A stretch of DNA of 48,272 nt from a bacterium (GTDB lineage Bacteria; Patescibacteriota; Minisyncoccia; Phycocordibacterales; GWA1-40-21): positions 1 through 48,272 of the forward strand of contig JBAXQJ010000006.1 of assembly GCA_037131755.1 (NCBI GenBank), in the 5' to 3' direction. Under the pieces are notes generated by a model. That model ran no database searches. It was not told the origin of the DNA and saw nothing but the letters and a program-made list of their open reading frames with translations. Below, one piece after another: positions 1 through 48,272 of this stretch (position 1 is its first letter; each line of letters starts with the position of its first letter). The translations under genes were made by a program, and so were the position numbers.

Positions 1-73
1 AAGATTACTTATGTTTATTAAAAATGCAAGGCAGGTTCGATCCCTACCACGCGAGTGATACCAATCACTCGCT

Positions 74-127
74 CGCGGAGCATATACAAAAAAACGCCTT
101 TTCGGCGTTTTTTGTATATGCTCCGCG
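74..127. terminator. Long hairpin / bidirectional terminator at the tRNA-Asn 3' end
   Basis: cgcggagcatatacaaaaaaacgcc (74-98) is the inverted repeat of ggcgttttttgtatatgctccgcg (104-127), with one bulge; A and T tracts flank the GC core. Confidence 0.7.
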
Positions 128-158
128 GGTAGGGATCGAACCTACGACCAACGAGTTA

Positions 159-709
159 CACTTTATCCCAAAATTACTTTCAGGGGTGGACTATATTATC
201 ATCCTTTCGGATGTAAGGCGCTTCCGATCCGCCTCTGGCGGACAGTACTCTCTTTCGAGATAGTCTCTGAACCTTCCTACTTTTATGTAGGCTTGGCTGC
301 TGATTACCCAGACACGTAGCTTGGGTTTCCAGCAATTCACCTTATTTTCATTTCTGAGTTTCCTCAGGAAGCTGCATAATGTTTCCGTGTATTTCCATAT
401 GACAGTTAAGACACAATAGAGTACATTTATCCAACTCGGTTTGAATTTTAGTCCAAGACCTTGTTAATCCTCTCACCGATAACCCAAAATCTTTTTCTTT
501 GGGATTTCTGTGATGAAGACTTAATGAACCAACATATTTATCATAACCACATATAGTACATTTACCGCCTTTATATTTGATGGCCATTTCCTTGAGTTTT
601 CTTCTTCTCAGGGTTACAGCTTTTTTCAAATACTCAGCACGATCTTTGTACGTTCTCTTTTTTGACATTAATAAATAATATCATACTCGGAGGAAACATT
701 CTTAACGAT
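159..709 (-). mobile_element. Group I self-splicing intron in the tRNA-Asn anticodon (35/36)
   Basis: Exon ends in U and intron ends in G. Core elements on the minus strand: P AATTGCTGGAAAC, Q AATCAGCAGC, R GTTCAGAGACTA, S AATATAGTCC. IGS GCAGCTT (375-369) pairs with exon GAGCTGT. Confidence 0.9.
348..668 (-). CDS. HNH homing endonuclease (intron-encoded)
   Basis: CTICGY...LHHRNP...LLCLNCHMEIH zinc/HNH motif; lies inside the intron. Confidence 0.85.
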   Translation of the reverse strand: MSKKRTYKDRAEYLKKAVTLRRRKLKEMAIKYKGGKCTICGYDKYVGSLSLHHRNPKEKDFGLSVRGLTRSWTKIQTELDKCTLLCLNCHMEIHGNIMQLPEETQK

Positions 710-877
710 ACAGCTCGCCGCTCTACCAGCTGAGCTACCGCGGAATATATAGTTCTCGAAATCCGAGAACAGCCATATATTAGCAGAAGTCGCGGAATAA
801 ATAAAGAGATTTTGCTGGTTTTAGCACTTGACAATTCATCAATTAAGATATATAGTGCGTCCTAGAAAGGAGGATCT

Positions 878-1312
878 ATGAATATCTTAATCATCGATCC
901 GGTACGCGAACACGTGCCAGAGACGCTGGAACTGATCAGGCAAACGACGGACGGGTCTTATCACAAGATATCGAACGGTGTCTCGACGATCAGTACCAAG
1001 TACGACGAAGTGAAAGAGAAAGGCTCTTTTGACGTCGTACTGATCAGTATTGCGTCAGTTCTCGAAGGAAAAATCTTTTATACCGAATGCTGGAAATGTG
1101 AAGCCGGCCTCAAGGAAGCAATAAAGATTTTCATCCTGAGCGAGGGTTTGTCCTCGGTCCTGGCGACCAAGACCAACAAACACCTGGCTCGAGAGCTCAA
1201 GTGTCTCATCGACACTCACGGTGGCTGGTTTATCACCAAACCGTTTAACCTGACTGAGTTTTGGGCACTGATGACCGAAGCCGAGGTGGCTCTCGCCCAG
1301 AACAAACCATGA
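878..1312 (+). CDS. Degenerate CheY-like receiver domain protein
   Basis: MNILIID start, FDVVLIS where D-L-V-L-L-D is expected, IFILS, FITKPF; SD AGGAGG; upstream TTGACA. Confidence 0.6.
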   Translation: MNILIIDPVREHVPETLELIRQTTDGSYHKISNGVSTISTKYDEVKEKGSFDVVLISIASVLEGKIFYTECWKCEAGLKEAIKIFILSEGLSSVLATKTNKHLARELKCLIDTHGGWFITKPFNLTEFWALMTEAEVALAQNKP

Positions 1313-1417
1313 CCCATTTGCCGTAATGCATTTGGGTCATCTTTAATATTAGCGAGACTATACTCCAAGTAAAATTTTAGATATAATTAAGCGAATAATA
1401 AATTTAACATTAAAAAC

Positions 1418-1711
1418 ATGAGTATCTTCAACATCTTGTTTGGATCAAACAAGCCGCACGTCACGGGTAAGGAGTACAAAAAAGCCAAAGGCGAAATGTA
1501 TTCGCAGGGTTTTAATAAGCGCGAACGAGCCAAAGTCGACCAGATTTTCGGACCGGATTATTATATGAAAGCGACAGACTCTCATCCAAGAGGTTTGGAA
1601 AAGGGTGAGATTGAAGCCAGAATAAAATGGATGCGGGACAACAAGAGCAAGCACACTTTCTCTGATCACGAAATCAACGAAATCGAACAGGATTTTAAGA
1701 AGAGACTCTGA
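1418..1711 (+). CDS. Hypothetical protein
   Basis: 97-aa ORF with upstream TATAAT and a plausible helical composition. Confidence 0.65.
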   Translation: MSIFNILFGSNKPHVTGKEYKKAKGEMYSQGFNKRERAKVDQIFGPDYYMKATDSHPRGLEKGEIEARIKWMRDNKSKHTFSDHEINEIEQDFKKRL

Positions 1712-1761
1712 CTTACGTAGATAGTATTTGGTAGATTGTATATGGTATAGAGACTAATGAA

Positions 1762-1794
1762 AAAGCCGGGCGGTCGTTGCGACCGCCCGGCTTT
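1762..1794. terminator. Bidirectional intrinsic terminator
   Basis: aaagccgggcggtcg-ttg-cgaccgcccggcttt between convergent genes. Confidence 0.8.
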
Positions 1795-1806
1795 CGGTTT
1801 TTCTAT

Positions 1807-3030
1807 CTACAATATACCTTCTACACTCTTCGCAATTTCTTCCATTTCGTCGGTCTTTACTACCAAGATTTTGGTTTTCGATCCAGGTGCGGATAATTCT
1901 ACTTCTACTCCCTCGGATTTATTATTCAATTCCATATCCAAATCGATGCCGAGGAATTGCAGACCCTCGCAGATGCGGCCACGCATTATAAACGATCGCT
2001 CCCCGACCGTTCCGGCAAAGATGAGTAGATCGATACCACCCAGGACAGCCGACATTGAACCGATGTATTTTTTCAACCTTTCGGCGTAGATATCCAAAGC
2101 CAGAGATGAATCCTTGTCGCCAGTTTTTTCCGCCTCAATCAAGTCCCGCACGTCACCGCTTTTGCCCGACAGACCGAGCAAGCCGCATTTTTCATTAAAA
2201 TATTCCTCCAACTTACTCATTCGCATACCAAGCTTGTCCGCCAGATAAATAACGGCTCCGGGATCGATTTCGCCCACCCTGGTGGCCATTACCAGGCCAT
2301 CAAGTGGCGTAAAGCCCATCGAGGTATCCATACTCTTGCCGTCTTTTACGGCGGTCACGCTGACCCCGCCGCCAATATGACAAACTACCACTTTGGCTGG
2401 CAAGGCACCGAGGATTTTCTCCGCCTGAGAAATGACCGACTGGATTGAGATGCCGTGATAGCCGAATTTTTGCAAACCCAAGTCCCGGCTGTCCTGAATC
2501 GGAATCGCGTAGAGTTTGGCCTTGGCCGGAATGGTATTATGAAAGACGCTATCTGAGACTCCGATCATCACGACATCGTCGCCAAAAGTCTTCTTGAACA
2601 TTTTGATTTCTTCGAGCGCCGGTCCTAAATGAAGAGGGACTTTTTCCAACGCTAATTTGGCCATTTTCAAAAATTCCTTATCAATTATCCGGTGAGTCAA
2701 GAAATACTGCCCCGGCGCAACGATCCTGATTCCCGCGGCATCAATCCCTTCTTTGGAAGCGATTATTTTCTTGTTGATAAGTCCGCCCAAAACACGTTCG
2801 ATAGAGCGTTCAAAAACCCGTCTGGAAATCGGTGACTTTTCAGAGGCTTCGCCAATTTTTTCCGTAACGATATAAACCCCGTTTTCCATTTCAAAGTGGG
2901 CGTTGTAGATCTTTTTGCCACCTTCGAAGACTGAATACTTTTTGGACGCACTGCCGGTGTTGATGATCAAAATCTTCTTTGGCCCATCGGTCTTGGTTTT
3001 TTCTTTTTTCTCAGATTTAAATATTTTCAT
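1807..3030 (-). CDS. ackA: Acetate kinase
   Basis: ILIINTGSASKK, KFGYHGIS, CHIGGGVS, DTSMGFTPLDG and FAGTVGE motifs. Confidence 0.93.
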   Translation of the reverse strand: MKIFKSEKKEKTKTDGPKKILIINTGSASKKYSVFEGGKKIYNAHFEMENGVYIVTEKIGEASEKSPISRRVFERSIERVLGGLINKKIIASKEGIDAAGIRIVAPGQYFLTHRIIDKEFLKMAKLALEKVPLHLGPALEEIKMFKKTFGDDVVMIGVSDSVFHNTIPAKAKLYAIPIQDSRDLGLQKFGYHGISIQSVISQAEKILGALPAKVVVCHIGGGVSVTAVKDGKSMDTSMGFTPLDGLVMATRVGEIDPGAVIYLADKLGMRMSKLEEYFNEKCGLLGLSGKSGDVRDLIEAEKTGDKDSSLALDIYAERLKKYIGSMSAVLGGIDLLIFAGTVGERSFIMRGRICEGLQFLGIDLDMELNNKSEGVEVELSAPGSKTKILVVKTDEMEEIAKSVEGIL

Positions 3031-3046
3031 ATTATTTATTATACTG

Positions 3047-3075
3047 GATTCCCGCCTCCGCGGGAATGACAGAAT
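3047..3075. repeat. dRS3/REP-like palindrome, copy 1
   Basis: gattcccgcctccgcgggaatgacagaat; second copy at 45299-45327. Confidence 0.7.
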
Positions 3076-3108
3076 CCAGCCCTTCAGTCCACCTAATAAG
3101 CTAAGAGA

Positions 3109-5487
3109 CTACCTCCCTTTCCCCGACCACACCCAATTCTCGATTTCTTCCGGATCGATTCCACTTTCAATGATATAAGTTTTGTGTTGCTTCATCTTTT
3201 CCTCGTAAATAGCTATCTTTTCTTCCGCCACAAATCTCTCTATCACATGGGCATCAGCCATTTTGCGCCAAGCCTCGATTGCCAAGTCATAACGGCTGGT
3301 CTTATTACGCATATGCAAGTCGAGCGGAGTTGAAGTCGAACCGGTCTCTATATAGCCATGAACGGAAAAACGGCCGTAGGTATTCTCGTAATCAAACAAA
3401 GACTGCTTGAGCGTTTCCGGATAGCCATGGAAATTAAAGATGACTGGCTTGTCGGCCGTAAAATATTTTTCAAATTCAGACAATGGCATCTTGCCGGTCG
3501 AACTGCCGATCGTATTTGGCGACAGTTCGGAAATATTTACCAGTCGCACCTTAATGCTTGGAGTTTCCGCTTTAATTATTTCAATTGCCGCCAGAGCCTC
3601 TTTGGTGGTGTACTGTCCAGTCGTTCCAATGACAATATCTGGTGTCGCATCTGAGGCGAAGGTCCAAGTCATAATACCCTGCTTGACCTGGGTTTCCGCC
3701 TCGGCCGGAGTCAGCCAGCGCGGTTCGACAGTCTTTTCGGCGACGATAATATTTATCTCATTTTTAGCCGCCAAGCATCTCTTGATTGTCGCCAAAGCCG
3801 AATTGCCATCGGGTGGAAAAAAGACGCTGACAAAATTATTGTGTTTTAACAAAAGGGTCTCAATGAAGCCGGGATTCTGATGGGAAAAGCCATTGTGTTC
3901 CTGGCGCCAACCGGAAGAAGTGAGAATATAATTGAAGGATGGAATATCGCCGCGCCAAGAAACGTCGCGGGCGACTTTCAAAAACTTGGAATACTGATCA
4001 GCCATGCTAGCCACAATCTGGACAAAGGCTTCATAGGAACAAAATACGCCGTTGCGGCCAGTCAAAACATAGCCCTGCAACAAACCCTGCATCGAGTGTT
4101 CCGATAGCATCTCCATCACCCGACCGCTGTGCGCCAAATCGGTATCCCATTTTTCAATCGGACCGGCAAAGACTCGCTTGGTCGTCTGAAAAACTTCGTC
4201 TAATTTGTTTGAATAAGTCTCATCGGGCGACATCAGACGGAAATTCTTCTTTTCGGCGTTCAACTTGAACACATCATTCAAATAGGCACCGATCCGTCGC
4301 ATCGAGCTCGAGCCGATGGTACCGGGAACGGTGGCGTCTTCCATAAAGACTTTTTCATCCGGCAAACGCAAATCTTGGCTTTTATCTTTCAGACCGTTCG
4401 CGATCGGATTGTCGCCCATTCGCAGATTTTCCGGCGGAACTAGATCCAAAATATCCTGATCAAAGCCCTTTTGTTGGTCAAAGAGTTCTTCAAATTTGTA
4501 AGAGCGCAACCATTTATCAAGTGCCTTGAGCTGTACCTTGTCTTTCTTCATTTCCTTGCCAACGACCTGGTGCGATTGTGAGTTACCCTCATATTTGATG
4601 CCTTCCATTTTCTTGATGCCGGTCCAGCCCTTGGGCGAACGGAAGACGATCATCGGGAAACGAGGATAATTGTCACGGTTCAAAGTGCCTTCGCGAGCCG
4701 CTTTTTGGATGCTTCGAATGTCTTCGTAACATTTTTCCAAAGTCGCCGCCATGGTCTCATAGACCTTTTCTTCGGACTTGGCGGTTGTGCCGGCATCCAC
4801 AATATGCGGTTCGTAACCATAACCAGTAAACAAAGCTTTCAAATCTTTGTTGTTCATTCGGCCGAAAAAGGTCGGGCCAGAAATCTTATAGCCGTTCAAG
4901 TGCAATATCGGCAAAACCGCGCCGTCATTTGTCGGGTCGATCAACTTACTCAAATGCCAAGAGGTAGCGAGCGGTCCGGTCTCCGCCTCACCGTCACCGA
5001 CGAGACAAGCCACAACCAGATCGGGATTATCTAAAACTGCTCCATAGGAAGTAGACAGAGAATAACCAAGCTCGCCGCCCTCGAGAATCACACCCGGTGT
5101 TGCTGGTGAAGCGTGGCTGGGGAAACCATAAGGCCAGCTGAATTTTTTTGAGATATACGAGATGCCTTTTTCATCGCGAGTCGCTTCGGGATAATACTTG
5201 CCGAGGGTTCCTTCCATAAAAACGTTGGCCTGCAAAGCGGGAAAACCATGACCAGGACCCAAGGTAAAAAGCATGTTCGCCTGCTTGTTGATAATCAGAT
5301 TGTTCAACTGAGCGTATACAAAATTGATCCCCGGACAGGTACCCCAGTGGCCGAGTAGCCTTGGCTTGATATTGTCAAAAGTCAGCGGATTGTCTAATAA
5401 ATGATTTTCTTTTAAATAGATCTGCGTCGCTGTCAGATAATTTGTGGCACGCACAAACTTCTTGATTTTTTCAATTTGTGTAGACAT
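3109..5487 (-). CDS. xfp: Phosphoketolase (XFP family)
   Basis: LLGHWGTCPG, EGGELGY, GDGEAETGP, MLSEH and HNGFSHQNPG motifs; start placed at the ATG of MSTQ (5487). Confidence 0.95.
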   Translation of the reverse strand: MSTQIEKIKKFVRATNYLTATQIYLKENHLLDNPLTFDNIKPRLLGHWGTCPGINFVYAQLNNLIINKQANMLFTLGPGHGFPALQANVFMEGTLGKYYPEATRDEKGISYISKKFSWPYGFPSHASPATPGVILEGGELGYSLSTSYGAVLDNPDLVVACLVGDGEAETGPLATSWHLSKLIDPTNDGAVLPILHLNGYKISGPTFFGRMNNKDLKALFTGYGYEPHIVDAGTTAKSEEKVYETMAATLEKCYEDIRSIQKAAREGTLNRDNYPRFPMIVFRSPKGWTGIKKMEGIKYEGNSQSHQVVGKEMKKDKVQLKALDKWLRSYKFEELFDQQKGFDQDILDLVPPENLRMGDNPIANGLKDKSQDLRLPDEKVFMEDATVPGTIGSSSMRRIGAYLNDVFKLNAEKKNFRLMSPDETYSNKLDEVFQTTKRVFAGPIEKWDTDLAHSGRVMEMLSEHSMQGLLQGYVLTGRNGVFCSYEAFVQIVASMADQYSKFLKVARDVSWRGDIPSFNYILTSSGWRQEHNGFSHQNPGFIETLLLKHNNFVSVFFPPDGNSALATIKRCLAAKNEINIIVAEKTVEPRWLTPAEAETQVKQGIMTWTFASDATPDIVIGTTGQYTTKEALAAIEIIKAETPSIKVRLVNISELSPNTIGSSTGKMPLSEFEKYFTADKPVIFNFHGYPETLKQSLFDYENTYGRFSVHGYIETGSTSTPLDLHMRNKTSRYDLAIEAWRKMADAHVIERFVAEEKIAIYEEKMKQHKTYIIESGIDPEEIENWVWSGKGR

Positions 5488-5534
5488 GGGTGAATTATAG
5501 CAAACCACAAAAATAATGCTATAATTAACCCATG
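5485..5534. promoter_or_regulatory. Mirror-image divergent extended -10 promoters (probably leaderless)
   Basis: TGCTATAAT-N6-ATG on both strands; the 18-bp arms match 17/18. Confidence 0.65.
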
Positions 5535-6101
5535 CTAAACGAATCAGTTAAATTGGTTCAGACCAATACCCAAAATATTACCGGCCTTCACCCAAAGATT
5601 TTTGGTGATTTTTCCAATATCAGCGGTGACGTTTCAAAAATCGAAGGCAATGTGACTATTCATAAAATCAGCGGCAACGTTTCCAATATTTCCGGTAAAA
5701 TCGACGGTGTCACCGGCGATGCGACGAATTGCCGTGGCGATGTGACGGATATCGTCGGCGATGTCTCGAACATCCGCGGCTTGATTTCACCTATTGCTGG
5801 CGATATCAGCGGTATTGTCAGCAACGTCTCAAATATTCGCGGCGACGTATCACATATCCGAGGCGACGTCAGCAAGATCGAGGGTGATGTCTCGAACATA
5901 ATCGGCGATGTGGCTGACCTGTCTGGCGACGTTTCCAACCTTAAAGGCAACATTACCTCGCTCAAAGGTTATGTCAGCAATATCAGCGGTCTAGTTACAA
6001 ATATTACCGGTGACGTCTCCAACATCTACGGTGATGTAACCGGACTAGAAGGCGACGCTACCGGCCTATCAGGAAACGTTGAAGAACTATTTAGGAAATA
6101 G
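5532..6101 (+). CDS. Heptapeptide-repeat (IxGDVSN) protein, probable beta-solenoid
   Basis: More than 20 tandem 7-aa repeats of consensus [IL]-x-G-[DN]-V-[ST]-[NK]. Confidence 0.75.
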   Translation: MLNESVKLVQTNTQNITGLHPKIFGDFSNISGDVSKIEGNVTIHKISGNVSNISGKIDGVTGDATNCRGDVTDIVGDVSNIRGLISPIAGDISGIVSNVSNIRGDVSHIRGDVSKIEGDVSNIIGDVADLSGDVSNLKGNITSLKGYVSNISGLVTNITGDVSNIYGDVTGLEGDATGLSGNVEELFRK

Positions 6102-6121
6102 AGCAAAGAAAATCCCCGCAA

Positions 6122-6508
6122 TTAAGCGGGGTTGTTAGCGGAGACCAAGTCTTTTTTGCAAGAACTTTTCTTCCGCCGATTATATCTGTTTTTGGCGGTG
6201 ATAGGATACATTTTTTCTCCGCCGTTCAAATCAAGCTCGAGATTGGCAATGATTTGCGGAATTAATTCATTCCAACAAAATACTTCACCTTTCTCGATTC
6301 GAATACTGTACATATCATAAGACAAATCTTCAATTCCGTTGATTTGAAGGATATGTCTTAAGAAACTCGGCATTTTTTCATGTTTCCAGGCCTCATCAAA
6401 ATCTCCTGAGTCCTCGACACATTCGTAATCAATCTTATGTAACCTCCGGTTGAGGTGAATAACAATAAAATTTCTACCCTCTTTCTTGTCGATTTTGTAT
6501 CGAAACAT
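6122..6508 (-). CDS. Hypothetical protein with Nfu/NifU N-terminal-like domain
   Basis: PSFLRHILQINGIEDL...IRIEKGEVFCWNELIPQI resembles the Nfu_N pattern; SD GGAGG. Confidence 0.5.
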   Translation of the reverse strand: MFRYKIDKKEGRNFIVIHLNRRLHKIDYECVEDSGDFDEAWKHEKMPSFLRHILQINGIEDLSYDMYSIRIEKGEVFCWNELIPQIIANLELDLNGGEKMYPITAKNRYNRRKKSSCKKDLVSANNPA

Positions 6509-6669
6509 GTCTACCTCCCTTTAAATTTGCTACCTCGCCATATTATGTTCCTAGAATTATAAATGTAAACACTTCCCTTTTTTCAAAAAATATGTTTTAA
6601 TGGATGGCAATCGCGCTTCGGCGCCTTTTATAATAGATTTATTGGAACAATTTACTAATACACATTCAA

Positions 6670-8460
6670 ATGGAAATTCGTAATATCGCTATAATCGCCC
6701 ACGTGGACCACGGCAAGACCACCCTGACCGATGCTTTGATGCAACAGGCCGGTATGTCTGAAGCTGGTGCCACCATGGATGTAAACGCCCTGGAAAAAGA
6801 GCGCGGTATTACCATTTATGCCAAAAACACCTCCATTCCTTACAAAGGCACAAAAATAAACATCGTTGACACGCCCGGACATGCCGACTTTGGTTCTGAA
6901 GTGGAACGCGTGCTTCGCTCGATTGATACTGTGCTTTTGGTGGTGGATGCCCAGGAAGGACCAATGCCACAAACTCGCTTTGTGCTAAAAAAATCACTCG
7001 AACTCGGCCTGAAACCGATTGTTGTTATAAACAAAATTGATAAAAGTGCCGCCAAGCCGGAATGGTGCCACGAAGCCGTCTTGGAATTGTTTATGGAACT
7101 CGGAGCAAACAATGAACAATTAGATTTCCCAACTATTTATGCCATCGGCCGAAAAGGCGTAGCTATGAAAAACTTAACCGATGAGCAAAAAGACTTGACT
7201 CCGCTTCTTGATTTAATTTTGGAAAAAGTTCCGCCAACTTCTAAACCGGAGGATATTGATAAACCTCTATCAGCTCAGATATTCAACCTTGGTTACGACA
7301 ACTTTATGGGTCGTTTGGGTATTGCCCGCATCTATACCGGAACCCTAAAAAGCGGCGAGAGAATTTTTGCTAAAACTCATGACGGCATTTCTCGACCTTT
7401 TAAAATTACCAAACTATTCACTTTTGAAGGTATCCGCCGAAAAGAAGTCTCCGAAGCGATCGCTGGCGACATTGTTCTTTTTGCTGGACTGGCCGACGCC
7501 TATATTGGCGAGACAATTTGTCAAAACGAAGACCAGCCAACTCTTCCTGCCATCAATATCGATGAGCCGACTATTTCCTTGAACTTCCTGGTCAATGACT
7601 CGCCCTTTGCCGGCCGCGAAGGAAAATTTGTCACCGGCCGCCAGATCCGTGAACGATTGGAAAGAGAGCTGGAAATGAACGTTGGTCTCCGAATCGAGTT
7701 TACCGGCGACGCCATGAAAGTCTTTGGGCGCGGTGAGTTGCACGTGTCTATCTTGATGGAAAATATGCGCCGTGAAGGTTTTGAATTGCAAGTATCCCAA
7801 CCACAGGCGATCATCAAGGATATTGACGGTGTTAAAAGCGAACCGTATGAAGAAGTCACGATCGATGTCCCAGAGGATGTCTCTGGTGCGGTTATTGAAA
7901 AACTCGGCAAGCGCCGTGGCATTATGCAGGATATGAAAAATCACGATGGCCAGGTCCGCATGATTTTTGAAGTGCCGACCCGCGGACTCCTGGGCTACAA
8001 AGGCCAGTTCATCGTTGACACTCGGGGCAATGGTATCTTGTGCAGCCGAGTGATCGGCTTCAAGCCTTATGCCGGCGAAATCGTGAAGCAGGAATACGGC
8101 GCAATGGTCTCGATGATGTCCGGAAAAGCCCTCGCTTTTGCCCTCTGGAATCTCCAGGACCGTGGCTTGCTCTATATCGAACCGGGTACTGAAGTCTATG
8201 AAGGAATGATAATCGGTAACGTCACAAAAGGCGATGATTTGGACGTCAACCCGATCAAAGGCAAGAACCTGACGAACGTCCGCAAGACCAGCTCCGATGA
8301 AGCCATTTACCTCACCCCGGCGATGATTTTGGATATTGAAAAAGGTTTGGAGATCATGAGCGATGAAGATTATCTGGAAGTCACTCCGTCGTCAGTCCGC
8401 CTGCGAAAAAAATATTTGACCAAGACCGATCGCGATCGCGCTTTCCGAAAAACTGAATAA
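6670..8460 (+). CDS. typA: Translational GTPase TypA/BipA
   Basis: IRNIAIIAHVDHGKTT, DTPGHADF, NKID, GRGELH and the C-terminal EVTP..RLRK. Confidence 0.97.
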   Translation: MEIRNIAIIAHVDHGKTTLTDALMQQAGMSEAGATMDVNALEKERGITIYAKNTSIPYKGTKINIVDTPGHADFGSEVERVLRSIDTVLLVVDAQEGPMPQTRFVLKKSLELGLKPIVVINKIDKSAAKPEWCHEAVLELFMELGANNEQLDFPTIYAIGRKGVAMKNLTDEQKDLTPLLDLILEKVPPTSKPEDIDKPLSAQIFNLGYDNFMGRLGIARIYTGTLKSGERIFAKTHDGISRPFKITKLFTFEGIRRKEVSEAIAGDIVLFAGLADAYIGETICQNEDQPTLPAINIDEPTISLNFLVNDSPFAGREGKFVTGRQIRERLERELEMNVGLRIEFTGDAMKVFGRGELHVSILMENMRREGFELQVSQPQAIIKDIDGVKSEPYEEVTIDVPEDVSGAVIEKLGKRRGIMQDMKNHDGQVRMIFEVPTRGLLGYKGQFIVDTRGNGILCSRVIGFKPYAGEIVKQEYGAMVSMMSGKALAFALWNLQDRGLLYIEPGTEVYEGMIIGNVTKGDDLDVNPIKGKNLTNVRKTSSDEAIYLTPAMILDIEKGLEIMSDEDYLEVTPSSVRLRKKYLTKTDRDRAFRKTE

Positions 8461-8529
8461 TTAAAAAACTCTACATCGGCAATAAACAAACCCCGACGCG
8501 TGAACGTCGGGGTTTCTGTTGGCCGGAAA

Positions 8530-9096
8530 TTACTTCCAGCAACTGACCCGGTGATCGGTGACAAAAATGTACCAACCTTTCCGGATTTGTTCGGAGACGC
8601 TGCCCTTGAATACCACCTTGGGCGGTGTTGTTTCCTCGCGAACCATGAACGGATTGAACTTCACTCCGTGAGAGATCAGGCGTCCGCCCAGGCAGAACGA
8701 GCAAATCTTGCTCGGTATAGGTTTGGGAACATTCTGAACTCCTCGCACGCGCGGGGTCGATTCGGCCGTCGCGATCGCCGAGCAAATGTCAGCGTAGTCG
8801 CTATGAATCAGGGTAAAGTTTTCACAGATACCGGCCGGGCGCAACTTGAGATCACGCACCACTTGAATCGCTTCATCTTTTCCCCGCTCAGTCGCCGGAC
8901 CGTCGACGTGGAGCACATAGAAATCCGCTCCCACCGACTGACTGGCGCTCACGTCGCAGTAATGCTTGAACTCAAGCACGCCTCGACTGTGATGGGCAGG
9001 CATTTCCCCGCCAATTGGCATTTGAACTTTGGCTCCGGCCAAAGTCCGCGGTTTCAGTAATTTCAGAGAACCGCCCAGAACAAAACCTTTGCACAT
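8530..9096 (-). CDS. Hypothetical protein
   Basis: ORF started at MCKGF, behind an AGGAG SD; hairpin terminator at ~8488-8515. Confidence 0.55.
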   Translation of the reverse strand: MCKGFVLGGSLKLLKPRTLAGAKVQMPIGGEMPAHHSRGVLEFKHYCDVSASQSVGADFYVLHVDGPATERGKDEAIQVVRDLKLRPAGICENFTLIHSDYADICSAIATAESTPRVRGVQNVPKPIPSKICSFCLGGRLISHGVKFNPFMVREETTPPKVVFKGSVSEQIRKGWYIFVTDHRVSCWK

Positions 9097-9263
9097 ACAA
9101 CATCTCCTAACTATATAAACATTAAGGAACAAAACATCTACCCAGGTCGATCTTAGCCACTCGGCTAGGATTCTTGGATAGAAGAATAACATTACCACAC
9201 AATAACAAAAAAGCAAGCCATCAGGCCTGCTTTTTTGATTTGATTCCCAATCGGGAAAATAGA

Positions 9264-9566
9264 TTAGTATCTATTTCCTCCGCCTCGGTTGTCAAAATTT
9301 CTTCGTGGAGGTCTCTCTGAAAGAGGCTTTGCCTCGTTCACAGTGAGTTTTCTTCCATCAACTTCTGCACCGTTCATAGAATCGATAGCGGCCATTGCTT
9401 CATCATCGTTTGTCATAGTGACAAAACCGAATCCGCGTGAGCGACCAGTCATCTTATCAACGATAACATTTGCAGCCTCGACCGCTCCCTTTTGTGAGAA
9501 AGCCTCGTTAAGACCAGCATCTGTTGTGCTGTATGAAAGATTTCCAACGTACAATTTCTTTGCCAT
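9264..9566 (-). CDS. RRM RNA-binding protein
   Basis: RNP2 LYVGNL, RNP1 RGFGFVTM and a Gly/Arg-rich tail. Confidence 0.95.
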   Translation of the reverse strand: MAKKLYVGNLSYSTTDAGLNEAFSQKGAVEAANVIVDKMTGRSRGFGFVTMTNDDEAMAAIDSMNGAEVDGRKLTVNEAKPLSERPPRRNFDNRGGGNRY

Positions 9567-9689
9567 TGATATAAAATTTAATCTTTATCGATAGAGCGAC
9601 CCTCCCTTTGGCTAAGAAATTAACTTGCTTAAACCTACGAGAACTTCTACGACCACGCTAGTATAGCACAAATAGGCAAAAGGCACAAA

Positions 9690-9717
9690 TTGACAATACT
9701 AAATTATTTGCTAGTAT
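9690..9717 (+). promoter_or_regulatory. Sigma70 promoter
   Basis: TTGACA-16nt-TAGTAT with a TG extension. Confidence 0.65.
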
Positions 9718-9724
9718 CAAAAAC

Positions 9725-9868
9725 GGAGAAAAGCAACGGTTGTCGGTATGCACGTGCGTTCAACTCGCACAAACCGGGTCATTTCACTCCCTCTTGGAAA
9801 GGTATAGAAAGCTGGCCCGAGAGTTGGAACGGCCCGGCCCGCCAAGAGAGATCTGACTGCTTTTCTCC
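9725..9868 (+). ncRNA. Candidate structured ncRNA (~145 nt), family unknown
   Basis: 11-bp closing stem ggagaaaagca/tgcttttctcc, internal T-arm-like hairpin, own promoter and a downstream terminator-like hairpin. Confidence 0.55.
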
Positions 9869-9903
9869 ATATTTTAACGCCGTGCTTTTACAGACGGTGT
9901 TTT

Positions 9904-10662
9904 TTAATTGCCAATTTTAGTTCTTTTTATTTTCAAAGCCAGGGCCGGAAAGCCTATTTCTTCGCCAATCGCCTGGGCCAGAGACCGCATATAAGTACCA
10001 GAAGTGCAGGAGACACCGATAGTCAAAGTCGGCCAGCTTTGGTCGGCGCATTTTTCGAGAGTCTGCTCCCATTTTGTCCAGCACATGTTTTGGCGAAAAT
10101 TGCCTTTGACGCTAAAGATAGATTCCAGGGCGAAATCGTGCAAATATTTTTTGGAGACAATGCCAAACGATTTGAAACCAATCTTTTTAATTTCGACCTC
10201 TTTTTCCGGCAAATCATTATCTTCGATTCCCTCTTCCTTAGAAATTTCAAATAACGGCCGGCCATTCACTGTTTTGGAAGAAAAACGCGGATATTTTTGC
10301 TGGAAAGTTTTCTCAAACTTCTTAAGCAAGTCTTCAAAATCTTTTTTCTTATAATCTCCCAAAGCATTGAGGGCTCCGACTTTCTGTTCTTCAATCAAAC
10401 CTAAAATATCCTGACTGTCTGTACTAAAACCAAACAAAATAGTCAGCTCATATTCCTTGTCTAGCCCAAGGTATTTTTCTTTCTGCTTACATTCCTCGCC
10501 AACCAAGACCAAAAGCACACCAGACGCCAATGGATCCAGCCGTCCCGCATAAGTCATCTTGTCTTTGGCATATTCCGGATTTTCGGCCTTGAACCTGTTC
10601 AGGCATTCGAGCGGCGTTTCGCCAGGCTTTTTATCCAGTTTCAGGACTTTCTCTTTTTTCAT
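9904..10662 (-). CDS. truB: tRNA pseudouridine(55) synthase TruB-like (no PUA domain)
   Basis: LDKKPGETP, YAGRLDPLASGVL, KEY, CTSGTYMRSLA. Confidence 0.85.
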   Translation of the reverse strand: MKKEKVLKLDKKPGETPLECLNRFKAENPEYAKDKMTYAGRLDPLASGVLLVLVGEECKQKEKYLGLDKEYELTILFGFSTDSQDILGLIEEQKVGALNALGDYKKKDFEDLLKKFEKTFQQKYPRFSSKTVNGRPLFEISKEEGIEDNDLPEKEVEIKKIGFKSFGIVSKKYLHDFALESIFSVKGNFRQNMCWTKWEQTLEKCADQSWPTLTIGVSCTSGTYMRSLAQAIGEEIGFPALALKIKRTKIGN

Positions 10663-10683
10663 ATTTCAGTTAGAATAGCAGTT

Positions 10684-12000
10684 ATGAGCAATAATACAAA
10701 CAAAGACTATAAATTAAGCACCGAGGCCTATAAGGGCGTGCGGGACTTTTACCCGGAAAACATGTTCGTCCAGAACTATATTTTTGGCAAGATGAAAAAA
10801 GTCTGCGAAAGCTACGGCTATAATCAGTATGACGCTTCGGTCTTGGAACCGGCGGATTTGTATAAAGCCAAGTCTGGCGAAGAAATCGTCAATGAACAAA
10901 CCTATACTTTTATCGACCGTGGCGACCGTGAAGTCACCCTCCGGCCGGAAATGACCCCGACTGTCGCTCGAATGGTTGCCGCCCGAAAAATGGAATTACC
11001 TTTCCCTTTGCGCTGGTATTCTATCCCAAACCTATTCCGATACGAGAAACCGCAAAAAGGACGATTGCGAGAACATTGGCAGCTGAATGTCGATCTTTTT
11101 GGCGTTGCCGACAATTCCGCCGAAGTGGAAGTCATTTCGATGGCTTATTCCATCATGAAAGAATTCGGCCTAAAGGATAATGATTTCCAAATTCATCTGA
11201 ACAGCCGAAAAATCATGAATTACATCATGAACGACCTCATGTCTTTGAATGAAGAAACCACCCATAAGGTTTCCAAACTGATCGACAAAAAACAAAAGAT
11301 CAGCAAGGAGGATTTCGACGCCTCGATCAAGGATTTGGTTCCGGAAAAAGCGGAGGAATTTTTGGTCTTGCTTAATTCCCAAAATTTCGAGGAGTTTGCC
11401 TCCAAGCTTCCCCAGGGGGCTGAGATTGCCGAAAGGATCGAAGAGATAAGGACGGTCATCGCCCGGTTGGAAAAACTTGGCATTACTAATGTCATATTCG
11501 ACCAGACTCTCATGCGCGGTTTTGATTATTACACCGGCATTGTTTTTGAAGTCTATGACACCAGTCCGGAAAATCGTCGTGCCGTTTTTGGCGGTGGACG
11601 CTATGATGACCTGCTCGCAATTTTCGGCGGCGAAAAAGTCCCAGCCTTCGGCTTTGGTATGGGCGACGTGGTGATCAAGGATATTTTGGAAACTTACAAC
11701 CTGATGCCAGCCTATCGGCCAAAGACCGATCTCTATATCTGCACGATGGCCAAGGAATACGAGGAATATGCGAACGAGTTGGCCCAGAAATTGCGGGAAA
11801 ACGGTCTGAATGTGGCGATAAACCTGACAACCAAAAAAATCGGCGACCAGATCAAATCAGCCGATAAGCAAAAAATTCCGAACATTATCTGCATTGGTGA
11901 GAATGAAATGAAATCCGGCGAGTTCAAAGTCAAGAATTTACAGACTGGCGAGGAAAAGACAGCCACGGAAGAGGGTCTGGTAAAAATCATAAGAATATAA
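10684..12000 (+). CDS. hisS: Histidyl-tRNA synthetase
   Basis: GVRDF, LRPEMT, FRYEKPQKGRLREHWQ, RGFDYYTG, GGGRYD. Confidence 0.97.
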   Translation: MSNNTNKDYKLSTEAYKGVRDFYPENMFVQNYIFGKMKKVCESYGYNQYDASVLEPADLYKAKSGEEIVNEQTYTFIDRGDREVTLRPEMTPTVARMVAARKMELPFPLRWYSIPNLFRYEKPQKGRLREHWQLNVDLFGVADNSAEVEVISMAYSIMKEFGLKDNDFQIHLNSRKIMNYIMNDLMSLNEETTHKVSKLIDKKQKISKEDFDASIKDLVPEKAEEFLVLLNSQNFEEFASKLPQGAEIAERIEEIRTVIARLEKLGITNVIFDQTLMRGFDYYTGIVFEVYDTSPENRRAVFGGGRYDDLLAIFGGEKVPAFGFGMGDVVIKDILETYNLMPAYRPKTDLYICTMAKEYEEYANELAQKLRENGLNVAINLTTKKIGDQIKSADKQKIPNIICIGENEMKSGEFKVKNLQTGEEKTATEEGLVKIIRI

Positions 12001-12003
12001 TCA

Positions 12004-12576
12004 ATGCGTAAAATAATTTTTGATTGCGAAACTTCAAATGTTTTTACCGACGTCGGCAGTTCTGATGCCGCGGATTTGGATTTGTCTGTTGTTTGCATTT
12101 ATGACAGTGAGACCGACAAGTACAGTTCTTACTTCAAGGAAGAGCTGAAAAACCTCTGGCCGATTTTTGAAAAAGCCGACCTGCTTATCGGCTACAATTC
12201 TGACCATTTCGACATACCGCTCTTAAACAAGTACTACGCTGGCGATCTGTCAAAAATCAAGAGTCTCGACATTCTGAAAGAAATCAGAAATTCGCTTGGC
12301 CGTCGCCTCAAGCTCGATACCATCGCCGAAGCGACACTTGGCAAAAATAAAAGCGGTCATGGCCTTGAGGCTGTCACTTGGTGGAAACAGGGCAAGTATG
12401 ACGAGGTAAAAAAATACTGCCTGGATGACGTTAAAATTACCAAGGAAGTCTATGAATACGCTCTCAAAAACGGTATTTTAAAATACAAAGATAATGGCGA
12501 GATCAAAGAGATAAAGCTCGACACGTCAAAATGGAACGATAAAAGCGAGGCGGCTATCACCCACACCCTCTTCTAA
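12004..12576 (+). CDS. RNase H-like (YprB/RNase_H_2) 3'-5' exonuclease
   Basis: IIFDCET, IGYNSDHFDIP, KLDTIA, YCLDDV. Confidence 0.8.
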   Translation: MRKIIFDCETSNVFTDVGSSDAADLDLSVVCIYDSETDKYSSYFKEELKNLWPIFEKADLLIGYNSDHFDIPLLNKYYAGDLSKIKSLDILKEIRNSLGRRLKLDTIAEATLGKNKSGHGLEAVTWWKQGKYDEVKKYCLDDVKITKEVYEYALKNGILKYKDNGEIKEIKLDTSKWNDKSEAAITHTLF

Positions 12577-12639
12577 TTTTAAATCACAAACAAGCCTATT
12601 TAGACACCTGGTGTCTAAATGGGTTTTTTGTAACGATAT

Positions 12640-13437
12640 TTAGAGCCAAATCAGAATAATAACGGCCAAGACAATACGATATGCTCCGAAATAATTCAGT
12701 GAGTGGTTTCTGAGGAATTTGATAAGAAAGTGGATGGCCAAGAGACCAGAGACAAAGGCAAAAAGGCTGGCCCAGAAGATAGATGAGGCTTCAGAGGCAA
12801 TGGCGCCAGATTTTATTATTTCCAAAAGTTTTAAAAGACCGGAACCAAGAATGACCGGTAAAGCCAAAAGGAAACTAAAACGGGTAGCTGCTTCCCTATT
12901 CAAACCGACAAGTAATCCGCCAGAGATGGTGGCGCCGGAACGCGAGAAACCGGGAACCAGGGCTAAACACTGGAATAGACCGACCGCCAAACCTTTTTTC
13001 GGCGAAATCTCAGAATTGTATTTGGCAAACTTCTCAGCAAAATAGAACAATATGGAACCAAGTATCAAACTAACAGCCACGATCACGGTGGAGTCACGGA
13101 AAACCGTGTCCATCTTTTTTTCTAACAGCAAACCAAAAATAACGGCGGGGACAGAACCGATAATAATTGGCAATATCATATTTTTATATTTCTCCTCAGC
13201 TGGCTTTTTCGAAATCCAGGCGATGAAGGCTAAAATAATGTTCCAGATGTCTTTCCAAAAATAAATCACGACTGCCAGAGTGGCGGCGAGCTGAACTACC
13301 GCATCAAAGGCCAAAGAACCCTGAAGTTGCAGGCCCATTAATTTCCTGGCCATGATCAAGTGTCCGGAAGAAGAAACGGGTACGAATTCCGTCAAACCTT
13401 CGACTAAACCTAAAATTGCTGAGTGTATTATTGTCAT
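12640..13437 (-). CDS. uppP: Undecaprenyl-diphosphatase
   Basis: GLVEGLTEFVPVSSSGH, PGFSRSGATI, FGAYRI. Confidence 0.95.
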   Translation of the reverse strand: MTIIHSAILGLVEGLTEFVPVSSSGHLIMARKLMGLQLQGSLAFDAVVQLAATLAVVIYFWKDIWNIILAFIAWISKKPAEEKYKNMILPIIIGSVPAVIFGLLLEKKMDTVFRDSTVIVAVSLILGSILFYFAEKFAKYNSEISPKKGLAVGLFQCLALVPGFSRSGATISGGLLVGLNREAATRFSFLLALPVILGSGLLKLLEIIKSGAIASEASSIFWASLFAFVSGLLAIHFLIKFLRNHSLNYFGAYRIVLAVIILIWL

Positions 13438-13439
13438 AA

Positions 13440-14180
13440 CTAAATTCCCGCCAATTTAATGGCAAAATATATTACTAAAATTCCAGCAACCGACATGACC
13501 GTGGTCCATTTGGTCGGATGATTGTGATGACTTTCCGGCAAGAGGTCGCTCGCACCGATATACAAAAAGAAACCGGCAAATACCGCGAGGGTTACTCCGA
13601 GGCCAAAATCATCGACAATGAATAATGTCGAACAAAGCACGCCGAGGGCCGGGGCGATCGAGTCCATTGCCAGCCACTTCAAGGCGGTTTTTTGGTCGCC
13701 ATTATTTTTCAAAATCATCCCGACAGTATTGATACCATCGGAAAAATCATGAACAAGCACGGCCACAGCCACGATTACCCCGACAACGGTCGAAACTTGA
13801 AAAGCCAGGCCGATTCCGAGTCCATCGATAAAACTATGTATTGATAGGCTGCCCGCCCCAAGACTGCCCTTTGGACTGCAACATTCGCCGTCATCATGAT
13901 CATGCGAGTGACTTTTGGCGTGAAAGTACCGGAAGACAATCATATAGACCACAAATCCCAGGGCAATGATCGATAACGTCTGCGAGCTAGTCAATCGATC
14001 GCTGGTGAGATCAAGCGCCTCTGGAATCAAGTCAAAAAACACTACCCCCACAACCGCCCCGGCGCTAAAACCCAATATTAAATGGAGCTTGTCCTTGAAT
14101 TTCAAGGCCAGTAAACCGCCGAGGAAAGTCGCAATAAAAGCTCCCAAAGCAATTAAAATAATCATCAGGACATTATACAT
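13440..14180 (-). CDS. ZIP family metal transporter
   Basis: His-rich loop HSHDHD, HSFIDG, HDFSDG, SDLLPE. Confidence 0.9.
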   Translation of the reverse strand: MYNVLMIILIALGAFIATFLGGLLALKFKDKLHLILGFSAGAVVGVVFFDLIPEALDLTSDRLTSSQTLSIIALGFVVYMIVFRYFHAKSHSHDHDDGECCSPKGSLGAGSLSIHSFIDGLGIGLAFQVSTVVGVIVAVAVLVHDFSDGINTVGMILKNNGDQKTALKWLAMDSIAPALGVLCSTLFIVDDFGLGVTLAVFAGFFLYIGASDLLPESHHNHPTKWTTVMSVAGILVIYFAIKLAGI

Positions 14181-14234
14181 AAAAATATATCGATATGCTA
14201 TAATACGCCCATACTAAATTAATAAGATAAAGTT

Positions 14235-14990
14235 ATGGAACAAAAAAACAGCTTAATCATTCCGATTGCGATCGTCGTCGCCGGCGCTCTCATCGGCGGG
14301 GCAATATATTTTACCGGGTCCCCTTCCGCTTCAAAGACTTCCCAAGTGGCGCAAGTCAAAACTGTCGCTCCGATTTCCAAGGATGATCATATCCTGGGCA
14401 ATCCCAACGCCAAAGTAACCATCTTGGAATACGGCGATACCGAATGTCCGCCTTGCAAGTTTTTCCACGGCGTCATGCATCAGGTAATGGATAATTATGG
14501 CAAGAGTGGCGACGTCGCCTGGGTCTTCCGCCATATGCCGATCGACGGACTTCATCCTAAAGCCAGAAAGGAAGCCGAGGCAACAGAATGCGCCAATGAG
14601 CTTGGTGGCAATGACATGTTCTGGAACTATTTGAATAAAATTTACGAAATCACTCCATCAAACAACAACCTGGCGACCTCATCCCTTCTCACCATCGCCC
14701 AGGGTTTGAAATTGGACATGACGAAATTTACCTCCTGTCTGGATAGCGGAAAATACGCCGCCGAAGTAGAAAAAGACTATCAGGATGGTTATATCGCTAC
14801 CAACTATCAGCCAGCCACTCCGCATGTGCGCTTTATCGTCAAAGGCGGAATCACCTCTGATGTCAAGCTCAAATTAGTCCAACTGTTCGGCAACAACCTC
14901 GACTATACCGGAACGGATACTGTCGATATCGCCGGAGCCCTCCAGTATGACGGTATGAAAGCCTTGATTGATACCCTGTTGGGAAAATAA
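14235..14990 (+). CDS. Membrane-anchored DsbA/thioredoxin-family protein
   Basis: N-terminal TM helix, GNPNAKVTILEYGDTECPPC (CxxC), FRHMP, ATP cis-Pro loop. Confidence 0.88.
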   Translation: MEQKNSLIIPIAIVVAGALIGGAIYFTGSPSASKTSQVAQVKTVAPISKDDHILGNPNAKVTILEYGDTECPPCKFFHGVMHQVMDNYGKSGDVAWVFRHMPIDGLHPKARKEAEATECANELGGNDMFWNYLNKIYEITPSNNNLATSSLLTIAQGLKLDMTKFTSCLDSGKYAAEVEKDYQDGYIATNYQPATPHVRFIVKGGITSDVKLKLVQLFGNNLDYTGTDTVDIAGALQYDGMKALIDTLLGK

Positions 14991-15144
14991 AAGCGGTATT
15001 TAAACCCTTATATTGCCTTCCTCGGCTCGGAAATGAAAAAGATTACTTCTTCATTTCGCTCGCTCTACGTCGGCAATAATCCTCTCGAGGATATAAAAAA
15101 CACCCGGCTTGTCGCAAGGACAGCGGGTGTTTTTAGTTTATAGG

Positions 15145-15375
15145 CTATTTTGATTTTGGCCTGAAGACCTTGCGCTTGAAGGTCACCTTACCCAAAGCAA
15201 AATGTATTTTTACTTCTCCCGATAGCACTGCTTCGACGCCACGAATCAGATCAGCCCTAGCCAACAGTCCGCCTTCTGACAATAAATCGTCATAGCGAGC
15301 CATTGGAATCTTGTCCGGATCAATGCCGGCACGCAAGATCGTTGAGACCTGCAAGAACTTTATCTGCTTGGACAT
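15145..15375 (-). CDS. Small hypothetical protein
   Basis: 76-aa ORF with GAAAGG SD and a downstream hairpin. Confidence 0.5.
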   Translation of the reverse strand: MSKQIKFLQVSTILRAGIDPDKIPMARYDDLLSEGGLLARADLIRGVEAVLSGEVKIHFALGKVTFKRKVFRPKSK

Positions 15376-15478
15376 AAAATAACAGCCTTTCTCAAAAATG
15401 TTTAAACAACAAAACCAGACTCATTATTTCATATCGCGAAAGTAAAGAATAGATTGACAGAACCGGGGTTAAAATCTG

Positions 15479-18400
15479 CTAATCTTTCAGTAAATCTTCT
15501 TCAAAAGCCAGAATACCCTTGTTATCCTTGGAATATTTGGAAATATCGGGAAAATCCAGATTTATTATTTTTTTATAGACGACACTGATCAGCCGTTCTA
15601 GCTTTTCTACCTCTTCATGAGCGATGGCCTTACTCAAGGAAATTGCTTTACCATTTTTGGTTTCAATAAAATCAATTACCCCTTTTTGGACCTTAAATTT
15701 ATGAGAAAATTCGCGGGAATTTTCCACCAGAATCTTGTAATAGGCTAGCTGACGCTGATAATTTATTGTTTTCTTTTGCTTATACGGATCACTTTCTTCC
15801 CAAGAGACTAGCGGCTTACCGGTTTTATAATCCAAAACCGCACATTCACCTGCTCCCAAATCAATAATTCGATCTATTTTACCAGTTAAATGTGCCTCAC
15901 CAACGACGACGCCTTGATCTTTAAAATTAAATTCAACGATATCACCGGTTTTAAAATTATTTTTGTTCTGATCATAATATTGGCCAAGTTCAGATACGCC
16001 CTTGCCAACATAAAAGTCGTAGTCGATCTTGTTCATTTTTTCGCGTTTAAGGAAATCAATAAACCATTTCAGGACATCTTCTTTCTCCGGTAAGCAATTA
16101 TTTTTTTTCAAATACAGAGAGACGCTCTCAAGTGTTCGGTGGACGGCGCTGCCATAAGAACTCGAGGATACTTTGGCTTGGGGAAATCTGAGCAGATTTT
16201 GTTCCAAAAAATATTGCGGGCCGCCTTTTTCCACATCGAGAAAGTTATTCAGATGCGTGATTGGCATTTGATAGTCCTCGAGCAGGGATTTGAGCAATTT
16301 TTCTTCCGAACCGACAAACGGCGCCGTATGGAATTTCAACCAGGAAGCCGTGAGTACTTCGTGGGTTTCCGGAAGCTCGATTGCCTCGATCGAAGCGTCA
16401 GGACCGTAATAAAGCTTCTGCAGGGACGCTTTTTTCATTATTGCTTCATCACCCTCTTCGGCGATCAAAAAGCGGAGTTTTTCAGAACTTTCCCCGTCTT
16501 CTTTGTTCAAATATGAAGTCAAATAAAGGTTTCTTTTGGCGCGAGTGATGGCGACATAAAACAAGCGAAGCTGATCATCTTCGGTATCGCCAGCCGGTTC
16601 GATCGGCAAATTGGTCGGCAGGGCCAAACGGTTGGGAATTTTTCGTCCAGCCCAAATTTCTTCCTGGCACGACAAGACGAACACGGTTTCAAACTCCAAA
16701 CCTTTGGCCTTATGCGAGGTGAGCAGGCTGACGGCTTCGCCCAATTTGGAAAACGGGCTCTGATCGTTCAAGGAAATATTATTTTTTTCATGCAAGTCAA
16801 CAAAAGCTATCAGATCTTTTAGCGACAATGTCTCACCGCTCTTGTATTCCCGCAAGGCATTCACAAAGACTCGCAAGCTTGACAAAAAGGTGAGATATTC
16901 CGCTCGGGCATGAGAAAATTTTTCGCGGCTGAAATAAAATTCCTTAAAAGGCGACCGGAATATTTTGGCTGTTTTATTTTCAGCAGGATTTTCATCGGGA
17001 TCGTCTTCGGACTCCGCGGCCAGCGGCGCGTGGGCGCCAATCAGATCATCAAGTATCTGTTCGAGAGTTTCGGACTGAGCTCGGACGCCAAGATCGATCA
17101 GGAATTTTGCGATATCGGCAATCCTTTGTTCGGGATAAGATAGCATGACTTCAAGCCAAGTCTTGCCGAATTCTCCTCGTCGCGCCTCTAGGGATATTTT
17201 CCAAATATCTTCACGAGATAATTGCCAAAATGGAAAACTCAAAATGCTGGGCAATAGCTCATCGGCTTCATCCTGGTGTTTGTCAGCCAAACTGCAAATG
17301 AATTTGGCCAGAATGATGAGCTCGGCGACATGTGGCTCCTTGAAGACATCCTGTTCCCTCTCATAACGAATTGGGACGCCAACACTCTGAAGATACGGCA
17401 CCAAAGCCTGCAACTGGCTGTGTTTTCTGGCAATAACCGCGATTTCTTCCGGCCTATGACCAGCTTCGATCGCTTTTTTAATTTCTCGGGAAATATAATG
17501 ATACTCGTGGGCATTGGTTGGAAATACGCGCTCGGTTATATTGCCTGGTTTCAGGTTTTTGTTTGAAGCCAGAAGATCTTTTTTTATTTCTGGAATAATT
17601 TTTTCCAGGCGTTCTTCGCCTTTGCGGATGATGTGCATTGCCACATCCAAAATATCCTGGGACGAACGGTAATTATCGGTCATGGTCACAATCTCGACAT
17701 CTTTAAATAATTTCTTGAAATTTAAGATATTGGAAAGTTCGGCACCTTGGAATTTGTAGACGGCCTGGTCATCGTCACCGACCGCCATAATGTTCGGCCG
17801 GCCTTCATAAACCGCCGCGTCAGTGATATGACGCAAAATTTTCATTTGGGCATCGTTAGTGTCTTGGAATTCATCCACTAGGACGTACTGGTACTGCTCC
17901 TGAATTTCATAGCGCAGGGCCGGATTATTTTTCAAAGCCGTCAGCACGTCTAAGATCATATCGTCAAAATCATACAGGCCTTTTTCGTGCATGAGGCCTT
18001 GATAACGCTCATACAGTTCAGCGACGGCAATCATTTTTTCCATATTGACTTCGTCCTTAAAAACGCTCTCGCCGTCATCGTTTTTCCGGAGATATTTTTG
18101 TTTCCAGGCGCTCAAAAATGTCGTTTTTCCCGCTTCCGCCGACTGGTCGACCGCTCGCCTTAGCGAGTCGGCAATCACCGCTGGCAAGGACTGATAAAAA
18201 TCCGAAGGGAAATCAGCCTGATATTTCTTCGCTATGCCGACGATATTTTCGGCGACCAGGCCGATTTTACCGATAGTATCTTTGGATAGGCGGTCGGAGA
18301 GGTTGCTGGCCATGAGCGGACTGATTTCTTTTAACGCCTTCTGGTTGTGTTTCAAGATTGCCAAAAACTCTTGGGGATTCAAACCCGCTTTTTTCAGATA

Positions 18401-18871
18401 GCTGATGACGCCAAGAACGCTTCGCAAATAGACATACCCCTGTTCTGGATGATATGAGGACAATGGGTGGTCGTGAGGCATTTTTTCAAACAGCCCCTCC
18501 ATCGCTTCGATTTGTGCCAGTTCATCGGCCGGCGAAAAAAAGGCGCCGCCATAAAAGTATTGGGGATATTTTTGGATTATTTCCACGCAAAAATTATGAA
18601 AAGTGTGGATTGCCACCCGATACGCTTCCGCACCGATGAGAGACGTCAAGCGTTTGCGCATATTCAGGGTGGCTGACTCGGTAAAGGTCAGACACAGAAT
18701 GTTTGAAGCCAGGACTTGCGTTTCCTGTAATATTTTTCCCACACGCAGGCTCAAAATTTCCGTCTTGCCGGAGCCTGGACCGGCTACTACCAACAGCGGT
18801 CCCTCGATCGTGTCGACGGCCTGCCTTTGTTTTTTATTTAATTGCGAATAGCGATCTTTGAATGACGACAT
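15479..18871 (-). CDS. UvrD/AddA-like ATP-dependent helicase with C-terminal PD-(D/E)XK nuclease
   Basis: AGPGSGKT, VDEFQD, GDDDQAVY, HKAKGLEF, YVAITRA; C-terminal GKIDR..LDYKTG..QLAYY. Confidence 0.92.
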   Translation of the reverse strand: MSSFKDRYSQLNKKQRQAVDTIEGPLLVVAGPGSGKTEILSLRVGKILQETQVLASNILCLTFTESATLNMRKRLTSLIGAEAYRVAIHTFHNFCVEIIQKYPQYFYGGAFFSPADELAQIEAMEGLFEKMPHDHPLSSYHPEQGYVYLRSVLGVISYLKKAGLNPQEFLAILKHNQKALKEISPLMASNLSDRLSKDTIGKIGLVAENIVGIAKKYQADFPSDFYQSLPAVIADSLRRAVDQSAEAGKTTFLSAWKQKYLRKNDDGESVFKDEVNMEKMIAVAELYERYQGLMHEKGLYDFDDMILDVLTALKNNPALRYEIQEQYQYVLVDEFQDTNDAQMKILRHITDAAVYEGRPNIMAVGDDDQAVYKFQGAELSNILNFKKLFKDVEIVTMTDNYRSSQDILDVAMHIIRKGEERLEKIIPEIKKDLLASNKNLKPGNITERVFPTNAHEYHYISREIKKAIEAGHRPEEIAVIARKHSQLQALVPYLQSVGVPIRYEREQDVFKEPHVAELIILAKFICSLADKHQDEADELLPSILSFPFWQLSREDIWKISLEARRGEFGKTWLEVMLSYPEQRIADIAKFLIDLGVRAQSETLEQILDDLIGAHAPLAAESEDDPDENPAENKTAKIFRSPFKEFYFSREKFSHARAEYLTFLSSLRVFVNALREYKSGETLSLKDLIAFVDLHEKNNISLNDQSPFSKLGEAVSLLTSHKAKGLEFETVFVLSCQEEIWAGRKIPNRLALPTNLPIEPAGDTEDDQLRLFYVAITRAKRNLYLTSYLNKEDGESSEKLRFLIAEEGDEAIMKKASLQKLYYGPDASIEAIELPETHEVLTASWLKFHTAPFVGSEEKLLKSLLEDYQMPITHLNNFLDVEKGGPQYFLEQNLLRFPQAKVSSSSYGSAVHRTLESVSLYLKKNNCLPEKEDVLKWFIDFLKREKMNKIDYDFYVGKGVSELGQYYDQNKNNFKTGDIVEFNFKDQGVVVGEAHLTGKIDRIIDLGAGECAVLDYKTGKPLVSWEESDPYKQKKTINYQRQLAYYKILVENSREFSHKFKVQKGVIDFIETKNGKAISLSKAIAHEEVEKLERLISVVYKKIINLDFPDISKYSKDNKGILAFEEDLLKD

Positions 18872-18965
18872 GGGGTAATTCTAACACAAAAGGGGAAATT
18901 TTAGATAAATTTTCGGCAATATTCAGCCCCGCCTGCAACAGGCGGGGCTTTTGGGAATCAGCCGA

Positions 18966-19139
18966 TCAGTTCGGGTAAACAGTGCCGCAAGGTTTGACCC
19001 ATTTACGCTGGGAACCGCTGCTCAGCATCACCTCTTGGGCAGTATCCAGTTCGCCCACATCCCAACCCTTGTCTAGATAATAGAGAACCATTTTTGCCTG
19101 CGCCTCGGTACATTTACTCCGAATATCCGATTCACTCAT
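18966..19139 (-). CDS. Small hypothetical protein (57 aa)
   Basis: MSESDIRSK start behind a GAAAGGAAAG SD; terminator hairpin at ~18925-18949. Confidence 0.5.
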   Translation of the reverse strand: MSESDIRSKCTEAQAKMVLYYLDKGWDVGELDTAQEVMLSSGSQRKWVKPCGTVYPN

Positions 19140-19272
19140 ATGACTTTCCTTTCTATAACATTTCCACCAAACTCTGACAGAAATGATACCGCACCTTATA
19201 AAAAAATCAAGCGGAGAGAGATAATCATTTAAAAAACCGTTCGTCTGGAACGAACGGTAGTGAATCATCGGA

Positions 19273-19557
19273 TCAGGCGCCAATCGGCGGCGCTGCCACC
19301 TGTTTCAGCAATTTGGAAAATCGCCAGGAAATTTCAGCCACATGCATGCGATTGTGGACAGAACGGTAACGACGGAACAAATACCGCAACTCCGTTTTCT
19401 GTTCCATATCCAACGGGTGGATTTGGACCAATTCCACGATTGCCCTATCCAGATCGCCGATAGCCAGACGATTCACTCTTTCGTGGCATCGTAAACGTAG
19501 CTGGCACCGTTCACACATCTTCTCCGGACTGCATCCCAAACAAAACTCTATCTTCAT
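19273..19557 (-). CDS. Small Cys-rich hypothetical protein
   Basis: CLGC-x5-CERC motif; AAAGG-type SD. Confidence 0.45.
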   Translation of the reverse strand: MKIEFCLGCSPEKMCERCQLRLRCHERVNRLAIGDLDRAIVELVQIHPLDMEQKTELRYLFRRYRSVHNRMHVAEISWRFSKLLKQVAAPPIGA

Positions 19558-19982
19558 TTATCTCTTACCAACCTTTCTTGAATGTTCAAACTCTTCTTCA
19601 AATTATCACCTCACGGAAAATATTGCAAATATCCGATCAGTAATTTTATCAGTCAAAAATACCCTTAATCTAAGCCGTTTAATAAGTTATCCACAGGCCG
19701 TGATTGACCGAGTAGTAATTCTCTGTTTTTATGATTATATGCATTACATATGCGCAAAACTAAATATGACTATCGAAACCCGAAATTATCCTGTTTCCGG
19801 ATCTTTTGCCGATTCAGGAAACAATCATATTTTGTTAAGCCGCGATATTTTTAAACACTCACGCAGAGTATAAAAATTTAATCCACAAACAACTCCTTAG
19901 AAGGATCTCGGCTCAACAGAAGCCGAGATTTTTGTTGAGCATATTAACAATGGTTCTTTAACAAAGAAATAAGGAGTAGAAA

Positions 19983-21173
19983 ATGAAGAAACGAAATATA
20001 GTTCTGGTGTATGTGTCGTTCCTGTTCTTGTTCCGGATGGGATTGGGTTTTATTGGGGGAACGTATTCCAACTATCTGCGCTCGTTCGGTCTGGACGAAC
20101 TACAGGTAAACTTGGTGAACGTCGCCTTTTTTATCACCATTTTCCTGTTCGAAATACCGACCGGAATATTCGCCGATGTTTTCGGCCGCAAGAAGTCGTT
20201 CGTGATGGCCTGTTTTATCTTCACGATCTCAAACCTGATCTATGCCACGTCGCATTCCTTTTGGGGATTTGTGACCGCGGAAATTATCGGCGCAATCGCG
20301 GCGACATTTTCCAGTGGCGCCTTTCAGGCTTGGTTTGTGGATCGATTAAAACACTATGGCCACAACGAGAAACTGAATGATGTCCTGGTAATCGAACAGT
20401 GGGCCTCGTGCGGGGCGGGTGCCTTGTGCGCGGTCGCGGGCGGAGCAATGGCGGATTATTATCTGCCACTGCCCTGGATCGCCGGCTCTGTCGCCTTTTT
20501 TATGACGGGCATAATTGCCGTCTTTGCGATGCGTGAAGAGGCATTTGTAAAAACGTCCCATTCGTGGAGAAGTGCTTTGGTAAAGATGAAAGACACCGCC
20601 GTAATGAGCTATCGATTTGCCAGAAAAGACAAGGCTTTTAAATTTATTCTCCTCGCGGGAATGGTTTTGGCCTTTTCCCTGATGGCACCGAATATGGAGT
20701 GGCAGACAATCTTCCATTTTAAGACCCCGAAGAACCTATACAACGGTCTCATAATGGCGGGAGTGCTTGCCTTTATCATGCTCGGCGGAATAGCCTCGAA
20801 ATGGCTGGTGAAAAAAGTCACCAATGAACAGGTGGCCATCACCATCTCGCAGATAGTTATTGGTATTTTTATCATTCTGTCTGTGAGTAGCGGTTATGTG
20901 CCTGTCGTGATTGGTTTCTTTCTGGCTCACGAAGCGGGACGAGGGATGTACGGTCCGATCAAGAATGCGTATCTAAACGATACCATTCCGGGGGCGGAAC
21001 GGGCGACCTTGTTATCCGTTGAATCGATGACCTCGAACTTGAGCGGGGCCTTGGGACTAGTCACAAGCGGAGCGATTGCCAAATATTTTGGCATTCCCGC
21101 TGCTTGGATTGTGTCTGGTGGTCTATTGATCGTCCTAACGATCATTCTGAATCGCGTCACAAGACAAAAGTAA
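19983..21173 (+). CDS. MFS transporter
   Basis: EIPTGIFADVFGRK motif A, about 12 TM segments; SD AAGGAG. Confidence 0.92.
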   Translation: MKKRNIVLVYVSFLFLFRMGLGFIGGTYSNYLRSFGLDELQVNLVNVAFFITIFLFEIPTGIFADVFGRKKSFVMACFIFTISNLIYATSHSFWGFVTAEIIGAIAATFSSGAFQAWFVDRLKHYGHNEKLNDVLVIEQWASCGAGALCAVAGGAMADYYLPLPWIAGSVAFFMTGIIAVFAMREEAFVKTSHSWRSALVKMKDTAVMSYRFARKDKAFKFILLAGMVLAFSLMAPNMEWQTIFHFKTPKNLYNGLIMAGVLAFIMLGGIASKWLVKKVTNEQVAITISQIVIGIFIILSVSSGYVPVVIGFFLAHEAGRGMYGPIKNAYLNDTIPGAERATLLSVESMTSNLSGALGLVTSGAIAKYFGIPAAWIVSGGLLIVLTIILNRVTRQK

Positions 21174-21214
21174 AGATCTAGTCGTTGGGTGTTTCTCGGC
21201 ATCCGATGCAAGAC

Positions 21215-21248
21215 AAAGGCTGACAACTTTTAAAAGTTGTCAGCCTTT
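21215..21248. terminator. Perfect 34-bp palindrome, bidirectional terminator
   Basis: aaaggctgacaactttt|aaaagttgtcagccttt between the convergent MFS and rpoD genes. Confidence 0.75.
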
Positions 21249-21270
21249 TTATAATCGCTATCGCTTATTC

Positions 21271-22467
21271 CTAATAATTCTGCAATCTGTTTATCTTCTC
21301 GTGCTGACGGATCTTTTCGTGGGCCTTGGCTTCGATCTGTCGGATACGCTCGCGAGTGACACCAAACTCCTTCCCCACTTCTTCCAAAGTGTGAGTGATG
21401 CCGTCCACCAAGCCATGGCGCATTTCCAAAATTTTTCTTTCCTTCAAAGACAGGTCGCTCAGGATTTCTTTTACCTGATCGCTCAAGATTCGGCGTGAAG
21501 ATTCGGCATCGGGCGATAAAATCTTGTCATCAGAGATGAAATCCCCAAGGGTTGATTTGCCATCATCCCCCTCATCACCGACTGGGGTTTCCAAAGAAAC
21601 GGTATCCTGATCAATCTTTTCAATTGCGTAAACTTTTTCAATTTCCAAACCCATTTCTGTCGCGATTTCCTCGGCGAGCGGATCTCGTCCCAAGTCTTGC
21701 GACAAGCGTCGGAAACACTGTTTATATTTGGCAATCGTTTCTACCATGTGCACCGGGACGCGGATTGTACGGCTCTGATCGGCCAAAGCACGGGTAATCG
21801 CCTGACGAATCCACCAGGTCGCATAAGTGGAAAATTTATAGCCCTTGGTCCAGTCGAATTTTTCCACCGCCTTGAACAAACCGAGGTTTCCCTCTTGGAT
21901 CAAATCGAGCAAGGTCAAATCGGCGCTGCGACCGACATATTTTTTGGCAATCGAGACCACCAAGCGGAGGTTGGCTCGGGCCAAAAGGTTTTTTGCATCC
22001 TCGTCACCAAGCTGGATTTTTCGCGCCAAGTCTTTTTCACTACTAGCGGAAATCAGGGAATACTGTCCGATTTCTTTCAAATACATTTGGATCGAATCAT
22101 AAGAAGCATCAGCACTGCGACCGCCATAGGTATATTTTTTCAAAGCTTCTTCCTCTTTCTCAATATTAAGCATTCCTCCGCCTTCCAACACATCAACGCC
22201 AGAAACGGAGAGTTTGTTATACAACTCATCCAAAAACATCACGTCAGACTCGATATTAGGAAACTCCTTCATAATCTCATCATAGGTCACATATCCGCGT
22301 TCGCGGCCCTTCACCAACAGCCGTTCGGTCTTGGTTTCGTGATCCTTTTTCTTGTCGGCACCTTTTTTGGCTTTTACGGCCACCTTGGCTTTCTTAACCG
22401 GTTTGGCTTTTTTGGCGATTTTCTTTGCCGGTTTCTTGACTGCTTTTTTTGCTGCTTTTTTTGGCAT
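21271..22467 (-). CDS. rpoD: Primary sigma factor sigma70
   Basis: [52 protein letters not shown]. Confidence 0.96.
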
Positions 22468-22490
22468 AATGTTTTTTAAAAGCTAATAAA

Positions 22491-24197
22491 TTATTTATTA
22501 AATTTGGCTAATTTTTTGGTAATTTCATTGCATTTGACGCTCAGCGAGTTCATCTTTTCAATATCTTTGGCTTTTTCCGCTCCAATCAGTTCATCCATCG
22601 TCTTGCTAAAAGCCTTTTTCAAATTTTCTTTTTCTAACTCATAAAGCAATTCTTCGGTAATGCCGGCCAGCTTGTCCCTTTCATAATACTGCTCGGCTTC
22701 GAACGCGGCCTCGTTCCTTATCTCCTCCGGTGCCCCGAGCATAACCCTGAATTCTTCATCGCCGATAATCTCCTTTAGCCTTTCATTATAACTATTCAAA
22801 TCTATTTTTACTTCCTTGTCTTTTTGCGCCCAAACCAGAATTCCCAATATTCTTCTTTCGATGGAATCTTTTCTGACTAGGACATTTTCCTTCGTGAAAG
22901 AAATAATTTTTGTCTCGACTCCACCGACGCCGGGTATTACCTTTACTCTCTTCAGATCGTCCCATAGCGCTTCTTCTTTTATCTTGAGTTTCTCACTGAT
23001 CTTGGTGATGAAATGCGAGCGCTCGATACTGCTATCAATCATCGCGATAAATGGCAGGACCTTCTCGCGCACCGCCAGACCAACCTTCCTTTCGTCCAGA
23101 TTTTCCGCAATGATTTTTGCCAATTGGAAATCGACGATGTGCATGGAATTTTTCAGGCAATTTTTCCATTGATCCTTATCCTTGAGAATAAGGTCGGCCG
23201 GATCCACACCCGATGGCAATTCGGCAATCTTGACCTCCATACCAAGAGACAGCGCCAAGATCCAAGCCTTGGTGGCTGCCGCAAAGCCAGCCCGATCACC
23301 ATCAAAAGCCATAATCACTCGGTTGGAAATCCTCTTCAGTAATTGCAAATGTTCCGGCGTAAGAGCGGTACCGGATGTTGCTACCGTATTGTCGAATCCG
23401 GCCTGATGGCACATTAGCAAATCCATTTGTCCCTCGACGATTACTGAGTAATCAAATTTTTTGATCGCCAACTTGGCCAGATCAAAACCATAAAGCAATC
23501 GTGACTTGTTGAAAACTGACGTTTCTGGCGAGTTTAAATATTTAGCCGTATCATCTTTGGCACCAGGTAAAATTCGTCCGGTAAACCCGACTACCCGTCC
23601 GGCAGCATCGCGGATTGGAAACATTATTCTCCCGCGGAAGCGATCATAGAAACTTCGCTCGTTTCTCTTTATTAAACCAGCCGCTTCGATCTGTTCATCG
23701 GTATATTTGCGCGATTTTAAATAATCATACAAGGTTCGCCAATCTTCGGACACAAAACCGATTCGCCAGTCCTTAATCGTCTTGGCTGACAGGCCTCTTT
23801 TTTCGAGATAAGCTAGAGCATCTTTGGCGTGCGGCAGATTAGCCTCAAAAAATTGAGCGGCTGCTTCGAGCGCCGTAAAAATCGCTTCTTTGTCGTTTTT
23901 CACCTGCAGATTTTCTCTCACGATTTCCACACCGGTTCTTTCAGCGAGCAATTTCAGTGCGCCAAAGAAGTCCAAGCCCTCAAATTCTTGGACGAAAGTA
24001 AAAATGTCCCCCTTGGCCCCGCAACCGAAACAGTAATATGAGTCACGATCCGGAGACACAAAAAACGATGGCGACTTTTCATTATGAAAAGGACATCGGG
24101 CTTTCAAATTCTTTCCCGCTTTTTCCAATTTTATATAGGAACTCAAAAGATCCACAATATTCAGCCTTTCTTTGATTTGTTCAACGGGTGTGGACAT
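22491..24197 (-). CDS. dnaG: DNA primase
   Basis: CPFHNEKSPSF zinc finger, DRFRGRIMFP, KYLNSPET, VEGQMD, FDGDRAG. Confidence 0.97.
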   Translation of the reverse strand: MSTPVEQIKERLNIVDLLSSYIKLEKAGKNLKARCPFHNEKSPSFFVSPDRDSYYCFGCGAKGDIFTFVQEFEGLDFFGALKLLAERTGVEIVRENLQVKNDKEAIFTALEAAAQFFEANLPHAKDALAYLEKRGLSAKTIKDWRIGFVSEDWRTLYDYLKSRKYTDEQIEAAGLIKRNERSFYDRFRGRIMFPIRDAAGRVVGFTGRILPGAKDDTAKYLNSPETSVFNKSRLLYGFDLAKLAIKKFDYSVIVEGQMDLLMCHQAGFDNTVATSGTALTPEHLQLLKRISNRVIMAFDGDRAGFAAATKAWILALSLGMEVKIAELPSGVDPADLILKDKDQWKNCLKNSMHIVDFQLAKIIAENLDERKVGLAVREKVLPFIAMIDSSIERSHFITKISEKLKIKEEALWDDLKRVKVIPGVGGVETKIISFTKENVLVRKDSIERRILGILVWAQKDKEVKIDLNSYNERLKEIIGDEEFRVMLGAPEEIRNEAAFEAEQYYERDKLAGITEELLYELEKENLKKAFSKTMDELIGAEKAKDIEKMNSLSVKCNEITKKLAKFNK

Positions 24198-24348
24198 GCC
24201 AATAAATAAGGAGTTTTTGAACGACTATATTTATTGAGCATCCCGTAGCATTTTCACTAGCTCAATATTTATATTTTCAAAAACAATTATAATCAATTTC
24301 TAAATGTTAATAATACTTTACTCTCATAAAATTGCTACTGGGATTAAA

Positions 24349-25086
24349 TCAATTTGTGCATACCCGCGCCAAAGCCGGGCAGACAATATCAACGTTGGTA
24401 TTAGATAATCCGCAATTATTAGAATCGACGGCCGTCATTCCCTGGTAGCCATTTTTACATGGTCCCCAACCGCAAGTCCATTTTGGAGTACAGGAAGTAG
24501 AAGTGGCATTTGCTACGGAAAATTCAAAAATATAATCAGTCGGTGAAATAGCTGCCAGTGTCTTAATCGGTAACACTTTGATCAGAGTTATTTTCTTGCC
24601 ATTAATCAAAATTGGAACCTCGAGCGTCAAACTAGTCGTGGCACTATTGATCTGTGCCTCTAATTTAACCGTTCCCGCCATAATGCACTCCACCCCTTGC
24701 GGGCAGCGATTATCTTGAATGACTTTAATTGGAGTAATCATCACGCCACTTACGATTATTTTTTGATTGATTTTAGCGGTAGTGGTGGCAATGGTGGTAG
24801 TAGCAGATATAATTTCGCATTTTTCTTCCCAAGGACGGAGGCATTTATTTTTTACCGCACACCAAGAATACCCGGCAGAACCGATACAGCCGTGAACATC
24901 TTTATCATTGCCGACAATCGGGATGGTGGTGGTAGAAATTGAAACAACCGGAGTATTAATTGTGTTGTTTTTAATCATAAAAGCAACACTGCCAACGGCT
25001 AAAATTGCCAGAATGGCAACTATGAGTGTGAGAGCAAAGCCTCTACTTCGTTTAGACTTCGCTGGGCATGCTTTTTTAGAATTCAT
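24349..25086 (-). CDS. Membrane-anchored Cys-rich surface protein
   Basis: SRGF plus a hydrophobic helix; modules DVHGCIGSAGYSWC, DNRCPQGVECIMAG and CTPKWTCGWGPC. Confidence 0.7.
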   Translation of the reverse strand: MNSKKACPAKSKRSRGFALTLIVAILAILAVGSVAFMIKNNTINTPVVSISTTTIPIVGNDKDVHGCIGSAGYSWCAVKNKCLRPWEEKCEIISATTTIATTTAKINQKIIVSGVMITPIKVIQDNRCPQGVECIMAGTVKLEAQINSATTSLTLEVPILINGKKITLIKVLPIKTLAAISPTDYIFEFSVANATSTSCTPKWTCGWGPCKNGYQGMTAVDSNNCGLSNTNVDIVCPALARVCTN

Positions 25087-25205
25087 TTATGTTTTGAAAT
25101 TAGATTAGTAAAAGCGGTGTTAAACCGAAACAATCCAATTATAGCATGAACCGAAATGAGAGGTAGCCCGGTTTTTTGTCCTCAAAAAACCGGGCTCTCT
25201 TTCTC

Positions 25206-28892
<3,687 letters not shown>

Positions 28893-28928
28893 GATTTTAT
28901 CTTAATTTAATATTCTTAAAATATAGAT

Positions 28929-31900
28929 TTATCTTTCGTTATCTATTTCATTATCTTTCAAGAGTTCAACGTCGAGCGCTAGTCCTCGCAAATTGTTGAG
29001 GAGCACATTGAACGAAGCTGGAATATTCGGTTGTTTGATTCTTTCACCCTTCACGATCGAATCAAAGGCGGAAGTACGTCCGACGATATCGTCAGATTTG
29101 ATAGTGAGCATTTCTCGCAAGGTATGAGCGGCACCGTGTCCAAGCAAAGCCCAGACTTCCATTTCTCCGAATCTCTGACCTCCACCCTGGGCACGACCGC
29201 CCAAAGGCTGCTGAGTGATGAGAGAGTACGGTCCGATGGAGCGCATGTGGATCTTGTCTTCCACTTCATGGTGCAGTTTCAAGATGTACATATAACCGAC
29301 GGCGACTTCCTGATTGAAAGCTTCGCCAGTTCGGCCATCGTATAATTTCATTTTGCCATTGGTCTGGAAACCAGCCTTCTTGAGTTCATCGCGGATTTCA
29401 TCGTCGGTCGCACCGGCAAATGGCGGAACGATCGCCTGATAGTTCAAAGTGTTCGCAGCGAGACCCAAGTGCAATTCCAAAATCTGTCCGAGGTTCATAC
29501 GGGAAGGCACACCGAGCGGTGTCAAAATGATATCCACCGGTCGGCCATCTGGCATGTATGGCATGTCTTCTTCGGGCAATATTCTCGAGATAACACCTTT
29601 GTTTCCATGTCGTCCGGACAGCTTGTCTCCAACGGAGATGCTTCGGAGTTCGGCCACTTCGATATGAATTCTCTTGATGATACCGCTTTCCAATTTGTCG
29701 CCCTTTTCCCGTGAGAAAACTTTGACGGAGACGATTCGGCCCTTCTTGCCACCTTCCAATCGCTTGGAAGTATCTTTCACGTCTCGAGCTTTCTCGCCGA
29801 AGATGGATCGCAACAATCTTTCTTCCGGAGTCAATTGAGTCTCGCCTTTTGGCGTAATCTTACCGACAATAATGTCGCCTGGTCGGACTTCGGCACCCAC
29901 GCGGATAATTCCCTCTTCATCAAGGTTTTTCAATTTTCCTTCACCAACGTTTGGAATATCATGAGTGGTGACTTCCGGTCCAAGCTTGGTATCGCGGACG
30001 TTCACGACGAATTCCTCCATGTGAATAGAGGTGAATCGGCTATCTTTCACCAATCGTTCTGACAAAATGATCGCGTCTTCGTAGTTGTTTCCTGACCAAG
30101 ACATAAAGGCAATGAGCATGTTCTGACCAATCGCCATCTGGCCGCGGTCAGACGATGAGGTATCGGCCAACAATTCGCCTTTCTTTACTTTCTGATTCAG
30201 GCTGACCACCGGTCGCTGATGGAAAACAGTAAAGCTGTTGGTTCGAGAAAACTGGACCAGATTGTATTCTGTTTCCTTGCCTTTTTCATTTTCAACAATA
30301 ATCTTTTTGGAATCAACATAGGTAACCGTTCCGGCTTCATCAGAGTAGATCAATCGGCCGGTATAGCGAGCGGCTTCTTCTTCGATACCGGTAGCAACGA
30401 GCGGAGCCTGTGGCTGCAAACATGGCACGGCCTGCTTCTGCATGTTCGAACCCATGAGCGCTCGGTTCGCATCGTCATGGTTCAAGAATGGGATCATCGA
30501 GGTAGCAATGGAGAACGCCTGGTTTGTCGCGACATCCATATAATCCACTTCTTCGCGCATAACGACCGTCGGCTCGCCATTGACACGGACTTCCACTTCA
30601 TCATCGATGATTTTTCCTTTCTCATCAGTGTGGGTGGCCGCATGAGCAATTTTATAATTTTCTTCTTCTAACGCATTCAAATATTTTATTTCCGAAGTCA
30701 CCACGCCGTTTTTCACTTTCGCATAAGGCGTTTCGATCATGCCAAAGTCGTTGACTCGAGCATAAATCGAGAGGCGCAAGATCAAACCGATGTTTGGACC
30801 TTCTGGAGTATGGATCGGACAGACTCGGCCGTAGTGCGATGGATGGACGTCACGAACTTCAAAGCCGGCTCGTTCACGAGTCAAACCGCCGGGTCCGAGA
30901 GCTGAGAGAGTTCGCAAATGCTCGATTTCCTGCAAGACATTTTCTTGCTGCATGAATTGGGACAACTGGTTGGTCGTAAAGAATTCCTTGATTCGGGCCT
31001 GGAGCGGTCGAGGCGAGACAAAGTTGACCGGCAAAGTGACGTCTGGATCGACAGTCGACATTCGGTCCTGAATGTTTCTCTTCATCTGCGACATACCGAC
31101 ACGGATCTTGGTCTGGAACAATTCGCCGACAAAACGGACGCGTCGCGAGCCAAGGTGGTCGATATCGTCTTCCATCGCGTCAGCATCATGGTTCAATTCA
31201 ATCACTTTGTTGACAATGGTCATCACGTCGTCAAAGTTTACGGTTTTTCGTTCCAATTCCTTTTCGTCCATTGACTTGCCAAAACGCTTGTTGAATCGGA
31301 AACGTCCGACTTTGGAAATATCATAGCGATCCTCACTGAATATGCCCTTGATGAACTCGCGGGCGTTTTCAGCGGTCGCCAAGTCACCGTCACGCAAACG
31401 CTTGTGGATTTCAATATAGGACTCATCGGCCGTTTTTGCATGATCTTTGGCCAGGTTGAGTTCCATGGCCTTCTTGGCCAACTCGTTGTCCTTGAAATAT
31501 TCGAGGATCTGTTTGTCGGTACCGCCCAAGACTCGGAGAAGCGAAGTGATGGAGAATTTTCGCTTTTTGTCGATTTTGACGTAGACAATGTCATCAGCAT
31601 CGGATTCGATTTCAATCCAGGCACCGCGGGAAGGGATGATTTTGGCGCCAAAGTATTTCTTGCCCTTGATCTCGTTGCCAGTAAAGAACATACCGAATGA
31701 TCGGGCCAGCTGTGGCACAATAACGCGCTCAATACCGTTGATAACAAAAGTACCGTGATCGGTCATGAGCGGCAGATCAGCCAAGAAGATTTCCTGTTCT
31801 TTTTCGGTATTCAAAATCTTGTTTTTCAGCTTGACCTTGGCCTTCAATTGTCCCTCGTAGGACATTTTGTTGTCCTTGGCATAATGCTCATTGTATTTAG

Positions 31901-32120
31901 GCTTGGATATTTCAAAAGCGGTAAAAGACAATTCGAATTTCTTGTCCGCATAATCGCGAATCGGTGAAAATTCTTTCAAGACTTCGGCAATGCCTTTTTC
32001 CAAAAGCCACTTAAACGACTCGGTCTGGTGACAGACCAGATTCGGAATCGACACCATCGGTGCCTTGAATTTTCCGAAATACTTTTTCTCCCTTTTTTCC
32101 GACTTGACTGCTGTTTTCAT
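28929..32120 (-). CDS. rpoB: RNA polymerase beta subunit
   Basis: RDVHPSHYGR, TPEGPNIGL, GDKLSGRHGNKG, GGQRFGEMEVWAL. Confidence 0.99.
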   Translation of the reverse strand: MKTAVKSEKREKKYFGKFKAPMVSIPNLVCHQTESFKWLLEKGIAEVLKEFSPIRDYADKKFELSFTAFEISKPKYNEHYAKDNKMSYEGQLKAKVKLKNKILNTEKEQEIFLADLPLMTDHGTFVINGIERVIVPQLARSFGMFFTGNEIKGKKYFGAKIIPSRGAWIEIESDADDIVYVKIDKKRKFSITSLLRVLGGTDKQILEYFKDNELAKKAMELNLAKDHAKTADESYIEIHKRLRDGDLATAENAREFIKGIFSEDRYDISKVGRFRFNKRFGKSMDEKELERKTVNFDDVMTIVNKVIELNHDADAMEDDIDHLGSRRVRFVGELFQTKIRVGMSQMKRNIQDRMSTVDPDVTLPVNFVSPRPLQARIKEFFTTNQLSQFMQQENVLQEIEHLRTLSALGPGGLTRERAGFEVRDVHPSHYGRVCPIHTPEGPNIGLILRLSIYARVNDFGMIETPYAKVKNGVVTSEIKYLNALEEENYKIAHAATHTDEKGKIIDDEVEVRVNGEPTVVMREEVDYMDVATNQAFSIATSMIPFLNHDDANRALMGSNMQKQAVPCLQPQAPLVATGIEEEAARYTGRLIYSDEAGTVTYVDSKKIIVENEKGKETEYNLVQFSRTNSFTVFHQRPVVSLNQKVKKGELLADTSSSDRGQMAIGQNMLIAFMSWSGNNYEDAIILSERLVKDSRFTSIHMEEFVVNVRDTKLGPEVTTHDIPNVGEGKLKNLDEEGIIRVGAEVRPGDIIVGKITPKGETQLTPEERLLRSIFGEKARDVKDTSKRLEGGKKGRIVSVKVFSREKGDKLESGIIKRIHIEVAELRSISVGDKLSGRHGNKGVISRILPEEDMPYMPDGRPVDIILTPLGVPSRMNLGQILELHLGLAANTLNYQAIVPPFAGATDDEIRDELKKAGFQTNGKMKLYDGRTGEAFNQEVAVGYMYILKLHHEVEDKIHMRSIGPYSLITQQPLGGRAQGGGQRFGEMEVWALLGHGAAHTLREMLTIKSDDIVGRTSAFDSIVKGERIKQPNIPASFNVLLNNLRGLALDVELLKDNEIDNER

Positions 32121-32172
32121 ACGTTAAAAGCTAAATTGATAAACCCGACAGACTTGTTTAATCGTCTTCATT

Positions 32173-32289
32173 ACTTAAAGCTGAGTCATTGCCTTTTTAG
32201 AGACTAGCGAGCGCGACGGCGCGAGCTCGAGGAAAAATTTAGCAAAATTTTATCCGTGCTCTAAAAAGGTAATGACGATTGCTTTAAGT
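32173..32289. repeat. Structured repeat element, copy 1 (three-way-junction motif)
   Basis: 56-nt core (32203-32258) similar to 36237-36292, enclosed by a long closing stem. Confidence 0.7.
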
Positions 32290-32523
32290 TTAGACGCAAA
32301 CAGAAAAACACCCCTCCGACAAAGGCGTTCTTATTTCTTATTTATCTTATTGTTTTTGTAAGCAAGATAAAACTTTTTTAAAACTTTCCCCCAAAACTCA
32401 ATCCTGCTAATGTCTAGCAATATATACCATAATCATTTATTTGTAAAGGGTTTTATGCGCCCCCAGATAAAAAACCGCCGAGGCGGTTTTTTACTCCCAA
32501 TATCTTGTTGTTATTACTGCCCA

Positions 32524-33180
32524 TTATTGGAACATCCTTACAAACCAGCCAAACAGGCTAAATTTGTTTTCATTGGCCTTGATGAAGTTTTCCAGCTTGG
32601 TTTGCGACTGATCCAAAGATTGAATCTCCTTCAACATATCGGCTTTCTCGGTAGAGGAAGCCAAATTCTCGGTCAACCTGGTCATCTGTTCAATGCGATT
32701 TCGCGTTTGAACTATTTCGCTGCGCAAGGCGCCGATATTCTTATAATCAGTGCCAATCAAAAATGTTTTGACAGCGCTGCGATGCTCGATCTGGTCCATC
32801 TCGTTCTTCACCCGATCAGTAGTACTGCCTTGTTCACGGGCAATGTCTCGAACCTGCTTTCCGATTCCGCCATCACGCTCGGCCGCCCTTACGATACCTT
32901 GAACATATTTCGATACTTCACTGCGATGATTCTCGGCCACATCATTCTGATTTTCTTTTGTCGAGGTGGCCGAAGAAGAAGTAGAGATTAAATTTACCCT
33001 ATTGTCTTCGGTATCTCGAGAAGAAGTCGAATTGGATGTCGTCGATCTTTCTCTTTCGATGTTCTGGTTTCCCGCAGCATTCGACTTTTGATTGTCATCT
33101 GCCAAAACAAGGCTAAAGGCTGACAAGCTAAGCGCTGCTGCGAACAAAAACATGGAGCACAATACAATGCTTTTTTTCAT
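32524..33180 (-). CDS. Secreted coiled-coil hypothetical protein
   Basis: Signal peptide MKKSIVL...VLA, S/T-rich linker, helical C-terminus ending FSLFGWF. Confidence 0.75.
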   Translation of the reverse strand: MKKSIVLCSMFLFAAALSLSAFSLVLADDNQKSNAAGNQNIERERSTTSNSTSSRDTEDNRVNLISTSSSATSTKENQNDVAENHRSEVSKYVQGIVRAAERDGGIGKQVRDIAREQGSTTDRVKNEMDQIEHRSAVKTFLIGTDYKNIGALRSEIVQTRNRIEQMTRLTENLASSTEKADMLKEIQSLDQSQTKLENFIKANENKFSLFGWFVRMFQ

Positions 33181-33623
33181 AGCTAATAAGTTAGATTGGT
33201 AAGTTGGACGATTATTTGGGGACTGCTCAAATAATCTATTCCCATACATTTTACCACAAACAAAAAGACCCCGCAAGCTTTCGCAAGCGGGGCCAGGGAC
33301 AGACCGAAGACATCATCACAATTCCAGACTGTAGGCCTTACCGTCACCTTGGCCGACGATCCAGAAAAAGGACTATTGGAACATTTGCGCAAACCGTACG
33401 GGAACGATAAGCGGAAACGTCATGCGCCTTGCGGTTCGAGTCGGATCACCCCCTTTCAGGTGCTACGCACGGTTTTTTCGCCGGAGCCGGTTAATGCTCC
33501 AGACGATACAACTTTACGGCGAGCAAACATTATCCCTCTTTAGTGGTTCTCCTTTCTGCTATGGTTGAAGGTGCTTTCATTCATTATAGTACGCAAGATT
33601 TTTCCCGCAACACGCCAAACATG

Positions 33624-34640
33624 TTAAGAGTCAAATATTTGGGTTTGTAAAGTTTTGAACTTTTTCACTATTTCACAGACTTGTTTGGCATTTACAGCCT
33701 CCATCAGTTTGACCCTCAATTCTTTGGCGCCGTCAAAACCATGAACATAAGCCTTGAAATGTTTTTTCATCACGTCAAAGTTCTTCGTTTCCTTATTCTT
33801 TTGCCTAAAGGTTTTTTCAAAAAGCTTGGCATGCTCAACCAGGTATTTCAGTTTTTTCTCAGCAGCCGGTTCGCCCGTCGCGGCAAAAAATTCCGGATTA
33901 CCGAAAACACCCCGGCCGATCATCACGCCGTCACAGCCGTATTTTTTTGCTTTCTCCTCGGCTTCGGCAATATTTTGGACATCGCCATTGCCGATAACCG
34001 GAATATTCTTACCAGCCCTTTTCACCATCGCCACCACCCTCTTCACATAATCCCAATTGGCCGGCACTTTTGACATCTCTTTCTTGGTCCGAGCGTGAAT
34101 AGTAATGGCGGAAATATCCTCTTTGAGCAATTCGGGGATCCAGGTATCTATTTCTTCCCTGTTAAAACCGACTCGCGTTTTGACCGAGAGCGGAATGTCC
34201 TTGCCCGAAGACTTTATGCCGGAAAGCGCCGCTTGGATTATTTCTCTGGCCAAACGCGGCGTCTTTATCAAAGCCGAACCGGCACCCTGCTTTAGCACCG
34301 CTTTGTCCGGACAGCCCATATTGATATCAATACCGTCGAAACCGAGCCCAACAATGAATTCGCAAGCCGTCTTCATATTTTCCGGATTGGCGCCAAAGAC
34401 CTGCGCCACGATCGGCTTCTCCTCTTTGGAATATTTCAGTATCGGCAAAAGTTTTTTGCGCCCGATCGGGTTGCACAAGCCATCCGCCGAAACGAATTCC
34501 GTCCAGAAAACCACCCGGTTTTTGTTCCGCGCCGTCTTGCCATGTTTGGCGAGCATTTTCCTGAAAGCAATGTCGGTCACATCGGCCATCGGTGCCAGGC
34601 AGAAAAAAGGCCTGTCCAGTTTTTTCCAAAAGTTTTTCAC
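33624..34640 (-). CDS. dus: tRNA-dihydrouridine synthase (Dus family)
   Basis: LAPMADVTD, IDINMGCP, SVKTRVG, IHART, GNGDV, MIGRG. Confidence 0.93.
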   Translation of the reverse strand: MKNFWKKLDRPFFCLAPMADVTDIAFRKMLAKHGKTARNKNRVVFWTEFVSADGLCNPIGRKKLLPILKYSKEEKPIVAQVFGANPENMKTACEFIVGLGFDGIDINMGCPDKAVLKQGAGSALIKTPRLAREIIQAALSGIKSSGKDIPLSVKTRVGFNREEIDTWIPELLKEDISAITIHARTKKEMSKVPANWDYVKRVVAMVKRAGKNIPVIGNGDVQNIAEAEEKAKKYGCDGVMIGRGVFGNPEFFAATGEPAAEKKLKYLVEHAKLFEKTFRQKNKETKNFDVMKKHFKAYVHGFDGAKELRVKLMEAVNAKQVCEIVKKFKTLQTQIFDS

Positions 34641-34744
34641 CAGGACAATCTAACACATAAAATGTTTTTGACAAATAATAATTTAACTGCTATAAATATT
34701 TCGGATTTCAGAACCTAAACCAAGTAACAAGAAGGAGGCTAGTT

Positions 34745-35221
34745 ATGTACCCGGATATTCACAAGAGACTGTTGGTGTCGGCGATCGTGGCAATATTTGT
34801 AATGTTGCTTGTCGCCAACTTTACAAGCAGTGAATCAACAAAGTTGATCTGCCAGACAATCTGCTGGATGATACTGATACTGACGCCGTTCGTCATGAAA
34901 ACGGTACGGAACGTCCATCATAAGGCGACCGGGACACCCCGAGACATTCGCGAGTTGGTGGCCGATGTTCCGCATCGGATCGAAGGAATGCTCGGCATTC
35001 ATGGCAAACAGCTGATCTGGCTGAAGAGGGTTTTTGAATCGGATGAACACAAGAAATTGGTCATCGATTCGGAAACTGTCTGTTATGAATACAACCAAGA
35101 AGTCATGGATTTCGTGACAGGCGATGTACCGAAATATGTCGTCCTGACCTACGACGAAGACGGCCCCGAACCGGCTTTGGAAGCCTGGCGCGCCAAGCCT
35201 GGCTACACTGAAATGGTCTGA
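34745..35221 (+). CDS. Hypothetical membrane protein (2 N-terminal TM)
   Basis: SD AAGGAGG; promoter TTGACA...TGCTATAAA upstream. Confidence 0.7.
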   Translation: MYPDIHKRLLVSAIVAIFVMLLVANFTSSESTKLICQTICWMILILTPFVMKTVRNVHHKATGTPRDIRELVADVPHRIEGMLGIHGKQLIWLKRVFESDEHKKLVIDSETVCYEYNQEVMDFVTGDVPKYVVLTYDEDGPEPALEAWRAKPGYTEMV

Positions 35222-35265
35222 GGACCGATCCTTTGAATGCACAACCGATATTGGTTGTGCATTTT

Positions 35266-36102
35266 TTAATTGGCCTTTTCTTTTTTCCCGACCAGGATTT
35301 TATTGTCAAAACGCAGATCGACGTATTTCAAGCTGGTATTTCCTAAGAAATCAATCTGTTTCGAGCTTATTGCCAACGACAAATTATCAAACAAGGCATT
35401 CAGATTGTTTTTCCCAGGCAAGATGACCTGAACCCCGTTTTCCAAAGTCAGGTAGAAATCGCGGCCGTCAAACGAGACACTATCCAGGCGATACCCAAGC
35501 TCGTTGAATTTGGCGACAAAACTATCGATCGCCGGATAGTCCGCCGCACCAAGATAATACTGGCCGATCGGATCTTTTTTTTCGTCAATTTTTCCAAAGT
35601 ATTTCAAAAAAGCATTGCCGGAAAAAATCGGGGCGACACCAAAAATATAGCCCGTATTGTCCATGAAGTAACACTGGTCAGAAATCCGCTCATCGGCACC
35701 GCACCAGAGAGAATAAGGCTTTCTTTCTTTGACGATGATTTCAATCGTATTCAAATCCACCCAACCGACGTTCACGGCTTCAAACCTCTTTATGCCGAGA
35801 GACAGATCGCTCTCGATCTTGAAACGCGGAAAGATCAGCGAATTACGGCGCGAGAACAAATACCAGTATCGGCCCTCGAGATCGCGCTCGGTGATATCCA
35901 ATATTTCGCCTTTCGTCACCGACACGTTGCCACTCACGGAAATATTCTTGATTTTTGTTTTCTCAATACCAGAAGCAATGGCCAGTCCGATGACCAAGAC
36001 GAACAAAACGCCGGCCACGATGTATGACCTTATCCAAAAAAGGCGTCTTTTCTTTAGACGAAGCTGCGACGGACCAAGATTTGGATTTCTTGTAGCAGAC
36101 AT
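35266..36102 (-). CDS. ftsQ: FtsQ/DivIB-like cell division protein
   Basis: Basic N-terminus, single TM, POTRA-like IKNISVSGN...VKER, C-terminal YVDLRF. Confidence 0.7.
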   Translation of the reverse strand: MSATRNPNLGPSQLRLKKRRLFWIRSYIVAGVLFVLVIGLAIASGIEKTKIKNISVSGNVSVTKGEILDITERDLEGRYWYLFSRRNSLIFPRFKIESDLSLGIKRFEAVNVGWVDLNTIEIIVKERKPYSLWCGADERISDQCYFMDNTGYIFGVAPIFSGNAFLKYFGKIDEKKDPIGQYYLGAADYPAIDSFVAKFNELGYRLDSVSFDGRDFYLTLENGVQVILPGKNNLNALFDNLSLAISSKQIDFLGNTSLKYVDLRFDNKILVGKKEKAN

Positions 36103-36219
36103 AATTACAATTGCAGTAATTATAGCATGATTCAGAATACTTTATATGAGACTTTGGAGATCTTTAAAACAACAAAGCGAGCCCCCTGCTTTTTTGGAAA
36201 TTCTCTAAAATAAAGCGAG

Positions 36220-36309
36220 TCCCTGTCTTTCTGGAGACTAGTGAGCGCGACGGCGCGAACTCGAGGAATTTTCTAGCAAGAAAATATCCGTGCTCCAGAA
36301 AGACAGGGG
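36220..36309. repeat. Structured repeat element, copy 2
   Basis: tccctgtctttctggag / ctccagaaagacagggg stem enclosing the same core as at 32203. Confidence 0.7.
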
Positions 36310-36319
36310 CGAGCGCCCT

Positions 36320-37612
36320 CTACGCAATCGACTTTTTATCCTGCTTTACAATCACCTCCTTACCCATGTATTTCTGCAATACTTCCGGCACCTTGATGCT
36401 GCCGTCGGCCTGCTGGTAATTTTCTACGATCTGAATCAGTATCCTTGGCGTTGCGAGAGCGGTATTGTTCAAAGAATGCGCAAATCGAGCCTTACCCTCA
36501 GCATCCTTGTATTTGATATTCAAGCGTCGATTCTGGAAATCGTGGAAGTATGAGCAGGAATGAGTCTCGCGATATTTATTAGCCGCCGGTGACCAGGTTT
36601 CAATGTCGTATTTCTTGACCTGACCAAGGCCGAGATCGCCGCCGCAGTTGACTACCACGTGGTATGGCAACTTTAAAGCTTGCAAAATCTCCTCGGCATT
36701 TTGCCGCAACTCTTCATGGTGCTTCACGGAAGTCTCATGATTGGCCTCGCACAAGATCACCTGTTCGAATTTCATAAATTCATGGACCCGGTAAAGCCCT
36801 TTCACGTCTTTACTGTGGCTTCCCGCTTCCCGTCGAAAGGCCGGAGAAAAAGCGATAATTTTCTTAGGCAATTCATCGGCACCAAAGACGCGGTCGGCGT
36901 AGTAGCTCATCGCGCCCACCTCAGCCGTACCGGCCAAATAGTCATTGTCCTGCGTTTTATACAGATCATCCTCGCCTTGAGGCAGATAGCCTGTTCCCAA
37001 GAGAGTTTCGCGACGGACAAGAGACGGCACCAGCATCGGCATATAATCTTTTTTCTTTTCACGGAAGAATTCCATCACGAATTGCCACAAAGCATAATCA
37101 AGAAGCGCTCCGTCGTTTTTCAAAATATATCCGCGGAAACCAGCGATCCTAGTGCCAGCATCGAGGTCGATCATTCCCAAGTCTTCCATCAAAGCCACAT
37201 GATCCTTTGGTGTAAAATCAAATTTCGGTATTTCACCCCAGGCACTAGTCTCAACATTGGCGGTGTCGTCATCCCCCTCGGGCACGGAAATATCCGGAAC
37301 GTTTGGACATTGCAACATCAAACCCTGCCAAGTCTTCATCACCTCTTTTAATTCTTCATCTTCCTTGGCAACCGCCTCCTTGACCATTTTCATTTCGGCA
37401 ATAATTTGGCCGCGGGCATCAGGGTTGGATTCGCGGACGATTTTTTCGCTCATGGCATTCTGTTCGGCCCGCTTGGCCTCGACTGAAGTCAAAAGTTCCT
37501 TTCTCTTGTCGTCTACCTTGATTAATTCCGCCACGTCAAATTTGACGCGCTTTTTCTTGGCCGCCAAATCGATCAGCTCTTTATTGTCTCGGATGAATTT
37601 GATGTCTAACAT
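36320..37612 (-). CDS. serS: Seryl-tRNA synthetase
   Basis: MLDIKFIR, GTAEV, FRREAGS, GLYRVHEF, SLNNTALATPR. Confidence 0.97.
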   Translation of the reverse strand: MLDIKFIRDNKELIDLAAKKKRVKFDVAELIKVDDKRKELLTSVEAKRAEQNAMSEKIVRESNPDARGQIIAEMKMVKEAVAKEDEELKEVMKTWQGLMLQCPNVPDISVPEGDDDTANVETSAWGEIPKFDFTPKDHVALMEDLGMIDLDAGTRIAGFRGYILKNDGALLDYALWQFVMEFFREKKKDYMPMLVPSLVRRETLLGTGYLPQGEDDLYKTQDNDYLAGTAEVGAMSYYADRVFGADELPKKIIAFSPAFRREAGSHSKDVKGLYRVHEFMKFEQVILCEANHETSVKHHEELRQNAEEILQALKLPYHVVVNCGGDLGLGQVKKYDIETWSPAANKYRETHSCSYFHDFQNRRLNIKYKDAEGKARFAHSLNNTALATPRILIQIVENYQQADGSIKVPEVLQKYMGKEVIVKQDKKSIA

Positions 37613-37705
37613 ATGATTTGTATATTGTGATTAGTATATCGTATATAGTATAGGAAAATGAAAAAATTGTCATCTATATGATAATATTTATGCTAAAATA
37701 TTCTT

Positions 37706-38578
37706 ATGCAAGAATTCCCCATTCGCGAACTAAAGAAAAAGGATTTCCCGCCCCAGCTTTTGGAAATTCCCCAGCCACCAGAAAAACTTTTCGTCCGCGG
37801 TGATCTGCCCGGACCAAACACCAAACTGCTTTGTGTCGTCGGTGCCAGAAAATACACCCCCTATGGAAAAGAAGCCTGCGAGAAACTCATCGCCGGACTG
37901 CGCGGCTATGATATCGCCATCGTCTCTGGCCTGGCCTTTGGCATTGATGCAATCGCTCATCGTGCCGCGATTGATGCTGGATTGCGAACCGTAGCCGTAC
38001 CCGGTTCTGGCCTTGATCCAAAAAATATTTATCCTTCCGCCAATGCCGGTCTCGCAGAAATTATTTTGAAAGCCGGCGGCGCCCATCTGTCGGAATTTGA
38101 GCCGATCTTTCATGCTACCCCTTGGAGCTTTCCCCAGCGCAATCGCATTATGGCTGGTTATTCCCAGGCGGTTTTGATTATTGAGGCAGAAATAAAATCC
38201 GGTACTTTGATTACTGCCCGTCTCGCTACCGACTACAACAAAGATGTCCTCACCATCCCTGGCTCGATTTTTTCCAAGACCGCCGACGGTCCGCATATGC
38301 TGCTTCGGCTTGGTGCCACGCCGATTACCAAGAGTGAGGACATTCTGCTGGCGCTTGGACTGGAAGACAAAAACGCCGCCCCCAGAAATCTGGAATTGGA
38401 ATACTCCGATTGTTCGCCGGAAGAAAAGAAAATTTTAGACTTGCTAAAAACTCCCCTGACTCGTGACGACCTGCTGTCGAAAGCGGAGATGCCTGTTCAC
38501 CAGACAAACGCCATTCTTTCCATTATGGAACTTAAGGGTTTAATAACAGAAGAAATGGGCGAGATTAAATTGGTATAA
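37706..38578 (+). CDS. dprA: DNA processing protein DprA
   Basis: VVGAR, IVSGLAFGIDAIAH, FPQRNRIMAG, SGTLITA and a C-terminal winged helix. Confidence 0.96.
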   Translation: MQEFPIRELKKKDFPPQLLEIPQPPEKLFVRGDLPGPNTKLLCVVGARKYTPYGKEACEKLIAGLRGYDIAIVSGLAFGIDAIAHRAAIDAGLRTVAVPGSGLDPKNIYPSANAGLAEIILKAGGAHLSEFEPIFHATPWSFPQRNRIMAGYSQAVLIIEAEIKSGTLITARLATDYNKDVLTIPGSIFSKTADGPHMLLRLGATPITKSEDILLALGLEDKNAAPRNLELEYSDCSPEEKKILDLLKTPLTRDDLLSKAEMPVHQTNAILSIMELKGLITEEMGEIKLV

Positions 38579-38711
38579 ATAAGCCGAAGTGATCCAGTTT
38601 TCAATTCCTGGTTTGCTTCATGATTACATTCGCAAAGACGGGTTTGGCTACGCCAAACCCGTCTTTGTCTTCCCTACAATCTACCATCTACTATATACAA
38701 TCTACTCTCTA

Positions 38712-40967
38712 CTATCTCCCCCTACTCCCTCGCCACTGACGGACCGAGGCCGTCCCGGTCATGGAACGAGTCACGTTGAGGAAGGTGGTGCTGTAGCCCG
38801 GTAACATGTTGGAGATGGTAATGGTAGTACGGACAAGGCCGTTAGAGAAAGAAGGGTTAGCCAGGTCTTGGAAGATTAAGTTTAAAACTTTAAGGTTTGG
38901 ATTGGTAAGGGCGTGGATAGGTCCATTGCCGGCCTTCTCGTAAACAACCATGTTTTTCAAATATATGACGGTAGGATTTTTTGTCGGATCTTTCGTTCGA
39001 ATCGATATCAGCGCTTTTATTTCCGTTTCCGGATCAGTCGAGGTGGAAACAATCATGGTCGCGCCATTAATATTCTGGGTGTCAGTGGTAATTACCCTAG
39101 CCCCGGATGTCGCCAAGACATCATTGCTTGGATTATCAATCATAAAATCAATTGTATTTCCGAGCAATGAATCCGAATAATTGCCATTCAGGTTATATGT
39201 CGCATAAACGCAGGTGGTCGAAGCCGTGACCGGGAGCAATCCGGTAGTCGTCGCCCGCGATCCGACAAAACCAGAAGCGGTACCGAAAAGAACGGTGCCA
39301 GAAGGTTTGCGGCTGGCACAAGTCCCGTCCGTGGAAGTAGCGTACAGTTTGATGTTTGAAATTGATGTGGTAGAAACGGTACCGAGTTGGGTGAGAGTGA
39401 CCGAGGTGACAGTAGCCGTACCGGAACCGGTAACAAAAGTAAAGACACCGCCGAGCTCTTGATCGGAAACAGGAATTGTCGTCGTAGCCAACTGATAACC
39501 ATATTTCCCGACAGTAATGTTGGGAACAACCGCGCTCCCTGTGGAATAATTCACGCTGGCCGAATCCAAGATCGGGGTACTGGTCCCATCGGAAGTGAAT
39601 ATTGCCTTGTAATAAAAGTGCGAGACATTCCAGCCGAGACCGGACAAATCGATCGTGCTTGTGCCAACGGATAGCGTATTGGAAGCATTCAAAACTCCAG
39701 ACGAGCCATACCAATTGTTACCGTCCGAACTGAACTGAACCTTAATCCCGGTATTGGCCGGAATCGAAGAGACATTGTAACTGAAGCTATTTATCGTTGA
39801 GACGCCACCGGCCGGCAAAAGGTCATTTGAAGTCAAAGAGCCGTTTTGTTCGTATACGCCATTGATTACATTGGCCGAAGCAGCCGAAACACTGACCGAA
39901 TCCAGAACCGGCGTTGCCGAACCGTTAGAGACAAACCAGACCCGGTAGAAAAAGTACGATTTATTCCAGTTGAGAGCGGACAAATTAATCGTATTTGTTC
40001 CGACTGATAAGGTAGTTGAGGCATTCAGGACGCCGGCCGAGCTGTACCAATAATCACCATCGTAACTGAATTGCATTTTCAGGCTTGTCCCGGTGGGAAT
40101 GGCCGAAGCGTTGTAGCTCACGCTGTTTACCATCAAAGGATCGCCGCCCGAAAAAAGATTGGCAGATGTCAAAATTCCAATCGTGGCATAAGAATTTTCC
40201 TGGATACCGCCAAGCAAATCATACGCCAGGGTGACCGAATCCAAGACCGGCGTGGCTGACCCATCAGAGAGGAACCAGACCCGATAGAAAAAATTTGCCT
40301 TGCTCCAGCCGAGACCGGACAGGTCAATCGTATTCGTACCTATGGAAAGATTATCCCGACCGGACCTGACTCCCGCCGAATTATACCAATTTGCGCCATC
40401 GTAACTAAATTGGATTTTAAGACTTGTACTGGCCGGCAGCGACGAGACGACATAGCTGACATTTTTTATCAGCGACGTGCTATTTGCCGGAAGAAGATTA
40501 ACGGACGTCATGGATCCGCCAGTCGGATAAGAAGTCGTGCCTACCGAAGATGACAAATTGACGAAATCCAAAACCGGCGTGGCTGACCCATCGGAAATAA
40601 ACCAGACTCGGTAAGAAAAATATCTCTGGTTCCAGCCGAGACCGGACAGATCGATCGTGCTTGTGCCTGCCGAGAGATCGGTCCAGCTGTCCTGAAGCCC
40701 CTCGGCGTCATACCAGGTATAAGCATAATCACTGGGACTGCTATAACTAAACTGGATTTTCAAACCCGTACCGACCGGTATCGACGAAGCGCTGTAAGTC
40801 ACGCTGTTTATCATCGAAGTGGTAGTGGCCGTAAGTAAATTAGTCGAGGTCAGTATTCCGTCCGTGGCATAAGTGGTGGCAAAGGTCTTGGCGGGAAACG
40901 CCAAAACAAGAGCCAGTCCGGCAAAGAATATTAGGCTGTATACTGCTGGTTTTTTACAGAAAAGCAT
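38712..40967 (-). CDS. Large secreted repeat protein (4 beta-rich repeats)
   Basis: Signal peptide (..AKTFA); four ~110-aa repeats G.LTS.NL...LKIQFS.DG..WY...TIDLSGLGW...SDGSATPVLDSV; ATG 1 nt after the RT stop. Confidence 0.8.
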   Translation of the reverse strand: MLFCKKPAVYSLIFFAGLALVLAFPAKTFATTYATDGILTSTNLLTATTTSMINSVTYSASSIPVGTGLKIQFSYSSPSDYAYTWYDAEGLQDSWTDLSAGTSTIDLSGLGWNQRYFSYRVWFISDGSATPVLDFVNLSSSVGTTSYPTGGSMTSVNLLPANSTSLIKNVSYVVSSLPASTSLKIQFSYDGANWYNSAGVRSGRDNLSIGTNTIDLSGLGWSKANFFYRVWFLSDGSATPVLDSVTLAYDLLGGIQENSYATIGILTSANLFSGGDPLMVNSVSYNASAIPTGTSLKMQFSYDGDYWYSSAGVLNASTTLSVGTNTINLSALNWNKSYFFYRVWFVSNGSATPVLDSVSVSAASANVINGVYEQNGSLTSNDLLPAGGVSTINSFSYNVSSIPANTGIKVQFSSDGNNWYGSSGVLNASNTLSVGTSTIDLSGLGWNVSHFYYKAIFTSDGTSTPILDSASVNYSTGSAVVPNITVGKYGYQLATTTIPVSDQELGGVFTFVTGSGTATVTSVTLTQLGTVSTTSISNIKLYATSTDGTCASRKPSGTVLFGTASGFVGSRATTTGLLPVTASTTCVYATYNLNGNYSDSLLGNTIDFMIDNPSNDVLATSGARVITTDTQNINGATMIVSTSTDPETEIKALISIRTKDPTKNPTVIYLKNMVVYEKAGNGPIHALTNPNLKVLNLIFQDLANPSFSNGLVRTTITISNMLPGYSTTFLNVTRSMTGTASVRQWRGSRGR

Positions 40968-40968
40968 C

Positions 40969-42189
40969 TTAAATATTTTTTACTTTATTAATCGCAATTA
41001 TATCACGCTCGTTTAAAAAAATCTTGCCATAATCGTCCGCAATGTGGATAAACTTTTTAAAATCCGGGGACAAACGGTCGGTCAGGATTTTGCGCCGAAG
41101 CCGGTACGTTTGGAAATTGGCCGTCATACCCAAATGCGAGTTCAGGCTCGCCATGAATTTATCCTGGTGTTCCTCGGGAAACTTATCTCCGCTCTCCTTC
41201 AAAACTCCGTTCCAATACTGGATATTATTGTAAAGATTGCCCTTGGTCCCGTTACGGATATACATGCGATAAGGCTTTATGATTGAGCCCAAAAAAGGCA
41301 CGCCTTTTGTAAAATGCTGGAGGTATATTTTCTTGGGATGCAAATCCAGGGACAGCTCGTCTTTCAGATATTTCCTGATGATCGGGATGACCGATTTTAA
41401 ATATTCTTTATCTTGGTGGACAATCACCATGTCGTCCACATAACGCCCGTAATACCGGCAACCGAGCCGGTGTTTTATAAAATGGTCAAAATCATCCAGG
41501 TAAATATTCCCGAATAATTGCGATGTCAGATTGCCGATCGGCAAGCCTTTGTTTACAGGTGCTCCAAACAGGCTCTTGGACCTTGGCAAACCGCTCCAGT
41601 CTTCCTTTACTCCCTTGATTACGCAATTCTTGGTCGGGTCGTGAAAGATGATTTTATGAATAAGAGCCAAAAGCCAAACGCGGTCAAACTTTTTATTATC
41701 CTTGGAATTGTTTATCTTTGTTTCCAATTTCTGGTATAAGATATTCTTGTCGATGGACATAAAATAGCCCTTGATATCCAATTTCAGGACGTAGCAATCT
41801 TGCTTGTAATTCAAGGAACAGGAACGGATGAAGTGATCCAATCTTTTGATGCCATAAGACGTCCCCTTGCCTCGCTGGCAGCTGTAACTGTCATTTACGA
41901 ACAAGCGCTCAAAAATCCGATTGATATAGTTAAAAATCAGATGATGAATGATCCGGTCCCGAAAATCGGCAGCAAAAATCTCCCTCTGCAAAGGCTTGAA
42001 ACAGATAAAACAAATGCTTCGCCCGACTTCGTACGAGCCGTCGGCCAGCTCCCGACCAAGCTTGAACAAATTGGTCTCGTAATTCAATTCAAAAACCATC
42101 GCGCTTACGGTCTGGCGCTTATGCTTGCGCGCATCATAATAAGCCTTGAATAAGTCCACTAAAATTCTTTTATACTCCATTGATTTCAA
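40969..42189 (-). CDS. DGR reverse transcriptase
   Basis: FRDRIIHH, LKLDIKGYF, GLPIGNLTSQ (DGR-type SQ), RYVDD; next to TR and Avd. Confidence 0.95.
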   Translation of the reverse strand: MKSMEYKRILVDLFKAYYDARKHKRQTVSAMVFELNYETNLFKLGRELADGSYEVGRSICFICFKPLQREIFAADFRDRIIHHLIFNYINRIFERLFVNDSYSCQRGKGTSYGIKRLDHFIRSCSLNYKQDCYVLKLDIKGYFMSIDKNILYQKLETKINNSKDNKKFDRVWLLALIHKIIFHDPTKNCVIKGVKEDWSGLPRSKSLFGAPVNKGLPIGNLTSQLFGNIYLDDFDHFIKHRLGCRYYGRYVDDMVIVHQDKEYLKSVIPIIRKYLKDELSLDLHPKKIYLQHFTKGVPFLGSIIKPYRMYIRNGTKGNLYNNIQYWNGVLKESGDKFPEEHQDKFMASLNSHLGMTANFQTYRLRRKILTDRLSPDFKKFIHIADDYGKIFLNERDIIAINKVKNI

Positions 42190-42194
42190 TTAAC

Positions 42195-42383
42195 CAGTTC
42201 TTGAGGCAACGCACGGAAAAGCCGTAAGACTTAGAGTTCGTGTTCCGGTTGACAGTCGCGTAGCCGGAATTCAGGTTACGGTTCCAAGCGGAAGACCCGC
42301 TCTGCAACGACTCCCAAAAGTTGCCGTTCGTCCCTAAGTTAGCAAAAGTGCCATTAGTCTCGCGGTCGCCTGCAAGCAAGCCC
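42195..42383 (-). repeat. DGR template repeat (TR)
   Basis: 189-bp match to VR (43589-43777); rich in AAC codons; 14 of 15 mismatches at TR adenines. Confidence 0.95.
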
Positions 42384-42576
42384 TGGCGCAAAAATAATCG
42401 CTTGATTCCTTTTATAGACCTGACGGAAAATAAAAAGTGCCTAGCTTCCAGGTAAGATTACTTCCGTTAGGAAACTACGCAATATTCCTCGTAGGCACAG
42501 CCCACGAGAGGATTATTGAACTGATTTGTGGCACACCCGTCTGCGCCGTAGCGCGAGACAGTTCCGGCCAAAGTAT

Positions 42577-42918
42577 TCACGCGCTGGATTTTTGCCAGGC
42601 GGCCAACTGTTTGGAGACCGATTCTATTTTCTCATTGAGAACGATGAACTTTTCCAGGTTGATCTGTTTGAGGTCTTTTATCAGCCGCAGATACAGGCGG
42701 ATCACTTCCAGATTTTCCCGAGCTGACTGCAACAGAGTGTGTTTGGACTGACTGCTGTTCGCCCGATAAATATTCGTTATCATCTCTATTGTCTCCTTTT
42801 TAAGGCTTTCTCCTACCGTGTATTTGTATTCCTGACTGAAATGTTTTGTGTAGTTGAATATGTCCACCAGAAAATCATAACTTACTTTATATACGGGTAA
42901 TGTATTATAAATAGCCAT
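42577..42918 (-). CDS. avd: DGR accessory protein Avd (four-helix bundle)
   Basis: LPVYKVSYD...FSQEYKYTVG...LRLIKDL...SKQLAAW; 113 aa; directly upstream of TR. Confidence 0.85.
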   Translation of the reverse strand: MAIYNTLPVYKVSYDFLVDIFNYTKHFSQEYKYTVGESLKKETIEMITNIYRANSSQSKHTLLQSARENLEVIRLYLRLIKDLKQINLEKFIVLNEKIESVSKQLAAWQKSSA

Positions 42919-43010
42919 ATTGATTGATAGTAATTTTAAGTTGTTTCATGACTTTATATTGCTATTTTTACTGCTCTTGACAATCAATGCCGACTTGCTA
43001 TACTTAAAGT

Positions 43011-43095
43011 CTAAATGGCTTCGGCCTCGCCTTCTCGCAAGAGAAGGAGGAAAATCAAAAAATCATCCTATCAACCGGGTGATTTTTTGTTTGAT
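43011..43095 (+). ncRNA. Candidate antisense sRNA convergent on the toxin gene
   Basis: Promoter TTGACA (42977) -16nt- TATACT (42999) with TG extension; UUCG and GCAA tetraloop hairpins; terminator-like stem over the toxin stop codon. Confidence 0.5.
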
Positions 43096-43452
43096 TGTTT
43101 GAAATTGTAGTTCATCAATGGTGCATATTTTATTCTCCAACCTTTTGGAGTCAATCAGTCTTATTTGTGACAAAATGACTTTTCTGATTATTTTGTCACC
43201 TAAATCTATATCCTGATAAAATTTCCCTTGTTTCAATTTAGTGGTCAGAGGAACGCAAAGAAAGACATTCTTGCTAAAACCTTTGATGATGAGGATAGGT
43301 CGAGAAAATTCCTCGCCCTTGCCATCTTGTTCGAAACCGATATTTATCCCCAATGAACACCACCACACTTCCCGTTCGTGATAAAATTTATCTTCATTCT
43401 TATGATGAATGACTTTTTTACTTTCATTCCACTTGTCAAAATCTTTTTGCAT
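43063..43452 (-). CDS. PemK/MazF-like endoribonuclease toxin
   Basis: EREVWWCSLGINIGFEQDGK, RPILII, VPLTT, SQIRLIDSKRL. Confidence 0.88.
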   Translation of the reverse strand: MQKDFDKWNESKKVIHHKNEDKFYHEREVWWCSLGINIGFEQDGKGEEFSRPILIIKGFSKNVFLCVPLTTKLKQGKFYQDIDLGDKIIRKVILSQIRLIDSKRLENKICTIDELQFQTIKQKITRLIG

Positions 43453-43587
43453 AACAACATTCTACCAAATCTCCTCAAACTTATCCACGCTTAGAAAAAG
43501 GAATTCAATCCTAAACCAACCACTTTTTGCTATTTTTAAAATTAAGAAAAAATTAAGAAATAGTCAAATAGTCAAATTGTCGGATTA

Positions 43588-44439
43588 TCAGTTCTTGAGG
43601 CAACGCACGGAAAAGCCGAAAGACTTAGAGAGCGTGCCCCGGCCGACAGTCGCGTAGCCGGAATTCAGGGTACGGTCCCAAGCGGAAGACCCGCTCTGCA
43701 ACGACTCCCAAAAGAGCCCGTTCGCCCCTAAGTAAGCAAAAGTGCCACTAGTCTCGCGGTCGCCTGCAAGCAAGCCCCTGAACAATCCCACGACATTTTT
43801 CAAAGTCGTACCCTCGTTGGTACCGCGCCAGCCGGTAGTGACGGAATCATAAGGAAAATCCGTAGCACAAGAACCGGAGGTACAAGTAGTCCTTTCCAAA
43901 AGGGTAAATTCGTTATGGGTTGGTATATGCCAACCGGTCGGGCAGATACCTTGGGCGCCTTCGGTGACCGAACCGCCCATCGCTTGATCCCATTGGTATA
44001 GTCCGCCATAGGTGGTACAGCTGCCTTCGTTGTCGCTATAGCAATATTTTTGAATCGTGGACGTGCTGGTATTCTGAGTGACGCTTCCATTGATCCTGGT
44101 TCCGACATTTAAGTTCTGCCCCATCCAGCATTGCGCGCCGATAAGGACAGTGGTGTAAGTCTTGCCGTCTCGAGTATCCAAAAGTGGCGATCCGCAAGCC
44201 CAGGAAGAGGCGGCGGAGAGAAACACTTGGCCGTTGACCGTATCCACAGTGACATTTACCGCCGAAGCTATTTTGGTGGAGTCGTTATAGCTGTCCGTAA
44301 CCGTGAGCGATGTCAGGGCGTAAACAATGCCGATGCCGATTAAGACCGACAGCGTGCCACCGGCAATGACATAAAACAAAGTCTTCGGCAGGAGATTGAA
44401 GCTGGATATTTTTTTATGCAAATATTTTATTGCGTTCAT
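43588..44439 (-). CDS. DGR target: membrane-anchored Fibrobacter succinogenes major-domain (FISUMP, CLec-like) protein
   Basis: TM helix; DTRDGKTYTTVLIGAQCWMGQNL, YGGLYQW, GICPTGWHIP, GFSVRCLKN; VR at the 3' end. Confidence 0.9.
   Translation of the reverse strand: MNAIKYLHKKISSFNLLPKTLFYVIAGGTLSVLIGIGIVYALTSLTVTDSYNDSTKIASAVNVTVDTVNGQVFLSAASSWACGSPLLDTRDGKTYTTVLIGAQCWMGQNLNVGTRINGSVTQNTSTSTIQKYCYSDNEGSCTTYGGLYQWDQAMGGSVTEGAQGICPTGWHIPTHNEFTLLERTTCTSGSCATDFPYDSVTTGWRGTNEGTTLKNVVGLFRGLLAGDRETSGTFAYLGANGLFWESLQSGSSAWDRTLNSGYATVGRGTLSKSFGFSVRCLKN
43589..43777 (-). repeat. DGR variable repeat (VR)
   Basis: Encodes the last ~62 aa of the target; 10 aa differ from the translated TR. Confidence 0.95.
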
Positions 44440-44589
44440 TTTTCTTATAATTTTTATGCATTTATAAAACCTTTCCCTAAGTATACCAATATTTGCCTAC
44501 TGCCCGCAACTCTTTTTCGTTTCGATTCCGATTGAAACTGTGGATAACTGATACTTCCGAGTGTCATCCCCGAGAAAGTATGGATGACG

Positions 44590-44630
44590 GACTTGGCCGG
44601 GTTTTTGTCTGACAAAAACCCGGCCAAGTC
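44590..44630. repeat. Perfect 20-bp inverted repeat with 1-nt spacer
   Basis: gacttggccgggtttttgtc-t-gacaaaaacccggccaagtc. Confidence 0.85.
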
Positions 44631-44718
44631 ATCATTTCACAACCAGTTGACTCTAAACATAAAATTTGGTATAATCAAAGAAAGTAAAAACCTCGCCTCT
44701 GGCGAAGAAAGGATCTTT

Positions 44719-45087
44719 ATGAAGTGCCATTATCTGCTTTTGGTTGTTGCTTTGGGTTGTTTTGTTCACAGTGGTTGTGACAACGACCGCAACGCCGGCT
44801 ATCACGAAAACGACGGATACTACTACGGGAATACGGATTACCCGCGGTATATCTCTGTCGAGGTCAACAACTATTCGTCCGGCATTGCCGATGTTTATAT
44901 CGGCGACGCCTATGTCGGAAGTCTAGACTCGGGGCGATCGACTTCTTTCTCCAAGAGCCTGTATGGCGGAGAAAAGTTGCGGCTCAAGTTTGTGATCGCT
45001 GGCAGCAAGGAAGTGTACCTGAACTTTGACGATGATTACCAGAATTATCACGTCAACCTGTACAACGACCACGCTGAACATTTCTAA
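44719..45087 (+). CDS. Putative lipoprotein
   Basis: MKCHYLLLVVALGCFVHSGC signal with a lipobox-like end; SD GAAAGGA; promoter TTGACT...TATAAT. Confidence 0.65.
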   Translation: MKCHYLLLVVALGCFVHSGCDNDRNAGYHENDGYYYGNTDYPRYISVEVNNYSSGIADVYIGDAYVGSLDSGRSTSFSKSLYGGEKLRLKFVIAGSKEVYLNFDDDYQNYHVNLYNDHAEHF

Positions 45088-45143
45088 GCCAGGCCTGCGG
45101 AGGAATGGTGGGCGCGGAGGAGTAACATCCCCCGCGCTTTTTG

Positions 45144-45292
45144 TTGTTTAAAATAACGAGGCGTAACCGCCGACTATATTTTAAACAACCCCGTTGAAAT
45201 TTCACGGGCAAGAATCTTTTTGTATAAAGACGAAAAATTTAGTAAAAAATAAGTGTCAACCGACAAACTCTCTCCCAAATTTCATCTGGGGT
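45144..45292. repeat. Composite repeat unit, copy 1 (62-bp exact repeat plus IR-bounded segment)
   Basis: 45144-45205 is identical to 45999-46060. Confidence 0.85.
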
Positions 45293-45298
45293 ATTCTA

Positions 45299-45327
45299 GA
45301 TTCCTGCCTCCGCAGGAATGACAGAAT
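45299..45327. repeat. dRS3/REP-like palindrome, copy 2
   Basis: gattcctgcctccgcaggaatgacagaat, with a compensatory pair change relative to copy 1. Confidence 0.7.
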
Positions 45328-45423
45328 AAGAGTCATTACGTCATCATTGACATAATAAAATATTGAGTGTATAAATATCCACGGATTTGAATAAAAGCAA
45401 TACATATAGAAAGGCGGTTTGGA

Positions 45424-45960
45424 ATGTTCAATGAGAAAGTCCTGCTCGATATCCTAAATTCTTTCGAGGTTGATACGCATACCTGGGGACAAGGTGATGC
45501 GAAATCAATCACGAACCTGTGCGAAGAAATCAGTAAGAAAGAGACGGTCCTGCAGATCGATTCGACCGGCCTCTTCCGGATCGTCCGGGTGGTGAAAATG
45601 TTGATCATTGATCACGACTTGGGCACCCTCGTCGAACAGTATCAAATACTGCCCGATGGACGGAAAAGGGTCCGGAACATGATGCCTGGCGGGAAAGTAA
45701 TGGGCAACGAAACCCCTCTCCAGACCCTGCATCGGGAAGCCCGAGAGGAAATGGCCTGGACGCCGGAGATGTACAGTGTGAACAATCAGACTGTCAGCTA
45801 TAAGAATGACGAGAGTCCGTCCTACCCAGGACTGTGGAACAAGTATGAATTTCACTGCTTTGAACTTCGAGTTCGACCGTCCATAGTGAACGAAATCCGC
45901 GAAGGTTTCGGCCACAAAGAAAAGGATGGCACCGAGCATTTCTTTGCTTGGCGCAAGTAG
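45424..45960 (+). CDS. NUDIX-fold protein
   Basis: PGGKVMGNETPLQTLHREAREEM Nudix box; ESPSYPGL motif. Confidence 0.8.
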   Translation: MFNEKVLLDILNSFEVDTHTWGQGDAKSITNLCEEISKKETVLQIDSTGLFRIVRVVKMLIIDHDLGTLVEQYQILPDGRKRVRNMMPGGKVMGNETPLQTLHREAREEMAWTPEMYSVNNQTVSYKNDESPSYPGLWNKYEFHCFELRVRPSIVNEIREGFGHKEKDGTEHFFAWRK

Positions 45961-45998
45961 CCAGCGAAATATTTTGCGAAGGAGAAATCCTTCGCTTT

Positions 45999-46148
45999 TT
46001 GTTTAAAATAACGAGGCGTAACCGCCGACTATATTTTAAACAACCCCGTTGAAATTTCACAATCCAAACCCTTTTAATTACGAAAAAGAATTCTGGTAAA
46101 AATACAATCGCCTGCTGGCAAATACTCTCTAAAATTTCATTGGGGGTT
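45999..46148. repeat. Composite repeat unit, copy 2
   Basis: 62-bp exact repeat, then a segment ending aaatttcattgggggtt. Confidence 0.85.
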
Positions 46149-46197
46149 TACGACTAATTTGGTGAAAATGTCATTTTATGCAATACTAATCGGCAAG

Positions 46198-48272
46198 ATG
46201 AAGTTATTAATTGTAGAATCCCCCGCCAAAGCCAAGACCATTTCCAAATATTTGGATGGCAAATATGAAGTAAAGGCGAGCGTGGGCCATATCCGCGACC
46301 TGCCGAAAAGCAACAAGAAAGCCATCGACATCGAAGGCGGCTTTATTCCGCATTATGAGATCAGTCCCGGCAAGGAAAAGGTTGTCTCTGAAATCCGCTC
46401 GCTCGCCAAGAAAGCCGACCAGATCCTTTTGGCCACCGACCCCGACCGCGAAGGCGAGGCCATTGCCTGGCACTTGGCCGAGCTGATGAACGACGACTCC
46501 ACCAAAGCCAAAAATAAAATCAAAAGGGTCACCTATCACGAAATCACCAAAGAGGCCGTTGAGGAAGCTATCAATAATCCGCGCGATATCGACCAAAACC
46601 TGCGCCAGGCCCAAGAAGCGCGACGCGTACTTGATCGATTGGTTGGCTACGACCTGTCTGGTTTGATTTGGAAAAAAGTCCGCTATGGTTTGTCCGCCGG
46701 ACGGGTCCAATCCCCCGCTCTCCGCATAATCATGGAACGGGAACGGGAAATCCGCGCCTTCAACCCTGAACAGTTCTGGGTCATTACCGCCGACACTGAA
46801 ACCAATAAAAAAAATCCTCTTCCGCTCACCTGTTCCGAGGAACCGCGCGACGAGCTTTTGGTCAACAAGATCGTCAAAGCCGGTCAGACCGAAAAATGGA
46901 TCGTCTCGGACGTATCCGAAACGGAAGCCAAGCGATCCGCCCGGGCCCCTTTTATCACTTCCACTCTCCAGCAAACCGCTTCCTCGCGACTTGGTTTTGC
47001 GCCATCGCGAACGATGGGCATTGCTCAGAAATTATACGAGGCCGGACTCATTACTTATATGCGTACCGACAGCACCAACTTGAGCAAGTCCGCTCTCGCT
47101 CAGATTTTTGGCAAAATCGAGAAAAAATATGGCCATGAATATCTGCAGCCCCACACTTTTGCCGCCAAAAGCAAGAATGCGCAGGAAGCGCACGAGGCGA
47201 TCCGTCCAACCGATATCAGCAACGAAACGGCCGGTTTTACCGATGAGCAAAAAAAGCTTTACCGCTTGATCTGGCAGAGAACAATCGCCTCCCAAATGAC
47301 CGACGCCAAGATCATGCGCAGCAAGATTTCCGTCGCCATCGGCAAAGACGAAACGATTCCCGAATTCTATGCCAACGGCTCTCGTCTGCTTTTCCCCGGC
47401 TGGCTCGCCGCCGACCAGGAAGGCCAGGGTGATGATGTTATTTTGCCGAAAGTCACGGTCGGCGAAGAACTGAAACTTATCGATATCAAAACGGAAAGCA
47501 AATTTACCGAGCCGCCCGGACGATACTCCGAAGCGGGCTTGATCAAGGAGCTCGAAAAGCGCGGCATCGGCCGACCCTCTACTTATGCTTCAATCATAAA
47601 AGTGATTGAGGACCGCGGTTATGTGGAAAAAATAAACAAGGCCTTGGTACCGACCGATACCGGCGACGTGGTGAGTTCCTTTTTGGAGAAGAATTTTATG
47701 AATTATATCAGTGATGATTTTACCGCCGACATGGAAGACAAGTTGGACCTTATCGCCGAAGGCAAAGCCCAGTATCTGAAAACTTTGAAAGATTTTTATG
47801 GTCCATTTTTGAAGGATGTGAAATCCAAAGACAAGATAGACAAAGTCACCAACCTCGGCGAAGCTGACGCCAAGTACAAATGTCCGGTTTGTGGCGGACC
47901 GATGATCATCAAGCTTGGCCGAACCGGGAAATTCCTTTCTTGCGCCAAGTATCCTGATTGTTTGGGTGCGCGGAAAATAACCGGTGAAGAAATGGAGGGA
48001 CCGAAAGATACCGGCGAGAAGTGTCCAGAATGCAAGGATGGAAAACTGATGGAACGCGAAGGGCGCTTTGGCAAATTTATCGCCTGCTCCAATTATCCAA
48101 AATGCAAATTCATCAAAAAGGATGCCGAATTGGAAAAGCAAAACAGCACCGGCGTCGCCTGCCCAGTCTGCAAGACCGGGATGATGACCGAACGCCGTGG
48201 CCGTTTTGGAATGTTTTACAGCTGTTCCAATTATCCAAAGTGCAAGAACGCAATCAAAGCCAAGCCGACCGG
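46198..48272 (+). CDS. topA: DNA topoisomerase I (3'-partial)
   Basis: Translated by hand: MKLLIVESPAKAKTI, ATDPDREGE, SAGRVQ, ITYMRTDS and C-terminal Cys4 zinc ribbons; runs off the window, so it is absent from the ORF track. Confidence 0.96.
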   Translation, partial: MKLLIVESPAKAKTISKYLDGKYEVKASVGHIRDLPKSNKKAIDIEGGFIPHYEISPGKEKVVSEIRSLAKKADQILLATDPDREGEAIAWHLAELMNDDSTKAKNKIKRVTYHEITKEAVEEAINNPRDIDQNLRQAQEARRVLDRLVGYDLSGLIWKKVRYGLSAGRVQSPALRIIMEREREIRAFNPEQFWVITADTETNKKNPLPLTCSEEPRDELLVNKIVKAGQTEKWIVSDVSETEAKRSARAPFITSTLQQTASSRLGFAPSRTMGIAQKLYEAGLITYMRTDSTNLSKSALAQIFGKIEKKYGHEYLQPHTFAAKSKNAQEAHEAIRPTDISNETAGFTDEQKKLYRLIWQRTIASQMTDAKIMRSKISVAIGKDETIPEFYANGSRLLFPGWLAADQEGQGDDVILPKVTVGEELKLIDIKTESKFTEPPGRYSEAGLIKELEKRGIGRPSTYASIIKVIEDRGYVEKINKALVPTDTGDVVSSFLEKNFMNYISDDFTADMEDKLDLIAEGKAQYLKTLKDFYGPFLKDVKSKDKIDKVTNLGEADAKYKCPVCGGPMIIKLGRTGKFLSCAKYPDCLGARKITGEEMEGPKDTGEKCPECKDGKLMEREGRFGKFIACSNYPKCKFIKKDAELEKQNSTGVACPVCKTGMMTERRGRFGMFYSCSNYPKCKNAIKAKPT

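Follow-up and report, generated by a model that had tools for sequence, protein, structure and literature searches.

A conserved structured RNA gene convergent with a MazF-family toxin gene in a Patescibacteriota genome, probably encoding the toxin's antidote

The locus

The window (the whole stretch of DNA analysed, 48,272 nt) carries on its minus strand a gene for a PemK/MazF-family endoribonuclease (43063–43452, 129 aa; Pfam PF02452, E 2.7e-11). Running towards it on the plus strand, and crossing its stop codon, is a predicted small RNA (sRNA) gene of ~85–90 nt (43011–43098). The two genes form a module inside a diversity-generating retroelement (DGR) cassette, which the earlier sequence-only reading of this DNA had missed. 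On one side is the variable target gene (43588–44439, minus strand, Fib_succ_major domain) with its variable repeat at 43589–43777, and on the other are the accessory gene bAvd (42577–42918, minus strand; PF22296, E 3.9e-15), the template repeat (42195–42383, minus strand) and the reverse transcriptase (40969–42189, minus strand; RVT_1, E 1e-17). The template is 92% identical to the variable repeat: 17 of the differences change a template adenine (9 to G, 4 to C and 4 to T), and the other 11 were read by eye as lying within the first ~20 unrelated flank bases of the comparison. DGR genes also adjoin the module in five close relatives. As a general context for the module, however, the DGR was rejected, as none of 80 homologous loci on genome contigs has a reverse transcriptase, Avd or target homologue in its flanks (up to 4 kb).

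The toxin gene

The PF02452 profile matches residues 27–127 of the protein (44.1 bits, cut-off 23.1), and the 26 residues before them form an N-terminal extension with the motif KDFDKWNxxKK. Against the NCBIfam MazF equivalog the protein scores 22.9 where 120 is needed, so it is not an orthologue of E. coli MazF. Its AF2 model (pLDDT 72.6) nevertheless predicts the SH3-like barrel of MazF and Kid, and the best Foldseek matches are all MoxT, MazF and EndoA (TM 0.6–0.77, probability 1.00). The catalytic residues of MazF are an Arg and a Thr/Ser. Among 27 sequences, Arg51 (in an RP motif, aligned with the RP Arg of EndoA) is invariant, and Thr70 and Thr71 (PLTTK) are at least 90% conserved. PMC8086154 names Arg28 and Thr51. 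Given the conservation of Arg51, Thr70 and Thr71 and the MazF-like predicted fold, the toxin looks active. The extension is specific to the family and is predicted to be a basic, aromatic helix in which K3, W8 and K12 are invariant, a composition that hints at direct RNA binding. The genome has one copy of the toxin gene.

Just upstream of the toxin gene is a promoter-like site (43459–43487, minus strand) that consists of TGGATA, a 17-nt spacer and TGgTAGAAT; the promoter is probably weak. The ATG follows 6 nt after the end of its -10 box and the gene has no Shine-Dalgarno sequence, so the toxin mRNA is probably leaderless. The layout recurs in relatives: 33 of 66 have TANNNT 5–9 nt ahead of the start codon (24 of them with TG), compared with 4–12 at shifted control positions, and 4 of the 66 have a Shine-Dalgarno-like 4-mer.

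A type II MazEF system is recognised by an adjacent, co-transcribed protein antitoxin, and none accompanies this gene. The sequence-only reading had said as much for the window, and the wider comparison agrees: the examined loci have no MazE or PemI gene upstream of the toxin and no recurrent ORF family there (the largest cluster has three members), and the MazE domain (PF04014) is absent from the genome, which is 98.5% complete. A 31-aa ORF lies over the RNA (43015–43110), but we rejected an RNA-encoded peptide. The ORF is poorly conserved (its ATG is retained in 31 of 70 relatives, with GTG in 9), and changes in hairpin length alter its frame.

The small RNA gene

The sRNA promoter (42977–43004, plus strand) has a -35 box TTGACA (42977–42982), a 16-nt spacer and a -10 box TATACT (42999–43004) preceded by TG (42996–42997). 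It therefore matches the consensus at 11 of 12 positions and also has an extended -10 element (TGcTATACT, 42996–43004). We place the RNA's start near 43011 and its end in the U-run at 43090–43098, both predicted from the sequence. Between them are a short 5' tail, then a very small UUCG hairpin (hairpin 1, GGC-UUCG-GCC, 43017–43026), a GC-rich GNRA hairpin (hairpin 2, CCUUCUC-GCAA-GAGAAGG, 43030–43047), an A-rich linker and a terminator hairpin (hairpin 3, 43056–43089). Hairpin 3 is a 13-bp A-tract/U-tract stem with a U-rich tail that spans the toxin stop codon (43063–43065); on the plus strand, its 3' arm consists of the final PemK codons and the stop codon. By its sequence, it can terminate transcripts of either strand. 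The promoter, the three hairpins and the stop-codon overlap all lie exactly where the sequence-only reading had put them.

The plus-strand RNA (43009–43100) is predicted to fold into three hairpins at -31.3 kcal/mol (z -4.0), and 0/200 shuffles fold as well. The minus strand likewise gives a good fold (-26.3 kcal/mol, z -3.4), and the region contains 12 promoter-like sites, compared with 8.0 ± 3.0 in shuffles. Taken alone, i.e., without its relatives, the window makes a moderate case for an sRNA gene. R1, our covariance model of the family, matches 43011–43053 (28.1 bits, E 3.3e-08). No Rfam family fits the RNA, the pemK motif included: the sole overlapping match is Phe_leader at 27.1 bits, far from its gathering score of 55 (E 0.25). 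A repeated element was also considered and rejected, as the RNA is single copy in its own genome. Metatranscriptome contigs from the same sample (three runs) contain no match over 42560–43600 and are uninformative on expression.

Conservation beside homologous toxins

We looked for the promoter and first two hairpins on the opposite strand just past the stop codon of homologous toxin genes. This element is present at 76 of the 77 assessable loci in the genome-contig set (80 loci in total) and at 74 of 76 assessable metagenome loci, the latter count comprising 64 found by model R1 and 10 of the remaining 12 by inspection (of all but L155 and L156). Matching promoters and hairpins thus recur at ~150 homologous toxin genes, which places the element beyond chance. 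Absence of the motif beside homologues had been named in advance as a result that would sink the proposal, and the motif is there. Where a locus has a second toxin copy, each copy has its own RNA.

The geometry is tight. The element keeps a fixed position with respect to the toxin stop codon, and the distance from the end of the -10 box to hairpin 1 is exactly 12 nt in 62 of 69 relatives. The promoter spacer in these 69 is 16 nt (42), 17 nt (22) or 18 nt (5); 48 have the TG, and 60 match the consensus at 9 or more of 12 positions.

The hairpin 1 10-mer is carried by 72 of the 80 loci, in most of them 26–46 nt past the stop, and its middle pair is G-C in 50, C-G in 24 and broken in none. Hairpin 2 was found in all 70 relatives with 53 distinct 5' arms, and all nine of its model pairs vary on both sides. 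Across both helices, pairing is kept in 99.0% of cells, compared with 69.2% in shuffles. Covariation scores 0.413 where shuffles score 0.100, none of 500 shuffles reaches that value and slid partners give 0.03–0.06, all measured on a covariance-model alignment, which leans towards the structure it is given. That alignment and an alignment-free scan replaced MAFFT plus RNAalifold on the whole RNA, which, owing to the variable length of hairpin 2, recovered nothing but hairpin 1. Strand is also clear: the hairpin 2 loop is GNRA or YNCG in 55 of 70 relatives when read on the RNA strand and in 3 of 70 when read on the other (shuffle mean 0.31), so the remark that the tetraloops read correctly on the plus strand alone extends to the whole family. 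Together, the locus comparison and the covariation bear out the proposal that the plus-strand element is a conserved, promoter-driven, structured RNA gene tied to the toxin.

The 5' tail, hairpin 1 and the UCG that follows it are conserved in sequence across toxins that are themselves ~50% identical. A 3-bp stem's need of a C(UUCG)G loop may account for this conservation. At the other end of the RNA, a terminator hairpin that joins the non-coding to the coding side and straddles the stop codon occurs in 52 of the 70 relatives (median z -5.2). In the other 18, as in a more divergent group and on the Campylobacter plasmid pVir, the RNA apparently runs no further than the stop codon, so overlap with the coding region is not universal. 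An antisense mode at such loci would need read-through of the toxin mRNA into the RNA gene.

Among 17 more divergent homologues, 16 keep the layout with different hairpin sequences, and one toxin gene that looks intact (L093) has no such RNA, which counts against the antitoxin reading. Some loci show the module in decay. The RNA persists beside toxin genes that carry an internal deletion (L084) or a premature stop (L065), and two RNAs are orphans with no toxin gene (L079 and G063). Conversely, the sole toxin gene without an RNA among the 77 assessable genome-contig loci (L067) has lost its C-terminus. This pattern, as read from the sequences, fits a toxin-antitoxin pair.

A homologous module on Campylobacter plasmids

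The toxin of Campylobacter jejuni 81-176 plasmid pVir (old locus tag CJJ81176_pVir0047, by position) is 40% identical to the window's toxin over 102 residues, including an FDxWNxxKK extension. It too faces a convergent sRNA gene, which has hairpins and an extended -10 promoter of its own; the RNA ends 5 nt from the stop codon. According to Table S12 of Dugar 2013, that RNA is CJpv3, a 77-nt transcript (pVir 31119 to 31043, minus strand) detected by Northern blot. The window's module therefore belongs with pVir0047/CJpv3: both have an FDxWNxxKK toxin and a promoter-driven, convergent hairpin RNA abutting its stop. The opinion that such an arrangement was not yet described is weakened by this Northern-verified homologue. 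The two differ in that the RNAs share no sequence similarity, CJpv3 seems to stay outside the coding region, and pVir-type hosts are plasmids and prophages of Campylobacterota, whereas the window's host is a small-genome bacterium. Plasmids of Nitratiruptor and Helicobacter suis share the layout, as does prophage CJIE4-3.

The same plasmid carries a published type I system, cjrA/cjpT (Shen et al. 2016), in which CjrA is cited as a type I antisense antitoxin. Possibly, cjpT/cjrA are the PemK-family gene (pVir 30634–31038) and CJpv3. Another pVir sRNA, CJpv2, is an alternative candidate for CjrA. The identity of CjpT is not mentioned in the supplement of PMC7826846 and is untreated in PMC8167048 and PMC11768034, and databases name the pVir protein only "PemK/MazF family toxin".

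Comparison with established systems

Several type I systems, i.e., par/Fst of pAD1 (RNA I-RNA II) and txpA/RatA and bsrG/SR4 of Bacillus subtilis, have toxin and antitoxin genes that converge and overlap at their 3' ends. The window resembles them: a convergent sRNA with a strong promoter, a 3' overlap or shared bidirectional terminator, no protein antitoxin and a genome that encodes RNase III. A separate RNA complementary to the toxin mRNA is present here by sequence, while a transcript has been seen just for the pVir homologue. The toxin, however, is a soluble 129-aa protein with a predicted MazF fold and not a small hydrophobic peptide, and beyond the overlap the RNA carries a structured 5' domain that is conserved. 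The probably leaderless toxin mRNA also offers no 5' UTR or Shine-Dalgarno sequence to occlude. To our knowledge, the type I toxins described so far are small membrane peptides and not RNases, which speaks against a type I-like mode.

ToxN has a Kid/MazF-like fold. Like the window's module, the type III systems ToxIN, CptIN and TenpIN pair an endoribonuclease toxin with RNA in place of protein (Blower 2012, PMC3401426). The differences are that the type III RNA is a tandem-repeat array upstream on the toxin's strand, whereas the window's RNA is downstream on the opposite strand with no array (short repeats occur solely in an unrelated spacer), and that the toxin groups with canonical MazF and not with ToxN/AbiQ, CptN or TenpN.

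Canonical MazEF/PemIK shares with the window the PF02452 family, the barrel fold, here predicted, and conserved Arg and Thr residues, and differs in that the window's toxin has an extra N-terminal helix and a conserved sRNA partner but no MazE or PemI. In SymE/SymR of E. coli (PMC1891008), a cis-encoded antisense RNA controls a protein of the MazEF world and not a membrane peptide, but SymE is a relative of MazE, the antitoxin, and not of MazF, and SymR overlaps the 5' end of its mRNA where the window's RNA overlaps the 3' end.

How the RNA may act

The sRNA is probably the antidote of this toxin, whose family is common in tiny-genome bacteria. The reading we find most likely, and hold with roughly even confidence, is that it acts by 3' antisense overlap. 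The toxin would be made from its weak promoter as a leaderless mRNA, and the ~85-nt convergent RNA, from a near-consensus extended -10 promoter, would be produced in excess over it. Pairing with the complementary 3' end of the mRNA over ~30–50 nt would create a substrate for RNase III, and cleavage would remove the protective terminator of the mRNA, keeping toxin synthesis low. The two 5' hairpins would serve mainly to stabilise the RNA, and the overall scheme would put a toxin of a type II family under control of the type I kind. Transcription at this locus, toxicity, neutralisation and the RNase III step are all steps that we infer.

Antisense pairing does not demand that the 5' tail, hairpin 1 and UCG be conserved in sequence, which is a point against it. 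That conservation, outside the overlap, would suit a type III-like mode in which the 5' domain (tail and hairpins 1 and 2) makes direct contact with the MazF-like protein and occludes its active site, perhaps via the N-terminal helix, with the overlap reflecting compact termination. The extension with its invariant K3, W8 and K12 is present in every sRNA-associated homologue, including those of Campylobacter, and the RNA hardly overlaps the coding region in divergent clades and pVir. A second antisense site was tried and rejected: the non-overlapping part of the RNA pairs with the toxin mRNA's first 70 nt at -16.35 kcal/mol for cognate and -16.07 kcal/mol for non-cognate combinations (cognate better in 30 of 70; Wilcoxon p 0.81), and this lack of cognate-specific pairing also speaks for protein binding. 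We still consider this mode rather unlikely. Tandem repeats are absent, PADLOC gives no hit, Foldseek's top matches are to MazF, MoxT and EndoA with nothing ToxN-like, the RNA is never upstream on the toxin's own strand as in ToxIN, and hairpin sequences diverge widely between clades. Moreover, the RNA is strictly convergent and abutting at all loci, which argues that the overlap matters.

The RNA could instead be a regulator and not an antitoxin, with convergent transcription and a shared terminator tuning or insulating the toxin gene and its neighbours, and with the protein held in check by low leaderless translation or N-terminal self-inhibition, or perhaps not toxic at all. The terminator can work in both directions, the toxin gene has a probably weak promoter and a probably leaderless mRNA, and the antisense RNA aMEF has been described as tuning mazEF rather than neutralising it (PMC8749433). 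Yet a plain terminator would require neither a conserved strong promoter held at a set distance nor a pair of covarying hairpins, and the RNA outlasts broken toxin genes, which fits dependence better than tuning. We rate this explanation as quite improbable. Least credible of all, and very improbable, is that the element is an unrelated sRNA or mobile-element end that travels with the toxin gene, or a part of the DGR. Its DGR setting here and in five close relatives and the two orphan RNAs speak for such an origin, but the RNA is kept at 76 of 77 assessable genome-contig loci where DGR genes are found in the flanks (up to 4 kb) of none of the 80, its position is fixed relative to the toxin stop codon, and it is single copy in its genome.

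A broader and more speculative account, which we regard as unlikely, combines the antisense and protein-binding modes. A large class of MazF, so far overlooked, that predominates in Patescibacteria and extends to Campylobacterota plasmids and prophages would have swapped MazE for a single-copy structured RNA that both binds the toxin via the N-terminal helix and pairs with its mRNA, i.e., a type I/III hybrid with no repeat array. The module would then have been recruited repeatedly to the 3' edge of DGRs, maybe as an addiction or guard module.

Implications

Genes of this kind are labelled "type II toxin-antitoxin system PemK/MazF family toxin" in databases, though they come with no protein antitoxin. 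Should the RNA prove to be the antitoxin, roughly a thousand sequence clusters have been wrongly classed as orphan type II toxins, and MazF, the standard example of a type II toxin, would acquire a branch under RNA control. Our literature search for a link between Patescibacteria or MazF and such an sRNA found none. As a motif, the RNA is clean, covaries strongly, is defined by its promoter and is absent from Rfam. The Campylobacter homologues provide a cultivable system in which RNA expression is already known. The recurrent siting of the module by DGRs suggests how selfish modules may stabilise hypervariation cassettes, and for Patescibacteria, with their tiny genomes and few known regulators, it offers a testable handle on RNA-based regulation.

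Anatomy of the RNA gene in the window

The PemK toxin ORF (129 aa) occupies 43063-43452 on the minus strand, and its residues 27-127 match the PemK_toxin domain (E 2.7e-11). The sequence-only reading had described a promoter and three hairpins converging on its stop codon, and when we read 42300-44200 and scanned it for promoter consensus, every feature was there on the + strand. The -35 box TTGACA (42977-42982) is separated by 16 nt from an extended -10 box, TGcTATACT, ending at 43004 (11/12 consensus matches). Downstream are hairpin 1, GGC-UUCG-GCC (43017-43026), hairpin 2, CCUUCUC-GCAA-GAGAAGG (43030-43047), and hairpin 3, a 13-bp stem with a U-rich tail (43056-43089) which spans the toxin stop codon (43063-43065).

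The predicted fold of the + strand RNA has an energy of -31.3 kcal/mol (z -4.0), which none of 200 shuffles equalled. The window alone is not decisive, because the minus strand has a stable predicted fold too (-26.3 kcal/mol, z -3.4) and promoter-like sites are not rare in the region (12 in the consensus scan vs 8.0 +/- 3.0 expected). Rfam returned no fitting family, the best overlapping one being Phe_leader at 27.1 bits (gathering score 55). On the minus strand, a promoter-like site within the toxin coding region (43127-43154; TTGACT, 16 nt, TAAAAT; 10/12) is directed at the toxin 3' end and avd, and may be either chance or an internal promoter.

Conservation beside toxin homologues

The toxin search gave 1139 candidates (90% clusters), 1129 of them with E <= 0.001, and those with names are nearly all in Patescibacteria metagenome bins. 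We fetched 80 toxin loci (44-72% identity) from the species-genome collection. The 150 nt past the toxin stop contain the same opposite-strand element almost everywhere, and the hairpin-1 pattern occurs in 72/80 loci, usually 26-46 nt past the stop. R1, a covariance model of the RNA tail and hairpins 1-2 built from 12 sequences, has a full-length match on the opposite strand at the toxin 3' end in 73/80; in one locus, L022, the match is 215 nt from the toxin. In three loci without a match (L063, L086, L088) the element is present, with altered loops or an ORF that reads through it, and three others are not assessable because the sequence ends at the gene (L055, L077) or is masked (L062). The sequence-only reading had listed absence of the motif beside homologues among the outcomes that would refute it, and the motif is present in 76 of the 77 assessable genome loci. 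The one toxin 3' flank with no RNA element belongs to L067, where the toxin has lost its C-terminus.

Metagenome contigs gave a similar picture, with an R1 match directly past the toxin gene in 64/80 loci. Four loci stop within 90 nt of the gene; of the other 12, all ten inspected have the element with a variant hairpin 1, and the two outside that inspection (L155, L156) have the same coordinates as L154. In a further sample of 151 genomes spread evenly across the phylum, a toxin profile gave 26 hits, spread over 17 genomes. Five of these have an adjacent R1 match under stricter filters; 18 of the remaining places were fetched and three weak or broken matches were left out. The layout is kept in 16 of the 17 assessable divergent loci, with different RNA sequences: after a strong promoter come an A/U-rich tail, a hairpin of 3-4 bp, a GC-rich hairpin and, directly after it, a U-run at the stop codon. 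The exception, L093, has an intact-looking divergent toxin and no such RNA at the locus, and L109 lies at a contig edge and is unassessable.

Five loci (L017, L019, L025, L029, L083) contain additional toxin copies, each with its own RNA. The RNA outlives broken toxins. An intact-looking RNA gene at 3719-3767 in L084 sits beside an internally deleted toxin remnant, the ORF upstream of it, and another sits beside a premature-stop toxin in L065. Orphan copies also occur: L079 has one (5310-5353), and two full-length R1 matches in the phylum sample (G063:C1:27121-27161 and G076:C63:3402-3448) have no adjoining toxin ORF. Four toxin-RNA loci (L015, L039, L046, L072) come from bins titled Gammaproteobacteria, Chitinophagaceae, Bacteroidia or Nanoarchaeota, labels which could reflect mis-binning or transfer beyond Patescibacteria.

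Promoter, structure and strand across relatives

We compared RNA anatomy in the window and 69 loci (n=70), excluding L017, L037 and L065, whose stop codon is displaced; promoter counts also exclude L064, which has a short flank (n=69). The -10 hexamer ends exactly 12 nt upstream of hairpin 1 in 62/69, the -35/-10 spacer is 16 nt in 42, 17 nt in 22 and 18 nt in 5, TG precedes the -10 box in 48/69, and 60/69 promoters have at least 9/12 consensus matches. Hairpin 1 reads GGCUUCGGCC in 43 sequences and GCCUUCGGGC in 23. An alignment-free scan found hairpin 2 in 70/70, with 53 distinct 5' arms and stems of at least 5 bp in 64/70 (shuffle mean 11). Its loop is GNRA or YNCG in 55/70 on the RNA strand vs 3/70 on the other (mean of 200 shuffles 0.31), so the earlier observation that stable tetraloops read correctly only on the + strand holds family-wide.

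Covarying hairpins, which the sequence-only reading had proposed looking for in homologues' 3' flanks, were found. They were counted on a model-based alignment of all 85 R1 matches, weak partial ones too. This alignment was built to fit the structure (the hairpin-2 presence, loop and stem counts are independent of it), and in it 99.0% of cells are paired vs 69.2% in shuffles, and the covariation score is 0.413 vs 0.100, matched by 0/500 shuffles and falling to 0.03-0.06 when partners are slid. All 9 pairs of helix 2 vary on both sides, and in hairpin 1 the central pair is G-C in 50, C-G in 24 and broken in 0. Hairpin 3 (A-tract/GC-core/U-tract) reaches from the non-coding side into the final codons of the toxin in 52/70 (median z -5.2), and such a hairpin was not found in 18/70.

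A MazF-type toxin with no protein partner

Both a solved-structure profile search and a Foldseek search with the AlphaFold model (pLDDT 72.6) matched EndoA, MoxT/PemK and MazF, and neither returned ToxN. In an alignment of 27 relatives, Arg51, which aligns with the RP Arg of EndoA, never varies, and conservation at Thr70/Thr71 is at least 90%. Residues 1-26, outside the Pfam domain, include KDFDKWNxxKK with K3, W8 and K12 invariant, and all relatives seen have this 26-residue extension.

The window toxin has a promoter-like site (TGGATA-17-TGgTAGAAT; 43453-43487 stretch, minus strand) 6 nt before its ATG. A -10 box lies 5-9 nt before the start codon in 33/66 toxin genes, 24 with TG (shifted controls 4-12), and an SD-like 4-mer precedes only 4/66. 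Because the -10 box is near the start codon and SD-like 4-mers are rare, we infer a leaderless mRNA from a weak promoter; judged from these signals, leaderless transcripts seem typical of this toxin family.

The absence of an adjacent protein antitoxin was borne out. Neighbours upstream of the toxin vary in length and orientation. When the ORFs that end close to the toxin start were compared all against all by BLAST, no family spanned more than three loci, and the genome (726,665 bases, 98.5% complete), which has one PemK gene, contains no MazE/AbrB-type domain. The idea that the RNA is a peptide gene was rejected by an ORF check across relatives.

Diversity-generating retroelement setting

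The sequence-only reading did not mention that the PemK-RNA pair is inserted between the target gene and avd of an active-looking, complete diversity-generating retroelement (DGR) cassette (40969-44439). The order, all on the minus strand, is a target gene with a Fib_succ_major domain (43588-44439), PemK, bAvd (42577-42918), a 189-nt template repeat (TR; 42195-42383) and a reverse transcriptase (RT; 40969-42189). The TR is 92% identical to the variable repeat (VR; 43589-43777) at the 3' end of the target gene. Template adenines account for 17 of the differences (A>G 9, A>C 4, A>T 4); the comparison took in ~20 unrelated flank bases, where the other 11 differences were placed by eye. The module splits the cassette, and avd-TR-RT therefore needs its own promoter in 42919-43055, over the small RNA gene on the opposite strand. 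Between the VR and the toxin promoter (43538-43581) are tandem repeats, AAAATTAAGAA x2 and AAATAGTC x3. An ORF without a Pfam match (44584-45087) has at its start a perfect inverted repeat of 20 nt (GACTTGGCCGGGTTTTTGTC and its complement; 44590-44630) whose loop is a single nucleotide.

Five of the closest metagenome relatives (L110, L113-L116; toxins 70-88% identical) have an RT just upstream of the toxin gene. In L110 (TR 294-383, VR 2669-2758, toxin 2854-3240), the toxin starts ~100 nt past the VR, and 12/12 VR-TR differences are at template adenines. Its RT is only 31% identical to that of the window, its target gene is unrelated and its gene order differs. RTs only ~30% identical and a different order suggest that the module was recruited to DGRs repeatedly in this clade, and since 0/80 genome-collection loci have DGR neighbours within flanks of up to 4 kb, the link is confined to one clade. 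L110 also has a 72-nt direct repeat (3-74, at the contig start, and 2780-2851, just past the VR; 79% identical), which may represent sequence flanking a second variable repeat on its 3' side.

How the RNA may act

At the level of sequence, a MazF gene that stands alone and looks active is consistently accompanied at its 3' end by a conserved gene for a structured RNA with a promoter of its own. By consensus match the RNA has a strong promoter and the toxin a weak one; this, the RNAs beside broken toxins and the lack of any intact toxin without the RNA among the 77 assessable genome loci together form a putative antitoxin signature. L093, with its RNA-less divergent toxin, counts against that signature. 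The possibility that the RNA is a regulator and not an antitoxin seems improbable to us. That it is a hitch-hiker is very hard to credit.

We give roughly even chances to a type I-like antisense antitoxin. At all loci the RNA converges on the toxin gene and abuts it, both genes share the terminator in 52/70, and the genome encodes RNase III. However, antisense pairing may not be the whole story: coding-region overlap is absent in some clades and on the Campylobacter plasmid pVir, the 5' tail, hairpin 1 and UCG are conserved in sequence, the RNA 5' part has no cognate-specific pairing to the toxin mRNA 5' end, and the toxin has a basic, aromatic extra helix. Direct binding of the toxin by the RNA is, in our estimate, rather unlikely.

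Relatives on Campylobacterota plasmids and novelty

tblastn relatives (32-40% identity to the window toxin) were confined to 45 plasmid records of Campylobacter, Helicobacter and Nitratiruptor and 7 Campylobacter phage/prophage records. The gene on C. jejuni 81-176 pVir (30634-31038) is 40% identical, N-terminal extension included, and in its 3' flank a TGATATAAT promoter with hairpins converges on it. Dugar et al. 2013 (PMC3656092, Table S12) record CJpv3, a 77-nt pVir sRNA on the minus strand (31119 to 31043), as 'Detected on Northern blot'; by that entry, CJpv3 is exactly this convergent element, and its end lies 5 nt from the toxin stop codon. The pVir layout recurs at the homologues in Nitratiruptor, H. 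suis and CJIE4-3. Two papers citing Shen et al. 2016 describe CjrA as the antisense sRNA antitoxin of a type I system on pVir. Going by those citations, cjrA/cjpT is possibly the same locus as the pVir toxin and CJpv3, the other candidate for CjpT being a gene near CJpv2.

Abstracts on MazF antisense RNA in Patescibacteria, PemK RNA motifs, Candidate Phyla Radiation toxin-antitoxin systems, and type III or convergent RNA antitoxins of MazF do not describe this family. The earlier suggestion that the arrangement is undescribed is weakened, a like layout being in print as pVir CJpv3. In the literature as seen in abstracts and citations, that sRNA, possibly with cjrA/cjpT, is the nearest precedent, and the novelty is therefore a variant on RNA-controlled toxin-antitoxin logic. 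The finding would extend that logic to a canonical MazF toxin, and the RNA motif involved is new and widespread in Patescibacteria.
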